A stretch of DNA of 63,709 bases, filler included, from a candidate division WOR-3 bacterium (GTDB lineage Bacteria; SDB-A), in assembly GCA_016934535.1 (NCBI GenBank). It is 9 parts of 8 records of this genome, joined end to end, with 100 filler letters (N's around TTAATTAATTAA, not from the genome) between each part and the next. Parts side by side here need not be neighbours in the genome. Positions count along the whole stretch, not along the records: positions 36,231 to 46,250 come from JAFGSQ010000017.1; 8 more parts are not named here. The stretch is one strand, 5' to 3'. Shown piece by piece: positions 1 to 63,709 of the stretch. A program made the translations under genes and the position numbers. Position 1 is the stretch's first letter. Each line of letters opens with the position of its first letter. The notes beneath the pieces were generated by a model, which did no database searches, was not told the origin of the DNA, and saw nothing but the letters and a program-made list of their open reading frames with translations.

Positions 1-2010
1 AAAAAAGAAAACTCGAAAACCGACAATATTTACAGAGAAAAAATAAATGAAATAAAAATAGCGGTATCAGAAATCGAAAAAAAAGAAATCAAACCTTTTG
101 ACGACTATCTGCTGAAGCTCTCAAAAAAAATTTTAGAAGCCGCCGAAATAGAGAGTAAAGTATGTCCGGCTTACTTTCTGAAAAGTCATTTCGAAGACCT
201 GAAAAAGGACAATGAGACCATGTATTCTCACAGGCTTCCTTCCAATTTCGGAACAAGTTACGAAGAACTCGAATTTTCATCAAAAATTTTTGGCGAGGAA
301 AAGGCGAAGCTTCTCGCTTTTTTCTGTAACGAAATTAACAAAAATCTCAATTACTGTTTCTATAACAAAAGATTTGCGATCGTCAGCGGTCTGAAAAAAC
401 TCGTCGATCTTTACAGTGTTTCAAGAAGCGGAGAAATCACAGCAGAAAAAATAAGGCAAATCGTTTTGTCTGACATCGCTGAAACAAACATAGAACAAAT
501 GAAACAGTTTATGACAGAGCAATTCGATCCTTCTTACAAGCTATGTCACGACATCGTCACGGGTAGTGATTTGTCTGATGTAAAATATCTCTTCAGTTAC
601 GGCAAGTACATATCAGAAAACGAAATTAAGATGGCGGATTTTTTGTCGGAATATTCGGAAAAAAAACTCGAAATGCTCGCCGATCAGATTGTCGGTTCTT
701 ATATCAGAAGCTTTAAAGGTTCCGGGAAATCTTACCAGGGCAAACCTTACGTCCTGCTGTTCGGAGCCGTAGGTCTTGAAGCGCTTTTGAAACACTTGCT
801 TAAAAAGCTCGAAGAAAAGAAATTTAAAGCCCTCTTTTACGACATGTTTTCTACTGACATAAACAAACAGATGAAATATGATTTCAGGTTCAGCAACAGT
901 CTTTATCTCGACGAGGAATACGTCGATTTTATGATTAGCTCCACCGAAAAGCTGATGCCTGAATTCAAAGATATATTTTCTGAAGTTTCCGGAATGATAC
1001 ACGTGGCTAAATTCGGAGAAAGCCCGTTCAAACCCGCCATAAAAAAGGTAAAATACGAACTGACGGAAGAACAGCAGGAACTGAACAGAAGGATTCAGGC
1101 GGAGATAATGCAGATAAGAGAGAAGTATCTGCCAATGTCTTCTATAAGTTTCACTATTATAGCTTTCCCGTCACCTGAGATAGGCGGAAACTTCAAAGAG
1201 ATATTCTCCGACATAATAGATATCAATCTCCTCCAAGCCGAAAAATACGAAATGATCCAGAAAAAAATAATTGACGCACTTGACAGTGGAAATTATATTA
1301 GCGTGAAAGGAACTGAAGGCAACAGAACCGACATAAAGATAGCTCTCAAACGCCTGGAAAATCCTGAAAAGCAGACTAACTTCGTCAATTGCGGTGCAGA
1401 CATGAACATTCCCGTAGGTGAAGTTTTCACTTCTCCGGTGCTAAAGGGAACATCGGGAGTGCTTCATGTCAAAGAAGCCTTTCTCAATAATTTGAGATTT
1501 GTTGACCTCGAACTTGTTTTCGAAGACGGATACATAACTTCTTACAATTGCGCCAATTTTTCCAGTCCCGAAGAAAACAAAAAATATGTAAAAGAAAATC
1601 TCCTTTTTCCCCATGAAACTCTGCCGATGGGTGAATTCGCAATCGGCACGAACACACTCGCGTACGTCAAGGCGAAAAAACACAAAATAACACACCTTCT
1701 GCCTGTTTTGATTATAGAGAAGATGGGGCCTCACTTTGCTATCGGCGACACGTGTTTTTCGCATCAGGAAGACATGAGGCACTTCAACGAATGTGACGGC
1801 AAGGAAATGATGGCTAAGGAAAATGAAAGGTCGGCGATACGCAAAGAAGACATGAAAAAAGCTTATTTCTTCAAACACACCGACATTACATTGCCTTTCG
1901 AGGAAATTGCCTGCATAAAAGCTGTAGGAGAAGCTTCGGAAGTCTGCGTGATAAAAGACGGACGGTTCGTCTTAGAAGGGACTGAGGAGTTAAATTCGGT
2001 CTTCGAATAA
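1..2010 (+). CDS. Aminopeptidase, peptidase M29 (thermophilic metalloprotease) family with long N-terminal region; 5' partial
   Basis: Frame 1 is open from base 1 (KKENSKTDNIY...NETMYSH), so the gene starts before the window. The C-terminal half has M29 motifs NIPVGEVFTSP, GEFAIGTN, IEKMGPHFAIG and HTDI. Confidence 0.85.
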   Translation, partial: KKENSKTDNIYREKINEIKIAVSEIEKKEIKPFDDYLLKLSKKILEAAEIESKVCPAYFLKSHFEDLKKDNETMYSHRLPSNFGTSYEELEFSSKIFGEEKAKLLAFFCNEINKNLNYCFYNKRFAIVSGLKKLVDLYSVSRSGEITAEKIRQIVLSDIAETNIEQMKQFMTEQFDPSYKLCHDIVTGSDLSDVKYLFSYGKYISENEIKMADFLSEYSEKKLEMLADQIVGSYIRSFKGSGKSYQGKPYVLLFGAVGLEALLKHLLKKLEEKKFKALFYDMFSTDINKQMKYDFRFSNSLYLDEEYVDFMISSTEKLMPEFKDIFSEVSGMIHVAKFGESPFKPAIKKVKYELTEEQQELNRRIQAEIMQIREKYLPMSSISFTIIAFPSPEIGGNFKEIFSDIIDINLLQAEKYEMIQKKIIDALDSGNYISVKGTEGNRTDIKIALKRLENPEKQTNFVNCGADMNIPVGEVFTSPVLKGTSGVLHVKEAFLNNLRFVDLELVFEDGYITSYNCANFSSPEENKKYVKENLLFPHETLPMGEFAIGTNTLAYVKAKKHKITHLLPVLIIEKMGPHFAIGDTCFSHQEDMRHFNECDGKEMMAKENERSAIRKEDMKKAYFFKHTDITLPFEEIACIKAVGEASEVCVIKDGRFVLEGTEELNSVFE

Positions 2011-2901
2011 ATCATTCTCCGACATGTCAACTACTTTGCAGGCTTCTTGGAGAGTGCTGACGTGAGAGGCAGCTATTTTCAGGTTTTTTGAATTTTTCAA
2101 GCCTTTATAATACCACAGCAAATGTTTTCTCATAATCGTAATCCCCCGTTCCTCACCGTAAAATTCAACCATCAGACGGCAGTGTTCCTTGATCAATTCG
2201 TTTCTTTCGCCTTTTGAGTACTGTTTCTCCCTAAAAATCCAGGGATTGCCTCTTGCCGCCCTGCCTATCATAACACCTGCAAAGGATCCTGAAGATCCCA
2301 AAAAAATTGCTTTTTCGTAGGAATCCACGTCGCCGTTACCGATGACGGGAATTTCCGAATTTTCTGAAATATATTTAAGCGTTTCCCAGTCGGCTTTTAC
2401 AGAATAATTTTGAAGTGCGGTTCGGCCGTGAATTTTGATGAGAACTAGACCGATTCCATGCAAAGCTGAAAGAATTTCGTCATATATGGGCGCGTCAAAT
2501 CCAATTCTCGTCTTGAGCGTGACCGGAAATTTCGATTCTTCAACAGTCGCCTCGGCGCAGGACCTCAGTTTCGTCAAATCTTTCAAAAGCGCCGCTCCGT
2601 TGCAGGATTTGATTATTTTTCGCGCCGGACACCCGGCGTTAAGTTCAATGAAATCGGGATAAAGAGGATTTACAAGAGAGACCGCTTTTCTGATTTTAGA
2701 CGGATCTGAACCGGCTATCTGAACGGTTACCGGTCTTTCCTCATCTGCAAAAGACGCTTTTTGCAGATATTTTTTCGGATTAGACGTTATTCCCTGAACA
2801 GGTATCATCTCCGTGGTTACGTGAGAAGCCCCGCAACGGCGGCAGATAATTCTGAAAGGTCTGTCTGAAATACCGTCAAGAGGAGCGAGTTCTATTCTCA
2901 T
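1990..2901 (-). CDS. dusB: tRNA-dihydrouridine synthase (DusB-like)
   Basis: Motifs LAPLDGISDRPFR, ELNAGCP, GAALL, IHGRT, IGNGDV and MIGRAARGNPWIF. Confidence 0.92.
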   Translation of the reverse strand: MRIELAPLDGISDRPFRIICRRCGASHVTTEMIPVQGITSNPKKYLQKASFADEERPVTVQIAGSDPSKIRKAVSLVNPLYPDFIELNAGCPARKIIKSCNGAALLKDLTKLRSCAEATVEESKFPVTLKTRIGFDAPIYDEILSALHGIGLVLIKIHGRTALQNYSVKADWETLKYISENSEIPVIGNGDVDSYEKAIFLGSSGSFAGVMIGRAARGNPWIFREKQYSKGERNELIKEHCRLMVEFYGEERGITIMRKHLLWYYKGLKNSKNLKIAASHVSTLQEACKVVDMSENDLFEDRI

Positions 2902-3568
2902 CTTTGGACATCAGGCCGTAAAAAGAAAAACCCATTGCCGAGAGTACTACGACGGACAACACAATCGCTCCTGCCCAGCCGATTTTAGAAAGCAGAAGGG
3001 TCGCGGCCGTAACGATTATACCGGCTGAGGCGACACCGAAAAGTATCGCCAAAAAAGACTTTCGGACGTCTATGCCGGCGAGGAAAGCCGCGAAAGCGCC
3101 GGTCCATGCTCCCGTTACAGGCAATGGAACAGCTACGAAAAGCATGAGACCCAAAGATTTATATTTTTCAATCGAGGCTGATTTTTTTCTGGTCTTCCTG
3201 AACCACCAGTTTATAATACTTGCAAATTTTCTGTTTCTGGAGAGGAATCTGGAAACTGCGCCTGTAAAAAGAAGAATCGGAAGGACAGGTATCATGTTGC
3301 CCGCGACAGCGGCGATGTAAACTCTCCAGTAAGGAAGATCGAGTGTAAGGATGCCTACGGGTATGCCGCCCCTGAGTTCGAATATAGGCAGCATTGAAAT
3401 TAGGGCTATTATGATGTCGGGAGGAATGCCTTTTTCTCTGAGAGTCATTGTGAACTTTTCTTTCAGGGTTCTTTCATTGTGCTGGCAAGGTTCGTCGGCG
3501 TGGAGACCCAATACGATCTGCGATAGAACGGAGATCAGAACAAGGAATAATACTATAGTGTGTTTCAA
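2876..3568 (-). CDS. Small multidrug export-type membrane protein (COG2426)
   Basis: Signature motifs SMLPIFELRGGIP and LFVAVPLPVTGAWTG; several transmembrane segments. Confidence 0.85.
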   Translation of the reverse strand: MKHTIVLFLVLISVLSQIVLGLHADEPCQHNERTLKEKFTMTLREKGIPPDIIIALISMLPIFELRGGIPVGILTLDLPYWRVYIAAVAGNMIPVLPILLFTGAVSRFLSRNRKFASIINWWFRKTRKKSASIEKYKSLGLMLFVAVPLPVTGAWTGAFAAFLAGIDVRKSFLAILFGVASAGIIVTAATLLLSKIGWAGAIVLSVVVLSAMGFSFYGLMSKDENRTRSS

Positions 3569-4695
3569 AATTTAAGCAGGCTGACGACTGCCCGGGCGGA
3601 TATTCCTTCCATCGCGCCTTCGGGTCCCATTCGTTCGCTCGTCGTGGCTTTTACGGCTACGGATGATGAGTCGCAGCCGACGGTTCTGGATATGTTTTCT
3701 ATCATTTCGGGCACGTGCGGACTGAGTTTGGGTTTTTCCGCCACTACGACGGAATCTATGTTTACTATATGAGGATTTCCGGCTATCACTAGAGCTTTTT
3801 TGAGAAGATGCGCGCTCGAAGCGCCCAGAAAAGATTTGTTGTCATCGGGAAAGTAAAATCCGATGTCTCTCATGCCGCAGGCTCCAAGCACAGCGTCGGT
3901 TATGGCGTGATACAGAGCGTCTGCGTCGGAATGGCCCAAAAGACCCAGCTCAAAAGGGATCTTTACCCCTCCGAGTATGAGATCCCTGTTTTCTGAGTAT
4001 CTGTGAAAATCCAAACCGAATCCGACCCTCGCCGATGAGGCGAGAAGTTTTTGAGCCGTGTCAAAGTCTTCTCTCGTGGTTATTTTAAAGTTGCATGAGT
4101 CTCCGGGAACTGTCAGCACCTTTGTTCCGTTTTTTTCAGCGTACGAGGAGTCGTCTGTCAGAATTTCAGTGCAGGAAGCCAGCGCATTTTCTATGATTTT
4201 TTTTGGGAAAAACTGAGGCGTCTGAATCCTGCGGAGTTTTGATCTGTCCACAGTCTTTTCAACAAACCCGTTTTTGACCTCTTTTATTGTGTCAAAAACA
4301 TCTGTGACGGGAATGACTGAAAAACCTTTGCGGCATTCCGTCCAGAGTTTTTCAATAAGTTGTCTTTTAAGCAGTGGTCTGGCAGCGTCATGTATGGCGA
4401 CAAATTCGCAGGACGTTTTTTTTATTCCGTTGAGAACGGAAAGATGCCTTTCACTTCCGCCTTCGATGAAAACAAGTTTGTGCCTGTATGTGCTTTCGGG
4501 ACGGAATAAAGACTGGGAGTTTTTGATACCTTTAGGTTTTACGATAACAATCTCGTCACAGCCGTCTGATGCGTCAAAAGCTTTGGCGCTCCATTCCCAC
4601 ATTCTGAGGCCGAAAAGAGGCATGGATTGTTTCAAAACAGGGGCGGAGAATCTCTTGCCTGATCCGCCCGCGACAATTACAGCACTAAATCCCAC
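3565..4695 (-). CDS. ispDF: Bifunctional 2-C-methyl-D-erythritol 4-phosphate cytidylyltransferase / 2,4-cyclodiphosphate synthase
   Basis: IspD motifs AGGSGKRF, HDAARP, QTPQ, TDDSS and KITT, fused to IspF motifs GLDFH, GHSDAD, DIGFYFPD and VKATT. Confidence 0.95.
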   Translation of the reverse strand: MGFSAVIVAGGSGKRFSAPVLKQSMPLFGLRMWEWSAKAFDASDGCDEIVIVKPKGIKNSQSLFRPESTYRHKLVFIEGGSERHLSVLNGIKKTSCEFVAIHDAARPLLKRQLIEKLWTECRKGFSVIPVTDVFDTIKEVKNGFVEKTVDRSKLRRIQTPQFFPKKIIENALASCTEILTDDSSYAEKNGTKVLTVPGDSCNFKITTREDFDTAQKLLASSARVGFGLDFHRYSENRDLILGGVKIPFELGLLGHSDADALYHAITDAVLGACGMRDIGFYFPDDNKSFLGASSAHLLKKALVIAGNPHIVNIDSVVVAEKPKLSPHVPEMIENISRTVGCDSSSVAVKATTSERMGPEGAMEGISARAVVSLLKF

Positions 4696-5321
4696 AACAG
4701 CTTTCTTTTAGACAGCTTGTCCCTTTTCAGAAAAAGGATAGTCCCTTCGGAAGATTTTACAAAACTTGATACTCTGCATGTAATCTCTTTATCAGGGATG
4801 TGTTCTTCGTCTTTAACCTGGTAGATGGTGCCGTCCGGAAGGCGGCCTTTAAGACCGGATTCGTCTTTTTCGAAGGGTTTTACAGAAATAAATTTTCCAA
4901 GCCAGTATTTATCGGAAAAAACACCGGCGGTTCGGTCGAAATTGATGTTTTTTATTCCGTAAAGCATGGACAGGTGATCAGCTTCAGTCTCCGAAGAAAC
5001 GACGAATGTTTGGGAATATTTCCTGTTTTTTTTGAGCAAATCCGGGAAAGATTTGCAGTCGCTTATTTTTACTACGGAGACGCCGGTTACGTCCGAAAGA
5101 CTTTCAATGTTTGCAGAAGCGAGTTTCCCGTCTTTTTTGTGGCTTGAAGAAGAATCGGACAGTTCGGAGAAAAAGTCAATCCAGGAGGTCATCAGGTAGA
5201 GATCGGTTTTAAAAGGGAAAATTTCAAGAAAAGGAATAAATCTTGCATCGCACAGGGCGAGTGACGTCGGAATCAGTCTTATTTTTTTTTCAAACATGGG
5301 CGAGAGAAAATTTTTAAACAT
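4677..5321 (-). CDS. Divergent PIN/TRAM (YacL-like) protein lacking the membrane anchor
   Basis: Sits in the YacL position between radA and ispD. Segments GRLPDGTIYQV and ITCRVSSFVKSSEGTILF resemble the YacL TRAM tail. Confidence 0.65.
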   Translation of the reverse strand: MFKNFLSPMFEKKIRLIPTSLALCDARFIPFLEIFPFKTDLYLMTSWIDFFSELSDSSSSHKKDGKLASANIESLSDVTGVSVVKISDCKSFPDLLKKNRKYSQTFVVSSETEADHLSMLYGIKNINFDRTAGVFSDKYWLGKFISVKPFEKDESGLKGRLPDGTIYQVKDEEHIPDKEITCRVSSFVKSSEGTILFLKRDKLSKRKLLWDLVL

Positions 5322-6673
5322 TATTTTCCTTTTGGCTTCTTGGTTTCGGCGGAAAGGTCTTTTAGTACTTTTACCGCTTCTGAAATATTCTTTACCGGGA
5401 TGCCTTCCCGTATTTTGGACTGTGGCACGATTATAGTTTCGTAGCCAAGCCTTTTTGCTTCCTTGATCCGAAGCTCGTGACTTTTAACCGGTCTTATGTC
5501 TCCCGAAAGGCTCATCTCGCCGAAAGCAATCGCGTTTGCAGGAATACTGAAACCGGAATAGCTGGAAACCACTGCCAGGGCAATAGAAAGATCGAGTGCC
5601 GTGTCCGAGACGTGAAGCCCGCCGGCAATGTTGCAGTATATGTCTACGCTTCCTGAATCAGCGTTCTGCCACTTGTCCAGTACGGCGAGCAGCATGGACA
5701 GCCTTTTCTGGTTGAAACCGTTTACAACTCTCGCTGGTACTCCGAATTTTGTGGGTACGGTCAGTGATTCCACTTCTACAATGAAAGACCGGTTGCCTTC
5801 TATGACGGACCCCCTTATCGTGCCCGGAGGGAGTACCTTTTTGTCTTTGTCGAGCAGGATCTCGGTGGCGTCTTTTATTTCTTCAAATCCTTTTTCTGTC
5901 ATTTTGAAAATCCCGATTTCGTCTGTTGAGCCGTAACGATTCTTGTATGATCTCAGTATTCTGAATTCCTGCCTTCTGTCGCCTTCTATTGAGAGGACGA
6001 CGTCGACAAGATGTTCGAGTGATCTCGGCCCCGCGAGGTCTCCGGATTTTGTGACCTGTCCGATTAGAAAAACGGTCGAACCTGTTTTTCTGGCGAAAGT
6101 GCACATGATCTCGGAAACGCTTCTGACCTGATTGACGCTTCCGGTTATGCTCTCAATGGCAGGATTGAATACCGTCTGGACCGAATCGAGAATGACGGCG
6201 TCGTATTTCCCAACGGAGAGTATTTTCAGAATTTCGTTGGCGTCGTTTTCCGAGACGAATTTGAGGTTTTCCGAATGAGAACCGATTCTTTTCGCTCGCG
6301 AGAGAAGCTGATGCATGCTCTCTTCAGCAGTTATGTAAAGCGCATTTTTCGAAAAATTAGCGACGCTGTCGGCCACCTGGAGTATAAAAGTCGATTTTCC
6401 GATTCCGGGTTCTCCGCTGATAAGTATGGCAGATCCGGGGATAAAACCTCCTCCGAGAACCCTGTCGAATTCACCGACTCCGGTTATCGATTTTTCTGAA
6501 TCAGACTGATAGGCGGAAATATCCTTGACGGATGACGCGGCTTTCGAAGAAACCGCTTCTTTTGATTCTACGACTGTGTCCCATGCCCCGCAAGAAGGAC
6601 AGCTGCCCTGCCATCTAGTAAATGTCTCTCCGCAGTTGGAGCAGACAAATTTATCCCTGTTGACCTTTTTCAC
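5321..6673 (-). CDS. radA: DNA repair protein RadA/Sms
   Basis: C4 zinc finger (CSNCG...CPSC), Walker A GEPGIGKST, KNRYG motif and a Lon-like C-terminus. Confidence 0.97.
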   Translation of the reverse strand: MKKVNRDKFVCSNCGETFTRWQGSCPSCGAWDTVVESKEAVSSKAASSVKDISAYQSDSEKSITGVGEFDRVLGGGFIPGSAILISGEPGIGKSTFILQVADSVANFSKNALYITAEESMHQLLSRAKRIGSHSENLKFVSENDANEILKILSVGKYDAVILDSVQTVFNPAIESITGSVNQVRSVSEIMCTFARKTGSTVFLIGQVTKSGDLAGPRSLEHLVDVVLSIEGDRRQEFRILRSYKNRYGSTDEIGIFKMTEKGFEEIKDATEILLDKDKKVLPPGTIRGSVIEGNRSFIVEVESLTVPTKFGVPARVVNGFNQKRLSMLLAVLDKWQNADSGSVDIYCNIAGGLHVSDTALDLSIALAVVSSYSGFSIPANAIAFGEMSLSGDIRPVKSHELRIKEAKRLGYETIIVPQSKIREGIPVKNISEAVKVLKDLSAETKKPKGK

Positions 6674-6676
6674 AGC

Positions 6677-7549
6677 TTAAAACACTTCGAGGTTGATGTA
6701 TTTTCTCGGATTCGCTCTGATGTCTTCCGCCAGCATTTCGTATGCGCCAACCGCTCTTCTCATGTCGTAATACAGCGAATCTTCCTTTATGAGTTTGCCG
6801 AGGGTACCTTCACCTCTCGCTATAGATCTCTCTATCTGAATTAATAGCGTCAGGGCGGTGTCCATTTTACACAAAGTCGTGTCAAGAAGGCCAATGGTCT
6901 TGTCGAGTTTCTCACCCTTGTCCGATAACTGAGAAGAGACCGCGGCAAGGCTCGATCGGGTCTGGACGGCAGTCTGACGGAGTTCTGCGAGAAGATAGGT
7001 GAGATTTTGAACTGTCGACTGAGCGTCTACCACCAGGACGGTGCTTTGTTTTAGCAGTTCGCCCGCAGAAGTGTCGAAATTGCTTTTGATATCCGAAACA
7101 AGCATTTCAACATCTTCAACGGCTTTTGAAAGCTGTCCGATGTCGAATATCATGACAGGGTCGGTTGGCATCAGCTTTGTCGTGTCAAACGCCACGACGA
7201 GAGTTCCGGGTGTTATGTTTATATATTTTACGTTTGATATGAGTGACGTCTGGTATATCCCGGCTCTGGCGTCTGCGTTCAGATGAACGTCTTTGTCAAG
7301 AAGCATCTCGATTTCGACTTCCTTGTCGTGTATCGTAATTTTTGAAACCCTGCCTCTTGTCACGCCGTGTACCTGAACATCTGCGCCTTCGAACAATCCG
7401 CTGACGTTGTTGAAGACCGCTCTGATTTTGTAACCCTTTTTTGAGAAAGTGAAGTTTGAGAGAAAGGCGTAACCGGCAATGACAATAATAATGCTCACGA
7501 CAGCCAGAAAAGTCACTTTCCACGAATAGCTTTTTTCAATATGTTTCAT
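6677..7549 (-). CDS. mlaD: MCE/MlaD family substrate-binding protein
   Basis: N-terminal TM, FNNVSGLFEGADVQVHGVTRGRV MCE motif, helical extension and GTLGKLI...LY...NPRKY tail. Confidence 0.88.
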   Translation of the reverse strand: MKHIEKSYSWKVTFLAVVSIIIVIAGYAFLSNFTFSKKGYKIRAVFNNVSGLFEGADVQVHGVTRGRVSKITIHDKEVEIEMLLDKDVHLNADARAGIYQTSLISNVKYINITPGTLVVAFDTTKLMPTDPVMIFDIGQLSKAVEDVEMLVSDIKSNFDTSAGELLKQSTVLVVDAQSTVQNLTYLLAELRQTAVQTRSSLAAVSSQLSDKGEKLDKTIGLLDTTLCKMDTALTLLIQIERSIARGEGTLGKLIKEDSLYYDMRRAVGAYEMLAEDIRANPRKYINLEVF

Positions 7550-7653
7550 AATGCTAATTTATATCACAAAATCCGGGCAATTCAATTGAAAGATTATTTT
7601 TATATGTCATTTTTTCAAACGTCCGTGAAACGTATTGCGGATATCGAGCGCAA

Positions 7654-8400
7654 TCAGTTTATCTCTATCGGACCTTCACTTTTACCGAGCAGAAATTGAT
7701 TCAGATACGGGTTGTCAGAGTTTTTAGTTTCTTGCGTTGATCCGGAAAATATTATCTGGCCCTTGTAAAGCATTGCTATCCGCGAAGCCACAGTATAGGC
7801 TGACTCTATGTCGTGGGTTACGACTATGCTCGTTATGTTCAGTCTTGAGTTTAAATCCACTATCAGTTCGTTTATGTGTTCAGCGAGAATGGGATCGAGC
7901 CCTGTGGTCGGCTCGTCGTAAAGAATGTAAGCCGGTTCCATTATAATCGCTCTCGCTATGGCGACCCTTTTTCTCATTCCGCCTGAAAGCTCAGCTGTTT
8001 CGAGAAATTCACAGCCCTTTAAGCCGACCATTTCGAGTTTTTCGGATACCTTGTCCATCATTTCGGAAAAAGGAATTTTTGAATGTTCTTTGAGCGGCAG
8101 TGAAACGTTTTCAGCGACCGACATGGAGTCGAAAAGGGCTCCTCCCTGAAACACGAAACCGAACTTCTTTCTCTGTCTGAAAAGCTCGGGAACGCTTATT
8201 CTTTCAAGATTGACTCCGTCTATTGATATTGTTCCGGAATCGGGCCTTATCAAACCTACCATGTGTTTAAGTAAAACGCTCTTTCCTACGCCTGATTGTC
8301 CTATTATGACGAGCTTTTCGCCGTTTTCGACGTCTATTGACAGGTCTTCGTAAACGATCTTGTTCTCAAATTTTTTGTAGAGATTCTTTATGGAGATCAT
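7654..8400 (-). CDS. mlaF: ABC transporter ATP-binding protein, MlaF family
   Basis: GQSGVGKS, FQGGALFDSMSVAENV, LSGGMRKRVAIARA and YDEPTTGLDP; lies next to mlaE and mlaD. Confidence 0.92.
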   Translation of the reverse strand: MISIKNLYKKFENKIVYEDLSIDVENGEKLVIIGQSGVGKSVLLKHMVGLIRPDSGTISIDGVNLERISVPELFRQRKKFGFVFQGGALFDSMSVAENVSLPLKEHSKIPFSEMMDKVSEKLEMVGLKGCEFLETAELSGGMRKRVAIARAIIMEPAYILYDEPTTGLDPILAEHINELIVDLNSRLNITSIVVTHDIESAYTVASRIAMLYKGQIIFSGSTQETKNSDNPYLNQFLLGKSEGPIEIN

Positions 8401-9194
8401 CTGAACACAAGCCTTGCGACAAGATAGTCAGCTATCAGAATCAGGACGGACGCCGAGACAACAGCTTTTGTCGTCGCTTGTCCGACGCCTTTTGCACCGC
8501 CGTCGGCGTGAAAACCTGTAAACGTGCCGGCAAGGGAAATTATCATGCCGAAAATCACGGCTTTGATCAAACCTCCGAACAATTCGATCGGCATAAAGCT
8601 GAACTTCATGCCTTTCATGAAAGTTTCGTGCAATATTCCCATGGAAAGCGTGGCCAGCAAATACCCGGCGAAGATCGATGCAGCCTCGGAAATCACTGTT
8701 AAAACGGGGGTCATCATAACTACTGCAAAAAATCTTGGCAGAACCAGGAATCTGAAAGGGTTTATTGCCATGGCTGAAAGAGCGTCAATCTGTTCCGTGA
8801 CTTTCATGGTACCGAGTTCAGCCGCCATTGCCGCTCCGACTCTTCCTGAAAGCATCAGCCCCGTCAGGAGAGGACCGAGCTCTTCGAGTGTCGCTTTTAC
8901 TAGAGCCGTCGAAATATATATGTCGGGGATTATTCCCCTTCCTTGAAATTGAGCCTGAAATGTCGTCACGAGGCCTATCGCGGCCGAAGACACTATTATA
9001 ATCGGAAGCGACTGATTGCCGGTAAGATACATCTGTTCTACCGTCAGTTTTAGAAGTATTCGGGGTTTCTCGAAAGATTTAATCATTTCTACTATGAAAA
9101 GAAATATTGAATTGATCAGGATTAGTATACCTCTGACCCTGTTTCTTATGAGATAGTAAAATCTGTCGATTATCTTTTTTATTATTTTATTCAT
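8397..9194 (-). CDS. mlaE: ABC transporter permease, MlaE family
   Basis: ELGPLLTGLMLSGRVGAAMAAELGTMKVTEQIDAL and GGAKGVGQATTKAVV. Confidence 0.94.
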   Translation of the reverse strand: MNKIIKKIIDRFYYLIRNRVRGILILINSIFLFIVEMIKSFEKPRILLKLTVEQMYLTGNQSLPIIIVSSAAIGLVTTFQAQFQGRGIIPDIYISTALVKATLEELGPLLTGLMLSGRVGAAMAAELGTMKVTEQIDALSAMAINPFRFLVLPRFFAVVMMTPVLTVISEAASIFAGYLLATLSMGILHETFMKGMKFSFMPIELFGGLIKAVIFGMIISLAGTFTGFHADGGAKGVGQATTKAVVSASVLILIADYLVARLVFR

Positions 9195-10560
9195 CTTCCG
9201 AGGAGTCGACCGGATCGAACCTGAGGTACTCCGGAGTCCAGTGGAGTTTTATGATGTCGGTAGGTCCGTTCCTGTTTTTTGCTATTATGAGTTCGGCCTT
9301 GTTTTTTACTTCTTCTTCCTTTGTGTAGTAATAATCTCTGTGCAGAAACATGACGACGTCTGAGTCCTGTTCTATGGCTCCCGATTCGCGCAGGTCGGAT
9401 AGCTGGGGTTTACGCTCCGTTCTCATTTCAGACGCTCTGCTGAGCTGTGATAAAGCAAGTACCGGGACGTCAAGTTCTTTTGCCATTGCTTTCAGCGCCA
9501 TGGAAATGTTGGCGACTTCCTGCTGTCTGTTCTCTACTCTCATTTCCGTGTATCTTATAAGCTGAAGATAATCAATAATTATGAGTCCGAGCTTTTTTCC
9601 ACGTTTGCTGAGGTCTTCGGCTTTCCTTCTCGCTTTTGCTTTAAGTTCGAGAATTGACATGGCCGATGAGTCGTCGATGTATATGTCGGTGGACGCAATT
9701 TTTGAGGCGGCGTTCGTTAGCTGGTCGAAATCCGCGTGAGATATGAAACCGGTGTTGATCCTCTGGCTGTCGACACGGGCAAGGCTCGCTATCATTCTGC
9801 TGACAATTCTCAGACTGTTCATTTCCAGGCTGAAAATGAGTATGGGGACTTTATTTTTTGTCGAAGTTTCGGTCGCCATGTTCAAAGCGAAAGCCGTCTT
9901 TCCCATTCCCGGTCTGGCCGCCAGTACTATGAATTCCTGTCTCTGCAAACCTCTCGTGATCTGGTCGAGTCTGGGATAGTGAGTTTCGACGCCGGATATT
10001 TTTCCCTTGTTCTGATAAAGATTGTCAACTTCCTTTATGGCTTCGTGAACGACGTCGGATATCTCGTCGAAATCGGAAGATTTTTTTTCCTGTCTTATCC
10101 TGAATATCAGGCTTTCCGCGTTGTCAAGCTGTTCTTCGGAATCCATGTCCGAAGTCGTCGCGATTGATACGATTCCCTGACAGACATCTATGAGTCTTCT
10201 CAGGATGGAAGTGTCCTTGACCCTTTTAATGTATTCCGAAGTGTTCGAAGCCGCAGTGCCGAGAAGGCTGCCTTCGAGTTCAGCCAGATATGCAATGCCG
10301 CCTATTTCTTCGAGTCTTTTCATGCGGCGGACTTCGTCGCCGACAGTGACGAGATCGACGACCGGATTGGGAGTGTCGTTGAATATTTTCATTATTGCCT
10401 GATAAATTATTTTATGCGCGGGAACGTAAAAATCTTCAACGGAAAGCCTTTCCGCGGCGAGTGAACAGGAATCCGAGTTCAGCATGCAGGAAGCCAGAAC
10501 AGCGGCCTCAGCTTCCGGAGAGGAGGGAAGGATGCTTCTTTTGGCAGTCGCCATCACCAC
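9187..10560 (-). CDS. dnaB: Replicative DNA helicase
   Basis: AARPGMGKT, FSLEM, IIIDYLQL, LSQLSR, LSDLRESGAIEQDSD and KNRNGP; no intein. Confidence 0.98.
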   Translation of the reverse strand: MVMATAKRSILPSSPEAEAAVLASCMLNSDSCSLAAERLSVEDFYVPAHKIIYQAIMKIFNDTPNPVVDLVTVGDEVRRMKRLEEIGGIAYLAELEGSLLGTAASNTSEYIKRVKDTSILRRLIDVCQGIVSIATTSDMDSEEQLDNAESLIFRIRQEKKSSDFDEISDVVHEAIKEVDNLYQNKGKISGVETHYPRLDQITRGLQRQEFIVLAARPGMGKTAFALNMATETSTKNKVPILIFSLEMNSLRIVSRMIASLARVDSQRINTGFISHADFDQLTNAASKIASTDIYIDDSSAMSILELKAKARRKAEDLSKRGKKLGLIIIDYLQLIRYTEMRVENRQQEVANISMALKAMAKELDVPVLALSQLSRASEMRTERKPQLSDLRESGAIEQDSDVVMFLHRDYYYTKEEEVKNKAELIIAKNRNGPTDIIKLHWTPEYLRFDPVDSSEDE

Positions 10561-11249
10561 GTTCCTATTTCGTCAGGATCTTCACCCTGGGCTATCCTCA
10601 AGAGTATCTTGACGTCTTCCCACGCAGGTCTTTTTAAGTTGGGATTTCTCAACAGAGCGCTCGGATGGTAGGTGACGACTACGGGAAAAGATTCGAATCT
10701 GTGAATGCGGCCCCGGTAATCGGAGAGTTTTTGCCCTTTGTTCAAAAGGGCTGAAGCGGCGTGCCTTCCGAGGGCGCAAACAACTCTCGGGTTAATCGCG
10801 AGAATTTGGCTGATTAATGTTTCCAGACATTTTTCAACCTCGTCAGGAATGGGATCCCTGTTTTCAGGGGGCCTGCATTTAAGAACATTGCAGATGTAAA
10901 CGTCTTTTCTACAGGTCTGCATACCTTTTTCTATGATGTCAGTCAGGAGTTTGCCGGCTCTTCCGACAAAAGGCCTGCCGCTCAGGTCTTCTTCACGTCC
11001 CGGCGCTTCTCCCACGAATACTACTTTTGCATCAGGATTCCCTTCTCCGAAAACCATGTTGGTTCTGGTCTCGCCGAGAGTGCATTTTTTGCACGATTTT
11101 ATTTTTTCGAAAATATTATTCAGTATCGCGGCTTTTTCTGATTGCCCGCCGGAGTATGCTTTGGTTTTGAAGTTTTCAATATATTCAACGCCTTCTTCTT
11201 CCAATTCTTCCAACAAAGCTATTAACTGGTCTCTATTTACGGATTGCAT
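10554..11249 (-). CDS. udg: Uracil-DNA glycosylase, family 4 (Fe-S)
   Basis: [27 protein letters not shown] and TYHPSALLR. Confidence 0.93.
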
Positions 11250-12408
11250 CTGCTATACATTTTACGACAATTACGGCCAGATCGTTTTTTGAAATTTTCT
11301 CAAATGAGGAAATCGCGGATCCGTCACTTCCTATTATCACTATGTCTGAAGAATCTGCTCCTATAGAGGAAGGAGAATTGGCTATTACAAGGTCGAGTTT
11401 TTTCGTTCCGATTTTTTTTCTCGCGTTTTCCTCAAGATCCGAAGTTTCAAGAGCGAAACCCACGGTAAAGATTTTTCCTCTCATGCCTGAAGTGGCCACA
11501 AGAATATCGTCTGTTGGTGTGAATTCGATTGCAATGCTTTTATTTTCTCTTTTTATTTTGTTTTTGGAAAAAGACGCGGGGCGGAAATCGCTTATAGCCG
11601 CTGACATAATAAAAATGTCGCATTCCGGAAGCAGCCGGAGGACGGCGTCTTTGAAATCTGCTGATGTTTTCGCCTCGTGATACGAAACTCCGTGAGGAAG
11701 CGGGACCTGTGGAGGGCACACGAAGTCAATTTTTCCGGCTCTTTGCCTGAAGGCTTCCTGAGCTAAGGCACGACCGGTTTTACCGCTGGAAAGGTTTGTT
11801 ACAACTCTCACGGGATCTATTGGTTCAGAAGCCGCTCCGGCCGTGATGAGAATTCTTTTGCCTTCGAGCAGTCCTTCCGAGAGAAGTTTTTCGCATTCAG
11901 CTATTATAACCGATTCTCCGGCAAGCCTTCCTGTTCCGATGTCATTGCAGGCGAGAGAACCTGATTCAGGTCCTATAAAGTAAAATCCTTTTTCACGAAG
12001 AAAATTGACGTTGCTCTGGACGATATTGTTCGTCCACATATTGACGTTCATGGCTGGCGCGACGGCAATTTTATTTTTGTAAGCGAGAGCTACAGAAGAG
12101 AGAAGGTCGTCACCGGAACCTTTGGCGAGTTTGGCTATAAAATCAGCGCTCGCCGGAGCTACAAGAAAAATGTCCGCCCATTTTGCCAGGTCAATGTGCG
12201 GGATGGGGAAGCCGCCGTAACATTTAAAGGTGTCGGTGTAGACTTCCGTGCCCGTAACGGCTGAAAAAACAGATTCGCCCATCAGTTTTAATGCGGATTC
12301 AGTCATGACGACTCTGACGGAGTGTTTATTTTCCCTAAGTCTTCTTATCAGAGAAGGCATTTTATAGATTGAAATACTTCCTGTCAGTCCGATCAGGATG
12401 TTGCTCAT
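11233..12408 (-). CDS. coaBC: Phosphopantothenoylcysteine decarboxylase / ligase
   Basis: [48 protein letters not shown] and VGFALE. Confidence 0.96.
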
Positions 12409-12659
12409 AATTTTTTCTTTTCCGATTTGTCCGGTTTTTCCAGTATTTCTTCTTCGTCGGCGTAATGATAATTCAGTTCTTTGTTCTGAAGTTTATTAAA
12501 AGCGGTCACCAGAGGTTTTTCTTCGAGCTGAAGAGCTCTGTTTTTGGCCAAAGCGTTAAGTTTTTTTGCTTCTCTTGCAGCGGCAATAGTGATCTCGAAG
12601 AGGTTTGTGCTGTCGTCGAGAAGACCGTCTTTGGCTATTCTGTAATTTTTATTGTCCAA
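12405..12659 (-). CDS. rpoZ: RNA polymerase omega subunit (divergent)
   Basis: Occupies the gmk-rpoZ-coaBC position; NLFEITIAAAREAKKL...KPLVTAF matches the omega pattern. Confidence 0.8.
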   Translation of the reverse strand: MDNKNYRIAKDGLLDDSTNLFEITIAAAREAKKLNALAKNRALQLEEKPLVTAFNKLQNKELNYHYADEEEILEKPDKSEKKKL

Positions 12660-13252
12660 TTTGCCACCTCCTTAATTGAGTTTTTATCAACGAGGCATTT
12701 TTCGGCGGTGAATATGCATTTTATCTGCATCAGAGCCTCTTTTACTTCGTCGTTTTTCACAACATATTTGTATGCGCCTATCTTTTTCAATTCTGATTCC
12801 GCATTCTCGATTCTTTTTTCGTATTCATTGTCGGTTTCAGTGCCTCTCTTTTTGAGTCTGCTGGCGAGAGTCTCAGGAGAAGGAGGCAAGATGAATATTG
12901 TCGTCGCGTGAGGATATATTTTCAAAAGGCTTGCGACGCCTTGTACGTCTAAATCGAGAAGACAAATATTATCATTTTTTCGGGATTTTTCAATCTGTTC
13001 CAGCGGCGTTCCGTAAAAAAATCCGTGAACCTTAGCCCACTCTAGAAATTCATTGCGGTCAATTTTCTTTTTGAAAGCTTCTTCGGACACGAAAAAGTAA
13101 TCTACGCCTTCTATTTCACCCGTCCTCCTGGGTCTTGACGTGAAAGAGACTATGTAGTCAACTCCGGGCGTTGAATTTTTCAACTCTCTGCAAATCGTCG
13201 TTTTTCCGGCTCCTGAAGGGCCTGAAAGGGCAATAATCATTTTCTTTTTCAT
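12635..13252 (-). CDS. gmk: Guanylate kinase
   Basis: SGPSGAGKTT, TSRPRRTGEIEGVDYFFVS, YGT and DVQG. Confidence 0.97.
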   Translation of the reverse strand: MKKKMIIALSGPSGAGKTTICRELKNSTPGVDYIVSFTSRPRRTGEIEGVDYFFVSEEAFKKKIDRNEFLEWAKVHGFFYGTPLEQIEKSRKNDNICLLDLDVQGVASLLKIYPHATTIFILPPSPETLASRLKKRGTETDNEYEKRIENAESELKKIGAYKYVVKNDEVKEALMQIKCIFTAEKCLVDKNSIKEVANWTIKITE

Positions 13253-14175
13253 TCTATATTTTGAACCTGTTCTCTTATGTTTTCAAGGTTTTCTTTGATT
13301 TGGACTACTTCTAAAGATATTTCTGCTTTCTGAGCCTTGGAAGCAATTGTGTTGGCTTCTCTTTGCATCTCCTGTATAAGAAAGTCCAGCTGTTTGCCTA
13401 CGGGAGAGTCTTTTTTCAGAATCTCTTTGAATTTTTGCAAATGAATGTTTAAGCGGTCCAATTCTTCATTAATAGTTATTTTATCGGCTAAAAATGCAGT
13501 TTCGGTCAAAATTCTTGCTTCTACGAAGTTCCGGAACCAGATCCTGTCTTTGTCCGATATATCCTGCCTGGCTGACAGCAAGGAATCTATGGAGTCCGAC
13601 AGAAGAGCGAGCAGTTTCCCCTTTTTTTCAATGACCACTGAAGGGGCGATATTGCCGATGCAATCTTTTGATCGCTCTATTTTGGACAAATATACGGATA
13701 TTGTTTCAGCAAGTTTTTTACCCTCTTCGATCCTTTTTTCAGATAGATCGGAGAGAGTTTTTTCAATTGTGTTTTTAATTGTTTTCCATAACTCTTCATC
13801 GGGATTCTGGCCTTCTTTTTGGATATTTAGGTTGAATTGAAGAACATGTTCCAAAAGGACAGAATCTTTAAGTCCGAGGGTTTCTTTGAGTTTCAAAATT
13901 TCATCTAACGTTGATCTGGCCATCTTTTCGTCGAAAGAAAATCCTCCGTTTATCTGCGAGGGGTTTTTTATCGAGACTGTAATTGTAATTTTTCCTCTTT
14001 TCATTTTTTCGGCGACAATTCCGGCAATTTCAGTTTCCATGTTCGATACTTCTCTCGGAGCATTCAGGGATACGTCGAGGTATCTGTGATTCAGGGATTT
14101 TATGGCGACGCTGAGAGACGAGCCGTCTTTAAGAATTTCCTCGGAATTTGCAAAACCTGTCATACTGCTTGGCAA
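13249..14175 (-). CDS. yicC: YicC/YloC family endoribonuclease
   Basis: SMTGF start, SLNHRYLD, EELDRL, GKQLDFLIQEMQREANTIASK and IREQVQNIE; TTG start after GGAGG. Confidence 0.95.
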   Translation of the reverse strand: MPSSMTGFANSEEILKDGSSLSVAIKSLNHRYLDVSLNAPREVSNMETEIAGIVAEKMKRGKITITVSIKNPSQINGGFSFDEKMARSTLDEILKLKETLGLKDSVLLEHVLQFNLNIQKEGQNPDEELWKTIKNTIEKTLSDLSEKRIEEGKKLAETISVYLSKIERSKDCIGNIAPSVVIEKKGKLLALLSDSIDSLLSARQDISDKDRIWFRNFVEARILTETAFLADKITINEELDRLNIHLQKFKEILKKDSPVGKQLDFLIQEMQREANTIASKAQKAEISLEVVQIKENLENIREQVQNIE

Positions 14176-14616
14176 TCAGACCTCCTCGTATAATATTGAA
14201 ACTGGTCCGTCGTTTATGTATTCGATGTCCATGTGAGCGCCGAAATCCCCTTTCTGCGCCGACGGTACTCCTTCCCGGATTTTTTCGAAGAAGAAATCAA
14301 AGAGTTTTTTGGCGTCTTCGGCTTTCATCGCTTTTCCGAAATCGGGTCTTCTGCCTCTTTTTGTGTCAGCGTACAGAGTGAACTGAGAGATCACCATGAT
14401 AGAATATTCTGTTTCTATTACGCTTTTTTCAAAAGATTTGTCTTCTTGGTCAAAAAGCCTTGCGTTTAATATTCTCGAAGCGAGCGAAAAAGCATGTTTT
14501 TCAGTGTCTTCTCTTTTTACACCAAGATAGACTATCAATCCTTTTCCGATAAAAGCTTTTTTCCCGCTTTCTGAAAAAACTCCCGCTTTTTTTACCCTCT
14601 GCACTAAAGCCAGCAT
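14176..14616 (-). CDS. dtd: D-aminoacyl-tRNA deacylase
   Basis: LVQRV, SQFTLYAD, GRRPDF, FGAHM and NDGPV. Confidence 0.95.
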   Translation of the reverse strand: MLALVQRVKKAGVFSESGKKAFIGKGLIVYLGVKREDTEKHAFSLASRILNARLFDQEDKSFEKSVIETEYSIMVISQFTLYADTKRGRRPDFGKAMKAEDAKKLFDFFFEKIREGVPSAQKGDFGAHMDIEYINDGPVSILYEEV

Positions 14617-14815
14617 TAATTATCAGTCCTGTTTCGAAAAATTTGTGAGACGGCGTAAAACAGTATAGCGGATATGATAATAAAAAAACTCAGCTTTATC
14701 AATTATTTTTATTGTTTATTTGGTCTGAATTGGTTTATACTCTTTATCTTTGACAATCAGAAAAAAACCATAGAATAAAAAACCGTCTTCGTTCACGGAA
14801 AGGAGAAGTTGAAAT

Positions 14816-16618
14816 ATGGTCTTGGAGCGTTTTAGAAAACACATGGCAATTGTATTCTGGATCGTAGCCATAGCTTTTGTCGTTATGTTCGGATGGTCCC
14901 AGCTCTGGGACACTTTGGCCGACATTATCGGAAGAGATAAAAACGCTGGTATGAATGAAGCGCTCGAAGATACGGCTTTCGTCATTAAGGGCAGTGCTCA
15001 ATCTTACGTATTTTACGAGCTCGAAGTCGCACGCGAAGCGGCGACAATCCAAAGCAGGGGGCAAAACGTGGGGGAAAGAGAAAGGGACGCCATTAGCGAA
15101 AGAGTATATCTTTCCATGGTTCTCGACGAAGTTCTTTTCAACAGGGCTCTCACGGCCGGCTTTTCAGTAAGCAAGAACTATCTCGGAACTATTTCCGATA
15201 CGATGAGCTTCTACAACAGATTTTACGCTCAGCAGAGAATGATATCCGAAGAAGATTTTTTGTCCATGCTCGAAAAGAGAGAGACCTCAAAACAGCTCAA
15301 AGCCTTCATGGGATTATCCGCTTGGGTTTCTCCCATACAGGCAATAGTCAGAATGAGAATTCAGACAGACAAATACGAGACCGAATACGCCTTTTTCAAG
15401 GTTCCTGAGACGCAAGTTTCTACTTATGTAGATGATTCGATTTTATTATCGGTATACGACAGTTTGAGGATAAAAGGATTTACGTCCCTTCCGGACAGGG
15501 CGGTGGTAAGATATATAGGACTTGCATACGGCCCACAGGAAGAAGATTGGGTGAGAACGGGCAGAAGAGCCGGTCAATTGATGGAGAAGTTTCGCGGCAT
15601 AGCAGGCGATTCTCTTATTACAGTTTTCTCGAACCTGGCTTCTCAGTATTCTGACGATTACAGCAACAATACAAACGGCGGTTATCTGGGATGGATTGGA
15701 AAAAACTCCGAGATCGACAAAGACTTTTTGGAAGGATCTTTTGCGATCGAAGCCGGAACAGTGGGCGGTCCCGTCAGGACTGTTTGGGGCTGGCACATTA
15801 TTTATGTGGGAGACAAGACTGAAGATTCGATAGAAGTTTCTCACATACTTCTTCAGGTTAAAGGTGATGCGGAGAGAGACCAAAAATCACTCGATCTTAT
15901 GACGAGGATAAAAGATGATTCCAAGTTCATGAGCCTTGACTCGATAGCCGGACTTTATTCGATGACCATTGAGGAATCTTCTCCTTTCGACAGATGGGGA
16001 AAGTACTCTCCTGATTTCGGATTCATTCAAAGCGCAGTCAATTTTGCCTTTTCTGCGGATTCCGGAAAGGTCGGAGGTCCCTACATAGGTTCCAGCAGAA
16101 TAGTGATAGTTGAAACGCTGAAAAGACTTCCTCCCGGAGAGCTCTCATTCGAAGAGCTGAGATCTTCGATTGCCGACTCACTTCAGCGAGAAGCAAATTT
16201 TGAAGAATGCTTTCAGAATGCCCGGAAATGCGCTCAGCTCATAACAGGAGGACAAACTCTCGCTTCGGCCGCATCCGCTTCGGGAGGTGTTTACAGCGGT
16301 CCTGCCGTTCACGGTTTTTACGAAGATCTGGAATACTCAAAATCCGGAGGAACGGTTCAAATGGTGGGTCTGACGGCGCAAGAACCAGGATTTTACGGCC
16401 CGATAAGAGGGACTGACGGATGTTACGTAATCCGCCTCATCGGAAAAGAAACCTTGTCGGATTCGCTCATACAGAGCGATTTACCGGCGTACTGGTTTAA
16501 TCTCAGCCTCCTGAGAGGCAGAGAATTCATAAGCCAGTGGAGTGCTTGCGTTCTGCAGAAAGCTTTCTCTTCAGGCGAAATAAGGGATTTGAGATACAGA
16601 GTCACAGAACAGGAATAA
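14816..16618 (+). CDS. PpiD/SurA-like membrane-anchored parvulin peptidyl-prolyl isomerase
   Basis: N-terminal TM after MVLERFRK; parvulin motifs FSNLASQYSDD...GGYLGW, GPVRTVWGWHII and SHILL. Confidence 0.85.
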   Translation: MVLERFRKHMAIVFWIVAIAFVVMFGWSQLWDTLADIIGRDKNAGMNEALEDTAFVIKGSAQSYVFYELEVAREAATIQSRGQNVGERERDAISERVYLSMVLDEVLFNRALTAGFSVSKNYLGTISDTMSFYNRFYAQQRMISEEDFLSMLEKRETSKQLKAFMGLSAWVSPIQAIVRMRIQTDKYETEYAFFKVPETQVSTYVDDSILLSVYDSLRIKGFTSLPDRAVVRYIGLAYGPQEEDWVRTGRRAGQLMEKFRGIAGDSLITVFSNLASQYSDDYSNNTNGGYLGWIGKNSEIDKDFLEGSFAIEAGTVGGPVRTVWGWHIIYVGDKTEDSIEVSHILLQVKGDAERDQKSLDLMTRIKDDSKFMSLDSIAGLYSMTIEESSPFDRWGKYSPDFGFIQSAVNFAFSADSGKVGGPYIGSSRIVIVETLKRLPPGELSFEELRSSIADSLQREANFEECFQNARKCAQLITGGQTLASAASASGGVYSGPAVHGFYEDLEYSKSGGTVQMVGLTAQEPGFYGPIRGTDGCYVIRLIGKETLSDSLIQSDLPAYWFNLSLLRGREFISQWSACVLQKAFSSGEIRDLRYRVTEQE

Positions 16619-16672
16619 GTAATCTTTTTATAAAAATATGAGAACCGCTGTCCTGAAAGACGATTGACAAAG

Positions 16673-17017
16673 TCACATTACAAAAATCGTCTTTTTCACG
16701 GGTTTCGGGGCTTTTACAATCATGAATGAGAGGTTTTCGGCACTTTCGTTATACCAGCAGTGGGCAATATCCTTCGGGCTTTCGACGAGAGTGTTTTTGT
16801 CCACCTCAATTTTTTCAGTTCCTATTTCGCAAATTCCCTTTCCTTCTAAAACGAAAAAGGCAACATCTACGGGGGTTATATGCCTTTTTAGCGATTGACC
16901 GGGTTTCAATGTAATAACTGTTATCAATGCTTCTTTTCTGTCATAGAGATTTCTTGCATCTACGTTGTGAGCGTTATTCATGACCGGACAATCCGAAAGT
17001 TTTTTAAAAGATATCAT
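16673..17017 (-). CDS. Cupin domain protein
   Basis: LKPGQSLKRHITP...FFVLEGKG and PKDIAH cupin motifs; AGGAGG RBS. Confidence 0.85.
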   Translation of the reverse strand: MISFKKLSDCPVMNNAHNVDARNLYDRKEALITVITLKPGQSLKRHITPVDVAFFVLEGKGICEIGTEKIEVDKNTLVESPKDIAHCWYNESAENLSFMIVKAPKPVKKTIFVM

Positions 17018-17033
17018 AATTCCTCCTTTGTGA

Positions 17034-17066
17034 AAAAAGCAAAAGCGCCGCTTTAGATAGCGGCGC
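17034..17066 (-). terminator. Rho-independent terminator after the Cys-rich gene
   Basis: 8-bp GC-rich stem GCGCCGCT (17045-17052) / AGCGGCGC (17059-17066), followed on the minus strand by TTTTGCTTTTTT. Confidence 0.75.
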
Positions 17067-17095
17067 CTGGAAACCGTCGTGCAATTAAATCGCGG

Positions 17096-17422
17096 TCAGT
17101 CCCCGCAATGTCCACTGCCATGACATGGCGAGACCGAGGACTCGCAATGGTTTTCACAGCCTGAATTGCATCCATTCTGGTTTTCTGATCCGTCTTTGCA
17201 TCCTCCGTTCTGACATTCGCCACGGCAATCCTGGCATGTGCTGCCGCATGAACAGCAGTTGTCAGCGCATGTGCCTTCCGAACAGGAACATGATTCGCAA
17301 ATGCATTCCTCGCATACGCATGACTCTGAAGTTGTCTGAGATGATATAAACGCGCCGTACAAAACCGGCAGTGCGAATATCTGACCCGAAGCTATTAGGC
17401 TTATAAATGTTAAGACAAGCAT
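17096..17422 (-). CDS. Cysteine-rich, metallothionein-like protein with hydrophobic N-terminus
   Basis: AAGGAG RBS, hydrophobic leader, then 19 Cys in CxC/CxxC/CC patterns, with its own terminator. Confidence 0.75.
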   Translation of the reverse strand: MLVLTFISLIASGQIFALPVLYGAFISSQTTSESCVCEECICESCSCSEGTCADNCCSCGSTCQDCRGECQNGGCKDGSENQNGCNSGCENHCESSVSPCHGSGHCGD

Positions 17423-17471
17423 TTTATTCTCCTTTATTTTTACGAGGTTTTTACTATGAATTTCGTTTTGT

Positions 17472-17864
17472 TTATTTCAGCCATACGCAGTACATGCTTT
17501 CCAATCTGTTTTGGTTAGTAAATCCCTTTGAAAAAAACCTTTCAAGGCAGTATTTATTTTCGGAATCGAAAATGATTTTGTCTCTGATTTCTAAATTCAT
17601 CCGCGAAAAACCGTCTTTTATTTTTTTCGTCACAAGACCGTCTTTTTTTGCGGATATGAGAGACACAGAGCATTTACAAAAACCGGATTCGGAAACACAT
17701 TTTAAAGATACAATTTTGTTTGAAATACAGCAGGTATGATTTTTTAAAGTTGTTTTCTGATTAACATTTTTTGACCGAGCGTTGCATCTTGCTAATACAG
17801 GAGATGGGAATCCCATTGTAGCGCATAGCAATAATGCTGAAATATTGCTGTGTTTCAATTTCAT
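17472..17864 (-). CDS. Hypothetical protein, putative signal peptide
   Basis: 130-aa ORF filling the gap, N-terminus MKLKHSNISALLLCA; no family recognised. Confidence 0.4.
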   Translation of the reverse strand: MKLKHSNISALLLCATMGFPSPVLARCNARSKNVNQKTTLKNHTCCISNKIVSLKCVSESGFCKCSVSLISAKKDGLVTKKIKDGFSRMNLEIRDKIIFDSENKYCLERFFSKGFTNQNRLESMYCVWLK

Positions 17865-17963
17865 TTCTTAATTATATCAGAATTAAACCCAAGATCAAAA
17901 AAAGTTTTCAATTACAAATGTATAAAGGAATAATTCAGGAACTGAGAAAGATTTGTTAAAAAT

Positions 17964-18323
17964 TCAGATCAGCCTTTCTTTTATCCATTCATCTTTTCCG
18001 ATTTCTTTCATTTTCATCATGTTCTCAACTGCGGCTTTATGATGAGCCATTCCTGATATCCAATTGACAACCTTTTTGCAAGGGAAATCTCCGCATTCTC
18101 CGCAGAAGTCGAGTTTTTTCCCGTAGAAGCAGCAATTCAGTAGTTCACAGTCTCCCGACCAATGGCATTTGGTTCTGTCAGACCTGCATCCGTCGCAGCC
18201 TATTTTTTCCGTGTCAACATTAATGCTTTTCCAGTATTCAAGTTCTTCGTCCGTCCGGAGATGAATACTGCAGTTCATACAGTCCAGCCCGCAAATTCCG
18301 AGTCTTTCAGCATTTTTCATCAT
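17964..18323 (-). CDS. DUF3795 family Cys-rich protein
   Basis: CGLDCMNC...CDGCRS...C..C...CC...FCGECGDFPC pattern. Confidence 0.85.
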   Translation of the reverse strand: MMKNAERLGICGLDCMNCSIHLRTDEELEYWKSINVDTEKIGCDGCRSDRTKCHWSGDCELLNCCFYGKKLDFCGECGDFPCKKVVNWISGMAHHKAAVENMMKMKEIGKDEWIKERLI

Positions 18324-18375
18324 TGCTCTTTGGTTGATGAAACATTGTCAGTTTTCACTGCAACTCTTTGAATCA

Positions 18376-19191
18376 TTAATTTCCGAGACACCAGTCGGCG
18401 GCGTTTTTCATGAGTTCCCAGTCCGAACCCACGTCGTCGAATTCCTTGAAAAAATCAATGCCGTCCCTGTCGCTGTCCTCTTCCCATTCAGGATGAGGTC
18501 CTGTAAGAAAAACTTTTCCGTTTCCGTATTCACAAGCGATTATTGCGGGACGCTTGTTCAATGAGTAGAAACCTATGATAAAAATATTCTGTCCCGACAA
18601 AGTGTCAGGTTCGAAATAGGGGCCGTTGTAAAACATTAACCATGCAGAGTCATCTAGTGAAGATGTGAATGAAAGTGTAGTGTCTATGTCTATTCTGCAC
18701 ATTCCAATCTCGGGATAAGCGAATATCTCCGGGTTGGGACCGTATCCCGTACCCTTGAACAGTCCGAGTTGGCCGTTTTGTATTACTTTGCCGTCCCAGA
18801 TCTGGGTTTGGCATGCAAAAAGGGCGCCGGCGCAAGTACCTATGTAGCCGCAACCGTTTTCAACTGATTTCCTGATAACGTTTTTTCCTCTGTCGTCGAT
18901 GTCTCTTAAATACGGTCCCGAAGAACCTCCGGGGAAATAAAAAATATCGATGTCTGACACCCTTGAATCGTTGATGTCTTCTGCGTAAATCTTTTTTGTC
19001 TGATAACCCATCCAGCGGAACATTTTTTCAGCAGGGATCACGCACCCCTGTGCTGCTCCTTCCCCCGAGTAGATTCCTATAATCGTTGTACTTTCATCTC
19101 TGGCGGTCGAAGGATTTTGTCCGAGACAACTGATGTTTAAAACAGCCGAAACAAATAACGGGATAAACGCAACAATTTTTATCTTATGCAT
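18376..19191 (-). CDS. BPL-N (class I glutamine amidotransferase-like) domain protein, probable lipoprotein
   Basis: YFPGG, GYIGTCAGA, YNGPYF and GKVFLTGPHPE. The likely start is MHKIKIV...LNISC at 19191. Confidence 0.8.
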   Translation of the reverse strand: MHKIKIVAFIPLFVSAVLNISCLGQNPSTARDESTTIIGIYSGEGAAQGCVIPAEKMFRWMGYQTKKIYAEDINDSRVSDIDIFYFPGGSSGPYLRDIDDRGKNVIRKSVENGCGYIGTCAGALFACQTQIWDGKVIQNGQLGLFKGTGYGPNPEIFAYPEIGMCRIDIDTTLSFTSSLDDSAWLMFYNGPYFEPDTLSGQNIFIIGFYSLNKRPAIIACEYGNGKVFLTGPHPEWEEDSDRDGIDFFKEFDDVGSDWELMKNAADWCLGN

Positions 19192-19199
19192 CCGAACCT

Positions 19200-20606
19200 T
19201 CATTTTACAGTGAAGGAAAACCCTGTTCTGGCTTGCAAAGCTGGTTCCAGATATACGTTGCCGGGAATCCAGCCCTCCGATTTTACATCGCACTCCGCGA
19301 ATATTTCAACCCATTCAGTTACAGGGCAGATGACACCGAGCATCAGCGCTCCGCCCGTTTGTGAGCTTTTTGATGAAAATCGCTGATCATCGGGTTGAAG
19401 CCACAAAGATGCAGATGTTGAAAAAGAAAATGATTTTTCACCGACAAAGAACGGATATCTTATCATTTCGAGGGATAAGCCGGGCCAGAACTTGTACCTT
19501 GATGCATAACCCTGAAGCGAAAGAACCAGGTTCGCATTTCCCTGCCGGTAGAAAAGATGAATACCCGTTGCAGTCCCGAAAGAAGTCAAATGATGGGTGA
19601 CGGCGAAATTCCACCAAAACTTTTCGTGAGTGAAAGGATTGTTCGCGCTGAACCTGTCAACTCCGAACATCTGCGGTGAAACAAAATTGAGAAAAATCAA
19701 ACGGCTTTGGAGTCTGAGATAATCAAGCTCTTCACTCGTCAGCTCCGACGGCATAATATAGCGATCAACTCCGACTCCTGAAGGATGTGGCCGTCCGCGC
19801 AATCCTGAAAGATAAGGTTCATCGGGACGGAAAAGGTCGTAGACCCAGGACAGGTAATCACCGCCTATGATGTCCCGTTTCATGATGTCCGCGTCTTCCT
19901 TAAGTGTTTCTTCTTCGATTATTTTGTTCGCCTCATCGTCGGCGCAGAGCATGATATACCAGGCAAGGCTTCCGAGGTTTAGCCACATGTCAGCCAAATC
20001 ATACACCGGCGATCTTCCGCAGAAAAAATTTGATTTCCTCATCTTCAAAGCAAGCTCGATCTGGACTTCTCCGCCGGCTTCGGCAAGCCTGACCATGTCG
20101 GCGGGGTGTTCGTCCTTGAGTCGAATCAGATCTTCATCACGGACGTGGCTGACACTGACAAGTTCTGCGAACGGATTGAGATATATGTCGTTTTGACTCG
20201 ATATTCCCCTTCGGGTGAGAACTGCTCTGTGCCCTTCCTCGTGAGTCCAGCCCCTGAAGGGTGAGACGAGGTCAAACAGTATTATTGATACGCAAAGTCC
20301 GCCGAATCTTTTATTCGATAAGAGGGCTCCAAAACTTTTATCGGACAAATCCGGTTCCCACATCAGTTTCATGGTGTGGTGAATACCTTGTGTGACTCCG
20401 CTCGTAATAGCTATGGACTGTCTAATGCTCGGAAACGAATATCCGTTCTCTGTGTTGAAGGGGACGTCAGCGAGAGTAAATTCGAGAATAACGTAAGGAC
20501 GGGTTGCTCTCAGGTGTATGTCCGGCGGGTAAGGCGGATTCTCGGAAAATGATGCTCCGCTTATCGAGCCGAGAATTATTAAAGAAAATAAAAAATATTT
20601 GTTCAT
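19200..20606 (-). CDS. Hypothetical exported protein with HExxH motif
   Basis: Signal peptide, WTHEEGH motif, and a beta-strand-rich C-terminus ending GFSFTVK. Confidence 0.7.
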   Translation of the reverse strand: MNKYFLFSLIILGSISGASFSENPPYPPDIHLRATRPYVILEFTLADVPFNTENGYSFPSIRQSIAITSGVTQGIHHTMKLMWEPDLSDKSFGALLSNKRFGGLCVSIILFDLVSPFRGWTHEEGHRAVLTRRGISSQNDIYLNPFAELVSVSHVRDEDLIRLKDEHPADMVRLAEAGGEVQIELALKMRKSNFFCGRSPVYDLADMWLNLGSLAWYIMLCADDEANKIIEEETLKEDADIMKRDIIGGDYLSWVYDLFRPDEPYLSGLRGRPHPSGVGVDRYIMPSELTSEELDYLRLQSRLIFLNFVSPQMFGVDRFSANNPFTHEKFWWNFAVTHHLTSFGTATGIHLFYRQGNANLVLSLQGYASRYKFWPGLSLEMIRYPFFVGEKSFSFSTSASLWLQPDDQRFSSKSSQTGGALMLGVICPVTEWVEIFAECDVKSEGWIPGNVYLEPALQARTGFSFTVK

Positions 20607-20776
20607 GTTTTTGTCACAAGCGCCGCAGCAACGGATCCAGCCGAAATAAAATCTTCCGACGAACTGAACTTGCCCACGAGTTATTTTACTTCATAATCAA
20701 TTCAAGATTAGTCATGCATACTCTCTCAAGCAAAGAGATAGACGGTATTTTATAGCGCGGGGAGTTTTTAGTCAAA

Positions 20777-21544
20777 CTACTCGGCAACAAAAGACCAGGG
20801 AGTCGAATTCCTTATTTCATAAGTGTCCATGTCTTTTGGCGGTACATGAAGACCGCTCATGCCGTATGTGATTTCGGCTTTGAAAGATGAGATCCTTTGC
20901 CCGCCGAAGAAAGAGTTTTCAAAAAGAAATTCTACATAACCGATGAAAGGTATTTGTCTTTCAAAAAAATGTCCGTCGAGGCTCAAAATCCATCTTACGG
21001 CGGCGTCTTCATCGCTCCTCCATGGAACGTCAAATTTGGAATATTCACTCACGAGGAGAGAATAGGTCTCTCTCTCAATGTAAGGAACCTGAACCGTTCC
21101 GCTGAAAAATCTGCCGGAGTTCGGCGTTTCACTCCGTTGAAGAACCTGCCACGAAGACCAGTTTTTCAAATCGGTGGAATATCTTACGTACACGTCTCCT
21201 TCAAAAGGTTTTGAAGTGTCTCCGCTGTTGAGAATGAATGATTCGGGCTCTGGTTGAATAGTTACCCTGACGGAAACGGCGTAAGGAGGACGCCATGAAA
21301 GTCCCAAAGCGAGAGGAACTGTTTTAATCCAGCTGCTGTATGATGAGGCGGCCTCCCCGTCCCAGCCCAGACCTTCATCTGTCACGTTAAATGCTCCCAA
21401 TTCCGACCAGGAGGCCTTTTCAAGAGCGTCGGTGCTGTCGGTGAAGTCAATTTCAAGAGATTTGTAGTCCAGAATGGACGCGAATGATTGTGAAGCAAAC
21501 ATTACGGAAGTAATTGCAGTAAAAAGAATTTGAAATATTTTCAT
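20777..21544 (-). CDS. Hypothetical exported protein
   Basis: Signal peptide ending SFA-S; AAGGA RBS; no family recognised. Confidence 0.7.
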   Translation of the reverse strand: MKIFQILFTAITSVMFASQSFASILDYKSLEIDFTDSTDALEKASWSELGAFNVTDEGLGWDGEAASSYSSWIKTVPLALGLSWRPPYAVSVRVTIQPEPESFILNSGDTSKPFEGDVYVRYSTDLKNWSSWQVLQRSETPNSGRFFSGTVQVPYIERETYSLLVSEYSKFDVPWRSDEDAAVRWILSLDGHFFERQIPFIGYVEFLFENSFFGGQRISSFKAEITYGMSGLHVPPKDMDTYEIRNSTPWSFVAE

Positions 21545-21589
21545 TTTATTTCCTTTCTCTCGCTGTATTATTTGAAAAACTCTGCCATA

Positions 21590-22795
21590 TTACTGAATAA
21601 GTAAATTTTCAAGTGAAGGTTTGACATCTCTTTTAAAATGCGCGGTTTCGGTGAACGAATACAAGCATTGAGATCCAAGTTGTTGTCCCAAATCCATGAA
21701 ATACCTGTCCGGATTCAATCCCGAATTGTGCGCCGCCTTATAAATTATGCCCAGTCTTATCAGGGTGTCTCTGAAATCAATTGTTGCGTCTTCAATTGCC
21801 GCAGCTGTCAGACCGTTCATAAGTAATTCGGGATCTGCGTTCCGCTTTATCAGATATGCCGCTCTCACTGTATATATTGTCACGGAGTTCAATAAAGCAT
21901 TGTGAGTGTGAATTATCTCTTTGATTATATTTCGCTGGTTCCGGTTCATATTTATGAAAGCGGGTATGAGAAAGTCGAGTTTTTCCAACATTGCTTCTTG
22001 ATTGTCAGGTCCGGCAGAATTATTAGCCAATATGTCCGCTTCATCGAAATCCTTGTTTTCCTCGCTCATCAACCTTGACAATTCATTTTCGTAGCATTTT
22101 TCCCGAATATCTTGTTTGTCGCTCAAATCAATCAAGTCGGTAATTCGGGTTTGCGTGTCATTATCAAAAAGTATTTGCAATTTTGATAACAGTTGATTTT
22201 CTTCCGGTTTTTTGACAGTGATGCGTTTAAATCTGTCAGATTTGGAAAAAGTGTTTTTAATATACAGCAGAACATCAAGTTTATTGTATGACAGAATTTC
22301 ATCTATGAAATTGTCCGGAGTCAAACCCGCTTCATGAGCGCTGACATATAGGTGTTCGAGAGATTTTTCCAATTCACGGCCGCTTTCGGAGCTTTTGATG
22401 AATATTGTTGCTGCCGTCAGGGCGTTTTTCAGCCAAGCGGAATCATCCGATGCTTTTATCTTGTCAGCGGCGTAAGCGACGTAAGCCGGCAACGACTGAT
22501 TAATGTTTGCGTGATCTGAAACAAAATTTTTAATTTTTTCTCTTTCATCCAGTTTCAAATCAAAAAACAAGGGCAATAATTCATTTAATTCCTCAAAGAT
22601 TTCATCCTTTAAATTTTTGCCAGTTTTTTTCCTCGCTCGAATGTAGGCGCTTGCCCTTTCTTTCAGGGGTAGTTTTTCCTCAAGTATTATTCGATCCTGC
22701 TCTTTTATAATTTCCTTTGAATTCATATCTTTCTGTTCGTCAAGTTCTTCAAGGCGTTTTAATGTCTTTGTTATATCTTTCACTGTTAAACTCAA
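21590..22795 (-). CDS. Hypothetical protein with an internally duplicated helical domain
   Basis: Long ORF overlapping the upstream stop (TTGA); two similar segments visible in the translation. Confidence 0.7.
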   Translation of the reverse strand: MSLTVKDITKTLKRLEELDEQKDMNSKEIIKEQDRIILEEKLPLKERASAYIRARKKTGKNLKDEIFEELNELLPLFFDLKLDEREKIKNFVSDHANINQSLPAYVAYAADKIKASDDSAWLKNALTAATIFIKSSESGRELEKSLEHLYVSAHEAGLTPDNFIDEILSYNKLDVLLYIKNTFSKSDRFKRITVKKPEENQLLSKLQILFDNDTQTRITDLIDLSDKQDIREKCYENELSRLMSEENKDFDEADILANNSAGPDNQEAMLEKLDFLIPAFINMNRNQRNIIKEIIHTHNALLNSVTIYTVRAAYLIKRNADPELLMNGLTAAAIEDATIDFRDTLIRLGIIYKAAHNSGLNPDRYFMDLGQQLGSQCLYSFTETAHFKRDVKPSLENLLIQ

Positions 22796-23523
22796 ATAGT
22801 TATCCCTTCCTCAAACTCCCATTCAAACGGTCTGTTCAGACCCCTCAGTGTCTGAATTTCCGGATATGTGATTTTTTTCAATTCAACGGTTTCGACAAGG
22901 CCGTCCTCTGTATGCTCAGTTCTGGTGATGCTGTATTCCTCCTTGAGGAAATCAATATTGTAACAGGTAGATTCCAAAGACGCCCTGTGAGTGCTGGTGT
23001 ATTCACAGGCAATCAGTATGAATTGACCGTTAAGGTAACGAAATTCGTATGTTATCCTCGTCATCCACCAGGTTCCCATGCTCCACCAGGATAAAAAATC
23101 CAGTATCAGTAAGCCGTTATCAATTCTGATGTCTTCAAACGGTTCAGCCATATTGTGGTGCGTACTGCTGATTATGAACGTGTTGTTTCTTTCCTTGAAA
23201 ACATATTTTTCGAGCGTGTTGTCTTTGAAATATACAGCCAATATCCTCGGCTGAAAATGGGAAGTATCGGGATAATATTCATCGTTCGATATTATCTGAA
23301 CGCTGTCCCGGTATTGAAAAACGACGGCAATATCCGCGAATGAATCGCCGTTCAGGTCGCCGGATACAGAATCCAGTACAGACCATCCATCGGGAATTAA
23401 ATCTTTGGCGGAATTGCCCTCTTTTTCAAGAAGCGGATATGTAAAATTCTGTCCCAGAATATATCCCGAAAATAACATTAATGAACATATCAATAAAACA
23501 GTGGTTTTTATTAAACACGACAT
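22792..23523 (-). CDS. Hypothetical exported protein with FG-GAP-like Ca-binding motif
   Basis: Signal peptide; GDLNGDSFADIAVV motif; AAGGAG RBS. Confidence 0.7.
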   Translation of the reverse strand: MSCLIKTTVLLICSLMLFSGYILGQNFTYPLLEKEGNSAKDLIPDGWSVLDSVSGDLNGDSFADIAVVFQYRDSVQIISNDEYYPDTSHFQPRILAVYFKDNTLEKYVFKERNNTFIISSTHHNMAEPFEDIRIDNGLLILDFLSWWSMGTWWMTRITYEFRYLNGQFILIACEYTSTHRASLESTCYNIDFLKEEYSITRTEHTEDGLVETVELKKITYPEIQTLRGLNRPFEWEFEEGITI

Positions 23524-23550
23524 AGTGACACGTCTCCTTTTAACTAAGTA

Positions 23551-24153
23551 TTAACTGATTATTACGTATTCCATCGCTTTTTTTATGTCTTCAGCAATCA
23601 TTTTTCTTTTACTTTTTTCAATGTTGAATGAATCACCTGTTTGTGTGTATGATGGAATGTAAAGAACGGAATTTTCAATGTAGTTTCCGGAACGTATTTT
23701 GTAAGTCGAACCGGTCGGTATGACTTTGCGTCCCAAACTTTCTTTCATAATATAGTTTACACATTTGATTGCGAAATCCCCCATGCACATGACGACTTTT
23801 GTGTTCGGAAATTGCTCTAATTCACGGAACAGAATGTTTGAGCAATTATTAAGAGTCTTTGATGAAACGAGATAATCCTTCTTACAGCATTTAATCGCGG
23901 TGGTGAAATAAAAGCCCTTGTCGGTCAGTTCTTTGATTCTTTTTACGGCGTATCCGGCGTCATTGAAAGCCATGCATGTTGTCTTGTCAAAAAATCCTCC
24001 GGAATAATAATAATCCTTTTTATCAGGGGGAGGCGCTTCGGATACAACCACGATGTTAACTTTTGTTGGGTCAATGTTTATTTCAGGAAATATCCATTTA
24101 TGTTCAACGTCGTTACAGGGGAAACTGCATTTTAGATGGCGATTTATTCTCAT
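23551..24153 (-). CDS. Uracil-DNA glycosylase superfamily protein
   Basis: VVVSEAPP, FTTAIKC and KVVMCMGDFA match UDG-superfamily segments. Confidence 0.75.
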   Translation of the reverse strand: MRINRHLKCSFPCNDVEHKWIFPEINIDPTKVNIVVVSEAPPPDKKDYYYSGGFFDKTTCMAFNDAGYAVKRIKELTDKGFYFTTAIKCCKKDYLVSSKTLNNCSNILFRELEQFPNTKVVMCMGDFAIKCVNYIMKESLGRKVIPTGSTYKIRSGNYIENSVLYIPSYTQTGDSFNIEKSKRKMIAEDIKKAMEYVIIS

Positions 24154-24228
24154 CGATATTCTCTACCGTAATATTCTAACAAATATTCCCCCTTAGGATA
24201 CGGTTTTTATTTAATCATAAAATACAAA

Positions 24229-24370
24229 CGATATTTTGAATCTTCGATTCAAAAATCTGATTCGCGTCTATTCGCGTTAATTCGTGGTAAATATCTTTTT
24301 TTTTCTTTTTTCGTGTTCATTCGCGTTACGATATTTTCATCTACGATGAAAAATCGAATTCGTGGTAATA
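24229..24370. repeat. Two REP-like hairpins interleaved with 10-nt ATTCGYGNNN repeats
   Basis: Hairpins at 24229-24259 and 24329-24356; repeats TTCGCGTCTA/TTCGCGTTAA/TTCGTGGTAA at 24261-24290, recurring at 24310-24368. Confidence 0.7.
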
Positions 24371-24408
24371 TTTTTTTTCTTTCTTGTTGCGATTTGTCTT
24401 AAACCAGT

Positions 24409-24891
24409 TCAATACCTCAACTCATTACCGAGTATATTTATATTCGTCGAAGCGTCAGGTTTTATCTTTTTTACTTCTACGAGATTTAAAACGTCGTATC
24501 CTTTTTTCTTCAGGAAACGCAACATCTGTCGGTTGTCCGGATGCACCCAGATATACATCTGAAATGCGCCTTTTTCAAGGACGTAATTCTCTGTGTAGTC
24601 AAAAAGCAGGGACGCGTTCTCAAAACCTCTGAATTTTCGGTCAATGAAATGCCATTCGAGCCAATATACGTCGTTTTCGAATTTCAAAACAGAAAAACCG
24701 ATCAGTAAATCGTCGTCGTATAATCCAAATACGATCTTGTTGTCTTTAAAATATTCAGACGTTTCTTCAAACGCTTCTTTGATAGTGTATTCTATCGGAG
24801 ATTTGTTGAGCTTGTGCAAAATAAGTCTGAATTCATAGACCATCAGCACAAGTTCAGACCCGGCAGATGCAAGCCTGCGGATTTCTTTCAT
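24409..24891 (-). CDS. GNAT family N-acetyltransferase
   Basis: HFIDRKFRG (motif A-like) and VHPDNRQMLRFLKKKGY (motif B); GAGGTG RBS before the ATG at 24891. Confidence 0.82.
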   Translation of the reverse strand: MKEIRRLASAGSELVLMVYEFRLILHKLNKSPIEYTIKEAFEETSEYFKDNKIVFGLYDDDLLIGFSVLKFENDVYWLEWHFIDRKFRGFENASLLFDYTENYVLEKGAFQMYIWVHPDNRQMLRFLKKKGYDVLNLVEVKKIKPDASTNINILGNELRY

Positions 24892-25065
24892 TTTCACCTC
24901 TAGCCATTGTTAATGTTCATCAATTAACAATAGAATAATTTTAATGCCGTGAATTCAAGAAATCAAAATATAATTTTCGTTCACTAGTGTCCTAATAAAA
25001 TCATTATAAATTGAAGAGATTCATTTGTCCACAAGGGTCTCTGGCATTTAGGGGATTGTCGGGAT

Positions 25066-25165
25066 NNNNNNNNNNNNNNNNNNNNNNNNNNNNNNNNNNN
25101 NNNNNNNNNTTAATTAATTAANNNNNNNNNNNNNNNNNNNNNNNNNNNNNNNNNNNNNNNNNNNN
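25066..25165. other. Artificial contig spacer
   Basis: N-run + TTAATTAATTAA (stops in all six frames) + N-run. Confidence 0.98.
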
Positions 25166-25421
25166 GGCAATTCATGTGGTTCCAACCTAAACAACATGAT
25201 TTGATCCAAGTATTTCCTCCGTCAATTGTCTTATACATCCGGGTTGTGTCTTGCCAGATATTTTCATCTACATCAATTGTAATATAACCGACTGTGTCGT
25301 TGAGAAACTGAACATCGCTGACGGGCAGAGTGTCGTTGACATTTTTCTGTGTCCAGCCCAACAAGGGGGCCGCAAAACCGGAAAGTGCGATCAGCAATAA
25401 ACTGATTTTCAAGATTTTCAT
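25166..25421 (-). CDS. Exported BNR/YCF48-like repeat protein, 3' truncated at contig end
   Basis: GGAGG RBS, signal peptide, DVQFLNDTVGY and KTIDGGNTW Asp-box. Confidence 0.7.
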
Positions 25422-25508
25422 AATCCCTCCTGAAAAGAAGTGAAAAAATATATTTTGCCTTTAAAATCAAAATTCAGTCGCGCTTTATCCTATATTTCCT
25501 TGATTTGA

Positions 25509-26219
25509 TTATTTTTCTTCTCTCGGACTGAACTGTACAGTCCACGCTCCTGTCATTCCCTCGACTTCTACAGGTATCGTTATAAATATCTCTTCACCCA
25601 CGGCAAGCTTGGCAAGTGGAACGTAAAACTTGAATCCTCCGCTTTCGACTGCACCGACAGCAAAATCCGGATACTCCCATTGCAATTCATGACCGTCAAC
25701 GGAAAAATTCTCCCAATACCGGAAATAAATGGTTTCGGTAATTGGTATGATTGACATATCGTTTCCTGTCTTATTTTCATCAAAATCTTCACTGAAATAC
25801 ATTTCCTTGGTCAAAAGCTCCAGAAAAGGGCTGAATTCTCCAGTTCCCGAAACAGATTGTGGAGCGACCTCTTTTTCGGGAGCTTCCCACACAGAAGCTA
25901 TTTCATAGCTTTCGATCTTTCCGGTTCCGTTTATTTGCGACATCGGTATTACGCCGTGCGATCTCGTCGGACCCGCTGAGACTTCAAACCATGCATCGAA
26001 AGCCGGAGATGGCGAAGGTCCGAATTTAACATCTTCAAACCTTCCTATGGAAGTGTAATTGCTGAATCCACCCTGCTCTCCGTAACAGCTGGTCTGCCTG
26101 TTGTAAGTCAAACCGATAATTATGTCGTATCGGGCTGAGCCCCCGAAAACAGTTTTCTCCCCGTAAACAGAACCGAGAGGTACAATGATTAGTAAAAACA
26201 CTGATATCAATGTTCGCAT
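25509..26219 (-). CDS. Hypothetical exported protein
   Basis: AAGGAG RBS before the ATG at 26219; signal peptide MRTLISVFLLIIV. Confidence 0.7.
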   Translation of the reverse strand: MRTLISVFLLIIVPLGSVYGEKTVFGGSARYDIIIGLTYNRQTSCYGEQGGFSNYTSIGRFEDVKFGPSPSPAFDAWFEVSAGPTRSHGVIPMSQINGTGKIESYEIASVWEAPEKEVAPQSVSGTGEFSPFLELLTKEMYFSEDFDENKTGNDMSIIPITETIYFRYWENFSVDGHELQWEYPDFAVGAVESGGFKFYVPLAKLAVGEEIFITIPVEVEGMTGAWTVQFSPREEK

Positions 26220-26524
26220 TAGTTCTCCTTTCATTCTTTATGTAATTGAAATTTAAAACAACGGGCAGGAAAATATTTTCCTTTTTAGAAGTCTGATATA
26301 TTTATTTTACAACTAAATCTCAATAATTCAAACTTAATCGAATAAAATAAATTTTTTTTACTCCCTTAAAGCCTCCCATAAACTGCAACCCGATTTATAT
26401 AGCAATGGCAATGGATTGCATAAACTGATTCATCTGCATTTCCGCCGCGCCAAAACCTCAAAAACCTTTTTGATTATTATTGTCCGCAGAAAAGATATAC
26501 AATAAAGGAAAAGGGAGGATAAAA

Positions 26525-27004
26525 ATGAAATTATTGTTTTTTTCTGCTTTTATTTTTCTGAATCTCAATGCAATTGCTCAGCTCACGGAAGGACTTTATG
26601 AAAGTTCGGAAGATTCCTTCAAAAAGAATTTCTACCTGTATGTCCGAAGCGACAGTGCAACTATTTACGGATGGGATTTACTTGTCTTTGTTGACACATC
26701 GGCAACGGACACCATACATTATAAAGCTATCGCCGAATTTTCAATGTTGGACAGTTCATATATCTCAATGAATTTCGAAAATCATGAATTTTCAAGAAAA
26801 TCGTTTTTATCTGAAAATTTCGACAGCACGGACATAATCGCTGATAATGATTCAGGGTTAATTTTCCCGTACGTAAACATGTTCGGAGGAATTAAGGACG
26901 GTAAATTATTTTTGTATGCAATTAAATTCACCTACCTGAGCAACACGGATAATTTTATATTTGAACTTCAAACCGACAGCTTGTCTTCAGATCCGGATTT
27001 ATGA
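26525..27004 (+). CDS. Hypothetical exported protein
   Basis: GGAGG RBS before the ATG at 26525; signal peptide MKLLFFSAFIFLNLNAIA. Confidence 0.65.
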   Translation: MKLLFFSAFIFLNLNAIAQLTEGLYESSEDSFKKNFYLYVRSDSATIYGWDLLVFVDTSATDTIHYKAIAEFSMLDSSYISMNFENHEFSRKSFLSENFDSTDIIADNDSGLIFPYVNMFGGIKDGKLFLYAIKFTYLSNTDNFIFELQTDSLSSDPDL

Positions 27005-27052
27005 ACTCCACGAATAAGACATTGCATCAGATTTTATATCGAAGATTCAAAA

Positions 27053-27547
27053 GTGTTGGATAAATTGGTAAAATTCATTATGCTTTTGCCGTCCGCTTTG
27101 CTATTTTTTGTGACAATCCATGGTTTGAATCCAACCGACAGCACTTACGCTATAAAATCCCTCGGCGAATCATATCCCGAATTCTTCGAACCAGATTACG
27201 ATACCGCAGGCTTGATTCAGTGCACGGCATTGCTCAAAGAAGTGTATCCGACCCAAAAACGCAGACAGTCCTTTGTATTCACTTTCGAAGTCATCGAAGG
27301 AATGGCTGATTCGATGACTTACGATGGAATGATCTCCGTCGAACTCTGGAACGATGCGGCAGCATGCTTCATGGAGTCCATGGAGTTCGAAGAAGCAGAA
27401 GAAGACACCATCAGACCCTCTTTTTACGGCCTGCTTTTCCCCGAGAACGACATACATCTCGTCCTAAAATTACATGAGAAATACAATCCCCGAGATTATT
27501 ATCTTGAAGATGCTGTTTTAATCAAAGAACCGGATCAAATTCGATGA
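27053..27547 (+). CDS. Hypothetical exported protein
   Basis: Hydrophobic N-terminus and acidic body; start uncertain. Confidence 0.55.
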   Translation: MLDKLVKFIMLLPSALLFFVTIHGLNPTDSTYAIKSLGESYPEFFEPDYDTAGLIQCTALLKEVYPTQKRRQSFVFTFEVIEGMADSMTYDGMISVELWNDAAACFMESMEFEEAEEDTIRPSFYGLLFPENDIHLVLKLHEKYNPRDYYLEDAVLIKEPDQIR

Positions 27548-27846
27548 TTCGTCTCACGAAAATTTCAATTTTAAAGGATCATAAAAGTAGTAACCCTGTA
27601 ATGTAATATAAAAGTCTAATACTCTTAATTATGTTACAAAGAATTCCTGGACTGAAAATCAGGAATTGGACCAAGTAGAAAAATATTTTTGTGTGAAGTC
27701 AAGCCGGTAAAATATAAACTTTTCGAATACTCTATTTAACGCCGCAAAAAGATGAAATGACAAATAATGCGGAATAAATGAAATATTAGTTTACAATTCC
27801 ATGTAATTATTTAACATACTATGATTGAAATTATTTGAAGAATAAA

Positions 27847-28413
27847 ATGGACACAATCAATTATCCATACCGGAAAACCAAATCAGGCATGATAGTCGGT
27901 ATATTTCTTCTATTCATAGCTGTTCCCTTGTTGTGTTTGTCGTCAACGCTTTTGTCTCTTTTCATCCTCAATCCTTCAGGTTTTCAAGTGCAGGCAAGCA
28001 ATACTCATTACTGGATTACTCTTTTAGGGATTTTTTTCTTTTTCCTTATAATTGCTTTATTTGGCTTCGTGTTGATATTCGCTGACTTCCGTAGAATGGA
28101 AGCTATATTGACCGCTGAGAGTTTTTCCTACGGCCCTCACGGGCATCTTACCACAATTCAACTGGCAGAGATTGCCAGAATAACAGCGAAAACATGTTTT
28201 TGGTCTGAATATTCGGATTGGGATATAACTATAGAAAGTATAAACGGACAGAAATTTTCTTTTTCACCCGGTGTCAGCGGTCTTTTTCGAAGGAAATACA
28301 AAAGGGGTTTCGACTATCAGACCATTCTTCGGGATATTCTGTCGCGATTGCCTGCAAGAGTACCTGTGGATTCAAGCGTTCGCAAGTTCGCAGAAACCGG
28401 AAATATTCCCTGA
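27847..28413 (+). CDS. Hypothetical membrane protein (2 TM + PH-like soluble domain)
   Basis: Two hydrophobic helices followed by a beta-rich segment. Confidence 0.6.
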   Translation: MDTINYPYRKTKSGMIVGIFLLFIAVPLLCLSSTLLSLFILNPSGFQVQASNTHYWITLLGIFFFFLIIALFGFVLIFADFRRMEAILTAESFSYGPHGHLTTIQLAEIARITAKTCFWSEYSDWDITIESINGQKFSFSPGVSGLFRRKYKRGFDYQTILRDILSRLPARVPVDSSVRKFAETGNIP

Positions 28414-28420
28414 CATGACA

Positions 28421-28825
28421 TTATTTTTTAATAAAGCCAGCCAAAAAACCGCCGGCTATGGCTGTCGCCATGCCGACGAAAGTCCAAATATTCAGTCCGC
28501 CGATAAAACCCAGAGTGAGCCCTGTCAGGGCGGTGACTATACCCGTCAGAACGCAGACCGAGGAAGCGTTTTTCTTCATTTTTACAGTCGCAATGATGCC
28601 GCCGAGAAAAGCCCCCAAAACCATGCATACTGCAGTTATCATATCTACGGATCTTTCTGCAAAACTGTTTATCACCGCCTGATCAGGTGCGCCCCTGACG
28701 GCGAATCCCTGAATTGTCGCATACACCGTAACAGCGATCACAGAACTCAAAAAAACAATGACAAGCGCGACGACTGAACCCAAAATAACTCTCAAAAAAT
28801 CTTTTCCGGAAATATTAAACCTCAT
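28421..28825 (-). CDS. Hypothetical 4-TM membrane protein
   Basis: AAGGAG RBS; four Gly-rich hydrophobic segments. Confidence 0.7.
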   Translation of the reverse strand: MRFNISGKDFLRVILGSVVALVIVFLSSVIAVTVYATIQGFAVRGAPDQAVINSFAERSVDMITAVCMVLGAFLGGIIATVKMKKNASSVCVLTGIVTALTGLTLGFIGGLNIWTFVGMATAIAGGFLAGFIKK

Positions 28826-28843
28826 GATCTCTCCTTTTCGGCT

Positions 28844-29035
28844 TCACCAAGCGTCTATTCCGGGATTTCGTCTGTCGAATCTCTTCTTTTTTTGTTCATC
28901 CGTGAGGGCTTTGTATAAGAATTCGTTGAACTCCTGGAGCCACAGTAGCTTGTTATGAGGAGAAATCATCAGATTTCTTCTGATTCTCTCTTCTTCTGTC
29001 GGCCAGCCCCAAAAATCTTCTTTTTCAATTTCCAT
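28844..29035 (-). CDS. Small hypothetical protein (63 aa)
   Basis: MEIEKEDFWGW...SPHNKLLWLQEFNEF; charged and helical; ATG at 29035. Confidence 0.5.
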   Translation of the reverse strand: MEIEKEDFWGWPTEEERIRRNLMISPHNKLLWLQEFNEFLYKALTDEQKKKRFDRRNPGIDAW

Positions 29036-29246
29036 TGAATTCACTGCATATATCTTCGTAGAACATAGGCATAATTTTTGATGATTATAAATTATTATAT
29101 AATTGTAGATAAATAAAAACACCAATTATTGCAGCCGATCTTATCAAGAAAGACGGATTAAACTCCATTCAGAAAAATATCCTCGACTCAACTGAAATAT
29201 AAAAATTGTAAGGATTGCCCCTGTTCTTTAAGAGGTCAGAATTCTA

Positions 29247-29280
29247 TTGACTTATTAGGTAATTACATTATAATTACATA
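29247..29280 (+). promoter_or_regulatory. Sigma70 promoter and probable autoregulatory operator of the TA operon
   Basis: TTGACT (29247-29252), 16 nt, TATAAT (29269-29274); palindrome GTAATTAC and direct repeat TAATTACAT x2 overlap the -10. Confidence 0.75.
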
Positions 29281-29294
29281 TAAAAGAGGTTGGT

Positions 29295-29543
29295 ATGAAG
29301 ATTAATGTGATTCAAATTGGAAATTCCAAAGGCATAAGGCTTTCAAAAACAATATTACGTCAATGCGCTATTCAAAATGAAGTGGATTTGGAAATAAAAG
29401 ACGGGAATATTGTATTGTATCCTGTCAAAAACAATCCAAGAAAAAATTGGGACAAAAAATTCAAAGAGATGAATAAACACGATCATGATAAACTGATAAT
29501 TGACGATGTTATTGATTTAAAAACCGATGATTGGACATGGTAA
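29295..29543 (+). CDS. mazE: AbrB/MazE-type antitoxin
   Basis: IQIGNSKGIRLSK AbrB motif and PRKNW...F; overlaps the toxin start. Confidence 0.9.
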   Translation: MKINVIQIGNSKGIRLSKTILRQCAIQNEVDLEIKDGNIVLYPVKNNPRKNWDKKFKEMNKHDHDKLIIDDVIDLKTDDWTW

Positions 29544-29860
29544 TAAACCAATATGATGTTTTCCTGATCAATTTAGATCCAACAATTGGTCATGAAATAA
29601 AAAAATCAAGACCTTGTCTGATTATCTCTCCAAACGAAATGAATCTAAACATCAAAACCATCATAATCGCTCCTATGACAACAAAATCAAAAAAATATCC
29701 AACAAGGATTAGTATAAATTTTCAAGGGACAATGGGTTGGATTGTTTTAGATCAAATTAGAACAGTTGACAAACTAAGGTTAATTAAAAAACTCGGAAGA
29801 ATAAAAAATAAAACCATAAAGGAAATAAAAAAAACAATACAAGAAATGCTGGTCGATTAA
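29531..29860 (+). CDS. mazF: PemK/MazF endoribonuclease toxin
   Basis: NLDPTIGHEIKKSRPCLIISP, IAPMTT and LDQIRTVDKLRL. Confidence 0.93.
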   Translation: MDMVINQYDVFLINLDPTIGHEIKKSRPCLIISPNEMNLNIKTIIIAPMTTKSKKYPTRISINFQGTMGWIVLDQIRTVDKLRLIKKLGRIKNKTIKEIKKTIQEMLVD

Positions 29861-29884
29861 TTTGAGTCACAACATTCTGATGTC

Positions 29885-30625
29885 ATGAGACCGGACAAGG
29901 GAAAATTTTACTACACAGCCTACGACAAGAGGTATAAGTCAGTCTATTCACAGGGAGTTGACTACTGGAGCAGTTTTCCTGAAGTCATCGAGGGTGTTAA
30001 AACTGTCCTCACCTCTTTATTACCTGTAGATTCCACTTCTGATAACATTAAACTGATTGAATTAGGATGCGGTGAAGGGTACATTGCCGGTCATATTTCA
30101 AAAATGGGAATAAAATACACGGGCATAGACATATCCGAGACAGCTGTCAGCAAGGCTAAAAAAAGATATGACGACAAGAACATTGAATTTATTTCAGCCG
30201 ACATGACAGTTTGCCGGGAAATAAAAGAAAATGTTTTCGATTTCGCATTGGACATCAGTTCGCTTCACATGCTGGTCACAGATGACGACCGTGACAAATA
30301 TTTGAATGTTGTCAGTCGAATAGTCAAACCTGGCGGAACAGTAATTTTCTTAAACGAATCATGCCGGGAAGATTCAATAGACTGTCGAATTGAAACTTAT
30401 GAACAATGGCTCTCTATTTCGGGGACGGATGTCGACAGTCCTGAAAGATGGACTGCTTTTCAAAACGGTCTTCCCATAAACATCGTTATTCCGAGGATTG
30501 CTTCAAGGTCAAAGTCACTGAACCAATACAGGCAAGAAATTTTTTCGCACGGTTTTCAGGATTTTACCGTCCTATCACACAACGAATCGTCAATTTCTTT
30601 CAAAGTGAAAAATCCATACACCTGA
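29885..30625 (+). CDS. Class I SAM-dependent methyltransferase
   Basis: IELGCGEG, GIDISETA, ADM and VKPGG. Confidence 0.88.
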   Translation: MRPDKGKFYYTAYDKRYKSVYSQGVDYWSSFPEVIEGVKTVLTSLLPVDSTSDNIKLIELGCGEGYIAGHISKMGIKYTGIDISETAVSKAKKRYDDKNIEFISADMTVCREIKENVFDFALDISSLHMLVTDDDRDKYLNVVSRIVKPGGTVIFLNESCREDSIDCRIETYEQWLSISGTDVDSPERWTAFQNGLPINIVIPRIASRSKSLNQYRQEIFSHGFQDFTVLSHNESSISFKVKNPYT

Positions 30626-30785
30626 TTCTATTTTTTCGGATATCTAAATTTGATAAAGTTGCATCCTTGAATTAAATGTTACTCGTCAAGACCTGGCACT
30701 ATACCAATAATTCATTGACTTATTAAGATAACGTGTTATTCTATATGTAAAATTAATATCTGATAATACCTTCTGGGGGCATTTA

Positions 30786-30961
30786 TGGTAATAAATAATA
30801 CATCATACCGTTTAGGACCGATAGAAACAAAGATAATAGCGCGGTTGACTTATGAAAAAAAACTTTTAGTTTCAGCAGAGGATTTAGATACACTCTTTAA
30901 TCTTTCGGCTGTAGATCGCGCTAAAGTTGTTTCGCGACTTAAAAAGAAAAATATTTTGATA
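30786..30961 (+). CDS. Winged-helix protein, probable AbiEi-type (type IV TA) antitoxin; 3' truncated
   Basis: LGPIETKIIARL...VVSRLKKKNIL winged-helix pattern; GGGGG RBS; upstream TTGACT promoter with palindrome ATAAC-GT-GTTAT. Confidence 0.55.
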
Positions 30962-31061
30962 NNNNNNNNNNNNNNNNNNNNNNNNNNNNNNNNNNNNNNN
31001 NNNNNTTAATTAATTAANNNNNNNNNNNNNNNNNNNNNNNNNNNNNNNNNNNNNNNNNNNN
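30962..31061. other. Artificial contig spacer
   Basis: N-run + TTAATTAATTAA + N-run. Confidence 0.98.
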
Positions 31062-31062
31062 C

Positions 31063-31407
31063 GAGATAGAATCGGATCAACCGCCGAGTTACGGGGGAGA
31101 GGATTCCGCTCCGACTCCCCTCGATCTTGTTGTAATGGGTCTTGCGGGTTGTATAAACGTAATTTTTGTTATGATAGCCGGTAAAATGAGACTGAACTTT
31201 GAAAGTGTCTGGGTTGAAGTCGAAGCCGACAAACCGAAAGGCGCCAAGACAATTGAAGGAGCGAAAGCCGTTCTAAAGATAAAATCCGGAGACAAAAAGG
31301 AAAAGATTAAAAAATGCCTCGACCAGGCTCTGGCGACTTGTCCCGTTGGAGTTATCTTTGAAAAAGCAGGGATAAAAGTGAACTGTGAACTCGAAATAGT
31401 CAAATAA
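31063..31407 (+). CDS. OsmC/Ohr family protein, 5' partial
   Basis: Frame open from the contig start: DQPPSYGGEDSAPTPLDLVVMGLAGC...ATCPV (two conserved Cys). Confidence 0.88.
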   Translation, partial: EIESDQPPSYGGEDSAPTPLDLVVMGLAGCINVIFVMIAGKMRLNFESVWVEVEADKPKGAKTIEGAKAVLKIKSGDKKEKIKKCLDQALATCPVGVIFEKAGIKVNCELEIVK

Positions 31408-31434
31408 ATCCGAGTTGAGAACAGTTCCGGGAGG

Positions 31435-32046
31435 ATGAAAAAACTGAATAAAAAAGACGTTGTTCTTCTTTACCTGATCTTTTTCCCTTTGTTTCCTTTG
31501 CTGGCCTTTTTTTTGGGGATTTTCGGAAGCGAAGCGCTGGGTCTTGACGCTATTGCATATTCGATTGTGATAACGTGTTCTGTTTTGGCGGGATTTGTGC
31601 TGAATTTTTATTTTTTCAGATGCCTGTCGGCAAATGCTTTTTTCATGAGAAACTCCTCTCTTGTTTCTGTGTATCTTCTTTATTCGATAATCCTGCTCTT
31701 TATTTTCAGGAATTTCCTGTTTTACAACTTCGTGGCGGCTTTTTTTGCCGGTGCTTTCGCCGCGAGAAGAGAGTGTTTTTTTGGTAGAGAGAATTTTAGA
31801 CCGGGCACACTCGCAAAAATTATGGCGATGACGATTCTATCCGCTCAGCTGTCATTCGCTATTTCAGAGACGGCTGTATTTCCGGACTTTGAAACAATCC
31901 GTTTTGGTATTTTTCAAAGACCTTATATCGACACAGCCAACTATATTCAGAAAATATTGGTTTTAACTGCTTTGACATCATTGACTGGCTTGGCGACAAT
32001 TCTCGGTTTCAGATTGAATACAGGCAAATCCTCTGTTGACAGATGA
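31435..32046 (+). CDS. Hypothetical membrane protein
   Basis: Multiple hydrophobic segments; no family recognised. Confidence 0.6.
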   Translation: MKKLNKKDVVLLYLIFFPLFPLLAFFLGIFGSEALGLDAIAYSIVITCSVLAGFVLNFYFFRCLSANAFFMRNSSLVSVYLLYSIILLFIFRNFLFYNFVAAFFAGAFAARRECFFGRENFRPGTLAKIMAMTILSAQLSFAISETAVFPDFETIRFGIFQRPYIDTANYIQKILVLTALTSLTGLATILGFRLNTGKSSVDR

Positions 32047-32065
32047 CGATTTGATTTTATAGAAT
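32036..32065 (+). promoter_or_regulatory. Candidate sigma70 promoter for the KamA-family gene
   Basis: TTGACA (32036-32041), 18 nt, TAGAAT (32060-32065). Confidence 0.45.
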
Positions 32066-32117
32066 CAAAAGTGTATTGACCGAATTAATCTCAAGCTGAA
32101 AAAAGAGGGGAGGATCC

Positions 32118-33941
32118 GTGCCTAAAAAGACCGGACTCGCCAGGATCATTAATGAGACCTCCGAGTCTCTGCTCGGCTTTTTATGGCAGACTGATCCAAT
32201 ATTCATGAAAATACTGACTTCATCTTCTTCTCTGAAAGACGCGAGGAAGAGAATTTTCGATTACCTGAACAACACGGAGAACGAACTCGAGAACGTAATA
32301 TCGGACAAGTTCTACGAGAATATTCACGTCCTCGAAATTGAGAACGCCAAAGAATGCATAAGAGTTTTGAAAAATATTTTCCGGACAAAAAACGAGCAGA
32401 TAGCAGAATTTTCGGCTCTCAATCTATTATACAGGATAGCCGTCAATGAAATAACGGACATGAAAAGAGTCAATCCGGCTTTTTTGACCGAGATGCTATT
32501 TCTTATAAAAGGCGTAAATTGTATGTCGGAGATATACGAGGAAGTCTATACAAAAGTTCAGGACCCCGAGAGAAAAGTCAGGTCGAGAATGCATAAGCTC
32601 GACGTTTTCGCTTCCGGTATGGAAACAGCTTTTAAGAGGTTCAAAACGGGACAAGACGAAGAAATAGTCTCCATGAGAAGACAAATGAAAAAAAGAATCC
32701 TGAAGTTTTACAGAGCGGGAGAAGACGACTGGAATAAATACAAATGGCATCTTTCAAACGTCATAACTTCCCCGGAGCAGCTCGTCAGCCTCGTCAAACT
32801 GAGCCAGGAAGAATTCGAAGGCGTTGAGACGGCGGTCAAAAATCATATACCGTTTCAAATAACGCCGTATTATCTTTCTTTGTTCAATCCCGACGGCAGA
32901 TCCGAACACGACAGGACTGTCAGAGCTCAGGTTCTTCCCACCGTTTATTATTGCAGAAAAATCGCCTGGAGCCGGGTAAAAGAGATTGACATGGATTTTA
33001 TGGGCGAAAAGTTTACTTCTCCAGTTCCAGGAATAACCAGAAGATACCCCAACATTGTGATTCTGAAACCTTACGATTCCTGTCCGCAGATTTGCGTTTA
33101 TTGCCAGAGGAACTGGGAGATAAAGAATATTGAAAGAGCTGTTTTTTCAAAGGATCAAAACGAGAAGGCAGTCAAGTGGATAAAAGAAAATCCTCAGATA
33201 ACCGAGGTGCTTATAACCGGCGGAGATCCCCTGACCCTCGGGAACACTTATCTCAACGAGTTGTTGGAAAGCCTCGCTAAAATTGAACACTTAGAGAGAA
33301 TAAGAATTGGGACGAGAACACTTGTCACAATTCCTTTCAGGATAAACGAGAGGTTTTTGGAGATACTCAAAAAATATCACGAACCCGGAAAAAGAGAAAT
33401 CTGCGTAGTCACGCATGTTGAAAGCCCGCTCGAACTCACGGAAGACACAATCGAAGCCGTCACAAAAATAAAGCAATGCGGCATAGGTGTTTACAACCAG
33501 CAGGTTTTTACTTATTACAACAGCAAAAGGTTCGAAACGGCATTTTTGAGAAAAATGCTGAAGCTTTGCGGGATTGATCCCTACTATTCTTTCAACACCA
33601 AAGGCAAAGACGAAACAAAGGAATTCATGGTCCCCATAGCGAGAATACAGCAGGAAAGGAGGGAAGAGGCAAGGCTTCTTCCCGGCATGGTCAGGACAGA
33701 CGAACCGGTCTTCAACATTCCAGAGTTGGGGAAATCGCACCTGAGAGCCGGTCAGGACCACGAAATAATTATGATAATGCCGGACGGCAGAAGAGTTTTC
33801 AGATTTTATCCATGGGAGATGAAGATATCTCTGTCCGACGACTACATTTACACTGATGTAGGAATATACGATTATCTCAAAAGGCTCGAAGAAGACGGCG
33901 AAAAAGTCGAGGAATACAAGACCATCTGGTACTATTTTTGA
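32118..33941 (+). CDS. KamA family radical SAM protein (long form)
   Basis: ITPYY, SPVPGITRRYP, CPQICVYCQR (CxxxCxxC), ITGGDPL, RIGTR and NQQV. Confidence 0.9.
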   Translation: MPKKTGLARIINETSESLLGFLWQTDPIFMKILTSSSSLKDARKRIFDYLNNTENELENVISDKFYENIHVLEIENAKECIRVLKNIFRTKNEQIAEFSALNLLYRIAVNEITDMKRVNPAFLTEMLFLIKGVNCMSEIYEEVYTKVQDPERKVRSRMHKLDVFASGMETAFKRFKTGQDEEIVSMRRQMKKRILKFYRAGEDDWNKYKWHLSNVITSPEQLVSLVKLSQEEFEGVETAVKNHIPFQITPYYLSLFNPDGRSEHDRTVRAQVLPTVYYCRKIAWSRVKEIDMDFMGEKFTSPVPGITRRYPNIVILKPYDSCPQICVYCQRNWEIKNIERAVFSKDQNEKAVKWIKENPQITEVLITGGDPLTLGNTYLNELLESLAKIEHLERIRIGTRTLVTIPFRINERFLEILKKYHEPGKREICVVTHVESPLELTEDTIEAVTKIKQCGIGVYNQQVFTYYNSKRFETAFLRKMLKLCGIDPYYSFNTKGKDETKEFMVPIARIQQERREEARLLPGMVRTDEPVFNIPELGKSHLRAGQDHEIIMIMPDGRRVFRFYPWEMKISLSDDYIYTDVGIYDYLKRLEEDGEKVEEYKTIWYYF

Positions 33942-34019
33942 TCAGGTAATATTTTTCAAATTTAATGATATAATTGCCTGCAAAGGCATGAAGCTCTTGT
34001 TAAACAAATGGGAGGAAAA

Positions 34020-35087
34020 ATGTTTAAATACAGGTCAATTACTCTGATTTCAGTGTTTATTTTTCTACAGGGCTGTACAAGCTCGACTGATCCCGGCAAC
34101 AATCAGAGGATTTTATTCGGATGGGCCGCCGGATGTCCGAAAGACAGCACAGCCCTGGTGATAAGGACACTGAACGGCGGAGAACTTTGGACGAGATGCG
34201 GAGCGCACGGTGAAATACCCCCTGTGTATATAAGCTGTATTGAGGCCGTAGATCACTCGATTGTGTGGCTTGCCGGGGATGCCTGGGACGGTTACGGGCT
34301 TGTAATGAGATCTGAAGACGGAGGACAGACGTGGAGCAGGAAACCCGTACAGGCCGCATTTCCGAATGAAGGCGTAGGTTCTATTTACTCTCTCGACAAA
34401 TACAGGTCGTGGGCGTCAGGTAGCAACGGCGCTATTTGTTTTACTACAGACGCCGGAGAGACATGGATTCAGAAAAACGATTCACAGACCGTCGGTTATC
34501 TTTTGGGTGGCGTCAAGGCTTTCAATTCACTTGTCGTGTGGGCAGTCGGCGGCAGTACCGGTGCAAACGACAGCGGGATAATCGTCAGGACGACCGACGG
34601 AGGGACTACCTGGCAGAGACAGGCAGTCGGCACAGAAGTAGACAGTTGTTATCTTATAACTATTTCGGCTCCCGACACTTCCTGCGCTTGGGCGGTCGGC
34701 CACGGCTATATTGTGATGAGGACGACAGACGGAGGGCAGGCATGGAACAATGTTTCGCCATACGCCGTATCGGGAAACGACGCAAACGGAATCGTCGCTT
34801 TCGACAAAGATAACGCCTGGGTCGTCATGGACTACAATAATGTGTTTAGAACAACTGACGGCGGACAGACATGGAACAAACAGACGGTTCCCGTCACTGA
34901 CCAGTTCATAACGAGAATTTCGGCAATAGACAGAAACACAGCCTGGGCAGTCGGAAGCCAGAGCAACGCGCCTTTCAACCACGGGGCGATTTTATACACC
35001 TCAGACGGCGGAGATAACTGGGTCGAACAGACAAATCCCGTCGAAGGAAACCTGTATTGCGTGTCGTTCTATGGTGAAATCCGCTGA
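34020..35087 (+). CDS. YCF48/BNR-repeat beta-propeller lipoprotein
   Basis: Lipobox FLQGC; seven Asp-box repeats (e.g. RTTDGGQTW); GGAGG before the ATG at 34020. Confidence 0.85.
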   Translation: MFKYRSITLISVFIFLQGCTSSTDPGNNQRILFGWAAGCPKDSTALVIRTLNGGELWTRCGAHGEIPPVYISCIEAVDHSIVWLAGDAWDGYGLVMRSEDGGQTWSRKPVQAAFPNEGVGSIYSLDKYRSWASGSNGAICFTTDAGETWIQKNDSQTVGYLLGGVKAFNSLVVWAVGGSTGANDSGIIVRTTDGGTTWQRQAVGTEVDSCYLITISAPDTSCAWAVGHGYIVMRTTDGGQAWNNVSPYAVSGNDANGIVAFDKDNAWVVMDYNNVFRTTDGGQTWNKQTVPVTDQFITRISAIDRNTAWAVGSQSNAPFNHGAILYTSDGGDNWVEQTNPVEGNLYCVSFYGEIR

Positions 35088-36130
35088 GGAAGATAATTCA
35101 CATAGACATGGACGCGTATTACGCGGCGATAGAGCAGAGGGACGACCCTTCTCTCAGGTGTAAACCCGTCATAGTCGGAGGTCCTCCAGGGACGAGAAGC
35201 GTTGTCGCCACTTGCTCCTACGAAGCGAGGAAATTCGGAGTGAGGTCGGCAATGCCGTCAAACAGGGCAAAAATGCTCTGCCCGCAGGGAATTTTCGTAT
35301 ATCCGAGATTCAGGATATACGAAAATGTATCCAGACAGATAAGGAGCATTTTCAGGGAATACACGGACCTTGTCGAGCCTATGTCTTTGGATGAGGCGTA
35401 TCTCGACGTCACCGAAAACAAGAAGGGATTGAAATCGGCAACAGCAATTGCAAAGGAGATAAAGAAAAAAATATTTTTGGAGACAAAACTTACGGCGTCG
35501 GCTGGTGTCTCCTACAACAAATTTCTGGCAAAAGTCGCGTCTGATTTCAAGAAACCCGACGGACTTACAGTCGTTCCGCCGGGGAAAGCGGAAAAATTTT
35601 TAGAGTTACTCGACATAAGGAAATTCTACGGCGTAGGTGAGGCGACGGAAAAGCGGATGAGAAAACTGGGAATAAACAACGGCGCAGACCTCAGAAAAAG
35701 AGGCAGGGAGGAGCTGGAGAAAAATTTCGGTAAAGCTGGAATTTATTACTACGAAATAGTCCGGGGAATAGACGAAAGACCTGTAATAAACGAATGGGAG
35801 AGAAAATCATACGGAAGCGAGACGACATACGAGGAGGATTTGATAAATTTAAACCAAATCAATGGTGAGATCGAAAAACTTTCGAATAAAGTTTTTTTGG
35901 GCACAGAGAAAGAAGGTTTTAAGGCGAGAACGGTTACGATAAAAGTCCGGTACGGTGATTTTACGACGCTTACAAGAAGTCTGACGAGGGAGGACGCTTT
36001 CGCCTCAAGTGAGGATCTTGTAAAAACAGCGTTTTTTTTACTGCGTAAAACCGAAGCCGGAAAAAGAAGCATCAGGCTCCTCGGGGTTACGCTTTCGAAT
36101 TTCTATTCAGATGAAAAAATTATGACAGAG
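35084..36130 (+). CDS. dinB: DNA polymerase IV; probable CTG start; runs into the contig end
   Basis: RKIIHIDMDAYYAAIEQRD, SYEARKFGVRSAMP, SLDEAYLD and KFLAKVASDFKKPDG. Confidence 0.95.
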
Positions 36131-36230
36131 NNNNNNNNNNNNNNNNNNNNNNNNNNNNNNNNNNNNNNNNNNNNTTAATTAATTAANNNNNNNNNNNNNN
36201 NNNNNNNNNNNNNNNNNNNNNNNNNNNNNN
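36131..36230. other. Artificial contig spacer
   Basis: N-run + TTAATTAATTAA + N-run. Confidence 0.98.
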
Positions 36231-36292
36231 ACGCACTGGACTCAAAATCCAGCGGGGTTCGCTCCATATGGGTTCGATTCCCATCTCCGGCA
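36231..36292 (+). tRNA. tRNA-Leu(CAA), 5' truncated
   Basis: Anticodon arm CTGGA-CTCAAAA-TCCAG, long variable arm, T-arm ATGGG-TTCGATT-CCCAT and acceptor 3' strand CTCCGGC-A; no encoded CCA. Confidence 0.9.
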
Positions 36293-38533
36293 TTATCTCC
36301 CGTATTTTATGATCTCTTCACCCTCGTATTCGTTTTCTGTCCTCTGAACTTCCTTGAAATTTCCGGAAAGAAACCGGGCAATCCCGCTTTCTGTTTGTTC
36401 ATTTTGATAATATTTGATTTTTCTGACAAAAAACACGTCTCCGGAAACTTTTACAAGAATTTTCTTCGCCGGTTCTTCGAACGGTTCGGTTTTATTGTAC
36501 TCAATTCCCAGTGTATCCGCTATGAGTCGCGAAGTCTCTTCATTTTTATAAAAATTCTCAGGTTCGTCGCGTACAACAGCGAAATCCGCGGTTCCTTCGT
36601 CTTTTTTCCGAAACCTGATAAAATCCTTGTATGAACGTAAAAAAGAAGACGCCTCAAGAAAAAAGTAGAAAAACAAATTGACGTCCGACAAAATTTCTTT
36701 TGCCGCATTTTTTTCAACAGAACTGATGAGTGACGCCGCGAAAATCGCCTTCAAATTGAGATCTTCAATTTTTCCGATTTCTTTCGCTATCGAAGCGGCG
36801 GCCCAAGCATTCCTGGCCGTCGTCAGGTTGACTTCCCTGAATTTAACTAAAAAATAACCTCCGTCATATTCGCACGAGTCCAGTAGTTCCTTGAAAGCTC
36901 TGAAATCGTTTTCGTGAAATTTAACAGGTGACGCTTTCCTTATTGAAGAAAACGGACACAAAAGGTTTGAACAGAGAAGTTCCGCCGCGTCCGTTCCGAT
37001 TACGTGCCTGTAAATGACTTTTTCAGATCCGCAGGAAGAACAACTCCTGCCCGAAAAATAGAATTTCCGGGAGTATTCGCTGAACGTTTTTCTCATTGCC
37101 GCAAGGTTCGTTTTAAAATTTCTTACGAACAAAAATTCCTGTTTTCTGTTTTCAAAAGAAATTTCAGAGATTATCTTTTCGGACAATCTAGCGCTCACAA
37201 GCGAAACCGATCTCCCCGCCCCGGAAAGCATCCGGCACACATCCCGGCCTCCGTCCGCCGAAAAAACAGTTCCCTTTTGTTTTTCTTTTGTCGAATCAGT
37301 TAATACGTCCCTGAGTGTGAACAATACCCCTTCGGAAGATTTCGACGGCACGTTCATGACGGTTTGTCCGGACACGCTTTCGTCTGCGAAAGATCCGGCT
37401 TTTTCTGCTTCCAGAGCGTACACTTTTAGTTTGACGTCTTTCAAAATGAAGTGCAGTCTGTCTCCTTTGGAAAGTTCAAGGCTTTCTATGAGCTTTTGCG
37501 CGCGGCAGAGTCTTTTTTTGGATTCTTCGTAATCGACGAGCATTTTTTTTCCAAAAACTTCGATTATTATCTGCGTGTCGGTGTCGGGGAAAAATTCGTA
37601 GACAAGCGGCCTCAGGACTATGTAGCCGTCTTTGAGGGATTTTTCCGAAACAGGATTGGTCGTGTAATCTTTTCTCGCTCCGGGCTGGTAGAGGGATCTC
37701 GATTTCTCGTATTCCCATTTTTTTAAGTGCCAGAATCCCCTTCGAGAAGAGGCAAATCTGCTGTCTTCAGTCAGGGCAGACGAGAGGGTGTTGGACTTGA
37801 ATTCGATGCCGAATTTACTGACGAGAATTTTTTTTAATTCCCTGAAAAGCATCGGCTTTTGCTTCTCGGCGAAAACCGAATGAATCATTTCAGTGACATT
37901 GCTTTGTAAATGCCTCGAAGCTGATTTCTCAGGGGCTATTATTGATTTTCCAAGATTAGTGACCGCTTTTCGCTTTATCAGTCTGGAAAGCTCGGCGTAG
38001 AAACCGCCGTCGGGATTGACGTAAATTCCAGAAGAAACGGCGACGTGCTCCGCCAGGTTGTTTCTGTGCACAGGTGTTTTGTGTTCGTTGAAAAATTCTA
38101 TTATTTTTGAAGAAAAAAAATCCCCTATGTTTGCCGTCGGTAAGTCCTGATTTTTCAGCGCAAAATAATCGCTAGTTCCCCATCTGACAAAATTGTTTCC
38201 TACGAGGACTTTTTTCACCTGGAATCCATCCTGCGGTTTTATATGCCTTGAGCCGACCAGACAAGCAACTATCTGGGGCACATACATCGGTCTTTTTCTG
38301 ATTTCGAGGATGGACGCTATCTCGTTTTTGAGGCTGAGCTCGCTCTCCGACCTGCCGACAACTCTCCAAACACCGTTTCCGTCGCTTTCAAATCTGCTGT
38401 CCTGACTCATCAAAGCGTTGACAGTTCCCGGGTTGACTATAATGCCCGATTTTGCAAGAAGATCCGATATATCCTTGTAATGAAGGTTCGGATTTTTTTC
38501 AAGCACCGAGAATATTTCTGTCGCGATGCTCAG
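36293..38533 (-). CDS. Multidomain hypothetical protein: four winged-helix (HARE-HTH-like) repeats, barrel-like domain and Zn-ribbon
   Basis: Repeated helix...PM/H...I...DSRF..G.W pattern; CSSC...CSNLLC. The start is either GTG at 38506 or CTG at 38533. Confidence 0.75.
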   Translation of the reverse strand: MSIATEIFSVLEKNPNLHYKDISDLLAKSGIIVNPGTVNALMSQDSRFESDGNGVWRVVGRSESELSLKNEIASILEIRKRPMYVPQIVACLVGSRHIKPQDGFQVKKVLVGNNFVRWGTSDYFALKNQDLPTANIGDFFSSKIIEFFNEHKTPVHRNNLAEHVAVSSGIYVNPDGGFYAELSRLIKRKAVTNLGKSIIAPEKSASRHLQSNVTEMIHSVFAEKQKPMLFRELKKILVSKFGIEFKSNTLSSALTEDSRFASSRRGFWHLKKWEYEKSRSLYQPGARKDYTTNPVSEKSLKDGYIVLRPLVYEFFPDTDTQIIIEVFGKKMLVDYEESKKRLCRAQKLIESLELSKGDRLHFILKDVKLKVYALEAEKAGSFADESVSGQTVMNVPSKSSEGVLFTLRDVLTDSTKEKQKGTVFSADGGRDVCRMLSGAGRSVSLVSARLSEKIISEISFENRKQEFLFVRNFKTNLAAMRKTFSEYSRKFYFSGRSCSSCGSEKVIYRHVIGTDAAELLCSNLLCPFSSIRKASPVKFHENDFRAFKELLDSCEYDGGYFLVKFREVNLTTARNAWAAASIAKEIGKIEDLNLKAIFAASLISSVEKNAAKEILSDVNLFFYFFLEASSFLRSYKDFIRFRKKDEGTADFAVVRDEPENFYKNEETSRLIADTLGIEYNKTEPFEEPAKKILVKVSGDVFFVRKIKYYQNEQTESGIARFLSGNFKEVQRTENEYEGEEIIKYGR

Positions 38534-39045
38534 ATGCGCTCCGTTTTTGAAAGCACATCAAGATAAATTTTCAGGTCTTCGTCTGAAAAACAGACAAAGA
38601 CTACCTCTTCTGGAAAAAAGTGTTCTTCAGAAAATTTCAACACGGTTGACACCGCTGTTTCTGCGGCCGCATTTTTAGGATAACCGTAAACGCCTGTGCT
38701 CACAGCTGGAAAAGCAATTTTTTTTATCTTGTTTTCCTCCGCCAGAAGAAGGCAGTTTTTGTAGCAATCTTCCAGAAGATCTGCTTCTCCTTTGTCTCCT
38801 CCCCTCCACACCGGACCGACCGTGTGTATTATGTATTTCGCTTTCATCTTGAAACCGGGAGTGATTTTGGCGCCGCCGGTTTTACAACCACCCAATTTTC
38901 TGCAGTGATCGAGAAGCTCAGGTCCTGCGGTCCTGTGGATTGCGCCGTCTACTCCTCCCCCGCCGAGAAGAGCCTCGTTCGCCGCGTTGACAACGGCTTC
39001 ACTTTCAATTTTCGTTATGTCGCCTCTGACGGCAGAAATTTTCAT
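38530..39045 (-). CDS. Macrodomain protein (O-acetyl-ADP-ribose deacetylase, YmdB/MacroD-like)
   Basis: GDIT, VNAANEALLGGGGVDGAIH, IIHTVGP and AFPAVSTGVYGYP. Confidence 0.95.
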   Translation of the reverse strand: MKISAVRGDITKIESEAVVNAANEALLGGGGVDGAIHRTAGPELLDHCRKLGGCKTGGAKITPGFKMKAKYIIHTVGPVWRGGDKGEADLLEDCYKNCLLLAEENKIKKIAFPAVSTGVYGYPKNAAAETAVSTVLKFSEEHFFPEEVVFVCFSDEDLKIYLDVLSKTERI

Positions 39046-39140
39046 TTACCCTTCAAAAACATTGTGGATTTTATAAAAATTTTAACATATAATCCGAAAA
39101 ATCAGCACCAGGATTTTATCACATATTTTTAGGAGGTTGC

Positions 39141-41177
39141 GTGAGAGTCTTCGCATTTTCCGTCCTATTTATAATGTTAGCTTTATCAAGTATTTTACCC
39201 GCCCAGGGGTACAAATATCATTCGTATTATTCAATTTTAGCTCAGTCTGGACTGGACGTTGATAGAATCCGGAGTGTCGAGGGGATTCTGATAGTCGGCA
39301 GAAACGACAAAAATATTTTCGTCGCGGCAGACGATATTTCTGCTTCAAAAGTCGCTTCTCTCGGTTACGTGATAACCAAATCCTCGCAGGATGAAATTTT
39401 CGGCGCTCCGCTTGACGGTTATTACCACACTTGGTCACAAGTCATGAGCGAGATAGATTCTTTCACAGAAACTTATCCGAACATAGCAAAGTGCGACACC
39501 ATAGGTTTTTCAGTTCAAAACAGACCCATCATCAGAGTTAAAATCAGCGACAATCCCGGCCAAAACGAACTCGAAGGCAGGATTCAGTTCAACGGTTGTC
39601 ATCACGGAAACGAAAAGATTTCGACCGAGATAAATCTGTATTTCATGCGTTATCTCTGCGAGAACTACGGCGTCTTGAGCGAAGTGACATCTCTCGTAGA
39701 CAACAGGGAGATATATTTCGTCCCGGTAGTCAATCCCGACGGTTTTGTCTTGAATCAGAGATACAACGCCAACAATATAGATCTCAACCGCGACTACGGA
39801 TACCACTGGTTCAACGAGAGCGGCGCCTCGAATCCTTTTTCTGAACCTGAATCCAGAACGATGAGGGACGACTTCATCTCGACAGGCTATTCAATTACAC
39901 TCGATTATCATTCGACGGCTTCTTACGTCAATTACCTGTGGGATTACTCTCCGAGAATTGTGCCGGATTACTACGAAGTGGTGAACATGTTCTCTCTTCC
40001 ATACGCCGATTCAACCGGTTACACGCCCATAAAAGGTTACGATTGGTACCAGATAGCGGGTTCATGCCAGGACGCAACCTACGGCCTTTTCGGCATTCTC
40101 GCCGTGACAATAGAATCTCAGATGCCTGGAGATCCCGACCCGGAATGCCTTAAAAACAGGGGCGCGATGAAATACGTCGCGAAACTCGCCGGATACGGCA
40201 TACAGGGCTACGTGCTCGACTCCGTCACCGGACAGCCTGTCGAGGCAGTTCTTTTCTTTCAAAAAGGTTCAGATCCGAAATGGCCTGTCAATTCGAGCGC
40301 TCTGTCTGGCGATTATCAAAAAATCCTTTCTCCGGGAACTTATTCAGTAACTGCTCACGCGCCGGGTCATGTTTCAAAGACTTTTTCTGTCCAGGTTTTA
40401 GCCGACACATCAATAAGGCAGGATTTCCATCTCGCACCATCGGACAGCCGTTTCGGAATGAGAATGATGTGCGCGAGACAGGAATACAGCAATTTCAGCA
40501 ACACCACTTACACTTTCGACGCCCTGGGACCCGCTGATGGAATTGCCATGTCTATGAACAGGCAGGGCTACGCGATAATAGATTTCGGAGAAAATTTCCC
40601 CGTGACAGACGTTGCGGGATACGATCTGAAAGTCTGCGAAGCAAACGACGGAACTGCTGATTCCTGTTTCGTTTATGTTGGCAACACTCCCGAATACGCC
40701 GGAACGTGGATTTATCTGGGAAAAATCTCGGGTACGGACAGTTTCGACATCTCCGCGACCGGTCTTTCGCAGGTCAGGTACGTGAAAATAATGGACGACG
40801 GAGGTTCGACTTCGGGAGCCAAACCGGGCTACGACCTCGACGCCGTCCAGGGCATCAATCAGCCAAATTCGATAGAAGAACCGGTTTATCCCGTCACACC
40901 AGGAAACGTCTCTTTTTCTCTGACCGGCGGCTTTTTTTCGGACAAAGAGCTTTTGATATCAAATCTCAGCACCGAAACCATCAGGGTTCAAATCTCTATT
41001 GCTGACGTCTCAGGGAGAGTTGTCGCGTCAGATGATATAACCGCCGGAGCCGGAACCACTTCATACTCCATCAAAAACAGCACACTCGGCAGAGAGATGA
41101 CTGGTTCAAACATTTACTTTTTGATAGTGGAAACCGATTTTATTTCCGAATCGTATAAAATACTTTTGTTCCGTTAA
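39141..41177 (+). CDS. Secreted M14 zinc carboxypeptidase with C-terminal sorting-like domain
   Basis: HHGNE (HxxE), NPDG, RYNANNIDLNRDY, DYHS and TIE; tail DVSGRVV...IYFLIV...KILLFR. Confidence 0.9.
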   Translation: MRVFAFSVLFIMLALSSILPAQGYKYHSYYSILAQSGLDVDRIRSVEGILIVGRNDKNIFVAADDISASKVASLGYVITKSSQDEIFGAPLDGYYHTWSQVMSEIDSFTETYPNIAKCDTIGFSVQNRPIIRVKISDNPGQNELEGRIQFNGCHHGNEKISTEINLYFMRYLCENYGVLSEVTSLVDNREIYFVPVVNPDGFVLNQRYNANNIDLNRDYGYHWFNESGASNPFSEPESRTMRDDFISTGYSITLDYHSTASYVNYLWDYSPRIVPDYYEVVNMFSLPYADSTGYTPIKGYDWYQIAGSCQDATYGLFGILAVTIESQMPGDPDPECLKNRGAMKYVAKLAGYGIQGYVLDSVTGQPVEAVLFFQKGSDPKWPVNSSALSGDYQKILSPGTYSVTAHAPGHVSKTFSVQVLADTSIRQDFHLAPSDSRFGMRMMCARQEYSNFSNTTYTFDALGPADGIAMSMNRQGYAIIDFGENFPVTDVAGYDLKVCEANDGTADSCFVYVGNTPEYAGTWIYLGKISGTDSFDISATGLSQVRYVKIMDDGGSTSGAKPGYDLDAVQGINQPNSIEEPVYPVTPGNVSFSLTGGFFSDKELLISNLSTETIRVQISIADVSGRVVASDDITAGAGTTSYSIKNSTLGREMTGSNIYFLIVETDFISESYKILLFR

Positions 41178-41202
41178 AAACGATTGGTAGAAGCGGGAAA
41201 AG

Positions 41203-42972
41203 TTATTCTTCTCTGTTTAGAAATTCGAGTATGGTGGCGGCTTTTTTTTCGCTTATGGATTTAATTTGAGTTAAATCTTTTATCGAACTGTTTTTGATAT
41301 TTTCTGTATTTTTGAATTTTTTTCTCAGCTCTCTGGCCGTCTTCTCTCCGACGCCGGGAATTTCCAAAAAAGAGGACTTGAACAAATTTTTTGTCCTTTT
41401 CTTCCTGTGAGCGGTAATACCAAACCTGTGACACTCGTCCCTGATTCTCTTCAGAAGAAAAAGTACGGGAGAAAAACCGGGAAATGTCATCATATTTCCG
41501 TCCTCGAAATGTACGCTTTCGAGTCTTTTCGCAATCGAAATTGTTTTTACGTCAAGACCGGAATATTTCATTGCCGAAACAGCCGATTTGAGCTGTTCGG
41601 GTCCTCCGTCTACAATGACGAGATCGGGTTTTTCAAGGTCGCCGGATATAACACGGTTTGAAAATTTTTCCGCGATAAATCCAACCGCTTTCAAATCGTC
41701 GAAACCTTCCGGGATGTCGTATTGCCTGTACATGCTTTTGTTCGGCTTCGCGTTCTTGAAACATATCTGGCTTCCTTTTATCTCCCTGAATTTGGTGTGC
41801 GAGACGTCGAAACAGTAAATCACAGCCGGAGTGTTTTCGAGTTTCAAAGCGACGGCGAAATCCCTTAACAGGGGAGGGACGCCTCGTTTTACAGGTACCA
41901 GAGCGCTCAAGGCGATTTTTGACGTCTCTTCAATTTTTTCTTTTTCAAACTGGTTTTTCGGCGTCTTTATTGATGTCCTGACCCCGTGAGTCTCTTTTAT
42001 CCATTCCTCGAGAAGTTTTTTTTCCTGAACATTTGCGCCGGTTAAAATAATCATGGGCGGTTGTCTCGACCTGTAGAAATCGACGATAAACCTGCCGAGG
42101 GCTTCATCGTCGTCGGTCTCCTGGAAAATATCCGTCATCACTGGAAAAGCTTCATGGAGTCTTCCTTCCCTTATCTGCATGACGAAAAAACAGCCCTTTC
42201 TCCCCCTTCTCGCGAATCCCAAAAGATCCCTGTCCCTGCCGTCGTTGAAAATGGCTCTCTCTCCGAACATGACATTCTTCATGTGATTTATAGCGTCTCT
42301 TTTCTCCGCCGCTTTTTCGTACTCTGTTTTCAGGGACAATTCAGCCATTTCAGTTTCGAATTTTTTTATAAGCTTTTTGACTCCTCCGGATAAAAAACCG
42401 GCAAATGAATTCATACTTTCCCTGTAATCGGGCAAAGTTATCTTTCCCGCGCAAGGCGCCGAACAGAGCCCTATGTGAAAATCGAGGCATTCTTTCGACT
42501 GCAGCGGCCCCTTGCATGACCTGTACCTGAAATATTTTCTCGACAAAAACAGCGTGTTCCTAAGTGAATTGGGCTTGAGATATGGACCAAAATATTTAGC
42601 CCCGTCCTTTTTCACTCTCCTGACGACCTCCGGATACGGCCATTTTTCCTTGAAATCAATTCTTATGTATGGGAACCTCTTGTCGTCCTTAAGAAGCACA
42701 TTGTATTTAGGCTTGTGGAATTTTATCAGGTCGGCTTCGAGAATCAGCGCTTCCTGCTCGTTCTTGAGAGTCAGGAAATCGAGACTTCGTGAAAACTTCA
42801 GAAGATGAAAATTTTTCGGGCTATCTTCGTTGAAATAATTTACTATGCGCTTTTTTATGCTTTTCGCTTTGCCTATGTAAAGAGGCTTTCCATTTCCATC
42901 CCTGAAAATATACACGCCGGGTGTGTCCGGCGCGTTTTTGGCTTTTTCTTTTATCTTTTCTTTGTTTTTCAC
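41203..42972 (-). CDS. uvrC: Excinuclease ABC subunit C
   Basis: PGVYIF...YIGKAK GIY-YIG domain, PKYNVLLKDDKRFPY, FDVSH, DGG, RDECHRF and an HhH tail. Confidence 0.96.
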   Translation of the reverse strand: MKNKEKIKEKAKNAPDTPGVYIFRDGNGKPLYIGKAKSIKKRIVNYFNEDSPKNFHLLKFSRSLDFLTLKNEQEALILEADLIKFHKPKYNVLLKDDKRFPYIRIDFKEKWPYPEVVRRVKKDGAKYFGPYLKPNSLRNTLFLSRKYFRYRSCKGPLQSKECLDFHIGLCSAPCAGKITLPDYRESMNSFAGFLSGGVKKLIKKFETEMAELSLKTEYEKAAEKRDAINHMKNVMFGERAIFNDGRDRDLLGFARRGRKGCFFVMQIREGRLHEAFPVMTDIFQETDDDEALGRFIVDFYRSRQPPMIILTGANVQEKKLLEEWIKETHGVRTSIKTPKNQFEKEKIEETSKIALSALVPVKRGVPPLLRDFAVALKLENTPAVIYCFDVSHTKFREIKGSQICFKNAKPNKSMYRQYDIPEGFDDLKAVGFIAEKFSNRVISGDLEKPDLVIVDGGPEQLKSAVSAMKYSGLDVKTISIAKRLESVHFEDGNMMTFPGFSPVLFLLKRIRDECHRFGITAHRKKRTKNLFKSSFLEIPGVGEKTARELRKKFKNTENIKNSSIKDLTQIKSISEKKAATILEFLNREE

Positions 42973-42985
42973 AAGAAAAGGCTTG

Positions 42986-44743
42986 TCACCTCACAACTGC
43001 TATTCTCGCTATGTCCTTGCCGTATCCGGTTTCCAGAACAAGAAAATATAGGCCCGAGGCGACGAAGTCTCTGTTCTCGTTCATCCCTTCCCAGTACATA
43101 ACGTGTCTGCCGTCGTCTATCACACCGAGCTCGTACTTCCAAACCATCGTACCGTCGAGTGAAAACACGTAAAAGCTGGCATAAGTTCTGTCCAGCAGGA
43201 TGTACTCAATGCACAAAACATCTGTGTTTGAAGGCTTGAAAGGATTAGGATATATTAGCTGTATCGAGTTTTCGGTTACAGGTTCTACATCAGGGGTCTG
43301 ACTGTGAAGAGCTCTGTAGATATTAACTACGCCCCATCCTGTGCTGTCGTCAGGGCTGGAGCTTTGTGAAGCAGTTGATTTGAGCGCGTTAATAACATCC
43401 GAAACCCTCCACGAAGGATGCGCTTGAAGAAGAAGGGCGACGCCTCCGGCAGTGACTGCCGTCGCGCATGATGTCCCGCCCGCATAACTGTAGCCGCTAT
43501 CGCCGGTGTTAGGTTCAACTGTCAGAGCCCACCAGGAGGCTGAGACCTCGGGTTTTCTTCTTCCGTCTACGGTCGGTCCGCACGCGCTCGCGTACCATGT
43601 GCTGTTGGATGTTGAAAATCTCTTGTAATGAGCTCCGGTCGAATCAGTTCCGCCCATAGTCAATATGGAGTCGGCGTCAGCCGGCGTTTTTATACAAGTG
43701 TCGAGATCAGGCTCCATCGCAGTATTTGTCCATGTTATGTTGCTTATTGCAGTGAGGACGACTATTCCGGCTCTTGAGGCTAAAAATGCCGCTCTCGCCG
43801 CGTAAGTCGTGTTTCCGTCCATGGAATTATATGACCAGTCGAGAGTGTCTCTGAATATTTTGTAAGAAAGGCTCGAAGATATTATGTCCGCTCCCGCCGA
43901 GTCGGCCCTTTCGGCGGCCAATACCCACCAGTGCTCTTCATGAACCACGTCGAGGCTGTTGCCGTCGTACCATTCTGTCTTGTACAGGCAGTAATAAGAA
44001 TTCTTTGCCGCTCCGATCAGCATTCCGGATTTATCACCCGCAAGGAGACCGAACATCCTGGTTCCGTGCCTGAATTCACCGAGGGGATCGGGGTAATTTA
44101 TTGTGTCGAGCGGATCCCCCTGAGCCGTAGAATGATTGCCGTTGACGAAATCCCACTCGTCAAATATTTTGACGCTGTCAACTTCTGAAAACCTTTTAAG
44201 CGCTTCGTGAGTCCTGTTGAAACCTGAATCGAATATTGATATGATGACGCCTTCGCCTCTGTATCCTTCATCGTGGCATTGTTTAATACCAAGGAACGAA
44301 AGCTGGAACTCGCTGGGTCCGTATATAAGATCGCTGTCAAATGATTTATAAATTTCGGTCTGGTCTAATTCGGATTCGCAACTGTTTACCCTGTCAATAT
44401 AACTTACAAAACCGAGTCTTTCTATGTTTTGTAAAACCGAGGGATCGTCAGTTCTTACCACAACCGAATTCAGCCATTTCGAGCTTCCAATTATTTCCGC
44501 TCCGGAATTCTTGACTTCGTCGACGTAAAACGGGCTCGGAGGTGCGTCGTCCAGAGTTACCCCAGAACCTCTTATCGTTCTCCTCCACAGTGACCTCGGG
44601 GAGAGAAGGTTTTCGGCCTCTTGCAGCACTGCGTCAATTCCTCCCCTTCTCTCGACGTCCTTGTCGGTGAAGAAAACCCAGTAATCTGCTCCTTCGATGC
44701 ACATAGCAGAAAACAGCATTAATATAATTGATAATTTTTTCAT
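42986..44743 (-). CDS. Secreted subtilisin-like (S8) peptidase with FlgD-Ig tail
   Basis: Triad motifs FDSGF, HGT and GGTSCAT; C-terminal YPNPF...WEG...VASGLYFL. Confidence 0.9.
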   Translation of the reverse strand: MKKLSIILMLFSAMCIEGADYWVFFTDKDVERRGGIDAVLQEAENLLSPRSLWRRTIRGSGVTLDDAPPSPFYVDEVKNSGAEIIGSSKWLNSVVVRTDDPSVLQNIERLGFVSYIDRVNSCESELDQTEIYKSFDSDLIYGPSEFQLSFLGIKQCHDEGYRGEGVIISIFDSGFNRTHEALKRFSEVDSVKIFDEWDFVNGNHSTAQGDPLDTINYPDPLGEFRHGTRMFGLLAGDKSGMLIGAAKNSYYCLYKTEWYDGNSLDVVHEEHWWVLAAERADSAGADIISSSLSYKIFRDTLDWSYNSMDGNTTYAARAAFLASRAGIVVLTAISNITWTNTAMEPDLDTCIKTPADADSILTMGGTDSTGAHYKRFSTSNSTWYASACGPTVDGRRKPEVSASWWALTVEPNTGDSGYSYAGGTSCATAVTAGGVALLLQAHPSWRVSDVINALKSTASQSSSPDDSTGWGVVNIYRALHSQTPDVEPVTENSIQLIYPNPFKPSNTDVLCIEYILLDRTYASFYVFSLDGTMVWKYELGVIDDGRHVMYWEGMNENRDFVASGLYFLVLETGYGKDIARIAVVR

Positions 44744-44759
44744 TTTTCCTCCGTTAAAA

Positions 44760-45953
44760 TTACTTGAAAACCATTTTCATGAGGGTTGGAACTATTGACG
44801 ATGACATTTTAAAAAGAACCGGAACCGATTTAATCAGTCCCAGAAGCATTTCGTCCGCCGAAAACTCTTCAATATTCTTTCCGTCGAGATTCTTTTTAGC
44901 CCATTCGAAAACGGGCGGTAGAAGTTTTTTGTCGTTGGCTACATAAATATTTCTGAGAAAAAGTCTCTGTTCGAACTGTCTTCCCTCTCCGTGCCACCAC
45001 GCCTTGTCGTATATGCCGGAATCCTCCAATTTGTCTTTTTTCAAAAGTTTCGTCGCTATTTCGGACGCCAGCTTTGCTGATGTCAGAGCGGGGCCTATTC
45101 CGCCTCCGCTCAAAGGATCGGCCAGCCTCGCCGCGTCTCCGACGAGAAAGACACCTTTGGCTGAAATTCTCTCCATTTTTTTCACGGGCACAACTCCGGC
45201 CAGTTCCGATACAATTCCGACGCCCTGAAAGTCCCTGTTCAGCCATTCGCCGAGTCTCTCGAACGCTCTCTTGCCTCCTGCGTCGCCTCTTATGCCGAGG
45301 CCTATGTTCGCTGCGTGATTTTCCTTGGGAAAACTCCAGGCGTATCCTCCCGTGAAAAGATCTTCGTCGAGGGCTAAAAGAAGGGTTTCATCCTCCTCCC
45401 TGCCTGAGACGTCGGCTCTGACCTCACAACAGGAATAAATGTCCTTGGGTGCAATGCTCGTGTCTATGCCGGCCATCTTGCCAACAACAGATTCCGGTCC
45501 GTCGGCTCCGATTACAATTTTCGCCTCGACCTCTATGGTGGATCCGTCTTTGGTTCCTCTTGCCGTCCAAAGACCGTCCCTTGATTCCAATTCATTTACA
45601 GAAAAGCCCAAAATTATTTCGGCTCCCTCTCTGGCGGCCAAAAAAGCGATGTGCTGGTCGAAAAGAGCCCTGTTGAGAATGACGCCGTGCCCCGGAGCTT
45701 TGAGCCTCACCCTTTCGCCCTTGTAGTCTATAATTATTTTGTCAATTTTACAGGATATCAGGTTTTCTGGTATGTCGCCGACGACATCCCTTATGGTCGG
45801 CAGGTCTAAGCCTTCGGCACACCTTATGTCTTTTGCAATTTCGCGGTTTCTTTCCGCGATGACGACCTTAAAACCCTCGTGAGCCAAAAATCTCGCCGCA
45901 GTTGCACCGGCGGGTCCGCAGCCGACTACGAGTATGTCACTTTTTATCTTCAT
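44760..45953 (-). CDS. Geranylgeranyl reductase family FAD oxidoreductase (DGGR-like)
   Basis: VGCGPAG, RCAEG, GADG, GGYAWSFPK and VGDAARLADPLSGGGI. Confidence 0.85.
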   Translation of the reverse strand: MKIKSDILVVGCGPAGATAARFLAHEGFKVVIAERNREIAKDIRCAEGLDLPTIRDVVGDIPENLISCKIDKIIIDYKGERVRLKAPGHGVILNRALFDQHIAFLAAREGAEIILGFSVNELESRDGLWTARGTKDGSTIEVEAKIVIGADGPESVVGKMAGIDTSIAPKDIYSCCEVRADVSGREEDETLLLALDEDLFTGGYAWSFPKENHAANIGLGIRGDAGGKRAFERLGEWLNRDFQGVGIVSELAGVVPVKKMERISAKGVFLVGDAARLADPLSGGGIGPALTSAKLASEIATKLLKKDKLEDSGIYDKAWWHGEGRQFEQRLFLRNIYVANDKKLLPPVFEWAKKNLDGKNIEEFSADEMLLGLIKSVPVLFKMSSSIVPTLMKMVFK

Positions 45954-46140
45954 CTTCGGCTCCGGCAGTTATCGCGCCTTGGGGGCACACTTTTTCGCAG
46001 TTAAAACAGGACACGCATTTTTTCGGTGAATAATGCAGTTTTCCTGATCTGACTATCAGAGCCAGGGGTTTGCACACGGCGACACAGCCGCCGCATACCC
46101 TGCATTTTAAATGGTCGATCGATATTTTTATCATTTTCAC
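45937..46140 (-). CDS. 2x[4Fe-4S] ferredoxin
   Basis: CRVCGGCVAVCKP and CVSCFNCEKVCP. Confidence 0.92.
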   Translation of the reverse strand: MKMIKISIDHLKCRVCGGCVAVCKPLALIVRSGKLHYSPKKCVSCFNCEKVCPQGAITAGAEDEDKK

Positions 46141-46250
46141 TCCATAAGCAATTCGGGCAGGTTTCTGCCGACGGTTCTGACGTATATGAAATACGCTGTA
46201 ATGGAAGGAATTATACTCAAAGCGAGCAATATAATCAAAAGTAAAATTAT
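46137..46250 (-). CDS. C-terminal fragment of a membrane protein
   Basis: IILLLIILLALSIIPSITAYFIYVRTVGRNLPELLME*; its stop overlaps the ferredoxin GTG (GTGA). Confidence 0.6.
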   Translation of the reverse strand: MILLLIILLALSIIPSITAYFIYVRTVGRNLPELLME

Positions 46251-46350
46251 NNNNNNNNNNNNNNNNNNNNNNNNNNNNNNNNNNNNNNNNNNNNTTAATT
46301 AATTAANNNNNNNNNNNNNNNNNNNNNNNNNNNNNNNNNNNNNNNNNNNN
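46251..46350. other. Artificial contig spacer
   Basis: N-run + TTAATTAATTAA + N-run. Confidence 0.98.
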
Positions 46351-46430
46351 AAATCAGTGATAAAAATCAAAAGAGCCAGCAACAGTGCTATTGCCGCAAT
46401 AATCAAATGCGTTCTGGTTCTTAAAGACAA
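46351..46430 (-). CDS. N-terminal fragment of a membrane or exported protein
   Basis: AAGGA RBS then TTG: MSLRTRTHLIIAAIALLLALLIFITD. Confidence 0.45.
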
Positions 46431-46547
46431 AGTCCTTCCTTTTTCGGATATTTTACAGGAATTTGATTTTTTTTGAAACAGCGAATTTTTAATGTCTTCA
46501 GCCGCAAAATTCAATGGCTATTGAACAATTTGATCTTCCTTTTTCTT

Positions 46548-47639
46548 TCATGAACATGATACAATCCAGCGTAAATGTTTCTCGGGGCATCTTTTTTCCT
46601 TTTTTAGAGTAAAGACTGAAGATGCCCCATTCCTTTTATTGATGCAACCTTTTTGGGATAATCCGCTTTTTATTCGTAAATATACATGCCGCACGACTCG
46701 TAAATTAACATGCCGTTGTACATCAAACGCTTTCAGTGCATTTTCCTCCGTATCAGCCATGTACATTTCCTGAATCATGAACTTAGCCTTTGATTGAACA
46801 CTCTTCGTCATTTTGTCAAGAATGTTTGCGGTTTTATGCACCCAACACCGCTGCCGTTTTGTTTCAGGGAACACCTCATCAAGAGCTTTCCAGAAACCCA
46901 ATGCCCCGTCACCGATCGCAAGCTTTGGATCAACCTGCATTCCTTGTTTTTTGAGCCCCAAAAGCATTTCTTTCCAGCTTTCCGTACTTTCCCGATACCC
47001 GTCGTTAACTGCCAGTAATTCCTTGTTTCCAGAGCTGTCAGCCCCCATAATAACCAGGATGCAGCTTCGTTCACTTTCCAGCCGGACATTGAAATAGATG
47101 CCATCAGCCCAAATATAGGCATATTTATTTTTGCTTAGATCTCGTTTTGACCAAATCAGGAAATCGTTTTCCCAACTCTTTTTCAGACGGACTATATTGG
47201 TCGCTGACAAACCTTTAGCACCCTCTCCTAAAATTGATGCCAAGGCATCCTGAAATCCATTGGTAGATATTCCCTTCAGGTAGAGCACCGGAATCAGGTT
47301 ATCGACACTTGGAATCTTTCGGAGATATCGGGGCAGGATGGCGCTAGTGAATCGTTCTTCCGTCCCCTGATCAAGTTTTCTGTCGTCTACCCGAGGCGCT
47401 TTCACATTGAATGGACCCAAGCCTGTAATAATTTTTCTCTCCGGATAATATCCGTTCCTCACGACTATCCTACGGCCTTTCTCATCGACTCTCTTTGAGT
47501 GTTTTTCAATAAATTCGTCTATCTCGTTTTCAATGGCCTGGATCAACATCCGTTGAGCTCCTTCTCTCAAAACTTTTTCCAGTACAGACCAACTGTATGT
47601 ATCTTTATCTTGTTGAATTTTTGTGGTATAATCCTTCAT
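46548..47639 (-). pseudogene. IS256 transposase, C-terminally truncated
   Basis: RNGY, APRVDDR, LYLKGIST, WADG, GDGALGFW and QRCWVHK. Similarity ends at KAFD and the segment carrying the catalytic Glu is absent. Confidence 0.88.
46674..46722 (-). mobile_element. IS21-like terminus inserted into the IS256 transposase gene
   Basis: The minus strand reads TGTACAA then two 18-nt repeats CGGCATGT(TA/AT)ATTTACGA spaced 24 nt apart. Confidence 0.6.
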
Positions 47640-47731
47640 AGAGCATCTCCTTTTGTTGCTGGTGTGGTACCAACATTTTACAGGAGGATTTGCTCTTTTT
47701 TTATCTCATCCACAACTTTTGATTATAACTC
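46723..47731 (-). mobile_element. IS256-family element, truncated
   Basis: Left end GAGTTATAATCAAAAGTTGTGG at 47731 followed by the transposase gene; no right end present. Confidence 0.85.
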
Positions 47732-47770
47732 AAGCACAGTCAGTTAAATTCCCTATTATTTTATAATGTG

Positions 47771-47822
47771 GTTGACAATAAAAATAAATAAGTTGACAAT
47801 ATGAAGCGATTACATTGACAAA
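47771..47822 (+). promoter_or_regulatory. Three phased TTGACAA direct repeats upstream of the wHTH-ATPase gene
   Basis: GTTGACAATA at 47771 and 47792, TTGACAAA at 47815. Confidence 0.6.
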
Positions 47823-47831
47823 AGAGTTTTA

Positions 47832-48691
47832 ATGAAAGGATACAAATTGAAAGTTCGAGCTAGAGGTGAGCAGGTCCGTCGATTTATTATAGAGAATGTA
47901 GAGAAATATCCAAAAAATATTGCTAAGTTAACAGCCAGAAAATTCAATGTCTCCCGCCAAGCAGTTAATAAACATATACAAAATCTTGTCCTTGAAGGAA
48001 TTGTTTCGGTTCAAGGAAGCACGCGTAGCAGAACATATAAACTACGCTCCTTGGATCAATGGGATAAAACATTTCAGATTGTTCCAGGGCTGGCAGAAGA
48101 TGTTGTCTGGAGAACAGATATATTACCATCTCTAGGTAACCTGCCTGGGAATATTATTGATATTTGGCATTATGGATTTACGGAGATGTTTAATAATGCA
48201 ATCGATCATTCTGCAGGTACTTTGATTTACATACAACTTACAAAAACAGCGGCAGGCACAGAAATGATATTATCAGATAACGGGATTGGGATATTCAGGA
48301 AAATTCAAACTGAATTAAATCTTCTTGATGAACGCCATGCGATTTTGGAATTGTCAAAAGGTAAACTGACTACAGATCCAGCAAACCATACTGGAGAAGG
48401 TATTTTTTTTACTTCCAGAATGTTTGATGATTTTATTATTTTATCCGGAGGTGTTTATTTCTCACATAAATATGGTAACGAGGAAGATTGGATACTTGAA
48501 CTTGATAAATTTTCTTCAGGAACAACAGTTTTTATGCTTTTGCATAATCATACATCTCGAACTCTTAAAAAGGTCTTTAATCAATTCACATCAGATGACG
48601 ATTTGGGATTTTCAAAAACAATCGTTCCCGTTCGCTTAGCACAATATGGCGATGATAAACTAGTCTCCCGTTCACAGGCCAAAAGGCTATT
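47832..48691 (+). CDS. wHTH + HATPase + STAS-like (DUF4325) protein, 3' truncated
   Basis: FNVSRQAVNKHI HTH, TEMFNNAIDHS N-box, DNGIGIF, HTGEGIFFTSR and LVSRSQAKRL. Confidence 0.85.
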
Positions 48692-48791
48692 NNNNNNNNN
48701 NNNNNNNNNNNNNNNNNNNNNNNNNNNNNNNNNNNTTAATTAATTAANNNNNNNNNNNNNNNNNNNNNNNNNNNNNNNNNNNNNNNNNNNN
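48692..48791. other. Artificial contig spacer
   Basis: N-run + TTAATTAATTAA + N-run. Confidence 0.98.
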
Positions 48792-49423
48792 AGAGAATTA
48801 TATCTTGTCACGAAAGGTTCGGCGAACGCCCCTCCGTAAACCGGCTGGAGAACAGGAGTTTCCACTTCGAGAAATCCGAGCGAATCGAGTTTTTTTCTTA
48901 TGGTTTTCACAATTCTGCTTCTCGCTTTGATTTTTTCCCTCGTTCCGGGAGTCGATATAAAATCGAGGTATCTCTGTCTGTATCTCGTCTCCGGGTCTTT
49001 CAGACCGTGAAATTTTTCGGGCAGGTTCATGAGCGATTTTGATAAAAACAGCCAATTCGAAACCCTCAGAGTTTTTTCTCCTGTTTTGGTTTTCATGAGA
49101 GTACCGCCGACTCCTATAAAATCTCCGACGTCGGTTTTTTTAAAGCCTTCAAAGCTCTCTTCTCCGAGCGCGTCGAGTTGTAAATAAAGCTGAATAGAGC
49201 CGGTGGAGTCGGCGATGTTTGAGAAAACACTTTTGCCGTGACCTCTTATGGACATCAATCTCCCGGCAATGGAGATTTTCACGCTGTTTTCCGCAATTGC
49301 ATCGAATTCCTCGAGTAATATTTTCACGTCGTGGCTTTTTTCGAATGAGTACGGATAAGGATTTATGCCCGACTTGATGAGTTCTTCTCTTTTTGTCTTT
49401 CTTATTTCATATTCACTGCTCAC
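48792..49423 (-). CDS. lysS: Lysyl-tRNA synthetase (class II), 3' truncated
   Basis: GINPYP, AGRLMSIRGHGK, LPEKFHGLKDPETRYRQRYLD and FLEVETP. Confidence 0.96.
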
Positions 49424-50533
49424 TTTTTTTCTCCTGAAATATTTTTTTCTCCTGAATAAAGCAAATAGCTCCTTATGAAAGCGTCGATCTCGCCTTCCAT
49501 GACTTTCTGCACGTCCGATGTCTCGTGTCCCGTTCTGTGATCCTTCACCTGAGTGTAAGGAGTGAAAACATAGCTTCTGATTTGATGACCCCAGGCTATG
49601 TCGGTCTTCTGGTTTTCCAGCACCGATTTTTTCTTCTGTTCTTCCTCCAGCATTTTCTGATATATCCTGGATTTTAAAATTTTCATCGCGTTTTGTCTGT
49701 TGAGTATCTGGCTTCTCTCGCTTTGGGACTGGACAATTATTCCTGTCGGGACGTGCGTTATCCTGACTGCCGTGCTGACTTTATTTACGTTCTGTCCTCC
49801 GGGGCCGGAGCTTCTGAAAAAATCGAGTTTTAAGTCTTTCTCGACTATCTCGACTTCAATTTTGTCGTCGACAAGCGGATAAACGAAAACGGAAACGAAA
49901 GAAGTGTGTCGTCTGTGGTTCGCGTCAAAAGGGGATATCCTTACAAGTCTGTGAATTCCCCTCTCGCATTTAATGAATCCGTATGCACTTTCGTGATCTA
50001 TTTCTATGGTCACGTCTTTTATACCCGCTTCTTCACCTTCTTGAATATCAACTATTTTGTATTTCCACTCATGTCTTTCCAGATATTTGATGTACATTTT
50101 CATAAGCAAACCCGCCCAGTCGCACGACTCTGTGCCTCCGGCTCCAGGATGGACGGTCAGTATGGCTCCGAGCTGGTCTTCTTCGCCGTTCAGCGCGTTT
50201 TCCATTTCAATTTCGCTTATCTCATCTTCCGCCTTCCCGATCTCCAGGGAAATCTCGTCAAGATCTTCATCCGAAACAGATTCGGTGAGTTCCAGGAGAG
50301 TTTCGAGATCGACGGTCACTTTTTCGAACCTGCCGACTACTTTTTCATCAGAGTTCAGTTTTTTCGACAATTCTCTCGCGTTATGAAGATCGTTCCAGAC
50401 GCCCGGTTCCAGAAGCTTTTTCTGGACTTCTGTTATGTTCTCCTTCCTCCTGGAGATATCAAAGAAACCTCCCGAGTTCTTCTTTCTTTTTGTTCAGCGA
50501 ATTTATTGTCTCTTTTATTTCTTTTCTGGTCAT
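49420..50533 (-). CDS. prfB: Peptide chain release factor 2 with programmed +1 frameshift
   Basis: ORF0 MTRKEIKE...LGRFL* from 50533, shift site CTT TGA T, then the +1 frame with SPF and GGQ motifs. Confidence 0.96.
50458..50473 (-). promoter_or_regulatory. prfB frameshift cassette
   Basis: GGGAGG-TTT-CTTTGAT on the minus strand (internal SD, 3-nt spacer, slippery codon and stop). Confidence 0.93.
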
Positions 50534-50587
50534 TATTTCTCCTGATAGTAAATGGTTTTTTATTTAGGAAGATGTTATTATTACAAA

Positions 50588-50851
50588 ATGAATTTCGCGG
50601 CAAAGATACTTGTATTATCCGGTGTCATACTCGCAGTGACGGGAGTTATACTTCTTGTGTTCAAAAAGACTCCTTTTTGGGGACTCCCCGGCTACTTGAG
50701 ATTTTCCTACAAATCCTGCGTCTGTTTTTTCCCGATAACTTCGTGCGTATTGATTTCATTAATTTTATCTTTGTTGTTATTTTTTTTTGCAGAAAATGAA
50801 AATATTATGAAAATACTCGACTTCGAAAGATTTTTCAAGCTCAAATTATAA
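50588..50851 (+). CDS. DUF2905 family small membrane protein
   Basis: TM-GLPG...FFPITSCVLISLILSLL pattern. Confidence 0.7.
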   Translation: MNFAAKILVLSGVILAVTGVILLVFKKTPFWGLPGYLRFSYKSCVCFFPITSCVLISLILSLLLFFFAENENIMKILDFERFFKLKL

Positions 50852-50885
50852 CAAGTAATATGATTTTAATCGATATTTATTTTTT

Positions 50886-52028
50886 ATGAAAATATGTTAT
50901 CTGACTCATAATTATCCCAGATACGATGGCGATTATTCAGGTCTGCCATTTAAACACATAACCCACGCGCTCGCAGAAAAAGATTATCAGTTTACAATCA
51001 TCACGCCACATGCTGAAAATCTTCCGGAATACGAAAAACGCAAAAATGTCGAGATCATCAGATTCAGATATTCTACCAGAGAAAGCATAGCATATACGGG
51101 TAAAATGCAGAAATTTTTTAAAAATCCTCTTTATTGGAACGAGTTTTTTTCGTTTTTTAAAAAGTTTTACTTTAGTTCGAGAAACGCCGGAAATATATTC
51201 GACTTACTGCATTGTCATTGGATGATCCCGGCCGGCTTGATAGGAAAAATTATTCCTTGCAGAAAGAAATTACTGAGTCTTCACGGATCAGATGTCAGAT
51301 TCACATCTTATTATAAACTTGACAGATTCGCTGAATATCTTTTTTCTGACTACGATTTGATATTACCTGTTTCAAAATTCCTCGAGGAAACTGCCAGGAA
51401 ATGGGTCGATAAACAAAAGCTTGTGACCGCACCGTTTATTACAAACATTGATAATTTTATATACAAACCCGCTGATAATTTCATGAAACCTTTACGCTTA
51501 CTGACAGTATCAAGGCTCTCAAAACAAAAAAATCTGTCCGTCCCGATCGAAGCCGTGAAAAGACTTGTTGATGAAGGGTATAAACTGACATATACAATAA
51601 TAGGCGATGGTGAGGAAAAAGAATCTCTGTTAAATCAGGTTAAGAATCTTGATTTAACTGCCATCGTTGAATTTAAAGGATTAATAAACCACAGAGAAAT
51701 TCCGCGATTGATGAAAGATTATTCCGTGTGTCTTATCCCCTCTTTCGATGAAGGTTTTGGTATTTCGGTAATTGAAGCTCGGCTTGCGGGCAGACTTGTC
51801 ATAGGATCAGATTCAGGAAATGTCAAATATATAATCAAAGACGGAAAAACAGGTATAAAATTCAACCCGTATTCAGCTGAAGATCTTGTCCGGAAAATTA
51901 AAACGGTTTTTAATGACCCCAAAAGAGCAATAAAAATTGCTCAAGATTCAAACACCGAGGCTGTTAAATTATATAAGTTTGAAAATCAAATAAACACATG
52001 GAATAATATTTATTCAAAATTCAAATAG
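50886..52028 (+). CDS. Glycosyltransferase family 4 protein
   Basis: HCHWMIPAG, LHGSDV, VSRLSKQKN, IGDG and EGFGISVIEA. Confidence 0.92.
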   Translation: MKICYLTHNYPRYDGDYSGLPFKHITHALAEKDYQFTIITPHAENLPEYEKRKNVEIIRFRYSTRESIAYTGKMQKFFKNPLYWNEFFSFFKKFYFSSRNAGNIFDLLHCHWMIPAGLIGKIIPCRKKLLSLHGSDVRFTSYYKLDRFAEYLFSDYDLILPVSKFLEETARKWVDKQKLVTAPFITNIDNFIYKPADNFMKPLRLLTVSRLSKQKNLSVPIEAVKRLVDEGYKLTYTIIGDGEEKESLLNQVKNLDLTAIVEFKGLINHREIPRLMKDYSVCLIPSFDEGFGISVIEARLAGRLVIGSDSGNVKYIIKDGKTGIKFNPYSAEDLVRKIKTVFNDPKRAIKIAQDSNTEAVKLYKFENQINTWNNIYSKFK

Positions 52029-52360
52029 TGTATTTATTCATTACACTTTTTGTGTTGTTTGAAAAATAAACATTGTTTCCGTTTACTCTCCTTAAAAAAT
52101 ACATAGAAAAAATTTATCCGGTTAATCAATTGATTAGTTTTCTCAATATGAATATTTCTGGAAATAAGATTTTTAGCAAATTGCCTAAAAAAATCTGTCG
52201 ATTCGCAATTTGCATAAGATATAAAATTATGTAATTCTGCAATTTACATATTATTAAACGTAAATCAACTGCTTGTGTATGTTTTAATATCGGACATTAA
52301 TGGCATTGTTGTTGCTTAAATAACCTGTTAAGTAAATTAAATGTAATTTAAGGAGGAAAT

Positions 52361-53322
52361 ATGAAAAGCAATGCTAAGATCATTTTTTGGACGATTTTGT
52401 TTTTGAATTGTCACATTCAAGCTCAATACGATCCAAAATTGGACTCAATTCCATGGTTTGATACATGTTTTGTTCCGACTTATGACGGATCAAATGAAGC
52501 CGTCCATCCAGATGTAATATATTTCAAGGACGGTTTCACAATACAGGATTCGACAATACATTTTTTAATGGTCATGACGCCGTATCCAAATTTTTCAAGA
52601 GAATTAGAAAATCCAAGCGTTGTCTACAGCTGTGATGGATATCATTTTTACGAATGGCCGCAAATTCATACAAATCCTTTGGCTTTTCCAAATGGCAGTT
52701 ACAACAACGACCCGGACATGATTTGGGATGCAGAATATGAATCTTTATATATAATTTATCAAGAAACTGAAAGTTCAAAAAAATGGCAGGATATAAAACT
52801 TTTAACCAACGATTCAACAATATCGAATAACACCCTCCCGAGAACTATATTACACTATCAAGCCGATACTAGTCAGACTTGGAAAGACTCGATATTTACC
52901 GTATCTCCAAGTCTTCTTCCGTATTCAGACACTCTGTTCATGTTTTATGTCCACTTGATGAATACATCATCAGAAAAAAAAGAAGATGCGGATTGGACTT
53001 CAAGCCGAATTGAAATTCTCAAAAGCACTGAAGGAATACATCAATGGAATAAAGATGATACAATCCATGCCATTTTACATGATAAACCGGCGGGTCTGTT
53101 CATCTGGCATATAAATGTTTTTGACGGGCAGGATGGTTGGTTTTATATGCTTTGCAACGGATACGAAGGTTCTTTTTGGAATAATCATAATTTGTACATT
53201 GCAAGAAGCACGAATCTTCTTGACTGGTATTTTTTCGATGATCCAATACTTATTGAAAACGACCCGTTTTTCAACAATGATTGCATGGGAGTTTACAGAA
53301 GTTCGGGATTAATTAATAAAGA
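52361..53322 (+). CDS. Exported beta-propeller (glycosyl-hydrolase-like) protein, 3' truncated
   Basis: AAGGAGG RBS, signal peptide, PTYDGSNEAVHPDV, TPYP...ENPS, NDPD, WH and ARSTNLLDW. Confidence 0.65.
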
Positions 53323-53422
53323 NNNNNNNNNNNNNNNNNNNNNNNNNNNNNNNNNNNNNNNNNNNNTTAATTAATTAANNNNNNNNNNNNNNNNNNNNNN
53401 NNNNNNNNNNNNNNNNNNNNNN
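53323..53422. other. Artificial contig spacer
   Basis: N-run + TTAATTAATTAA + N-run. Confidence 0.98.
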
Positions 53423-53454
53423 CGCTTTACGAAATCCGGCACAAGGTTTTTCAT
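53423..53454 (-). CDS. Start of a probable paralog of the adjacent cyclase-ATPase-TPR gene
   Basis: MKNLVPDFVK versus MANLVPFFIK. Confidence 0.6.
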
Positions 53455-53520
53455 ATCTGATCAAACAAAAATAATATTGGTTTTATCTCCGAAGAATCGA
53501 GCGGTTTTTCTGAATCAGAG

Positions 53521-56500
53521 CTATTCATTTATTGAAGCGAAATTTTTAACTATTTCCCTTATATTTTCAAGATATATCCTGTATTCGTATTTCGGCACGG
53601 AAGAATATAAGTCTACGAAGATTTTGTAGGCTTTTTCAGCGAAGTCTTTTTTTTCAGTAAGTTTGTACAGGTCGAAAAAAGCCGACGCTTTAATGAATTT
53701 ATCTTCAGCGGTTTCGGCTATTGATTCGAGAAGGGATAGATTTTCATTTACTGACAAACCTTTTTTTATTTCAATTTTAAGCCGGAGCAATTCGCAAGAA
53801 ACCTCAAATGCGGGGTTGTTAAGATTTTTGGAGATTTCCATTGCCTCCGACAACGCTTTCACAGATTCATCGTATTTACCGCATTCGTAAAGGACGTCGG
53901 TTTTCTGGGCGAGGCTGTAACAAAGGTAATAGTTCAGCCTTGAAGTCCTGGAAAGGTCAATCGATTTTTCGTAGTAACCGAGAGCTTCGTCGTAAATTCC
54001 AAGATATTTCTTTATGTCGGCAATGTTTATATAATTAATGGCGAGGTTTCTGTTGTTTCCGATTTCTCTGTTGATTTCACAGCAATCTTCAAATATCTTT
54101 TGAGCAGATTCGAGCTGTCCGAGGTCCTTCTTTATGACGCCCAGATTGCACTTCACAAGAACCGTTCCCGCTCTGTCGCCTATCCTGCTTTTAAGTTCTA
54201 GGCTTCTCTCGTAATATTTTTCGGCTTCGGAAAACCTGTTTGTCGAATGGTATATTCCCCCAAGATTGAGAAGAACGAGAGATTTGACCTTAAGGTCGTC
54301 TGTCTGAGAACAGATTTCGAGAGCCTGCAAAGCTTTTTCGAGAGCTTCTTCTAGTTCTTTCTTTTCTGAATGAATGATTGAAATATTGTTTAAAACTTTT
54401 GAAAGCTCTTTTTTGTCGGAGGTCTCGTTTAAAATTCTCTCGCATTTTTCGAAAAAAACAAGAGCTTCGTCGTATTCTCCTTTCCTGTAATGAAGAAGAC
54501 CCAAATCGTTGTTGGCGAGGAATATTAGTTTGGCGTCTTTGACGATTTCAGCGAGGCGAAGCGCTCTTTTCGCGTAGCTGAAGGATTTTTTTGAGTCTCC
54601 TGTCCTCCTGAAAAGAGAAGAAAGCGATTCAAGATTTTCTGAGTATTCACGGATCATCCTGTTTTTGTAAGCTTTCTTGAGGGCTTCTCTGAAAGTGTGG
54701 GACGATTCGTCCCATTTTCCGAGATTTTTCTGAGCGGAACCTTTCATGAAAAGAATTTCAATGCTGGTTTTCGGATCTTTTTCGCAGGGAATGTTTCCGG
54801 CGTTTTCGAGGAAACGAAGAGCCCTGTTCTCGTGATAGTTTTCTTGAAGAAATTTTGCCGTTTTAAGAAAATACTCGAGGGCTTTTTCCCTGAAACCCGA
54901 TCTGGCGAAGTGGTCGGATATCTCCTCAAAGTACGACGAATCGTCGACGTGGTTTTTTTCAAGAAAATTTGCCGCCGAAAAGTGGACTTTATGAAGAAAA
55001 CTTTTCAATTGAGCGCCGTATATGGCGTCTTTAATAAGCGGATTTGTGAAGAAAAAAGATCCGTCGTCGGATTCAAGAAAATTGTGTTTTTCGCAAAGCG
55101 AGATGGTTTTTATTGCGTCTATCTCGGGAAAATGCTCTTTTAAAATCGCGAGCAACATTTCTTTTGGAAAGTTTTGCCCGAGAACTGACGCCACCCTGAG
55201 CGAGTCCCTGACGTCGGAATCGAGATTGTCGAATCTTGCCAGTATTATGTGTTCGATTTCCGAAGGCACTGCCTGGTCGAGTTTGTCGTCGGCTTCTGTC
55301 TGAAGGGGCAGTTCTGTCGACTTGTAGGACAGAAAAAGAGCCATGTTCTCAATGAAAAGTGGATTGCCCCCCGATTTTGCTATCATAGTATAGAGATAAG
55401 ATTTTCTGAACCTGCTCATCCTGTTTTCTATTCTGAACGCTTTGCAGAAAGAGGAGAAATAGTCTCTGCTTTGCTGGGGATCGAGTGGCGCTATCCTGAT
55501 GTTGTGAACTTCTCCGTAATCTCCGAAGAGAATTGAAGTAAAAGGTTCAATGGTCCGGGTTTCAAGTACGAGCATGAAAGGTAATTTCCTGGATTTGCTG
55601 AAAAGAGTCTCAAAAACGAAGAGTGAGTCCTCGTCAATCTGCGATGCTGAGGTAACTTCGGCGATGACGGGTTTTACAAAGGATTCGGCGGACAGCAGTT
55701 CTAGAAGAGATGAAACTATATTATCGTATTTTTCTTTCGGTTCGTAAAAACTGAGTTCCTCGGTGAATTTTTTCAAACCGGCGAGATAACCGAGCCATTT
55801 GTACTTGTATTCAATGCTTTTGATGAATTCGCTGTTTTTTCCGCAGAGTTCCGCCAGTTTGTTTTTCAGGCTGAATATTTTGTCTTCAAAGCGAACCAGA
55901 GCGAAGGCTTCGCTGTCGTTTTCCGAGATGCTGAAATAATCTCTCAAAAACCTTACGAAGGGTTGGAACGGCTTTCTGAGACCGTCTTCGCAAGGCAGTC
56001 TAAATATGTTGTATTTCTCTTTTACAATATTGTTTTTGAATTCGTCTATGAGTTTGGTCTTGCCTATACCGGGATCCCCCGTGATACAGACAGTGCCCCA
56101 AAAATCGCCTTCCCTGTGTTTTTTCGCCAGTTCGAGAAATTTTTTCAGTTCTTCTTTTCTGCCTGTCATTTCAATTTTTTCGAATCTGATAAGGTCTTCC
56201 GGTTTTTTTTTCGAAATGAGGGTATAACGTTCAGGCACCGCCGTTTCATGGCCGTTGGAAAGCTCGGAAATTTTAAGAAGGTTAAAATCGGTTTTGATCC
56301 TGTTGTATATTGTTTCGTCGGTGAGGATTTCTCCCCAAAAAGCTTTTTCGGCGAGTTTTGATGAAGAATTGACGCATTTTCCGAGAGCGGTGTATTCAGA
56401 TCTCATCTCAGAACCTATTATACCGCAAAAAGCCTTCCCGTATGATATGCCGGCGCGGAAATCGAGCAAATTGATTTTCGCGAGAGACAAGGCAAAATCG

Positions 56501-57375
56501 GCGGCTTTTTCGAGAGGTTTTTCAGTTTCCGCCGGAGCTCCGAATAAAACGAGAAGAGAGAGACCTTTATCGCCGGATTCTGCTTTGTTGAAGTATCCTC
56601 CGTATTGTTCTATCAGCTGTATTATTCTTCCGATGTGCGTTCTGAATAATTCAGGCTTTTTTAGCAGAATGTAGCAAGATACTACATTTCTCAGTTCCCC
56701 GTCCCGTGCGGCTCTGAAAACATTGCCGTCTGTCCATCCCGCATCAGGTAATTGCTTATCCAAGACGGCGGCAGGGCAGGGAGGTTCTTTTTCCAGGGCT
56801 TTTCCTGTGTCGAGAACTAATTTTGAACCTGTTTTGACGAAAACATACTCCGGGACTTCATCGAGTTTCAAAAAATCTATGTCAAGAACAATTTCTCCGC
56901 TTTCGGCTTTGCTCTTGAAATATGCCGCTCTGTCAATTGAATCGCCTTCGAAAAAAAAGACTTTCTGCGAGCAGGTTTCGGCTATTTCCCAGGAAAGCCT
57001 GCCGCAGGAAATGCCGGCTTTGAATGGAAGCTTGAAAAGCCCGTTGGTTGAGACGTCCCGGTTCAGAAGTGAGACTGCCCTGAGAACAGTTTTCAAGCCG
57101 AATTTCTTTTTGTCGAAAGCGGCGGCGAAGCCGTCGCCCGAGAAAGTAAATACAAATCCCCCGTGAGCGTGAATAATATCTACGGAAGGCCGGAATATCG
57201 AGGAGACGAGGTCTTTGAGAGTCTCGCAGTTGCTGTCGCCGCTCTTCAAAAGAGACTCGGTCAGGCCTGAAAAACCCGAAAGATCAGTGAGCAGAATGTA
57301 TGCCTGCATCTCGCCTCTCTTTTCACCGCAAGCAAACTTTTCCTTTATGAAAAAAGGGACAAGATTGGCCATCAA
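53521..57375 (-). CDS. Class III nucleotide cyclase x2 + STAND-type ATPase + TPR protein
   Basis: TDLSGFSGLTESL, FSGDG, GDKG and EYTALGKCVN; Walker A GDPGIGKT; GGNPLF; many TPRs. Confidence 0.9.
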   Translation of the reverse strand: MMANLVPFFIKEKFACGEKRGEMQAYILLTDLSGFSGLTESLLKSGDSNCETLKDLVSSIFRPSVDIIHAHGGFVFTFSGDGFAAAFDKKKFGLKTVLRAVSLLNRDVSTNGLFKLPFKAGISCGRLSWEIAETCSQKVFFFEGDSIDRAAYFKSKAESGEIVLDIDFLKLDEVPEYVFVKTGSKLVLDTGKALEKEPPCPAAVLDKQLPDAGWTDGNVFRAARDGELRNVVSCYILLKKPELFRTHIGRIIQLIEQYGGYFNKAESGDKGLSLLVLFGAPAETEKPLEKAADFALSLAKINLLDFRAGISYGKAFCGIIGSEMRSEYTALGKCVNSSSKLAEKAFWGEILTDETIYNRIKTDFNLLKISELSNGHETAVPERYTLISKKKPEDLIRFEKIEMTGRKEELKKFLELAKKHREGDFWGTVCITGDPGIGKTKLIDEFKNNIVKEKYNIFRLPCEDGLRKPFQPFVRFLRDYFSISENDSEAFALVRFEDKIFSLKNKLAELCGKNSEFIKSIEYKYKWLGYLAGLKKFTEELSFYEPKEKYDNIVSSLLELLSAESFVKPVIAEVTSASQIDEDSLFVFETLFSKSRKLPFMLVLETRTIEPFTSILFGDYGEVHNIRIAPLDPQQSRDYFSSFCKAFRIENRMSRFRKSYLYTMIAKSGGNPLFIENMALFLSYKSTELPLQTEADDKLDQAVPSEIEHIILARFDNLDSDVRDSLRVASVLGQNFPKEMLLAILKEHFPEIDAIKTISLCEKHNFLESDDGSFFFTNPLIKDAIYGAQLKSFLHKVHFSAANFLEKNHVDDSSYFEEISDHFARSGFREKALEYFLKTAKFLQENYHENRALRFLENAGNIPCEKDPKTSIEILFMKGSAQKNLGKWDESSHTFREALKKAYKNRMIREYSENLESLSSLFRRTGDSKKSFSYAKRALRLAEIVKDAKLIFLANNDLGLLHYRKGEYDEALVFFEKCERILNETSDKKELSKVLNNISIIHSEKKELEEALEKALQALEICSQTDDLKVKSLVLLNLGGIYHSTNRFSEAEKYYERSLELKSRIGDRAGTVLVKCNLGVIKKDLGQLESAQKIFEDCCEINREIGNNRNLAINYINIADIKKYLGIYDEALGYYEKSIDLSRTSRLNYYLCYSLAQKTDVLYECGKYDESVKALSEAMEISKNLNNPAFEVSCELLRLKIEIKKGLSVNENLSLLESIAETAEDKFIKASAFFDLYKLTEKKDFAEKAYKIFVDLYSSVPKYEYRIYLENIREIVKNFASINE

Positions 57376-57411
57376 ATAATCAGGTTGCGATTTTTAAGAT
57401 ATTACTTAAAT

Positions 57412-57792
57412 TCAGTCCGCTTCTTCTCGGTCTATACAGGGCGGCAAACCTGGCATTGTTTCCGGTGTCATTATGTCGGAGACTTTTTTGTCGGGAAGAG
57501 AAGGGGAAACCTGATAAGGGCTGGTTTGGAAGTATTCGCCCTCGCATTCAAAAACAGTGAAGAATTCGAAGTTATCGTAGACGTCCCCCCATTGGATATC
57601 CACGGTCATGCCTTTGTTTTCAGTCTCCGTGCCGGTTATGTTTACAACCGTTCCCATGGCGAGAGTTACTGAGGTGTCGGAACTGATTATTATTTCTTCG
57701 GGAAAATGGAATAGGTGTAATGACCAGCCGTTTCCGATCAGCACAGCAGGGACAAGAGATAGAAGAAGTAATGTTTTAACAGCATTCATCAT
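57412..57792 (-). CDS. Hypothetical exported protein
   Basis: AAGGAGG RBS before the ATG at 57792; signal peptide. Confidence 0.65.
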   Translation of the reverse strand: MMNAVKTLLLLSLVPAVLIGNGWSLHLFHFPEEIIISSDTSVTLAMGTVVNITGTETENKGMTVDIQWGDVYDNFEFFTVFECEGEYFQTSPYQVSPSLPDKKVSDIMTPETMPGLPPCIDREEAD

Positions 57793-57922
57793 CTCGACCT
57801 CCTTAAAAGTTCTGATATAATTATCCTGCGACAAATCAAAAGATGTCAAGAGTTAACTGCATTTATTATTTTCAGAACCCGCTTTGTTCAGGTCTTGAAA
57901 TGAACCAGTGACCGTTTTCAAA

Positions 57923-58022
57923 NNNNNNNNNNNNNNNNNNNNNNNNNNNNNNNNNNNNNNNNNNNNTTAATTAATTAANNNNNNNNNNNNNNNNNNNNNN
58001 NNNNNNNNNNNNNNNNNNNNNN
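57923..58022. other. Artificial contig spacer
   Basis: N-run + TTAATTAATTAA + N-run. Confidence 0.98.
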
Positions 58023-59065
58023 CCCTCTTTTATCCATATCACCGAAAACCCGGCGGAAGAATTTCCCGGATTCAGGCCTCTCGCCTGAGTGTTGGCGCTT
58101 CGCATTGAATCGGGCAGAGTATTTACGAAATCGTCTAACATTTCACGCGGAGGGGAAAACAAAAATGCTGCGTTTATAACTGTCAGCACTTCCTTGCGGC
58201 TGTCCGTTATCACTGTCAAATTGGCCGTCATTCCTGGCAGTAGTTTCATGTCCGGATTGTGAACTTTTACTATCACAATGTATTTGACGACATTTTGAAC
58301 AAGTTCCGGCTGAAGCCTTATCTGACTGACAATTCCCTCAAATGTGTCACCGGGATACGCGTCGACATCGAAAACTACTTTTTGACCTTCCCTAATGACT
58401 CCAATGTCGGTTTCGTCTATCAGGGCTTCTATCTGCATGTCTGTAAGATCGCTCGCTATAGTGAACAGCGTTGGGGTGTTTAGGCTGGCCGCGACCGTCT
58501 GGCCTTCATCTACGGCTCTTGAAATGACGATTCCGCTTATCGGGGAAGTTATTACGGCGTTGTCGTAGTTTATTTTTGTTCTGTACAGCTGAGCCTGAGA
58601 GAGGGTGAAAGAAGTGCGGGCTATTTCGACGGCATCTATCTGATTGTCGTATTCCTGGGAAGATATGAGATTCTGATCGTAGAGCTGTTTTATCCTTTCG
58701 AGCTCTCTTTTCGCCTGTTCGAGCTGTATGGCGCTTTTATCGTAACTCGCCTGAGATTCAAGAAGCGAAGCCCTGAGGCCTCTGGAGTCGAGAACCGCCA
58801 GAGTCTCGCCTTGCCTGACAGTTGAGTTGAAATCCACTTTAATTTCCTGGATGACGCCGGAAATCTGCGTTCCTACCTCGACTGTGCCGACGGCTTCAAG
58901 TGTGCCTGTCGAGGTTATTTCGGAAATCAGATCTTGTCTGGAAACAACGTCCGTAATATAGCCGGTTTTTTCTCCGTTTTTTCTTTTAAAAAAACCGAAA
59001 GCGAAAAACAGGAAGACGATAATAACGGCGATAAAAATCATAGTAAAAAATAATCTCTTTTTCAT
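58023..59065 (-). CDS. Efflux periplasmic adaptor subunit (MacA/HlyD-like), 3' truncated
   Basis: TM, VEVGTQISG, VDFNSTV, SPISGIVISR, GQTVAASLNTPTLFTIA and LLPGMTAN. Confidence 0.93.
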
Positions 59066-59243
59066 GACTCTTCCTTTGGCTATTTGACATAATGTATTAT
59101 TTTTAATGAGTGATATATTTATAAATGCTTAGACATGATATCAAAGAATAAAGTTTAATTCAAAAAGTTGTTTTAAAAAATTATTTTAATAGAAATTTAA
59201 TTCCGGTATATTAAAATACAGGAAAATTGTAAAGGAAATTCGT

Positions 59244-59720
59244 ATGCAAAAATCGTTAAAAAGAACGATCTTGATCTCCCTTCCATCGGTGCTGATCGGA
59301 TTAGGACTTGTCGTTGCCGCTTATTTCACTCCTCCGGAAGCCAAGACCGATGACGGTCATCAGCTTAAACTGTTTTTATACATAATGGGCGGAAGCTTTT
59401 CGCTGACGTCTGTTTTTTCAATTATTTTACTTTATTTCATGGTTTTTTCAAAAACGAGAAAAAAGCAGTATCTTATTGCAAACGGAAGAAGAGCCGACGC
59501 TGAGATAATAGAAATTCGCAAGACGGGTACAGTTGTCAACAATTGTCCTCAAGTAATCCTGACGCTTAGAATAAACACTTACGATAGGCCGCCTTACACT
59601 CTAAAACATAAAATTGTCATGAGCGAGACGGAGATTTATAAACTTGAGACTGGTAGAAAACTGAAGGTCTACGTAGATCCAAAAAATTCCAAGAATATTT
59701 ATCTTGAGACAGGGGCTTAA
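59244..59720 (+). CDS. Membrane protein, 2 TM + OB-like domain (DUF3592-like)
   Basis: Two TMs, then G..ADAEI...TG..VNN.P and LKVYVDPKN. Confidence 0.65.
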   Translation: MQKSLKRTILISLPSVLIGLGLVVAAYFTPPEAKTDDGHQLKLFLYIMGGSFSLTSVFSIILLYFMVFSKTRKKQYLIANGRRADAEIIEIRKTGTVVNNCPQVILTLRINTYDRPPYTLKHKIVMSETEIYKLETGRKLKVYVDPKNSKNIYLETGA

Positions 59721-59794
59721 TCCGGGAAATTTTGTGTGTTTGAATCCGGCTTTGTTTCTGATAAAATATGTCCCCACTCAAAAAAGAGGAGCTA

Positions 59795-60993
59795 ATGAAA
59801 AACCATCACAAAATTCTTGCCGCCCTGCTGATTGCAATGGCGGCTGTTTTCGGGACCATTTACCTGAAAAAATATGTTTTTGACGGCAAGCGGACTGAAT
59901 TTGAACTGACTGAGAGCACCCCGGAGAGATTCGCTGAATACAAGAAAAAAATGAGGGGGGGCGACACCAGTAAAAAACCCACGGAATGGTTCACTCTTTC
60001 AAGGGCGTATCCTTATGAAGAGATACCTTTTGATGGCTATATGAATGCTTTAAACCGAGCCATGGATTTGAGAAGAGCCACTTCCAATGCCGACTATTTC
60101 ACGGTCACGCAGGCCGGGCCGACTAACGTAGGCGGAAGAATAACCGATGTATTGGTCCACCCGACAGACACAAACCTTATATACGCCGGAGCGGCGCTCG
60201 GCGGCATATTGAAGTCAACTGACTGCGGTTACACCTGGGATTTCGTCTCCCAGGACGTGCCGAATCTTTCAGTTGGCGCTCTGGAACTAGATCCGCAAAA
60301 TTCCCAAAAGGTCTATTTCGGAACCGGCGAGGCCAACTCGAGCGGAGACTCTTACGAAGGAACAGGTTTGTACATGAGCACAGACGGAGGCGCTACGTGG
60401 CAGTTTCTCGGTCTGGAACACTCCAGGCACATTGGCAGGATTAGAGTCAGCCCGGTAGATTCGAACAGAATCTATGTCGCGGTGATGGGTTCACTTTTCG
60501 GAGTTAATTCCGAAAGGGGCCTTTACAGAAGCACTGACGGCGGTTCTACCTGGGAGAGGAAGCTATATGTCAATGACACTACAGGCTGTATAGACGTCGT
60601 TATAAATCCACAGAATCCAAATATTTTATACGCCGCCATGTGGCAGAGAATAAGAAAACCGGATTACAGAAACGTCGGCGGCATGGGAACTGGTATCTGG
60701 AAATCAACAGACGGAGGGGAGACGTGGACAAAATTGACCAACGGACTTCCTGCGGATTCTCCGACAAACGGCAGAATTGGCCTCGCTTTGGCTCCTTCAA
60801 ATCCAGACATTGTATATGCCAGCTACGTAAACCATCCCGGGGATTTTCTTGGGATTTGGCGCACGACGAATGGAGGAACTTCTTGGGAATCGCGGCTGGT
60901 CAGCCCCGGTCTCTCATCTTTCTCAAGCTTCGGCTGGTATTTCGGTCAGACATGGATTAGCCCGACTAATCCGGACATAGTCTACATCGGTGA
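59795..60993 (+). CDS. VPS10/sortilin-like BNR-repeat exported protein, 3' truncated
   Basis: GPTNVGGRITD, YFGTGEAN, repeated STDGG.TW boxes and FGWYFG. Confidence 0.88.
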
Positions 60994-61093
60994 NNNNNNN
61001 NNNNNNNNNNNNNNNNNNNNNNNNNNNNNNNNNNNNNTTAATTAATTAANNNNNNNNNNNNNNNNNNNNNNNNNNNNNNNNNNNNNNNNNNNN
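60994..61093. other. Artificial contig spacer
   Basis: N-run + TTAATTAATTAA + N-run. Confidence 0.98.
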
Positions 61094-61221
61094 TTGGTCT
61101 TTAATTAGATTCAGAAATAAAAGAAGAAAATATATCCACCACGAAAAGCCGAGAATAATCGCTGCGCTGCTAATTCACTGAAAGTGATTTAGCATTTCAC
61201 GAAAGACAGAAATAAACAGTT

Positions 61222-62244
61222 TTAAAACAAATTGATTTTGCCTGAAAAGTCTATATTCTTTCCCCTGACTCTGACGAAGAACACTCCCGATGACTCCGTA
61301 TCGATTCTCAAAGAACCTGATCCGGATATCCTCTGTTCTTTTATCTTTCTGCCCGAAAGGTCAACGAGTTCAAACAATGCGTTTTCTGCATTCTCAAATG
61401 CGAGAACATAGTTATTGCCCTGACCTCTGCTCAGGAAGCAGGCCGAGATAGTCTCTTCCACGGGCTCTTCTTCAACACCCGTGAACTGTGCGAACATGTC
61501 GGTGTAATCAGCAACCGTGAAATAAAGGTTTGTGTCGTTTTCGCAGGAAGTTATATTCACGAGTTCCGGAAGATTTTCACTCAACCACGTATAAATTATT
61601 GAATAACTGGTGTCTACATATACAGGGACGCTGTTGAAATACATTGTGCTTATTGTCGTTTCCATTTGCCTGATTCTTAGACATGGATATGACCCCATCG
61701 GGATTATGACAGTCCCATAGGCGTCGACAATAGCCCTTATTCTGGTCTCCATCGTCGTGACCATTGGACCTGAGTCAAACATCGTGTCAAAATTGTAAAA
61801 ATTTGTCGAATCGAGGTAGTCTAAAGGCAAGTCAAACTGCATTTGATCTATCGACATCACTATGTGTTCCGTTGGATCGATATATTCAAAGCCGAGTGTT
61901 CTGAAACTGGAAGGTATTATTTCAAAATATATGAACTCCGAATCCGATGAGTATAATTCATCCTGAATGAACTCGACTTTCGTAGCCGTTGGGAATAGAG
62001 AAAAAGAAGGAGCAGAAGAAGGTGTTATCAACCTATGATGTGCCAAATCCATGGTAGCCAGGTAAGTAAAATTCCAAGTCTGAGGACCTCCAAGAGTTCC
62101 GACGGTCACCGTTGCCGAATCGTCGCCGCAAGTCGCCCATGAAAGTCCTGCGTTCATGGGAATCTCGGAATAATCAATTGTGATCTGTGCCGTCAGAGAA
62201 AAGCATACCGCAAAGAACAATACAAAAGACATTTTTGATTTCAT
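61222..62244 (-). CDS. Secreted protein with T9SS-type C-terminal sorting-like domain
   Basis: Signal peptide ending LTA-Q, GGPQTWNF and DAYGTVIIPMG; tail TGVEE...DLSGRKI...SGVFFVRV...KINLF. Confidence 0.8.
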   Translation of the reverse strand: MKSKMSFVLFFAVCFSLTAQITIDYSEIPMNAGLSWATCGDDSATVTVGTLGGPQTWNFTYLATMDLAHHRLITPSSAPSFSLFPTATKVEFIQDELYSSDSEFIYFEIIPSSFRTLGFEYIDPTEHIVMSIDQMQFDLPLDYLDSTNFYNFDTMFDSGPMVTTMETRIRAIVDAYGTVIIPMGSYPCLRIRQMETTISTMYFNSVPVYVDTSYSIIYTWLSENLPELVNITSCENDTNLYFTVADYTDMFAQFTGVEEEPVEETISACFLSRGQGNNYVLAFENAENALFELVDLSGRKIKEQRISGSGSLRIDTESSGVFFVRVRGKNIDFSGKINLF

Positions 62245-62246
62245 GA

Positions 62247-62294
62247 AAACCTCCTTGTTTTTATAATTTATTTTACTTCCAAACAAGGAGGTTT
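62247..62294 (-). promoter_or_regulatory. Perfect 14-bp inverted repeat pairing with the Shine-Dalgarno
   Basis: AAACCTCCTTGTTT (62247-62260), 20-nt loop, AAACAAGGAGGTTT (62281-62294). Confidence 0.75.
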
Positions 62295-62320
62295 ATCAAC
62301 ACATAAAACACGCGTAAATC

Positions 62321-63601
62321 TTATTTCGTCAAAGTTGAAATAATTTTTTCCGTATCTATTTTCTTGCTTAAACCCGTCACATTTACCTGGTCGGACAATG
62401 CTTCCAAAGGAATAATCTTGCTGTCACTGAGAAAATAAAATAAAGCGTAAAGAACGGCGCTTTTTGCGCCGAAAGGAGTCCTGAAATCTTTTGTCATAAC
62501 TTCCGCCTCTGTCTTCGGCGCTGTCAGGCTGGAGTCTAAAAACACATTCCCGCCTTTCATAGATTCAATGACGCTTTTTACTTTCGTCAATCCGTCCCTG
62601 GATACGGCGATGACCGCATCAGGGGTTGGAATGCCGGTAAAAAGTATCCGTTCGGGCGAAATTATCACTTCGGAGGTGGAAAACCCGACTCCAACAGTCA
62701 CAGGATAAGTCCCTTTTTTCGTCGAAGAAAGTCCGCAGGACATAGCGGCTTTGGCAAGAAGTTCGGCGGCGGATTGAATTCCCTCTCCCGCCGAGCCCGA
62801 TAAAATTACAGAAAACCTTTTTTTGAGACCTGATTCATGAGTCACGGCGACGGGTTTCTCTTCGTCGAAAAGGGACCCAAGGTTTTTCCTGACTGCGTAG
62901 ACATTTTCTGAAAACTCCGGTTTATTTTCATAAAGCTTTATTTCAAGTCCGGCTTCTTTGGCTATTTCCTGCAGTTTTCTCGTCGGATTGTATTTCAATC
63001 CGTAACTCGGACAAATTTCCATCGCTTCTATGAAAGAAAATCCTTTTACGTTGAACGCTTCGGAAATAGCGTCGGAAAAATCTCCTATGGCTATCAGCCT
63101 TCTCGCGTAAGGAGCTCCCGCTTCGTGCACGAGTTTGCACAAGTCTAGGCCTTTCATCGGCTTCCCATCAGGCATAATCGGAGTCTTGAAACCGCAGGGA
63201 GTCAATCCCGAGGGCTGACCGCCTGTCATGCCATAGAGCATGTTGTTGTGCACGATCACGGTCATGTTTATGTTCCTGTGCGCCGCTTCTATAATATGTT
63301 GGAGTCCTATAGTCGCGCCTCCATCCCCCAGAAGAGCCAAAACCTTCTTCTTTTTACCGGAAAGACCCATGGCAATGCCTGCGGCTAGAGCAGGGGATCT
63401 TCCGTGAAGCCCGTGGACTGTGTGAGTCCTGAACTGTTTGTCTATAATACCAATACAACCGATATCAGTAACCACCACAACATCGAGAGGGTTTAAGCCT
63501 TCCATTCTTCCGAAAGCCTTTTCAATGTTTCCCGCGACGGTGCCGTGCCCGCATCCTTTACAGAACGGCATGTTCTCAGTCGATATGAATTCTTTGTTCA
63601 T
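62321..63601 (-). CDS. 2-oxoacid:ferredoxin oxidoreductase, fused beta (TPP-binding) + gamma subunit
   Basis: FCKGCGH, DIGC, HGR, GDGG, NNMLYGMTGGQ and CP, then GSAGEGIQSAA (gamma domain). Confidence 0.92.
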   Translation of the reverse strand: MNKEFISTENMPFCKGCGHGTVAGNIEKAFGRMEGLNPLDVVVVTDIGCIGIIDKQFRTHTVHGLHGRSPALAAGIAMGLSGKKKKVLALLGDGGATIGLQHIIEAAHRNINMTVIVHNNMLYGMTGGQPSGLTPCGFKTPIMPDGKPMKGLDLCKLVHEAGAPYARRLIAIGDFSDAISEAFNVKGFSFIEAMEICPSYGLKYNPTRKLQEIAKEAGLEIKLYENKPEFSENVYAVRKNLGSLFDEEKPVAVTHESGLKKRFSVILSGSAGEGIQSAAELLAKAAMSCGLSSTKKGTYPVTVGVGFSTSEVIISPERILFTGIPTPDAVIAVSRDGLTKVKSVIESMKGGNVFLDSSLTAPKTEAEVMTKDFRTPFGAKSAVLYALFYFLSDSKIIPLEALSDQVNVTGLSKKIDTEKIISTLTK

Positions 63602-63709
63602 CTTGACACCTCTTCAACGATTTCGTCGGGAGTTATCATCCTTCCTATGGCGTTTACTCCCGTAACCCCCTTTCTTCCAGCCCTGCCAAAAAGCACTTCT
63701 CTGTATTGG
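63598..63709 (-). CDS. C-terminus of a 2-oxoacid:ferredoxin oxidoreductase alpha subunit, partial
   Basis: QYREVLFG...GVNAIGRMITPDEIVEEVSR*; ATGA overlap with the beta gene. Confidence 0.75.
   Translation of the reverse strand, partial: QYREVLFGRAGRKGVTGVNAIGRMITPDEIVEEVSR

Follow-up and report, generated by a model that had tools for sequence, protein, structure and literature searches.

A candidate nucleic-acid-binding protein with predicted HARE-HTH, B3, and degenerate methyltransferase folds, encoded next to a macrodomain gene in candidate division WOR-3

The HARE-HTH domain of the RNA polymerase delta subunit binds polymerase, not DNA. Methyltransferase folds, too, occur outside of active enzymes; METTL14 and mitochondrial TFB2 are catalytically inactive proteins with this fold. 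In prokaryotes, HARE-HTH domains occur in fusions with restriction endonucleases and N6-adenine methyltransferases, and such fusion proteins of restriction-modification systems were described by Aravind and Iyer (2012), according to the part of PMC4738411 that summarizes that work. Here, we describe a gene pair from a candidate division WOR-3 bacterium (GenBank assembly GCA_016934535.1) that lies within a window of 63,709 nucleotides, filler included, this being the whole stretch of DNA analyzed. The larger gene encodes a protein with a new domain architecture. We propose, with a probability of about 0.55, that it is a vertically inherited, phylum-restricted, multidomain nucleic-acid-binding protein, most likely DNA binding, that is built of restriction-modification-type reader modules.

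Gene pair and genomic setting

The locus comprises two genes on the minus strand and a tRNA gene on the opposite strand:

38530 to 39045, minus strand: macrodomain gene, 171 aa, YmdB/MacroD type (ORF calling; Pfam and NCBIfam matches)
36293 to 38533, minus strand: large ORF, 746 aa from CTG 38533 or 737 aa from GTG 38506
36231 to 36292, plus strand: tRNA-Leu(CAA), 3' part (Rfam RF00005, 33.1 bits, model positions 21 to 71 of 71)

The gene pair is real. As the preliminary description had reported, the macrodomain stop overlaps the start of an ORF of about 746 aa: the TGA overlaps the CTG codon at 38533 to 38531, which is the first codon of the 746-aa frame, and the frame closes with a stop codon at 36293 to 36295. 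ORF calling with ATG, GTG, and TTG places the start at GTG 38506, nine codons later. In orthologs, the start codon found at the homologous "MSI..." position is ATG (two), GTG, or TTG, and the 746-aa reading, which requires a CTG start in this genome, is plausible. The large ORF is translationally coupled to the macrodomain gene, and in all five genomes in which both genes are assembled, start and stop overlap or are separated by a gap within 15 nt. The tRNA that had been noticed beside the pair is a truncated tRNA-Leu(CAA), which is convergent with the large ORF, abuts its stop codon, and has lost its 5' end at the contig end. ARAGORN, when run on the window, reported no tRNA in it because the gene is cut short by a contig end or an N spacer; an intact tRNA-Leu(CAA) abuts the large-ORF stop in 5/5 relatives.

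By its profile matches, the upstream protein is an ordinary member of the YmdB/MacroD-type O-acetyl-ADP-ribose deacetylase class. It scores 162.5 bits against Pfam Macro (PF01661; cut-off, 22) and 222.7 bits against NCBIfam NF001664 (cut-off, 200), and it has the ADP-ribose-binding loops. Mean column identity among five orthologs is 76%, with the glycine-rich stretches NAAN, GGGGVDGAIH, and STGVYGYP invariant in all five. This gene is the sole Macro match in the genome, which also carries two sirtuin genes elsewhere.

The large ORF occurs as one copy in each of the six species genomes of the phylum, it has almost no relatives beyond that phylum, and its family is small (at E <= 1e-3, 8 representatives out of 1.84 billion). 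Among RNA runs, none was found that contains the locus. Its linkage to the macrodomain gene is not exclusive to this genome, as the preliminary description had allowed that it might be, since the two genes are adjacent in 4/4 relatives with assembled upstream DNA. The neighbors, ordinary metabolic and repair genes, encode an M14 carboxypeptidase, UvrC, an S8 protease, tRNA-Leu, and a MiaB-like methylthiotransferase, and the gene order about the pair is kept in all three genera of the phylum. Synteny extends across this block, and the conserved adjacency of the pair is therefore indistinguishable from general synteny.

Predicted winged helices and pseudobarrel

The first half of the large protein is predicted to consist of four winged-helix units and a barrel:

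38354 to 38533, minus strand: unit 1 (residues 1 to 60), HARE-HTH-like winged helix (hhalign to unit 4; model)
38132 to 38353, minus strand: unit 2 (residues 61 to 134), diverged HARE-HTH (wing with an invariant RWGTSDY motif)
37934 to 38131, minus strand: unit 3 (residues 135 to 200), unit of three helices, probably a winged helix that has degenerated
37706 to 37912, minus strand: unit 4 (residues 208 to 276), best-preserved HARE-HTH (Pfam; Foldseek)
37382 to 37681, minus strand: predicted B3-type DNA-binding pseudobarrel (residues 285 to 384; structure comparison, Foldseek, hhalign)

Four related units had been recognized here earlier; the relationship stands for units 1 and 4 and is weak for units 2 and 3. 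Clear HARE-HTH homology is seen in units 1 and 4, which align to each other with an hhalign probability of 95.5% (E = 1.4e-8). Against unit 4, the probability is 59% for unit 2, over its first 30 residues only, and 10% for unit 3; between units 1 and 2 it is 0.2%. In the full structure model, which was built on a shallow alignment of 11 sequences, unit 1 consists of three helices followed by two strands. Unit 4 scores 25.2 bits against Pfam PF05066 over residues 213 to 273, just below the cut-off of 25.9, while its counterparts in the orthologs P0005 and P0006 score 44.8 and 40.7 bits; HARE-HTH membership is thus found at the level of the family and is borderline for the window sequence. Foldseek matched unit 4 to RNA polymerase delta N-terminal domains (2krc, 6zca_D, and 7f75_L, given with no residue ranges).

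Units 2 and 3 appear to be diverged versions of the same domain. Their HARE-HTH support comes only through relatives: the Pfam model matches P0004 at 68 to 100 and P0009 at 104 to 152, stretches that are equivalent to units 2 and 3, respectively, as assigned by phmmer offset. Both are modeled as three-helix units with low-confidence wings. The helices of unit 3 span residues 136 to 151, 157 to 168, and 177 to 187, and the wing of unit 2, in which R117, W118, G119, S121, D122, and Y123 are invariant in the ortholog alignment, has a pLDDT below 50. A profile search of the genome found no HARE-HTH protein other than the large ORF. Among 14 control genomes, the domain is present in 2, both of them Bacillota (Bacillus subtilis and Lactococcus lactis).

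The segment previously likened to a B3/EcoRII-N-type barrel does model as a B3 pseudobarrel (pLDDT, 74 to 85). Model residues 287 to 380 match the FUS3 B3 domain (6j9b_D) with a VIA Z score of 12.3 and an rmsd of 2.1 A over 92 of 106 residues. Foldseek gave a probability of 1.00 for VAL1, FUS3, TEM1, and NGA1, with target-normalized TM-scores of 0.66 to 0.69 for VAL1, and LlaJI.R1-N and BfiI-C were also among its matches. Sequence identity to B3-type pseudobarrels is 14 to 21%, and neither Pfam B3 nor EcoRII-N matched the window protein or its relatives at E <= 1; membership is indicated by the predicted fold and not by a sequence profile. Unit 4 and the barrel form a two-domain module that is found in other phyla too, as evidenced by hhalign matches of residues 212 to 383 to P0011 (95.3%; E = 2.3e-8) and to the L007 ORF, which encodes the G058 protein (96.1%; E = 2.9e-9).

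The predicted C-terminal methyltransferase-type fold and its insertion

The remainder of the protein is predicted to be a single split domain:

37163 to 37351, minus strand: Rossmann fold, part 1 (residues 395 to 457; helix, strand 1, helix, strand 2), motif I and II positions degenerate
36698 to 37162, minus strand: insertion (residues 458 to 612; long basic helix, C4 zinc ribbon, helical bundle)
36296 to 36697, minus strand: Rossmann fold, part 2 (residues 613 to 746; strands 3 to 7 and terminal hairpin), motif IV position degenerate

Residues ~395 to 746 model as a class I SAM-methyltransferase fold with the seven-stranded Rossmann-type arrangement of that class. Folded separately, on an alignment of 6 sequences that was likewise shallow, the C-terminal domain reached a pLDDT of 83.5 and a pTM of 0.83. 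All 50 of the VIA-wide matches listed for this model have SAM-methyltransferase folds (Z, 8.9 to 10.9; about 130 to 154 residues aligned), and the best of those listed is 3l8d_A (Z, 10.9; rmsd, 4.1 A; 147 residues aligned). The full model gave Z scores of about 10 to 11.6 against methyltransferase folds, and values of 10 to 12 are only moderately higher than the stated background of 7 to 8 for this comparison. A second structure comparison of the C-terminal model against the PDB gave the same picture, and no specific methyltransferase subfamily rises over the generic methyltransferase background among the matches listed. This fold, which takes up the C-terminal 350 residues, had been overlooked in the preliminary description.

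An insertion of about 155 residues separates strands 2 and 3 in the model. The C4 zinc ribbon that had been noticed in it is borne out by the alignment, in which C498, C501, C521, and C526 are invariant in 7/7 sequences, the distant P0009 included. In all six sequences, the insertion helix carries a net charge of +4.5 to +8.8 and the ribbon carries one of +1.8 to +3.8. The insertion itself has no structural match among those listed. The helical stretch in which HD-domain spacing without His/Asp had been noticed is no HD domain: according to the model and the structure comparison, it is part of the helical insertion within the methyltransferase-type Rossmann fold.

The C-terminal domain is probably a pseudoenzyme because orthologs have not kept its SAM-binding and catalytic motifs, in keeping with the earlier remark that no intact catalytic site could be identified in the large protein. 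The loop after strand 1 differs among orthologs (DGGRD, EGALD, HSGVE, QSGVD, LTSD, and LPLE), and the six-ortholog alignment has no conserved glycine-rich motif I loop there and no acidic residue conserved after strand 2. The segment after strand 4 reads DEPENFY in the window protein and is variable and gapped in orthologs, with no conserved catalytic motif IV (e.g., the D/N-P-P-Y/F of amino-methyltransferases). Only P0009 has "...MLPY" at this point; its region reads "...MLPYNG," which we take to be closer to a DPPY-type motif, and this stretch weakly matches the PADLOC model mad2 (E = 0.0023). Methyltransferase Pfam families matched 0/6 C-terminal domains. Motif positions were set by the order of secondary structure elements and not by residue-level superposition, and an unusual pocket for SAM or another nucleotide is therefore possible. 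Three residues, R441, N619, and D650, are the same in every aligned sequence, P0009 among them.

Conservation differs along the protein. Reader domains share 45 to 74% identity within a genus and 23 to 44% across genera, whereas the methyltransferase core, the least conserved part, shares 28 to 43% and 15 to 27%, a pattern that fits a reader rather than an enzyme. The whole protein has a pI of 9.07 and a net charge of +15.8.

Proposed role, alternatives, and known systems

We posit that the four HARE-HTH-type winged helices and the B3 pseudobarrel that follows them would make multivalent contact with DNA, with unit 4 and the barrel representing an older two-domain module common to proteins of other phyla. 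The decayed class I methyltransferase half, which the basic helix, the zinc ribbon, and the helical bundle interrupt after strand 2, would then act as a noncatalytic scaffold or as an additional nucleic-acid-binding surface. The protein may be the domesticated descendant of a reader-methyltransferase fusion; such a restriction-modification ancestry is suggested by one weak match, to mad2, and by general knowledge of the domains. In this lineage, it would now bind DNA in a chromosomal or regulatory capacity. The macrodomain protein encoded upstream would act as an ordinary YmdB-type hydrolase of ADP-ribose derivatives, cotranscribed and translationally coupled. A functional tie between the two proteins is possible, and the coupling in the four testable relatives could be functional.

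Because the delta HARE-HTH domain binds polymerase, the winged helices here need not bind DNA. The protein might be an RNA-polymerase-associated, lineage-specific transcription factor, with the HARE-HTH docking on polymerase and the barrel, ribbon, and pseudo-methyltransferase touching DNA or RNA. Besides the delta structures returned by Foldseek, unit 4 matches the delta model TIGR04567 (E = 5.8e-5), and two HARE-HTH+B3 proteins score above its cut-off of 42 bits: P0011 (58.3 bits) and the L007 ORF (47 bits). Moreover, in the weak relative P0012, a HARE-HTH domain is fused with sigma-70 region 4, and the gene is core, single copy, and phylum wide. Still, we regard this reading as unlikely: at 23.2 bits the window protein itself stays below the delta cut-off, it has no acidic delta-type tail, and similarity to delta is a trait of the whole HARE-HTH domain family. 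Slightly less likely again is that the protein is a working methyltransferase of DNA or RNA, albeit a strongly diverged one, which its winged helices, B3 barrel, and zinc ribbon would guide to the target; it could be an orphan or epigenetic methylase or an RNA methylase. The predicted class I fold is complete, with seven strands; many top structural matches are RNA or protein methyltransferases; the three invariant residues named above would suit it; and the tRNA and MiaB-like neighbors suggest the RNA version. The insertion, lying between the SAM-binding and catalytic halves, is also reminiscent of the target-recognition domains that some DNA methyltransferases have, and Foldseek weakly gives DpnM, Dam, and CamA. 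Against this, the glycine-rich loop, the strand 2 acid, and the post-strand-4 motif are not conserved in the six orthologs, the fold core is the most variable part of the protein, and neither a Pfam family nor a structural match above the generic background points to such an enzyme.

The preliminary description had instead suggested an undescribed DNA-surveillance, defense, or ADP-ribose-linked module of two genes, with the large protein as the sensor of DNA and the macrodomain as the part that undoes or processes ADP-ribosylation. The tight spacing in all five genomes is consistent with such a module, as is the fact that the only macrodomain of the genome adjoins its only HARE-HTH protein. 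Also, HARE-HTH and B3/EcoRII-N-type domains typically belong to proteins of restriction or of modified-DNA sensing in the portion of PMC4738411 concerned with them, and Foldseek returned LlaJI.R1-N and BfiI-C. Yet neither protein matched any family in PADLOC-DB v2 at E <= 1, the surroundings are ordinary genes and not a defense island, and tblastn found no plasmid or phage relatives. The gene is core, single copy, and syntenic in 6/6 genomes, while defense genes would be expected to be patchy; no effector domain (nuclease, ADP-ribosyltransferase, or NTPase) is seen in the model; the macrodomain is an ordinary YmdB-type protein, and the genome has sirtuin genes at other loci; and the G058 relative has no macrodomain gene in about 1.5 kb on either side. 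We consider the module very improbable and do not adopt the defense-system reading, a false lead whose removal means that the locus is not to be counted as a new defense system. A more speculative idea, to which we give slightly less credence still, is a phylum-wide regulatory unit in which DNA binding of a chromatin-like kind is connected with NAD metabolism. Domestication would have turned a restriction-modification reader-methyltransferase into a chromosome-binding protein. Either its Rossmann pocket, no longer holding SAM, would respond to an adenine nucleotide (ADP-ribose or O-acetyl-ADP-ribose, for example), or the protein itself would be ADP-ribosylated; the coupled YmdB-type macrodomain would set the signal. 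If true, this unit would be a bacterial counterpart of the eukaryotic ties between HARE-HTH or macrodomains and chromatin.

Should the preferred reading of a vertically inherited, reader-built binding protein hold, the locus would be a clear case of restriction-modification parts (HARE-HTH, B3 barrel, and methyltransferase fold) fixed as a core, vertically inherited protein in a small uncultured phylum, with the enzyme half decayed to a scaffold. It would provide a candidate lineage-specific chromosomal or transcription factor in a group without a cultured member, as well as a new HARE-HTH+B3 two-domain module shared with other phyla. Its practical importance is modest, the family being tiny and its function inferred.

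Like the HARE-HTH fusions of restriction-modification systems, as far as PMC4738411 outlines them, the window protein joins winged helices to a methyltransferase fold and other DNA-binding modules; unlike those fusions, it has four tandem units and not one, its methyltransferase motifs are degenerate, it has no nuclease partner, and its gene sits in a syntenic core genome and not in a variable restriction-modification locus. It shares a HARE-HTH family domain, unit 4, with the RpoE (delta) N terminus but differs from RpoE in its 746 aa, its four units, its unrelated C-terminal domains, and the absence of an acidic tail. The predicted fold of the barrel is that of the B3, EcoRII-N, BfiI-C, and LlaJI.R1-N pseudobarrels, although here it directly follows a HARE-HTH domain and precedes a pseudo-methyltransferase, not a nuclease. 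With class I SAM-dependent methyltransferases the protein shares the predicted seven-stranded Rossmann-type fold and terminal hairpin, but its motif I, II, and IV positions are unconserved, and its strands 2 and 3 are set apart by 155 inserted residues of zinc ribbon and helices. The upstream gene, finally, is a full member of the YmdB/MacroD macrodomains, from which it differs only in its translational coupling to an unusual downstream gene.

The macrodomain gene, the large open reading frame, and their neighbors

The macrodomain gene and the large open reading frame (ORF) lie on a single ~10-kb contig (window positions 36231 to 46250) that begins within a tRNA gene:

38530-39045, minus strand: macrodomain gene, 171 aa (Pfam Macro, 162.5 bits; NCBIfam NF001664, 222.7 bits)
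36293-38533, minus strand: large ORF, 746 aa, ending at 36293, its frame opened by a CTG that overlaps the macrodomain TGA
36231-36292, plus strand: tRNA, 5'-truncated (Rfam, 33.1 bits)

The preliminary description had pointed to both the overlap between the macrodomain stop and the probable start of a ~746-aa ORF and the tRNA beside the pair, and both are borne out. The macrodomain protein exceeds the cutoff of 200 bits for NF001664 (O-acetyl-ADP-ribose deacetylase) and is, judging by its sequence, an ordinary YmdB-type enzyme.

The start of the large ORF is less regular. The orthologues use ATG (two), GTG, or TTG at a homologous "MSI..." start position, and in the window genome this conserved position is a CTG (38531-38533). 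When ORF calling is restricted to ATG, GTG, and TTG, the large ORF starts 9 codons downstream, at GTG 38506 (737 aa), which is also the start used in the source annotation of the close homologue P0003 (93% identical; 737 aa). In the window species, either CTG would serve as the start or helix 1 of the protein would lack its first nine residues. A frameshift fusion of the macrodomain gene and the large ORF was considered and rejected, as the two are separate ORFs in the orthologues, in which the large ORF starts within the macrodomain gene (overlap of 4 nt or 1 nt) or 5 or 15 nt beyond its stop.

ARAGORN, run on the window, missed the tRNA at 36231-36292. All five relatives carry an intact, convergent tRNA-Leu(CAA) that abuts the large ORF, its 3' end touching the stop codon or overlapping it by one base (loci L008 to L012). 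The window tRNA likewise ends at 36292, with the large ORF stop at 36293, leaving no space for a terminator between these convergent genes. A sequencing-run search for the locus listed no RNA run and one DNA run that contains the whole stretch and may come from the source sample.

Nine contigs are chained in the window by eight spacers, each consisting of 44 N + TTAATTAATTAA + 44 N, so genes that flank a spacer are not neighbors:

25066-25165, 30962-31061, 36131-36230, 46251-46350, 48692-48791, 53323-53422, 57923-58022, and 60994-61093: spacers

A DinB-like ORF ending at 36130, for instance, is truncated at a contig end, and neither the tRNA nor the large ORF adjoins it in the genome.

Four same-phylum relatives (G001, G002, G003, and G005) share the order UvrC, M14 carboxypeptidase (divergent), macrodomain gene, large ORF, and tRNA-Leu, followed by a MiaB-like radical-SAM methylthiotransferase, two beta-propeller proteins, a hexapeptide-repeat protein, and, lastly, putative 2-oxoacid:ferredoxin oxidoreductase-like subunits identified by eye. 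The contig of a fifth relative, G004, starts inside the large ORF, with the downstream order as in the others. The linkage to a macrodomain gene thus extends beyond this genome, to four of the four testable relatives. Adjacency alone is nevertheless weak evidence of a functional tie, because the surrounding genes are equally kept and the six genomes are all related. The window genome has one Macro match and one HARE-HTH match, both at this locus; two SIR2 genes and one N6_N4 methyltransferase lie elsewhere, and there are zero matches to Dam-type PF02086 or to PF02384.

Distribution of the large protein

The large protein is present as a single copy in all six species genomes of the phylum set, which represent three genera of one family. 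Outside the phylum, only 1 of 55 sampled genomes (G058) has a match, a weak one (E 4.6e-4) confined to residues 212-384. An exhaustive search of 1.84 billion representatives returned 8 proteins at E <= 1e-3, only 3 of them below 1e-30. Of three word-indexed protein searches, one of 5.8 billion proteins returned 4 at E <= 1e-3 (7999 candidates scored) and the other two gave 4 and 2 proteins, these searches scoring only the 7999 to 8000 candidates with the most words in common. Two close homologues are annotated "hypothetical protein [candidate division WOR-3 bacterium]." Among 72,556 plasmids and 50,697 phage records, tblastn revealed no relatives. JGI metagenome contigs, scanned once with the distant homologue P0009 and once with alignment A2, gave zero confirmed relatives, and residues 290-746 had no usable match in the ESM Atlas. 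A PDB sequence-profile search found nothing under E 0.03, its best rows being I73R, RNA polymerase delta, and eS27 zinc ribbons. Foldseek gave zero rows at E <= 0.001 against PDB and BFVD, although its B3 and delta rows have a probability of 1.00 despite E > 0.001. By these sequence comparisons, the large protein is almost an orphan.

Predicted domains of the large protein

In the whole-protein AlphaFold2 model (11-sequence alignment, pLDDT 78.5, pTM 0.70), residues 1-276 form four helical units, which the preliminary description had taken to be related winged helices. That relationship holds well for units 1 (residues 1-60) and 4 (208-276), both helix-helix-helix-strand-strand and homologous to each other (hhalign 95.5%, E 1.4e-8). 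It holds in part for unit 2 (61-134), whose match to unit 4 is confined to its first 30 residues and whose wing motif RWGTSDY is invariant, and only weakly for unit 3 (135-200). The Pfam HARE-HTH match falls on unit 4, scoring 25.2 bits here and 44.8 and 40.7 bits in two orthologues; further matches to this family lie at residues 68-100 of P0004 and 104-152 of P0009, stretches that correspond to units 2 and 3, respectively.

Residues 285-384 are predicted to form a B3-type pseudobarrel (FUS3 B3, Z 12.3, rmsd 2.1 Å, 92 aligned), for which Foldseek lists VAL1, TEM1, NGA1, LlaJI.R1-N, and BfiI-C; the B3/EcoRII-N-type barrel seen earlier is thus supported at the level of models. Unit 4 and the barrel form a two-domain module, residues 212-383 aligning as a single block with P0011 (323 aa; hhalign 95.3%) and with the G058 protein:

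Locus L007, 508-2079, minus strand: HARE-HTH+B3 protein of G058, 523 aa, from an unrelated phylum (hhalign 96.1%)

Viewed by eye, the neighbors of the G058 gene are putative shikimate dehydrogenase-like and HD-GYP-like ORFs, and a C-terminal "FDVEIK" stretch could place its product among PD-(D/E)xK nucleases. Among weak matches of the representative search, P0010 (984 aa) and P0013 (513 aa) consist nearly entirely of tandem HARE-HTH-like repeats ending "...RFKKV..G.WGLA.WDAARLADF," indicating that tandem HARE-HTH arrays occur elsewhere too. A weak relative, P0012 (367 aa), carries sigma-70 region 4 and HARE-HTH (delta model TIGR04567, E 7.6e-9) and matches MzaA sigma-factor models (PADLOC, E 8.4e-11; NCBIfam, E 1.4e-14).

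Residues 395-746, modeled separately with AlphaFold2 (6 sequences, pLDDT 83.5, pTM 0.83), have a predicted class I methyltransferase fold. The full model matches methyltransferases with Z 10 to 11.6 over about 130 to 160 residues in the VIA structural comparison. For the domain folded alone, all 50 of the VIA-wide rows listed are methyltransferase-fold entries (best, 3l8d_A, Z 10.9, rmsd 4.1 Å, 147 aligned), and pdb_via agrees. No methyltransferase subfamily stands out among the structural rows listed. Dam/DpnM-type DNA methyltransferases appear as weak Foldseek rows and are absent from the VIA-wide best 50 listed, and so a specific link to them is not supported. An insertion sits between strand 2 (442-447) and strand 3 (616-618) of the model:

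463-491: long helix
C498, C501, C521, and C526, all invariant: zinc ribbon
541-610: helical bundle

The C4 zinc ribbon had been recognized earlier. The stretch then likened to an HD domain belongs to the bundle, and that reading was rejected because the helices are an insertion in a methyltransferase fold. Among the rows listed, no structural match covers the insertion (458-612; basic helix, zinc ribbon, and bundle).

Probable loss of methyltransferase activity and proposed role

SAM-dependent enzymes carry a glycine-rich motif in the loop after strand 1. With motif positions assigned by secondary-structure order rather than superposition, the orthologue alignment shows that this loop differs in every lineage, that no conserved acidic residue follows strand 2, and that the stretch following strand 4 varies and contains gaps. 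At E <= 10, none of the six C-terminal domains matches a methyltransferase family in Pfam; the matches are confined to scattered zinc-ribbon families, in one member each. Reader domains are 45 to 74% identical within a genus and 23 to 44% across genera, versus 28 to 43% and 15 to 27% for the Rossmann core, the opposite of what is expected of an enzyme. The methyltransferase domain is probably inactive. The post-strand-4 segment is "...MLPYNG" in P0009, where residues 624-707 weakly match PADLOC model mad2 (E 0.0023); together, these features hint at descent from an amino-methyltransferase.

The large protein is basic (pI 9.07, net charge +15.8), with positive charge on the insert helix and on the zinc ribbon in each of the six sequences, and it has five domains whose counterparts in other proteins bind DNA. 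Prokaryotic HARE-HTH domains are described as being fused with restriction nucleases and N6-adenine methyltransferases and as likely readers of modified DNA (PMC4738411, PMC10853773). From these lines of evidence, we infer that the large protein binds DNA multivalently and descends from a fusion of a reader with a methyltransferase. Such a fusion would have become established as a core gene, its enzyme half being retained as a scaffold or additional binding surface.

A polymerase-bound, delta-like factor is an unlikely alternative, albeit one favored by the scores of P0011 and the G058 protein above the delta model cutoff (G058 HARE-HTH, 47 versus 42 bits) and by the combination of sigma region 4 with HARE-HTH in P0012. 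R441, N619, and D650 do not vary, P0009 included; that the large protein is an active but aberrant methyltransferase is nonetheless improbable, given the variable motif positions and the weaker conservation of the Rossmann core. Least probable is the two-gene defense or ADP-ribose module proposed in the preliminary description: neither protein matches any PADLOC model, and the whole neighborhood is conserved equally with the pair. Co-folding of the two proteins, run without controls, scored 0.00, which counts neither for nor against a tie between them.

The features noted in the preliminary description are real, and most of its domain names were right. Its reading of them as a new system is not supported. 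The architecture is built from known parts. Its combination of four HARE-HTH units with a B3 barrel and with a probable pseudo-methyltransferase that bears a zinc ribbon has no end-to-end match to a described family in Pfam, NCBIfam, PADLOC, or PDB, the libraries searched.
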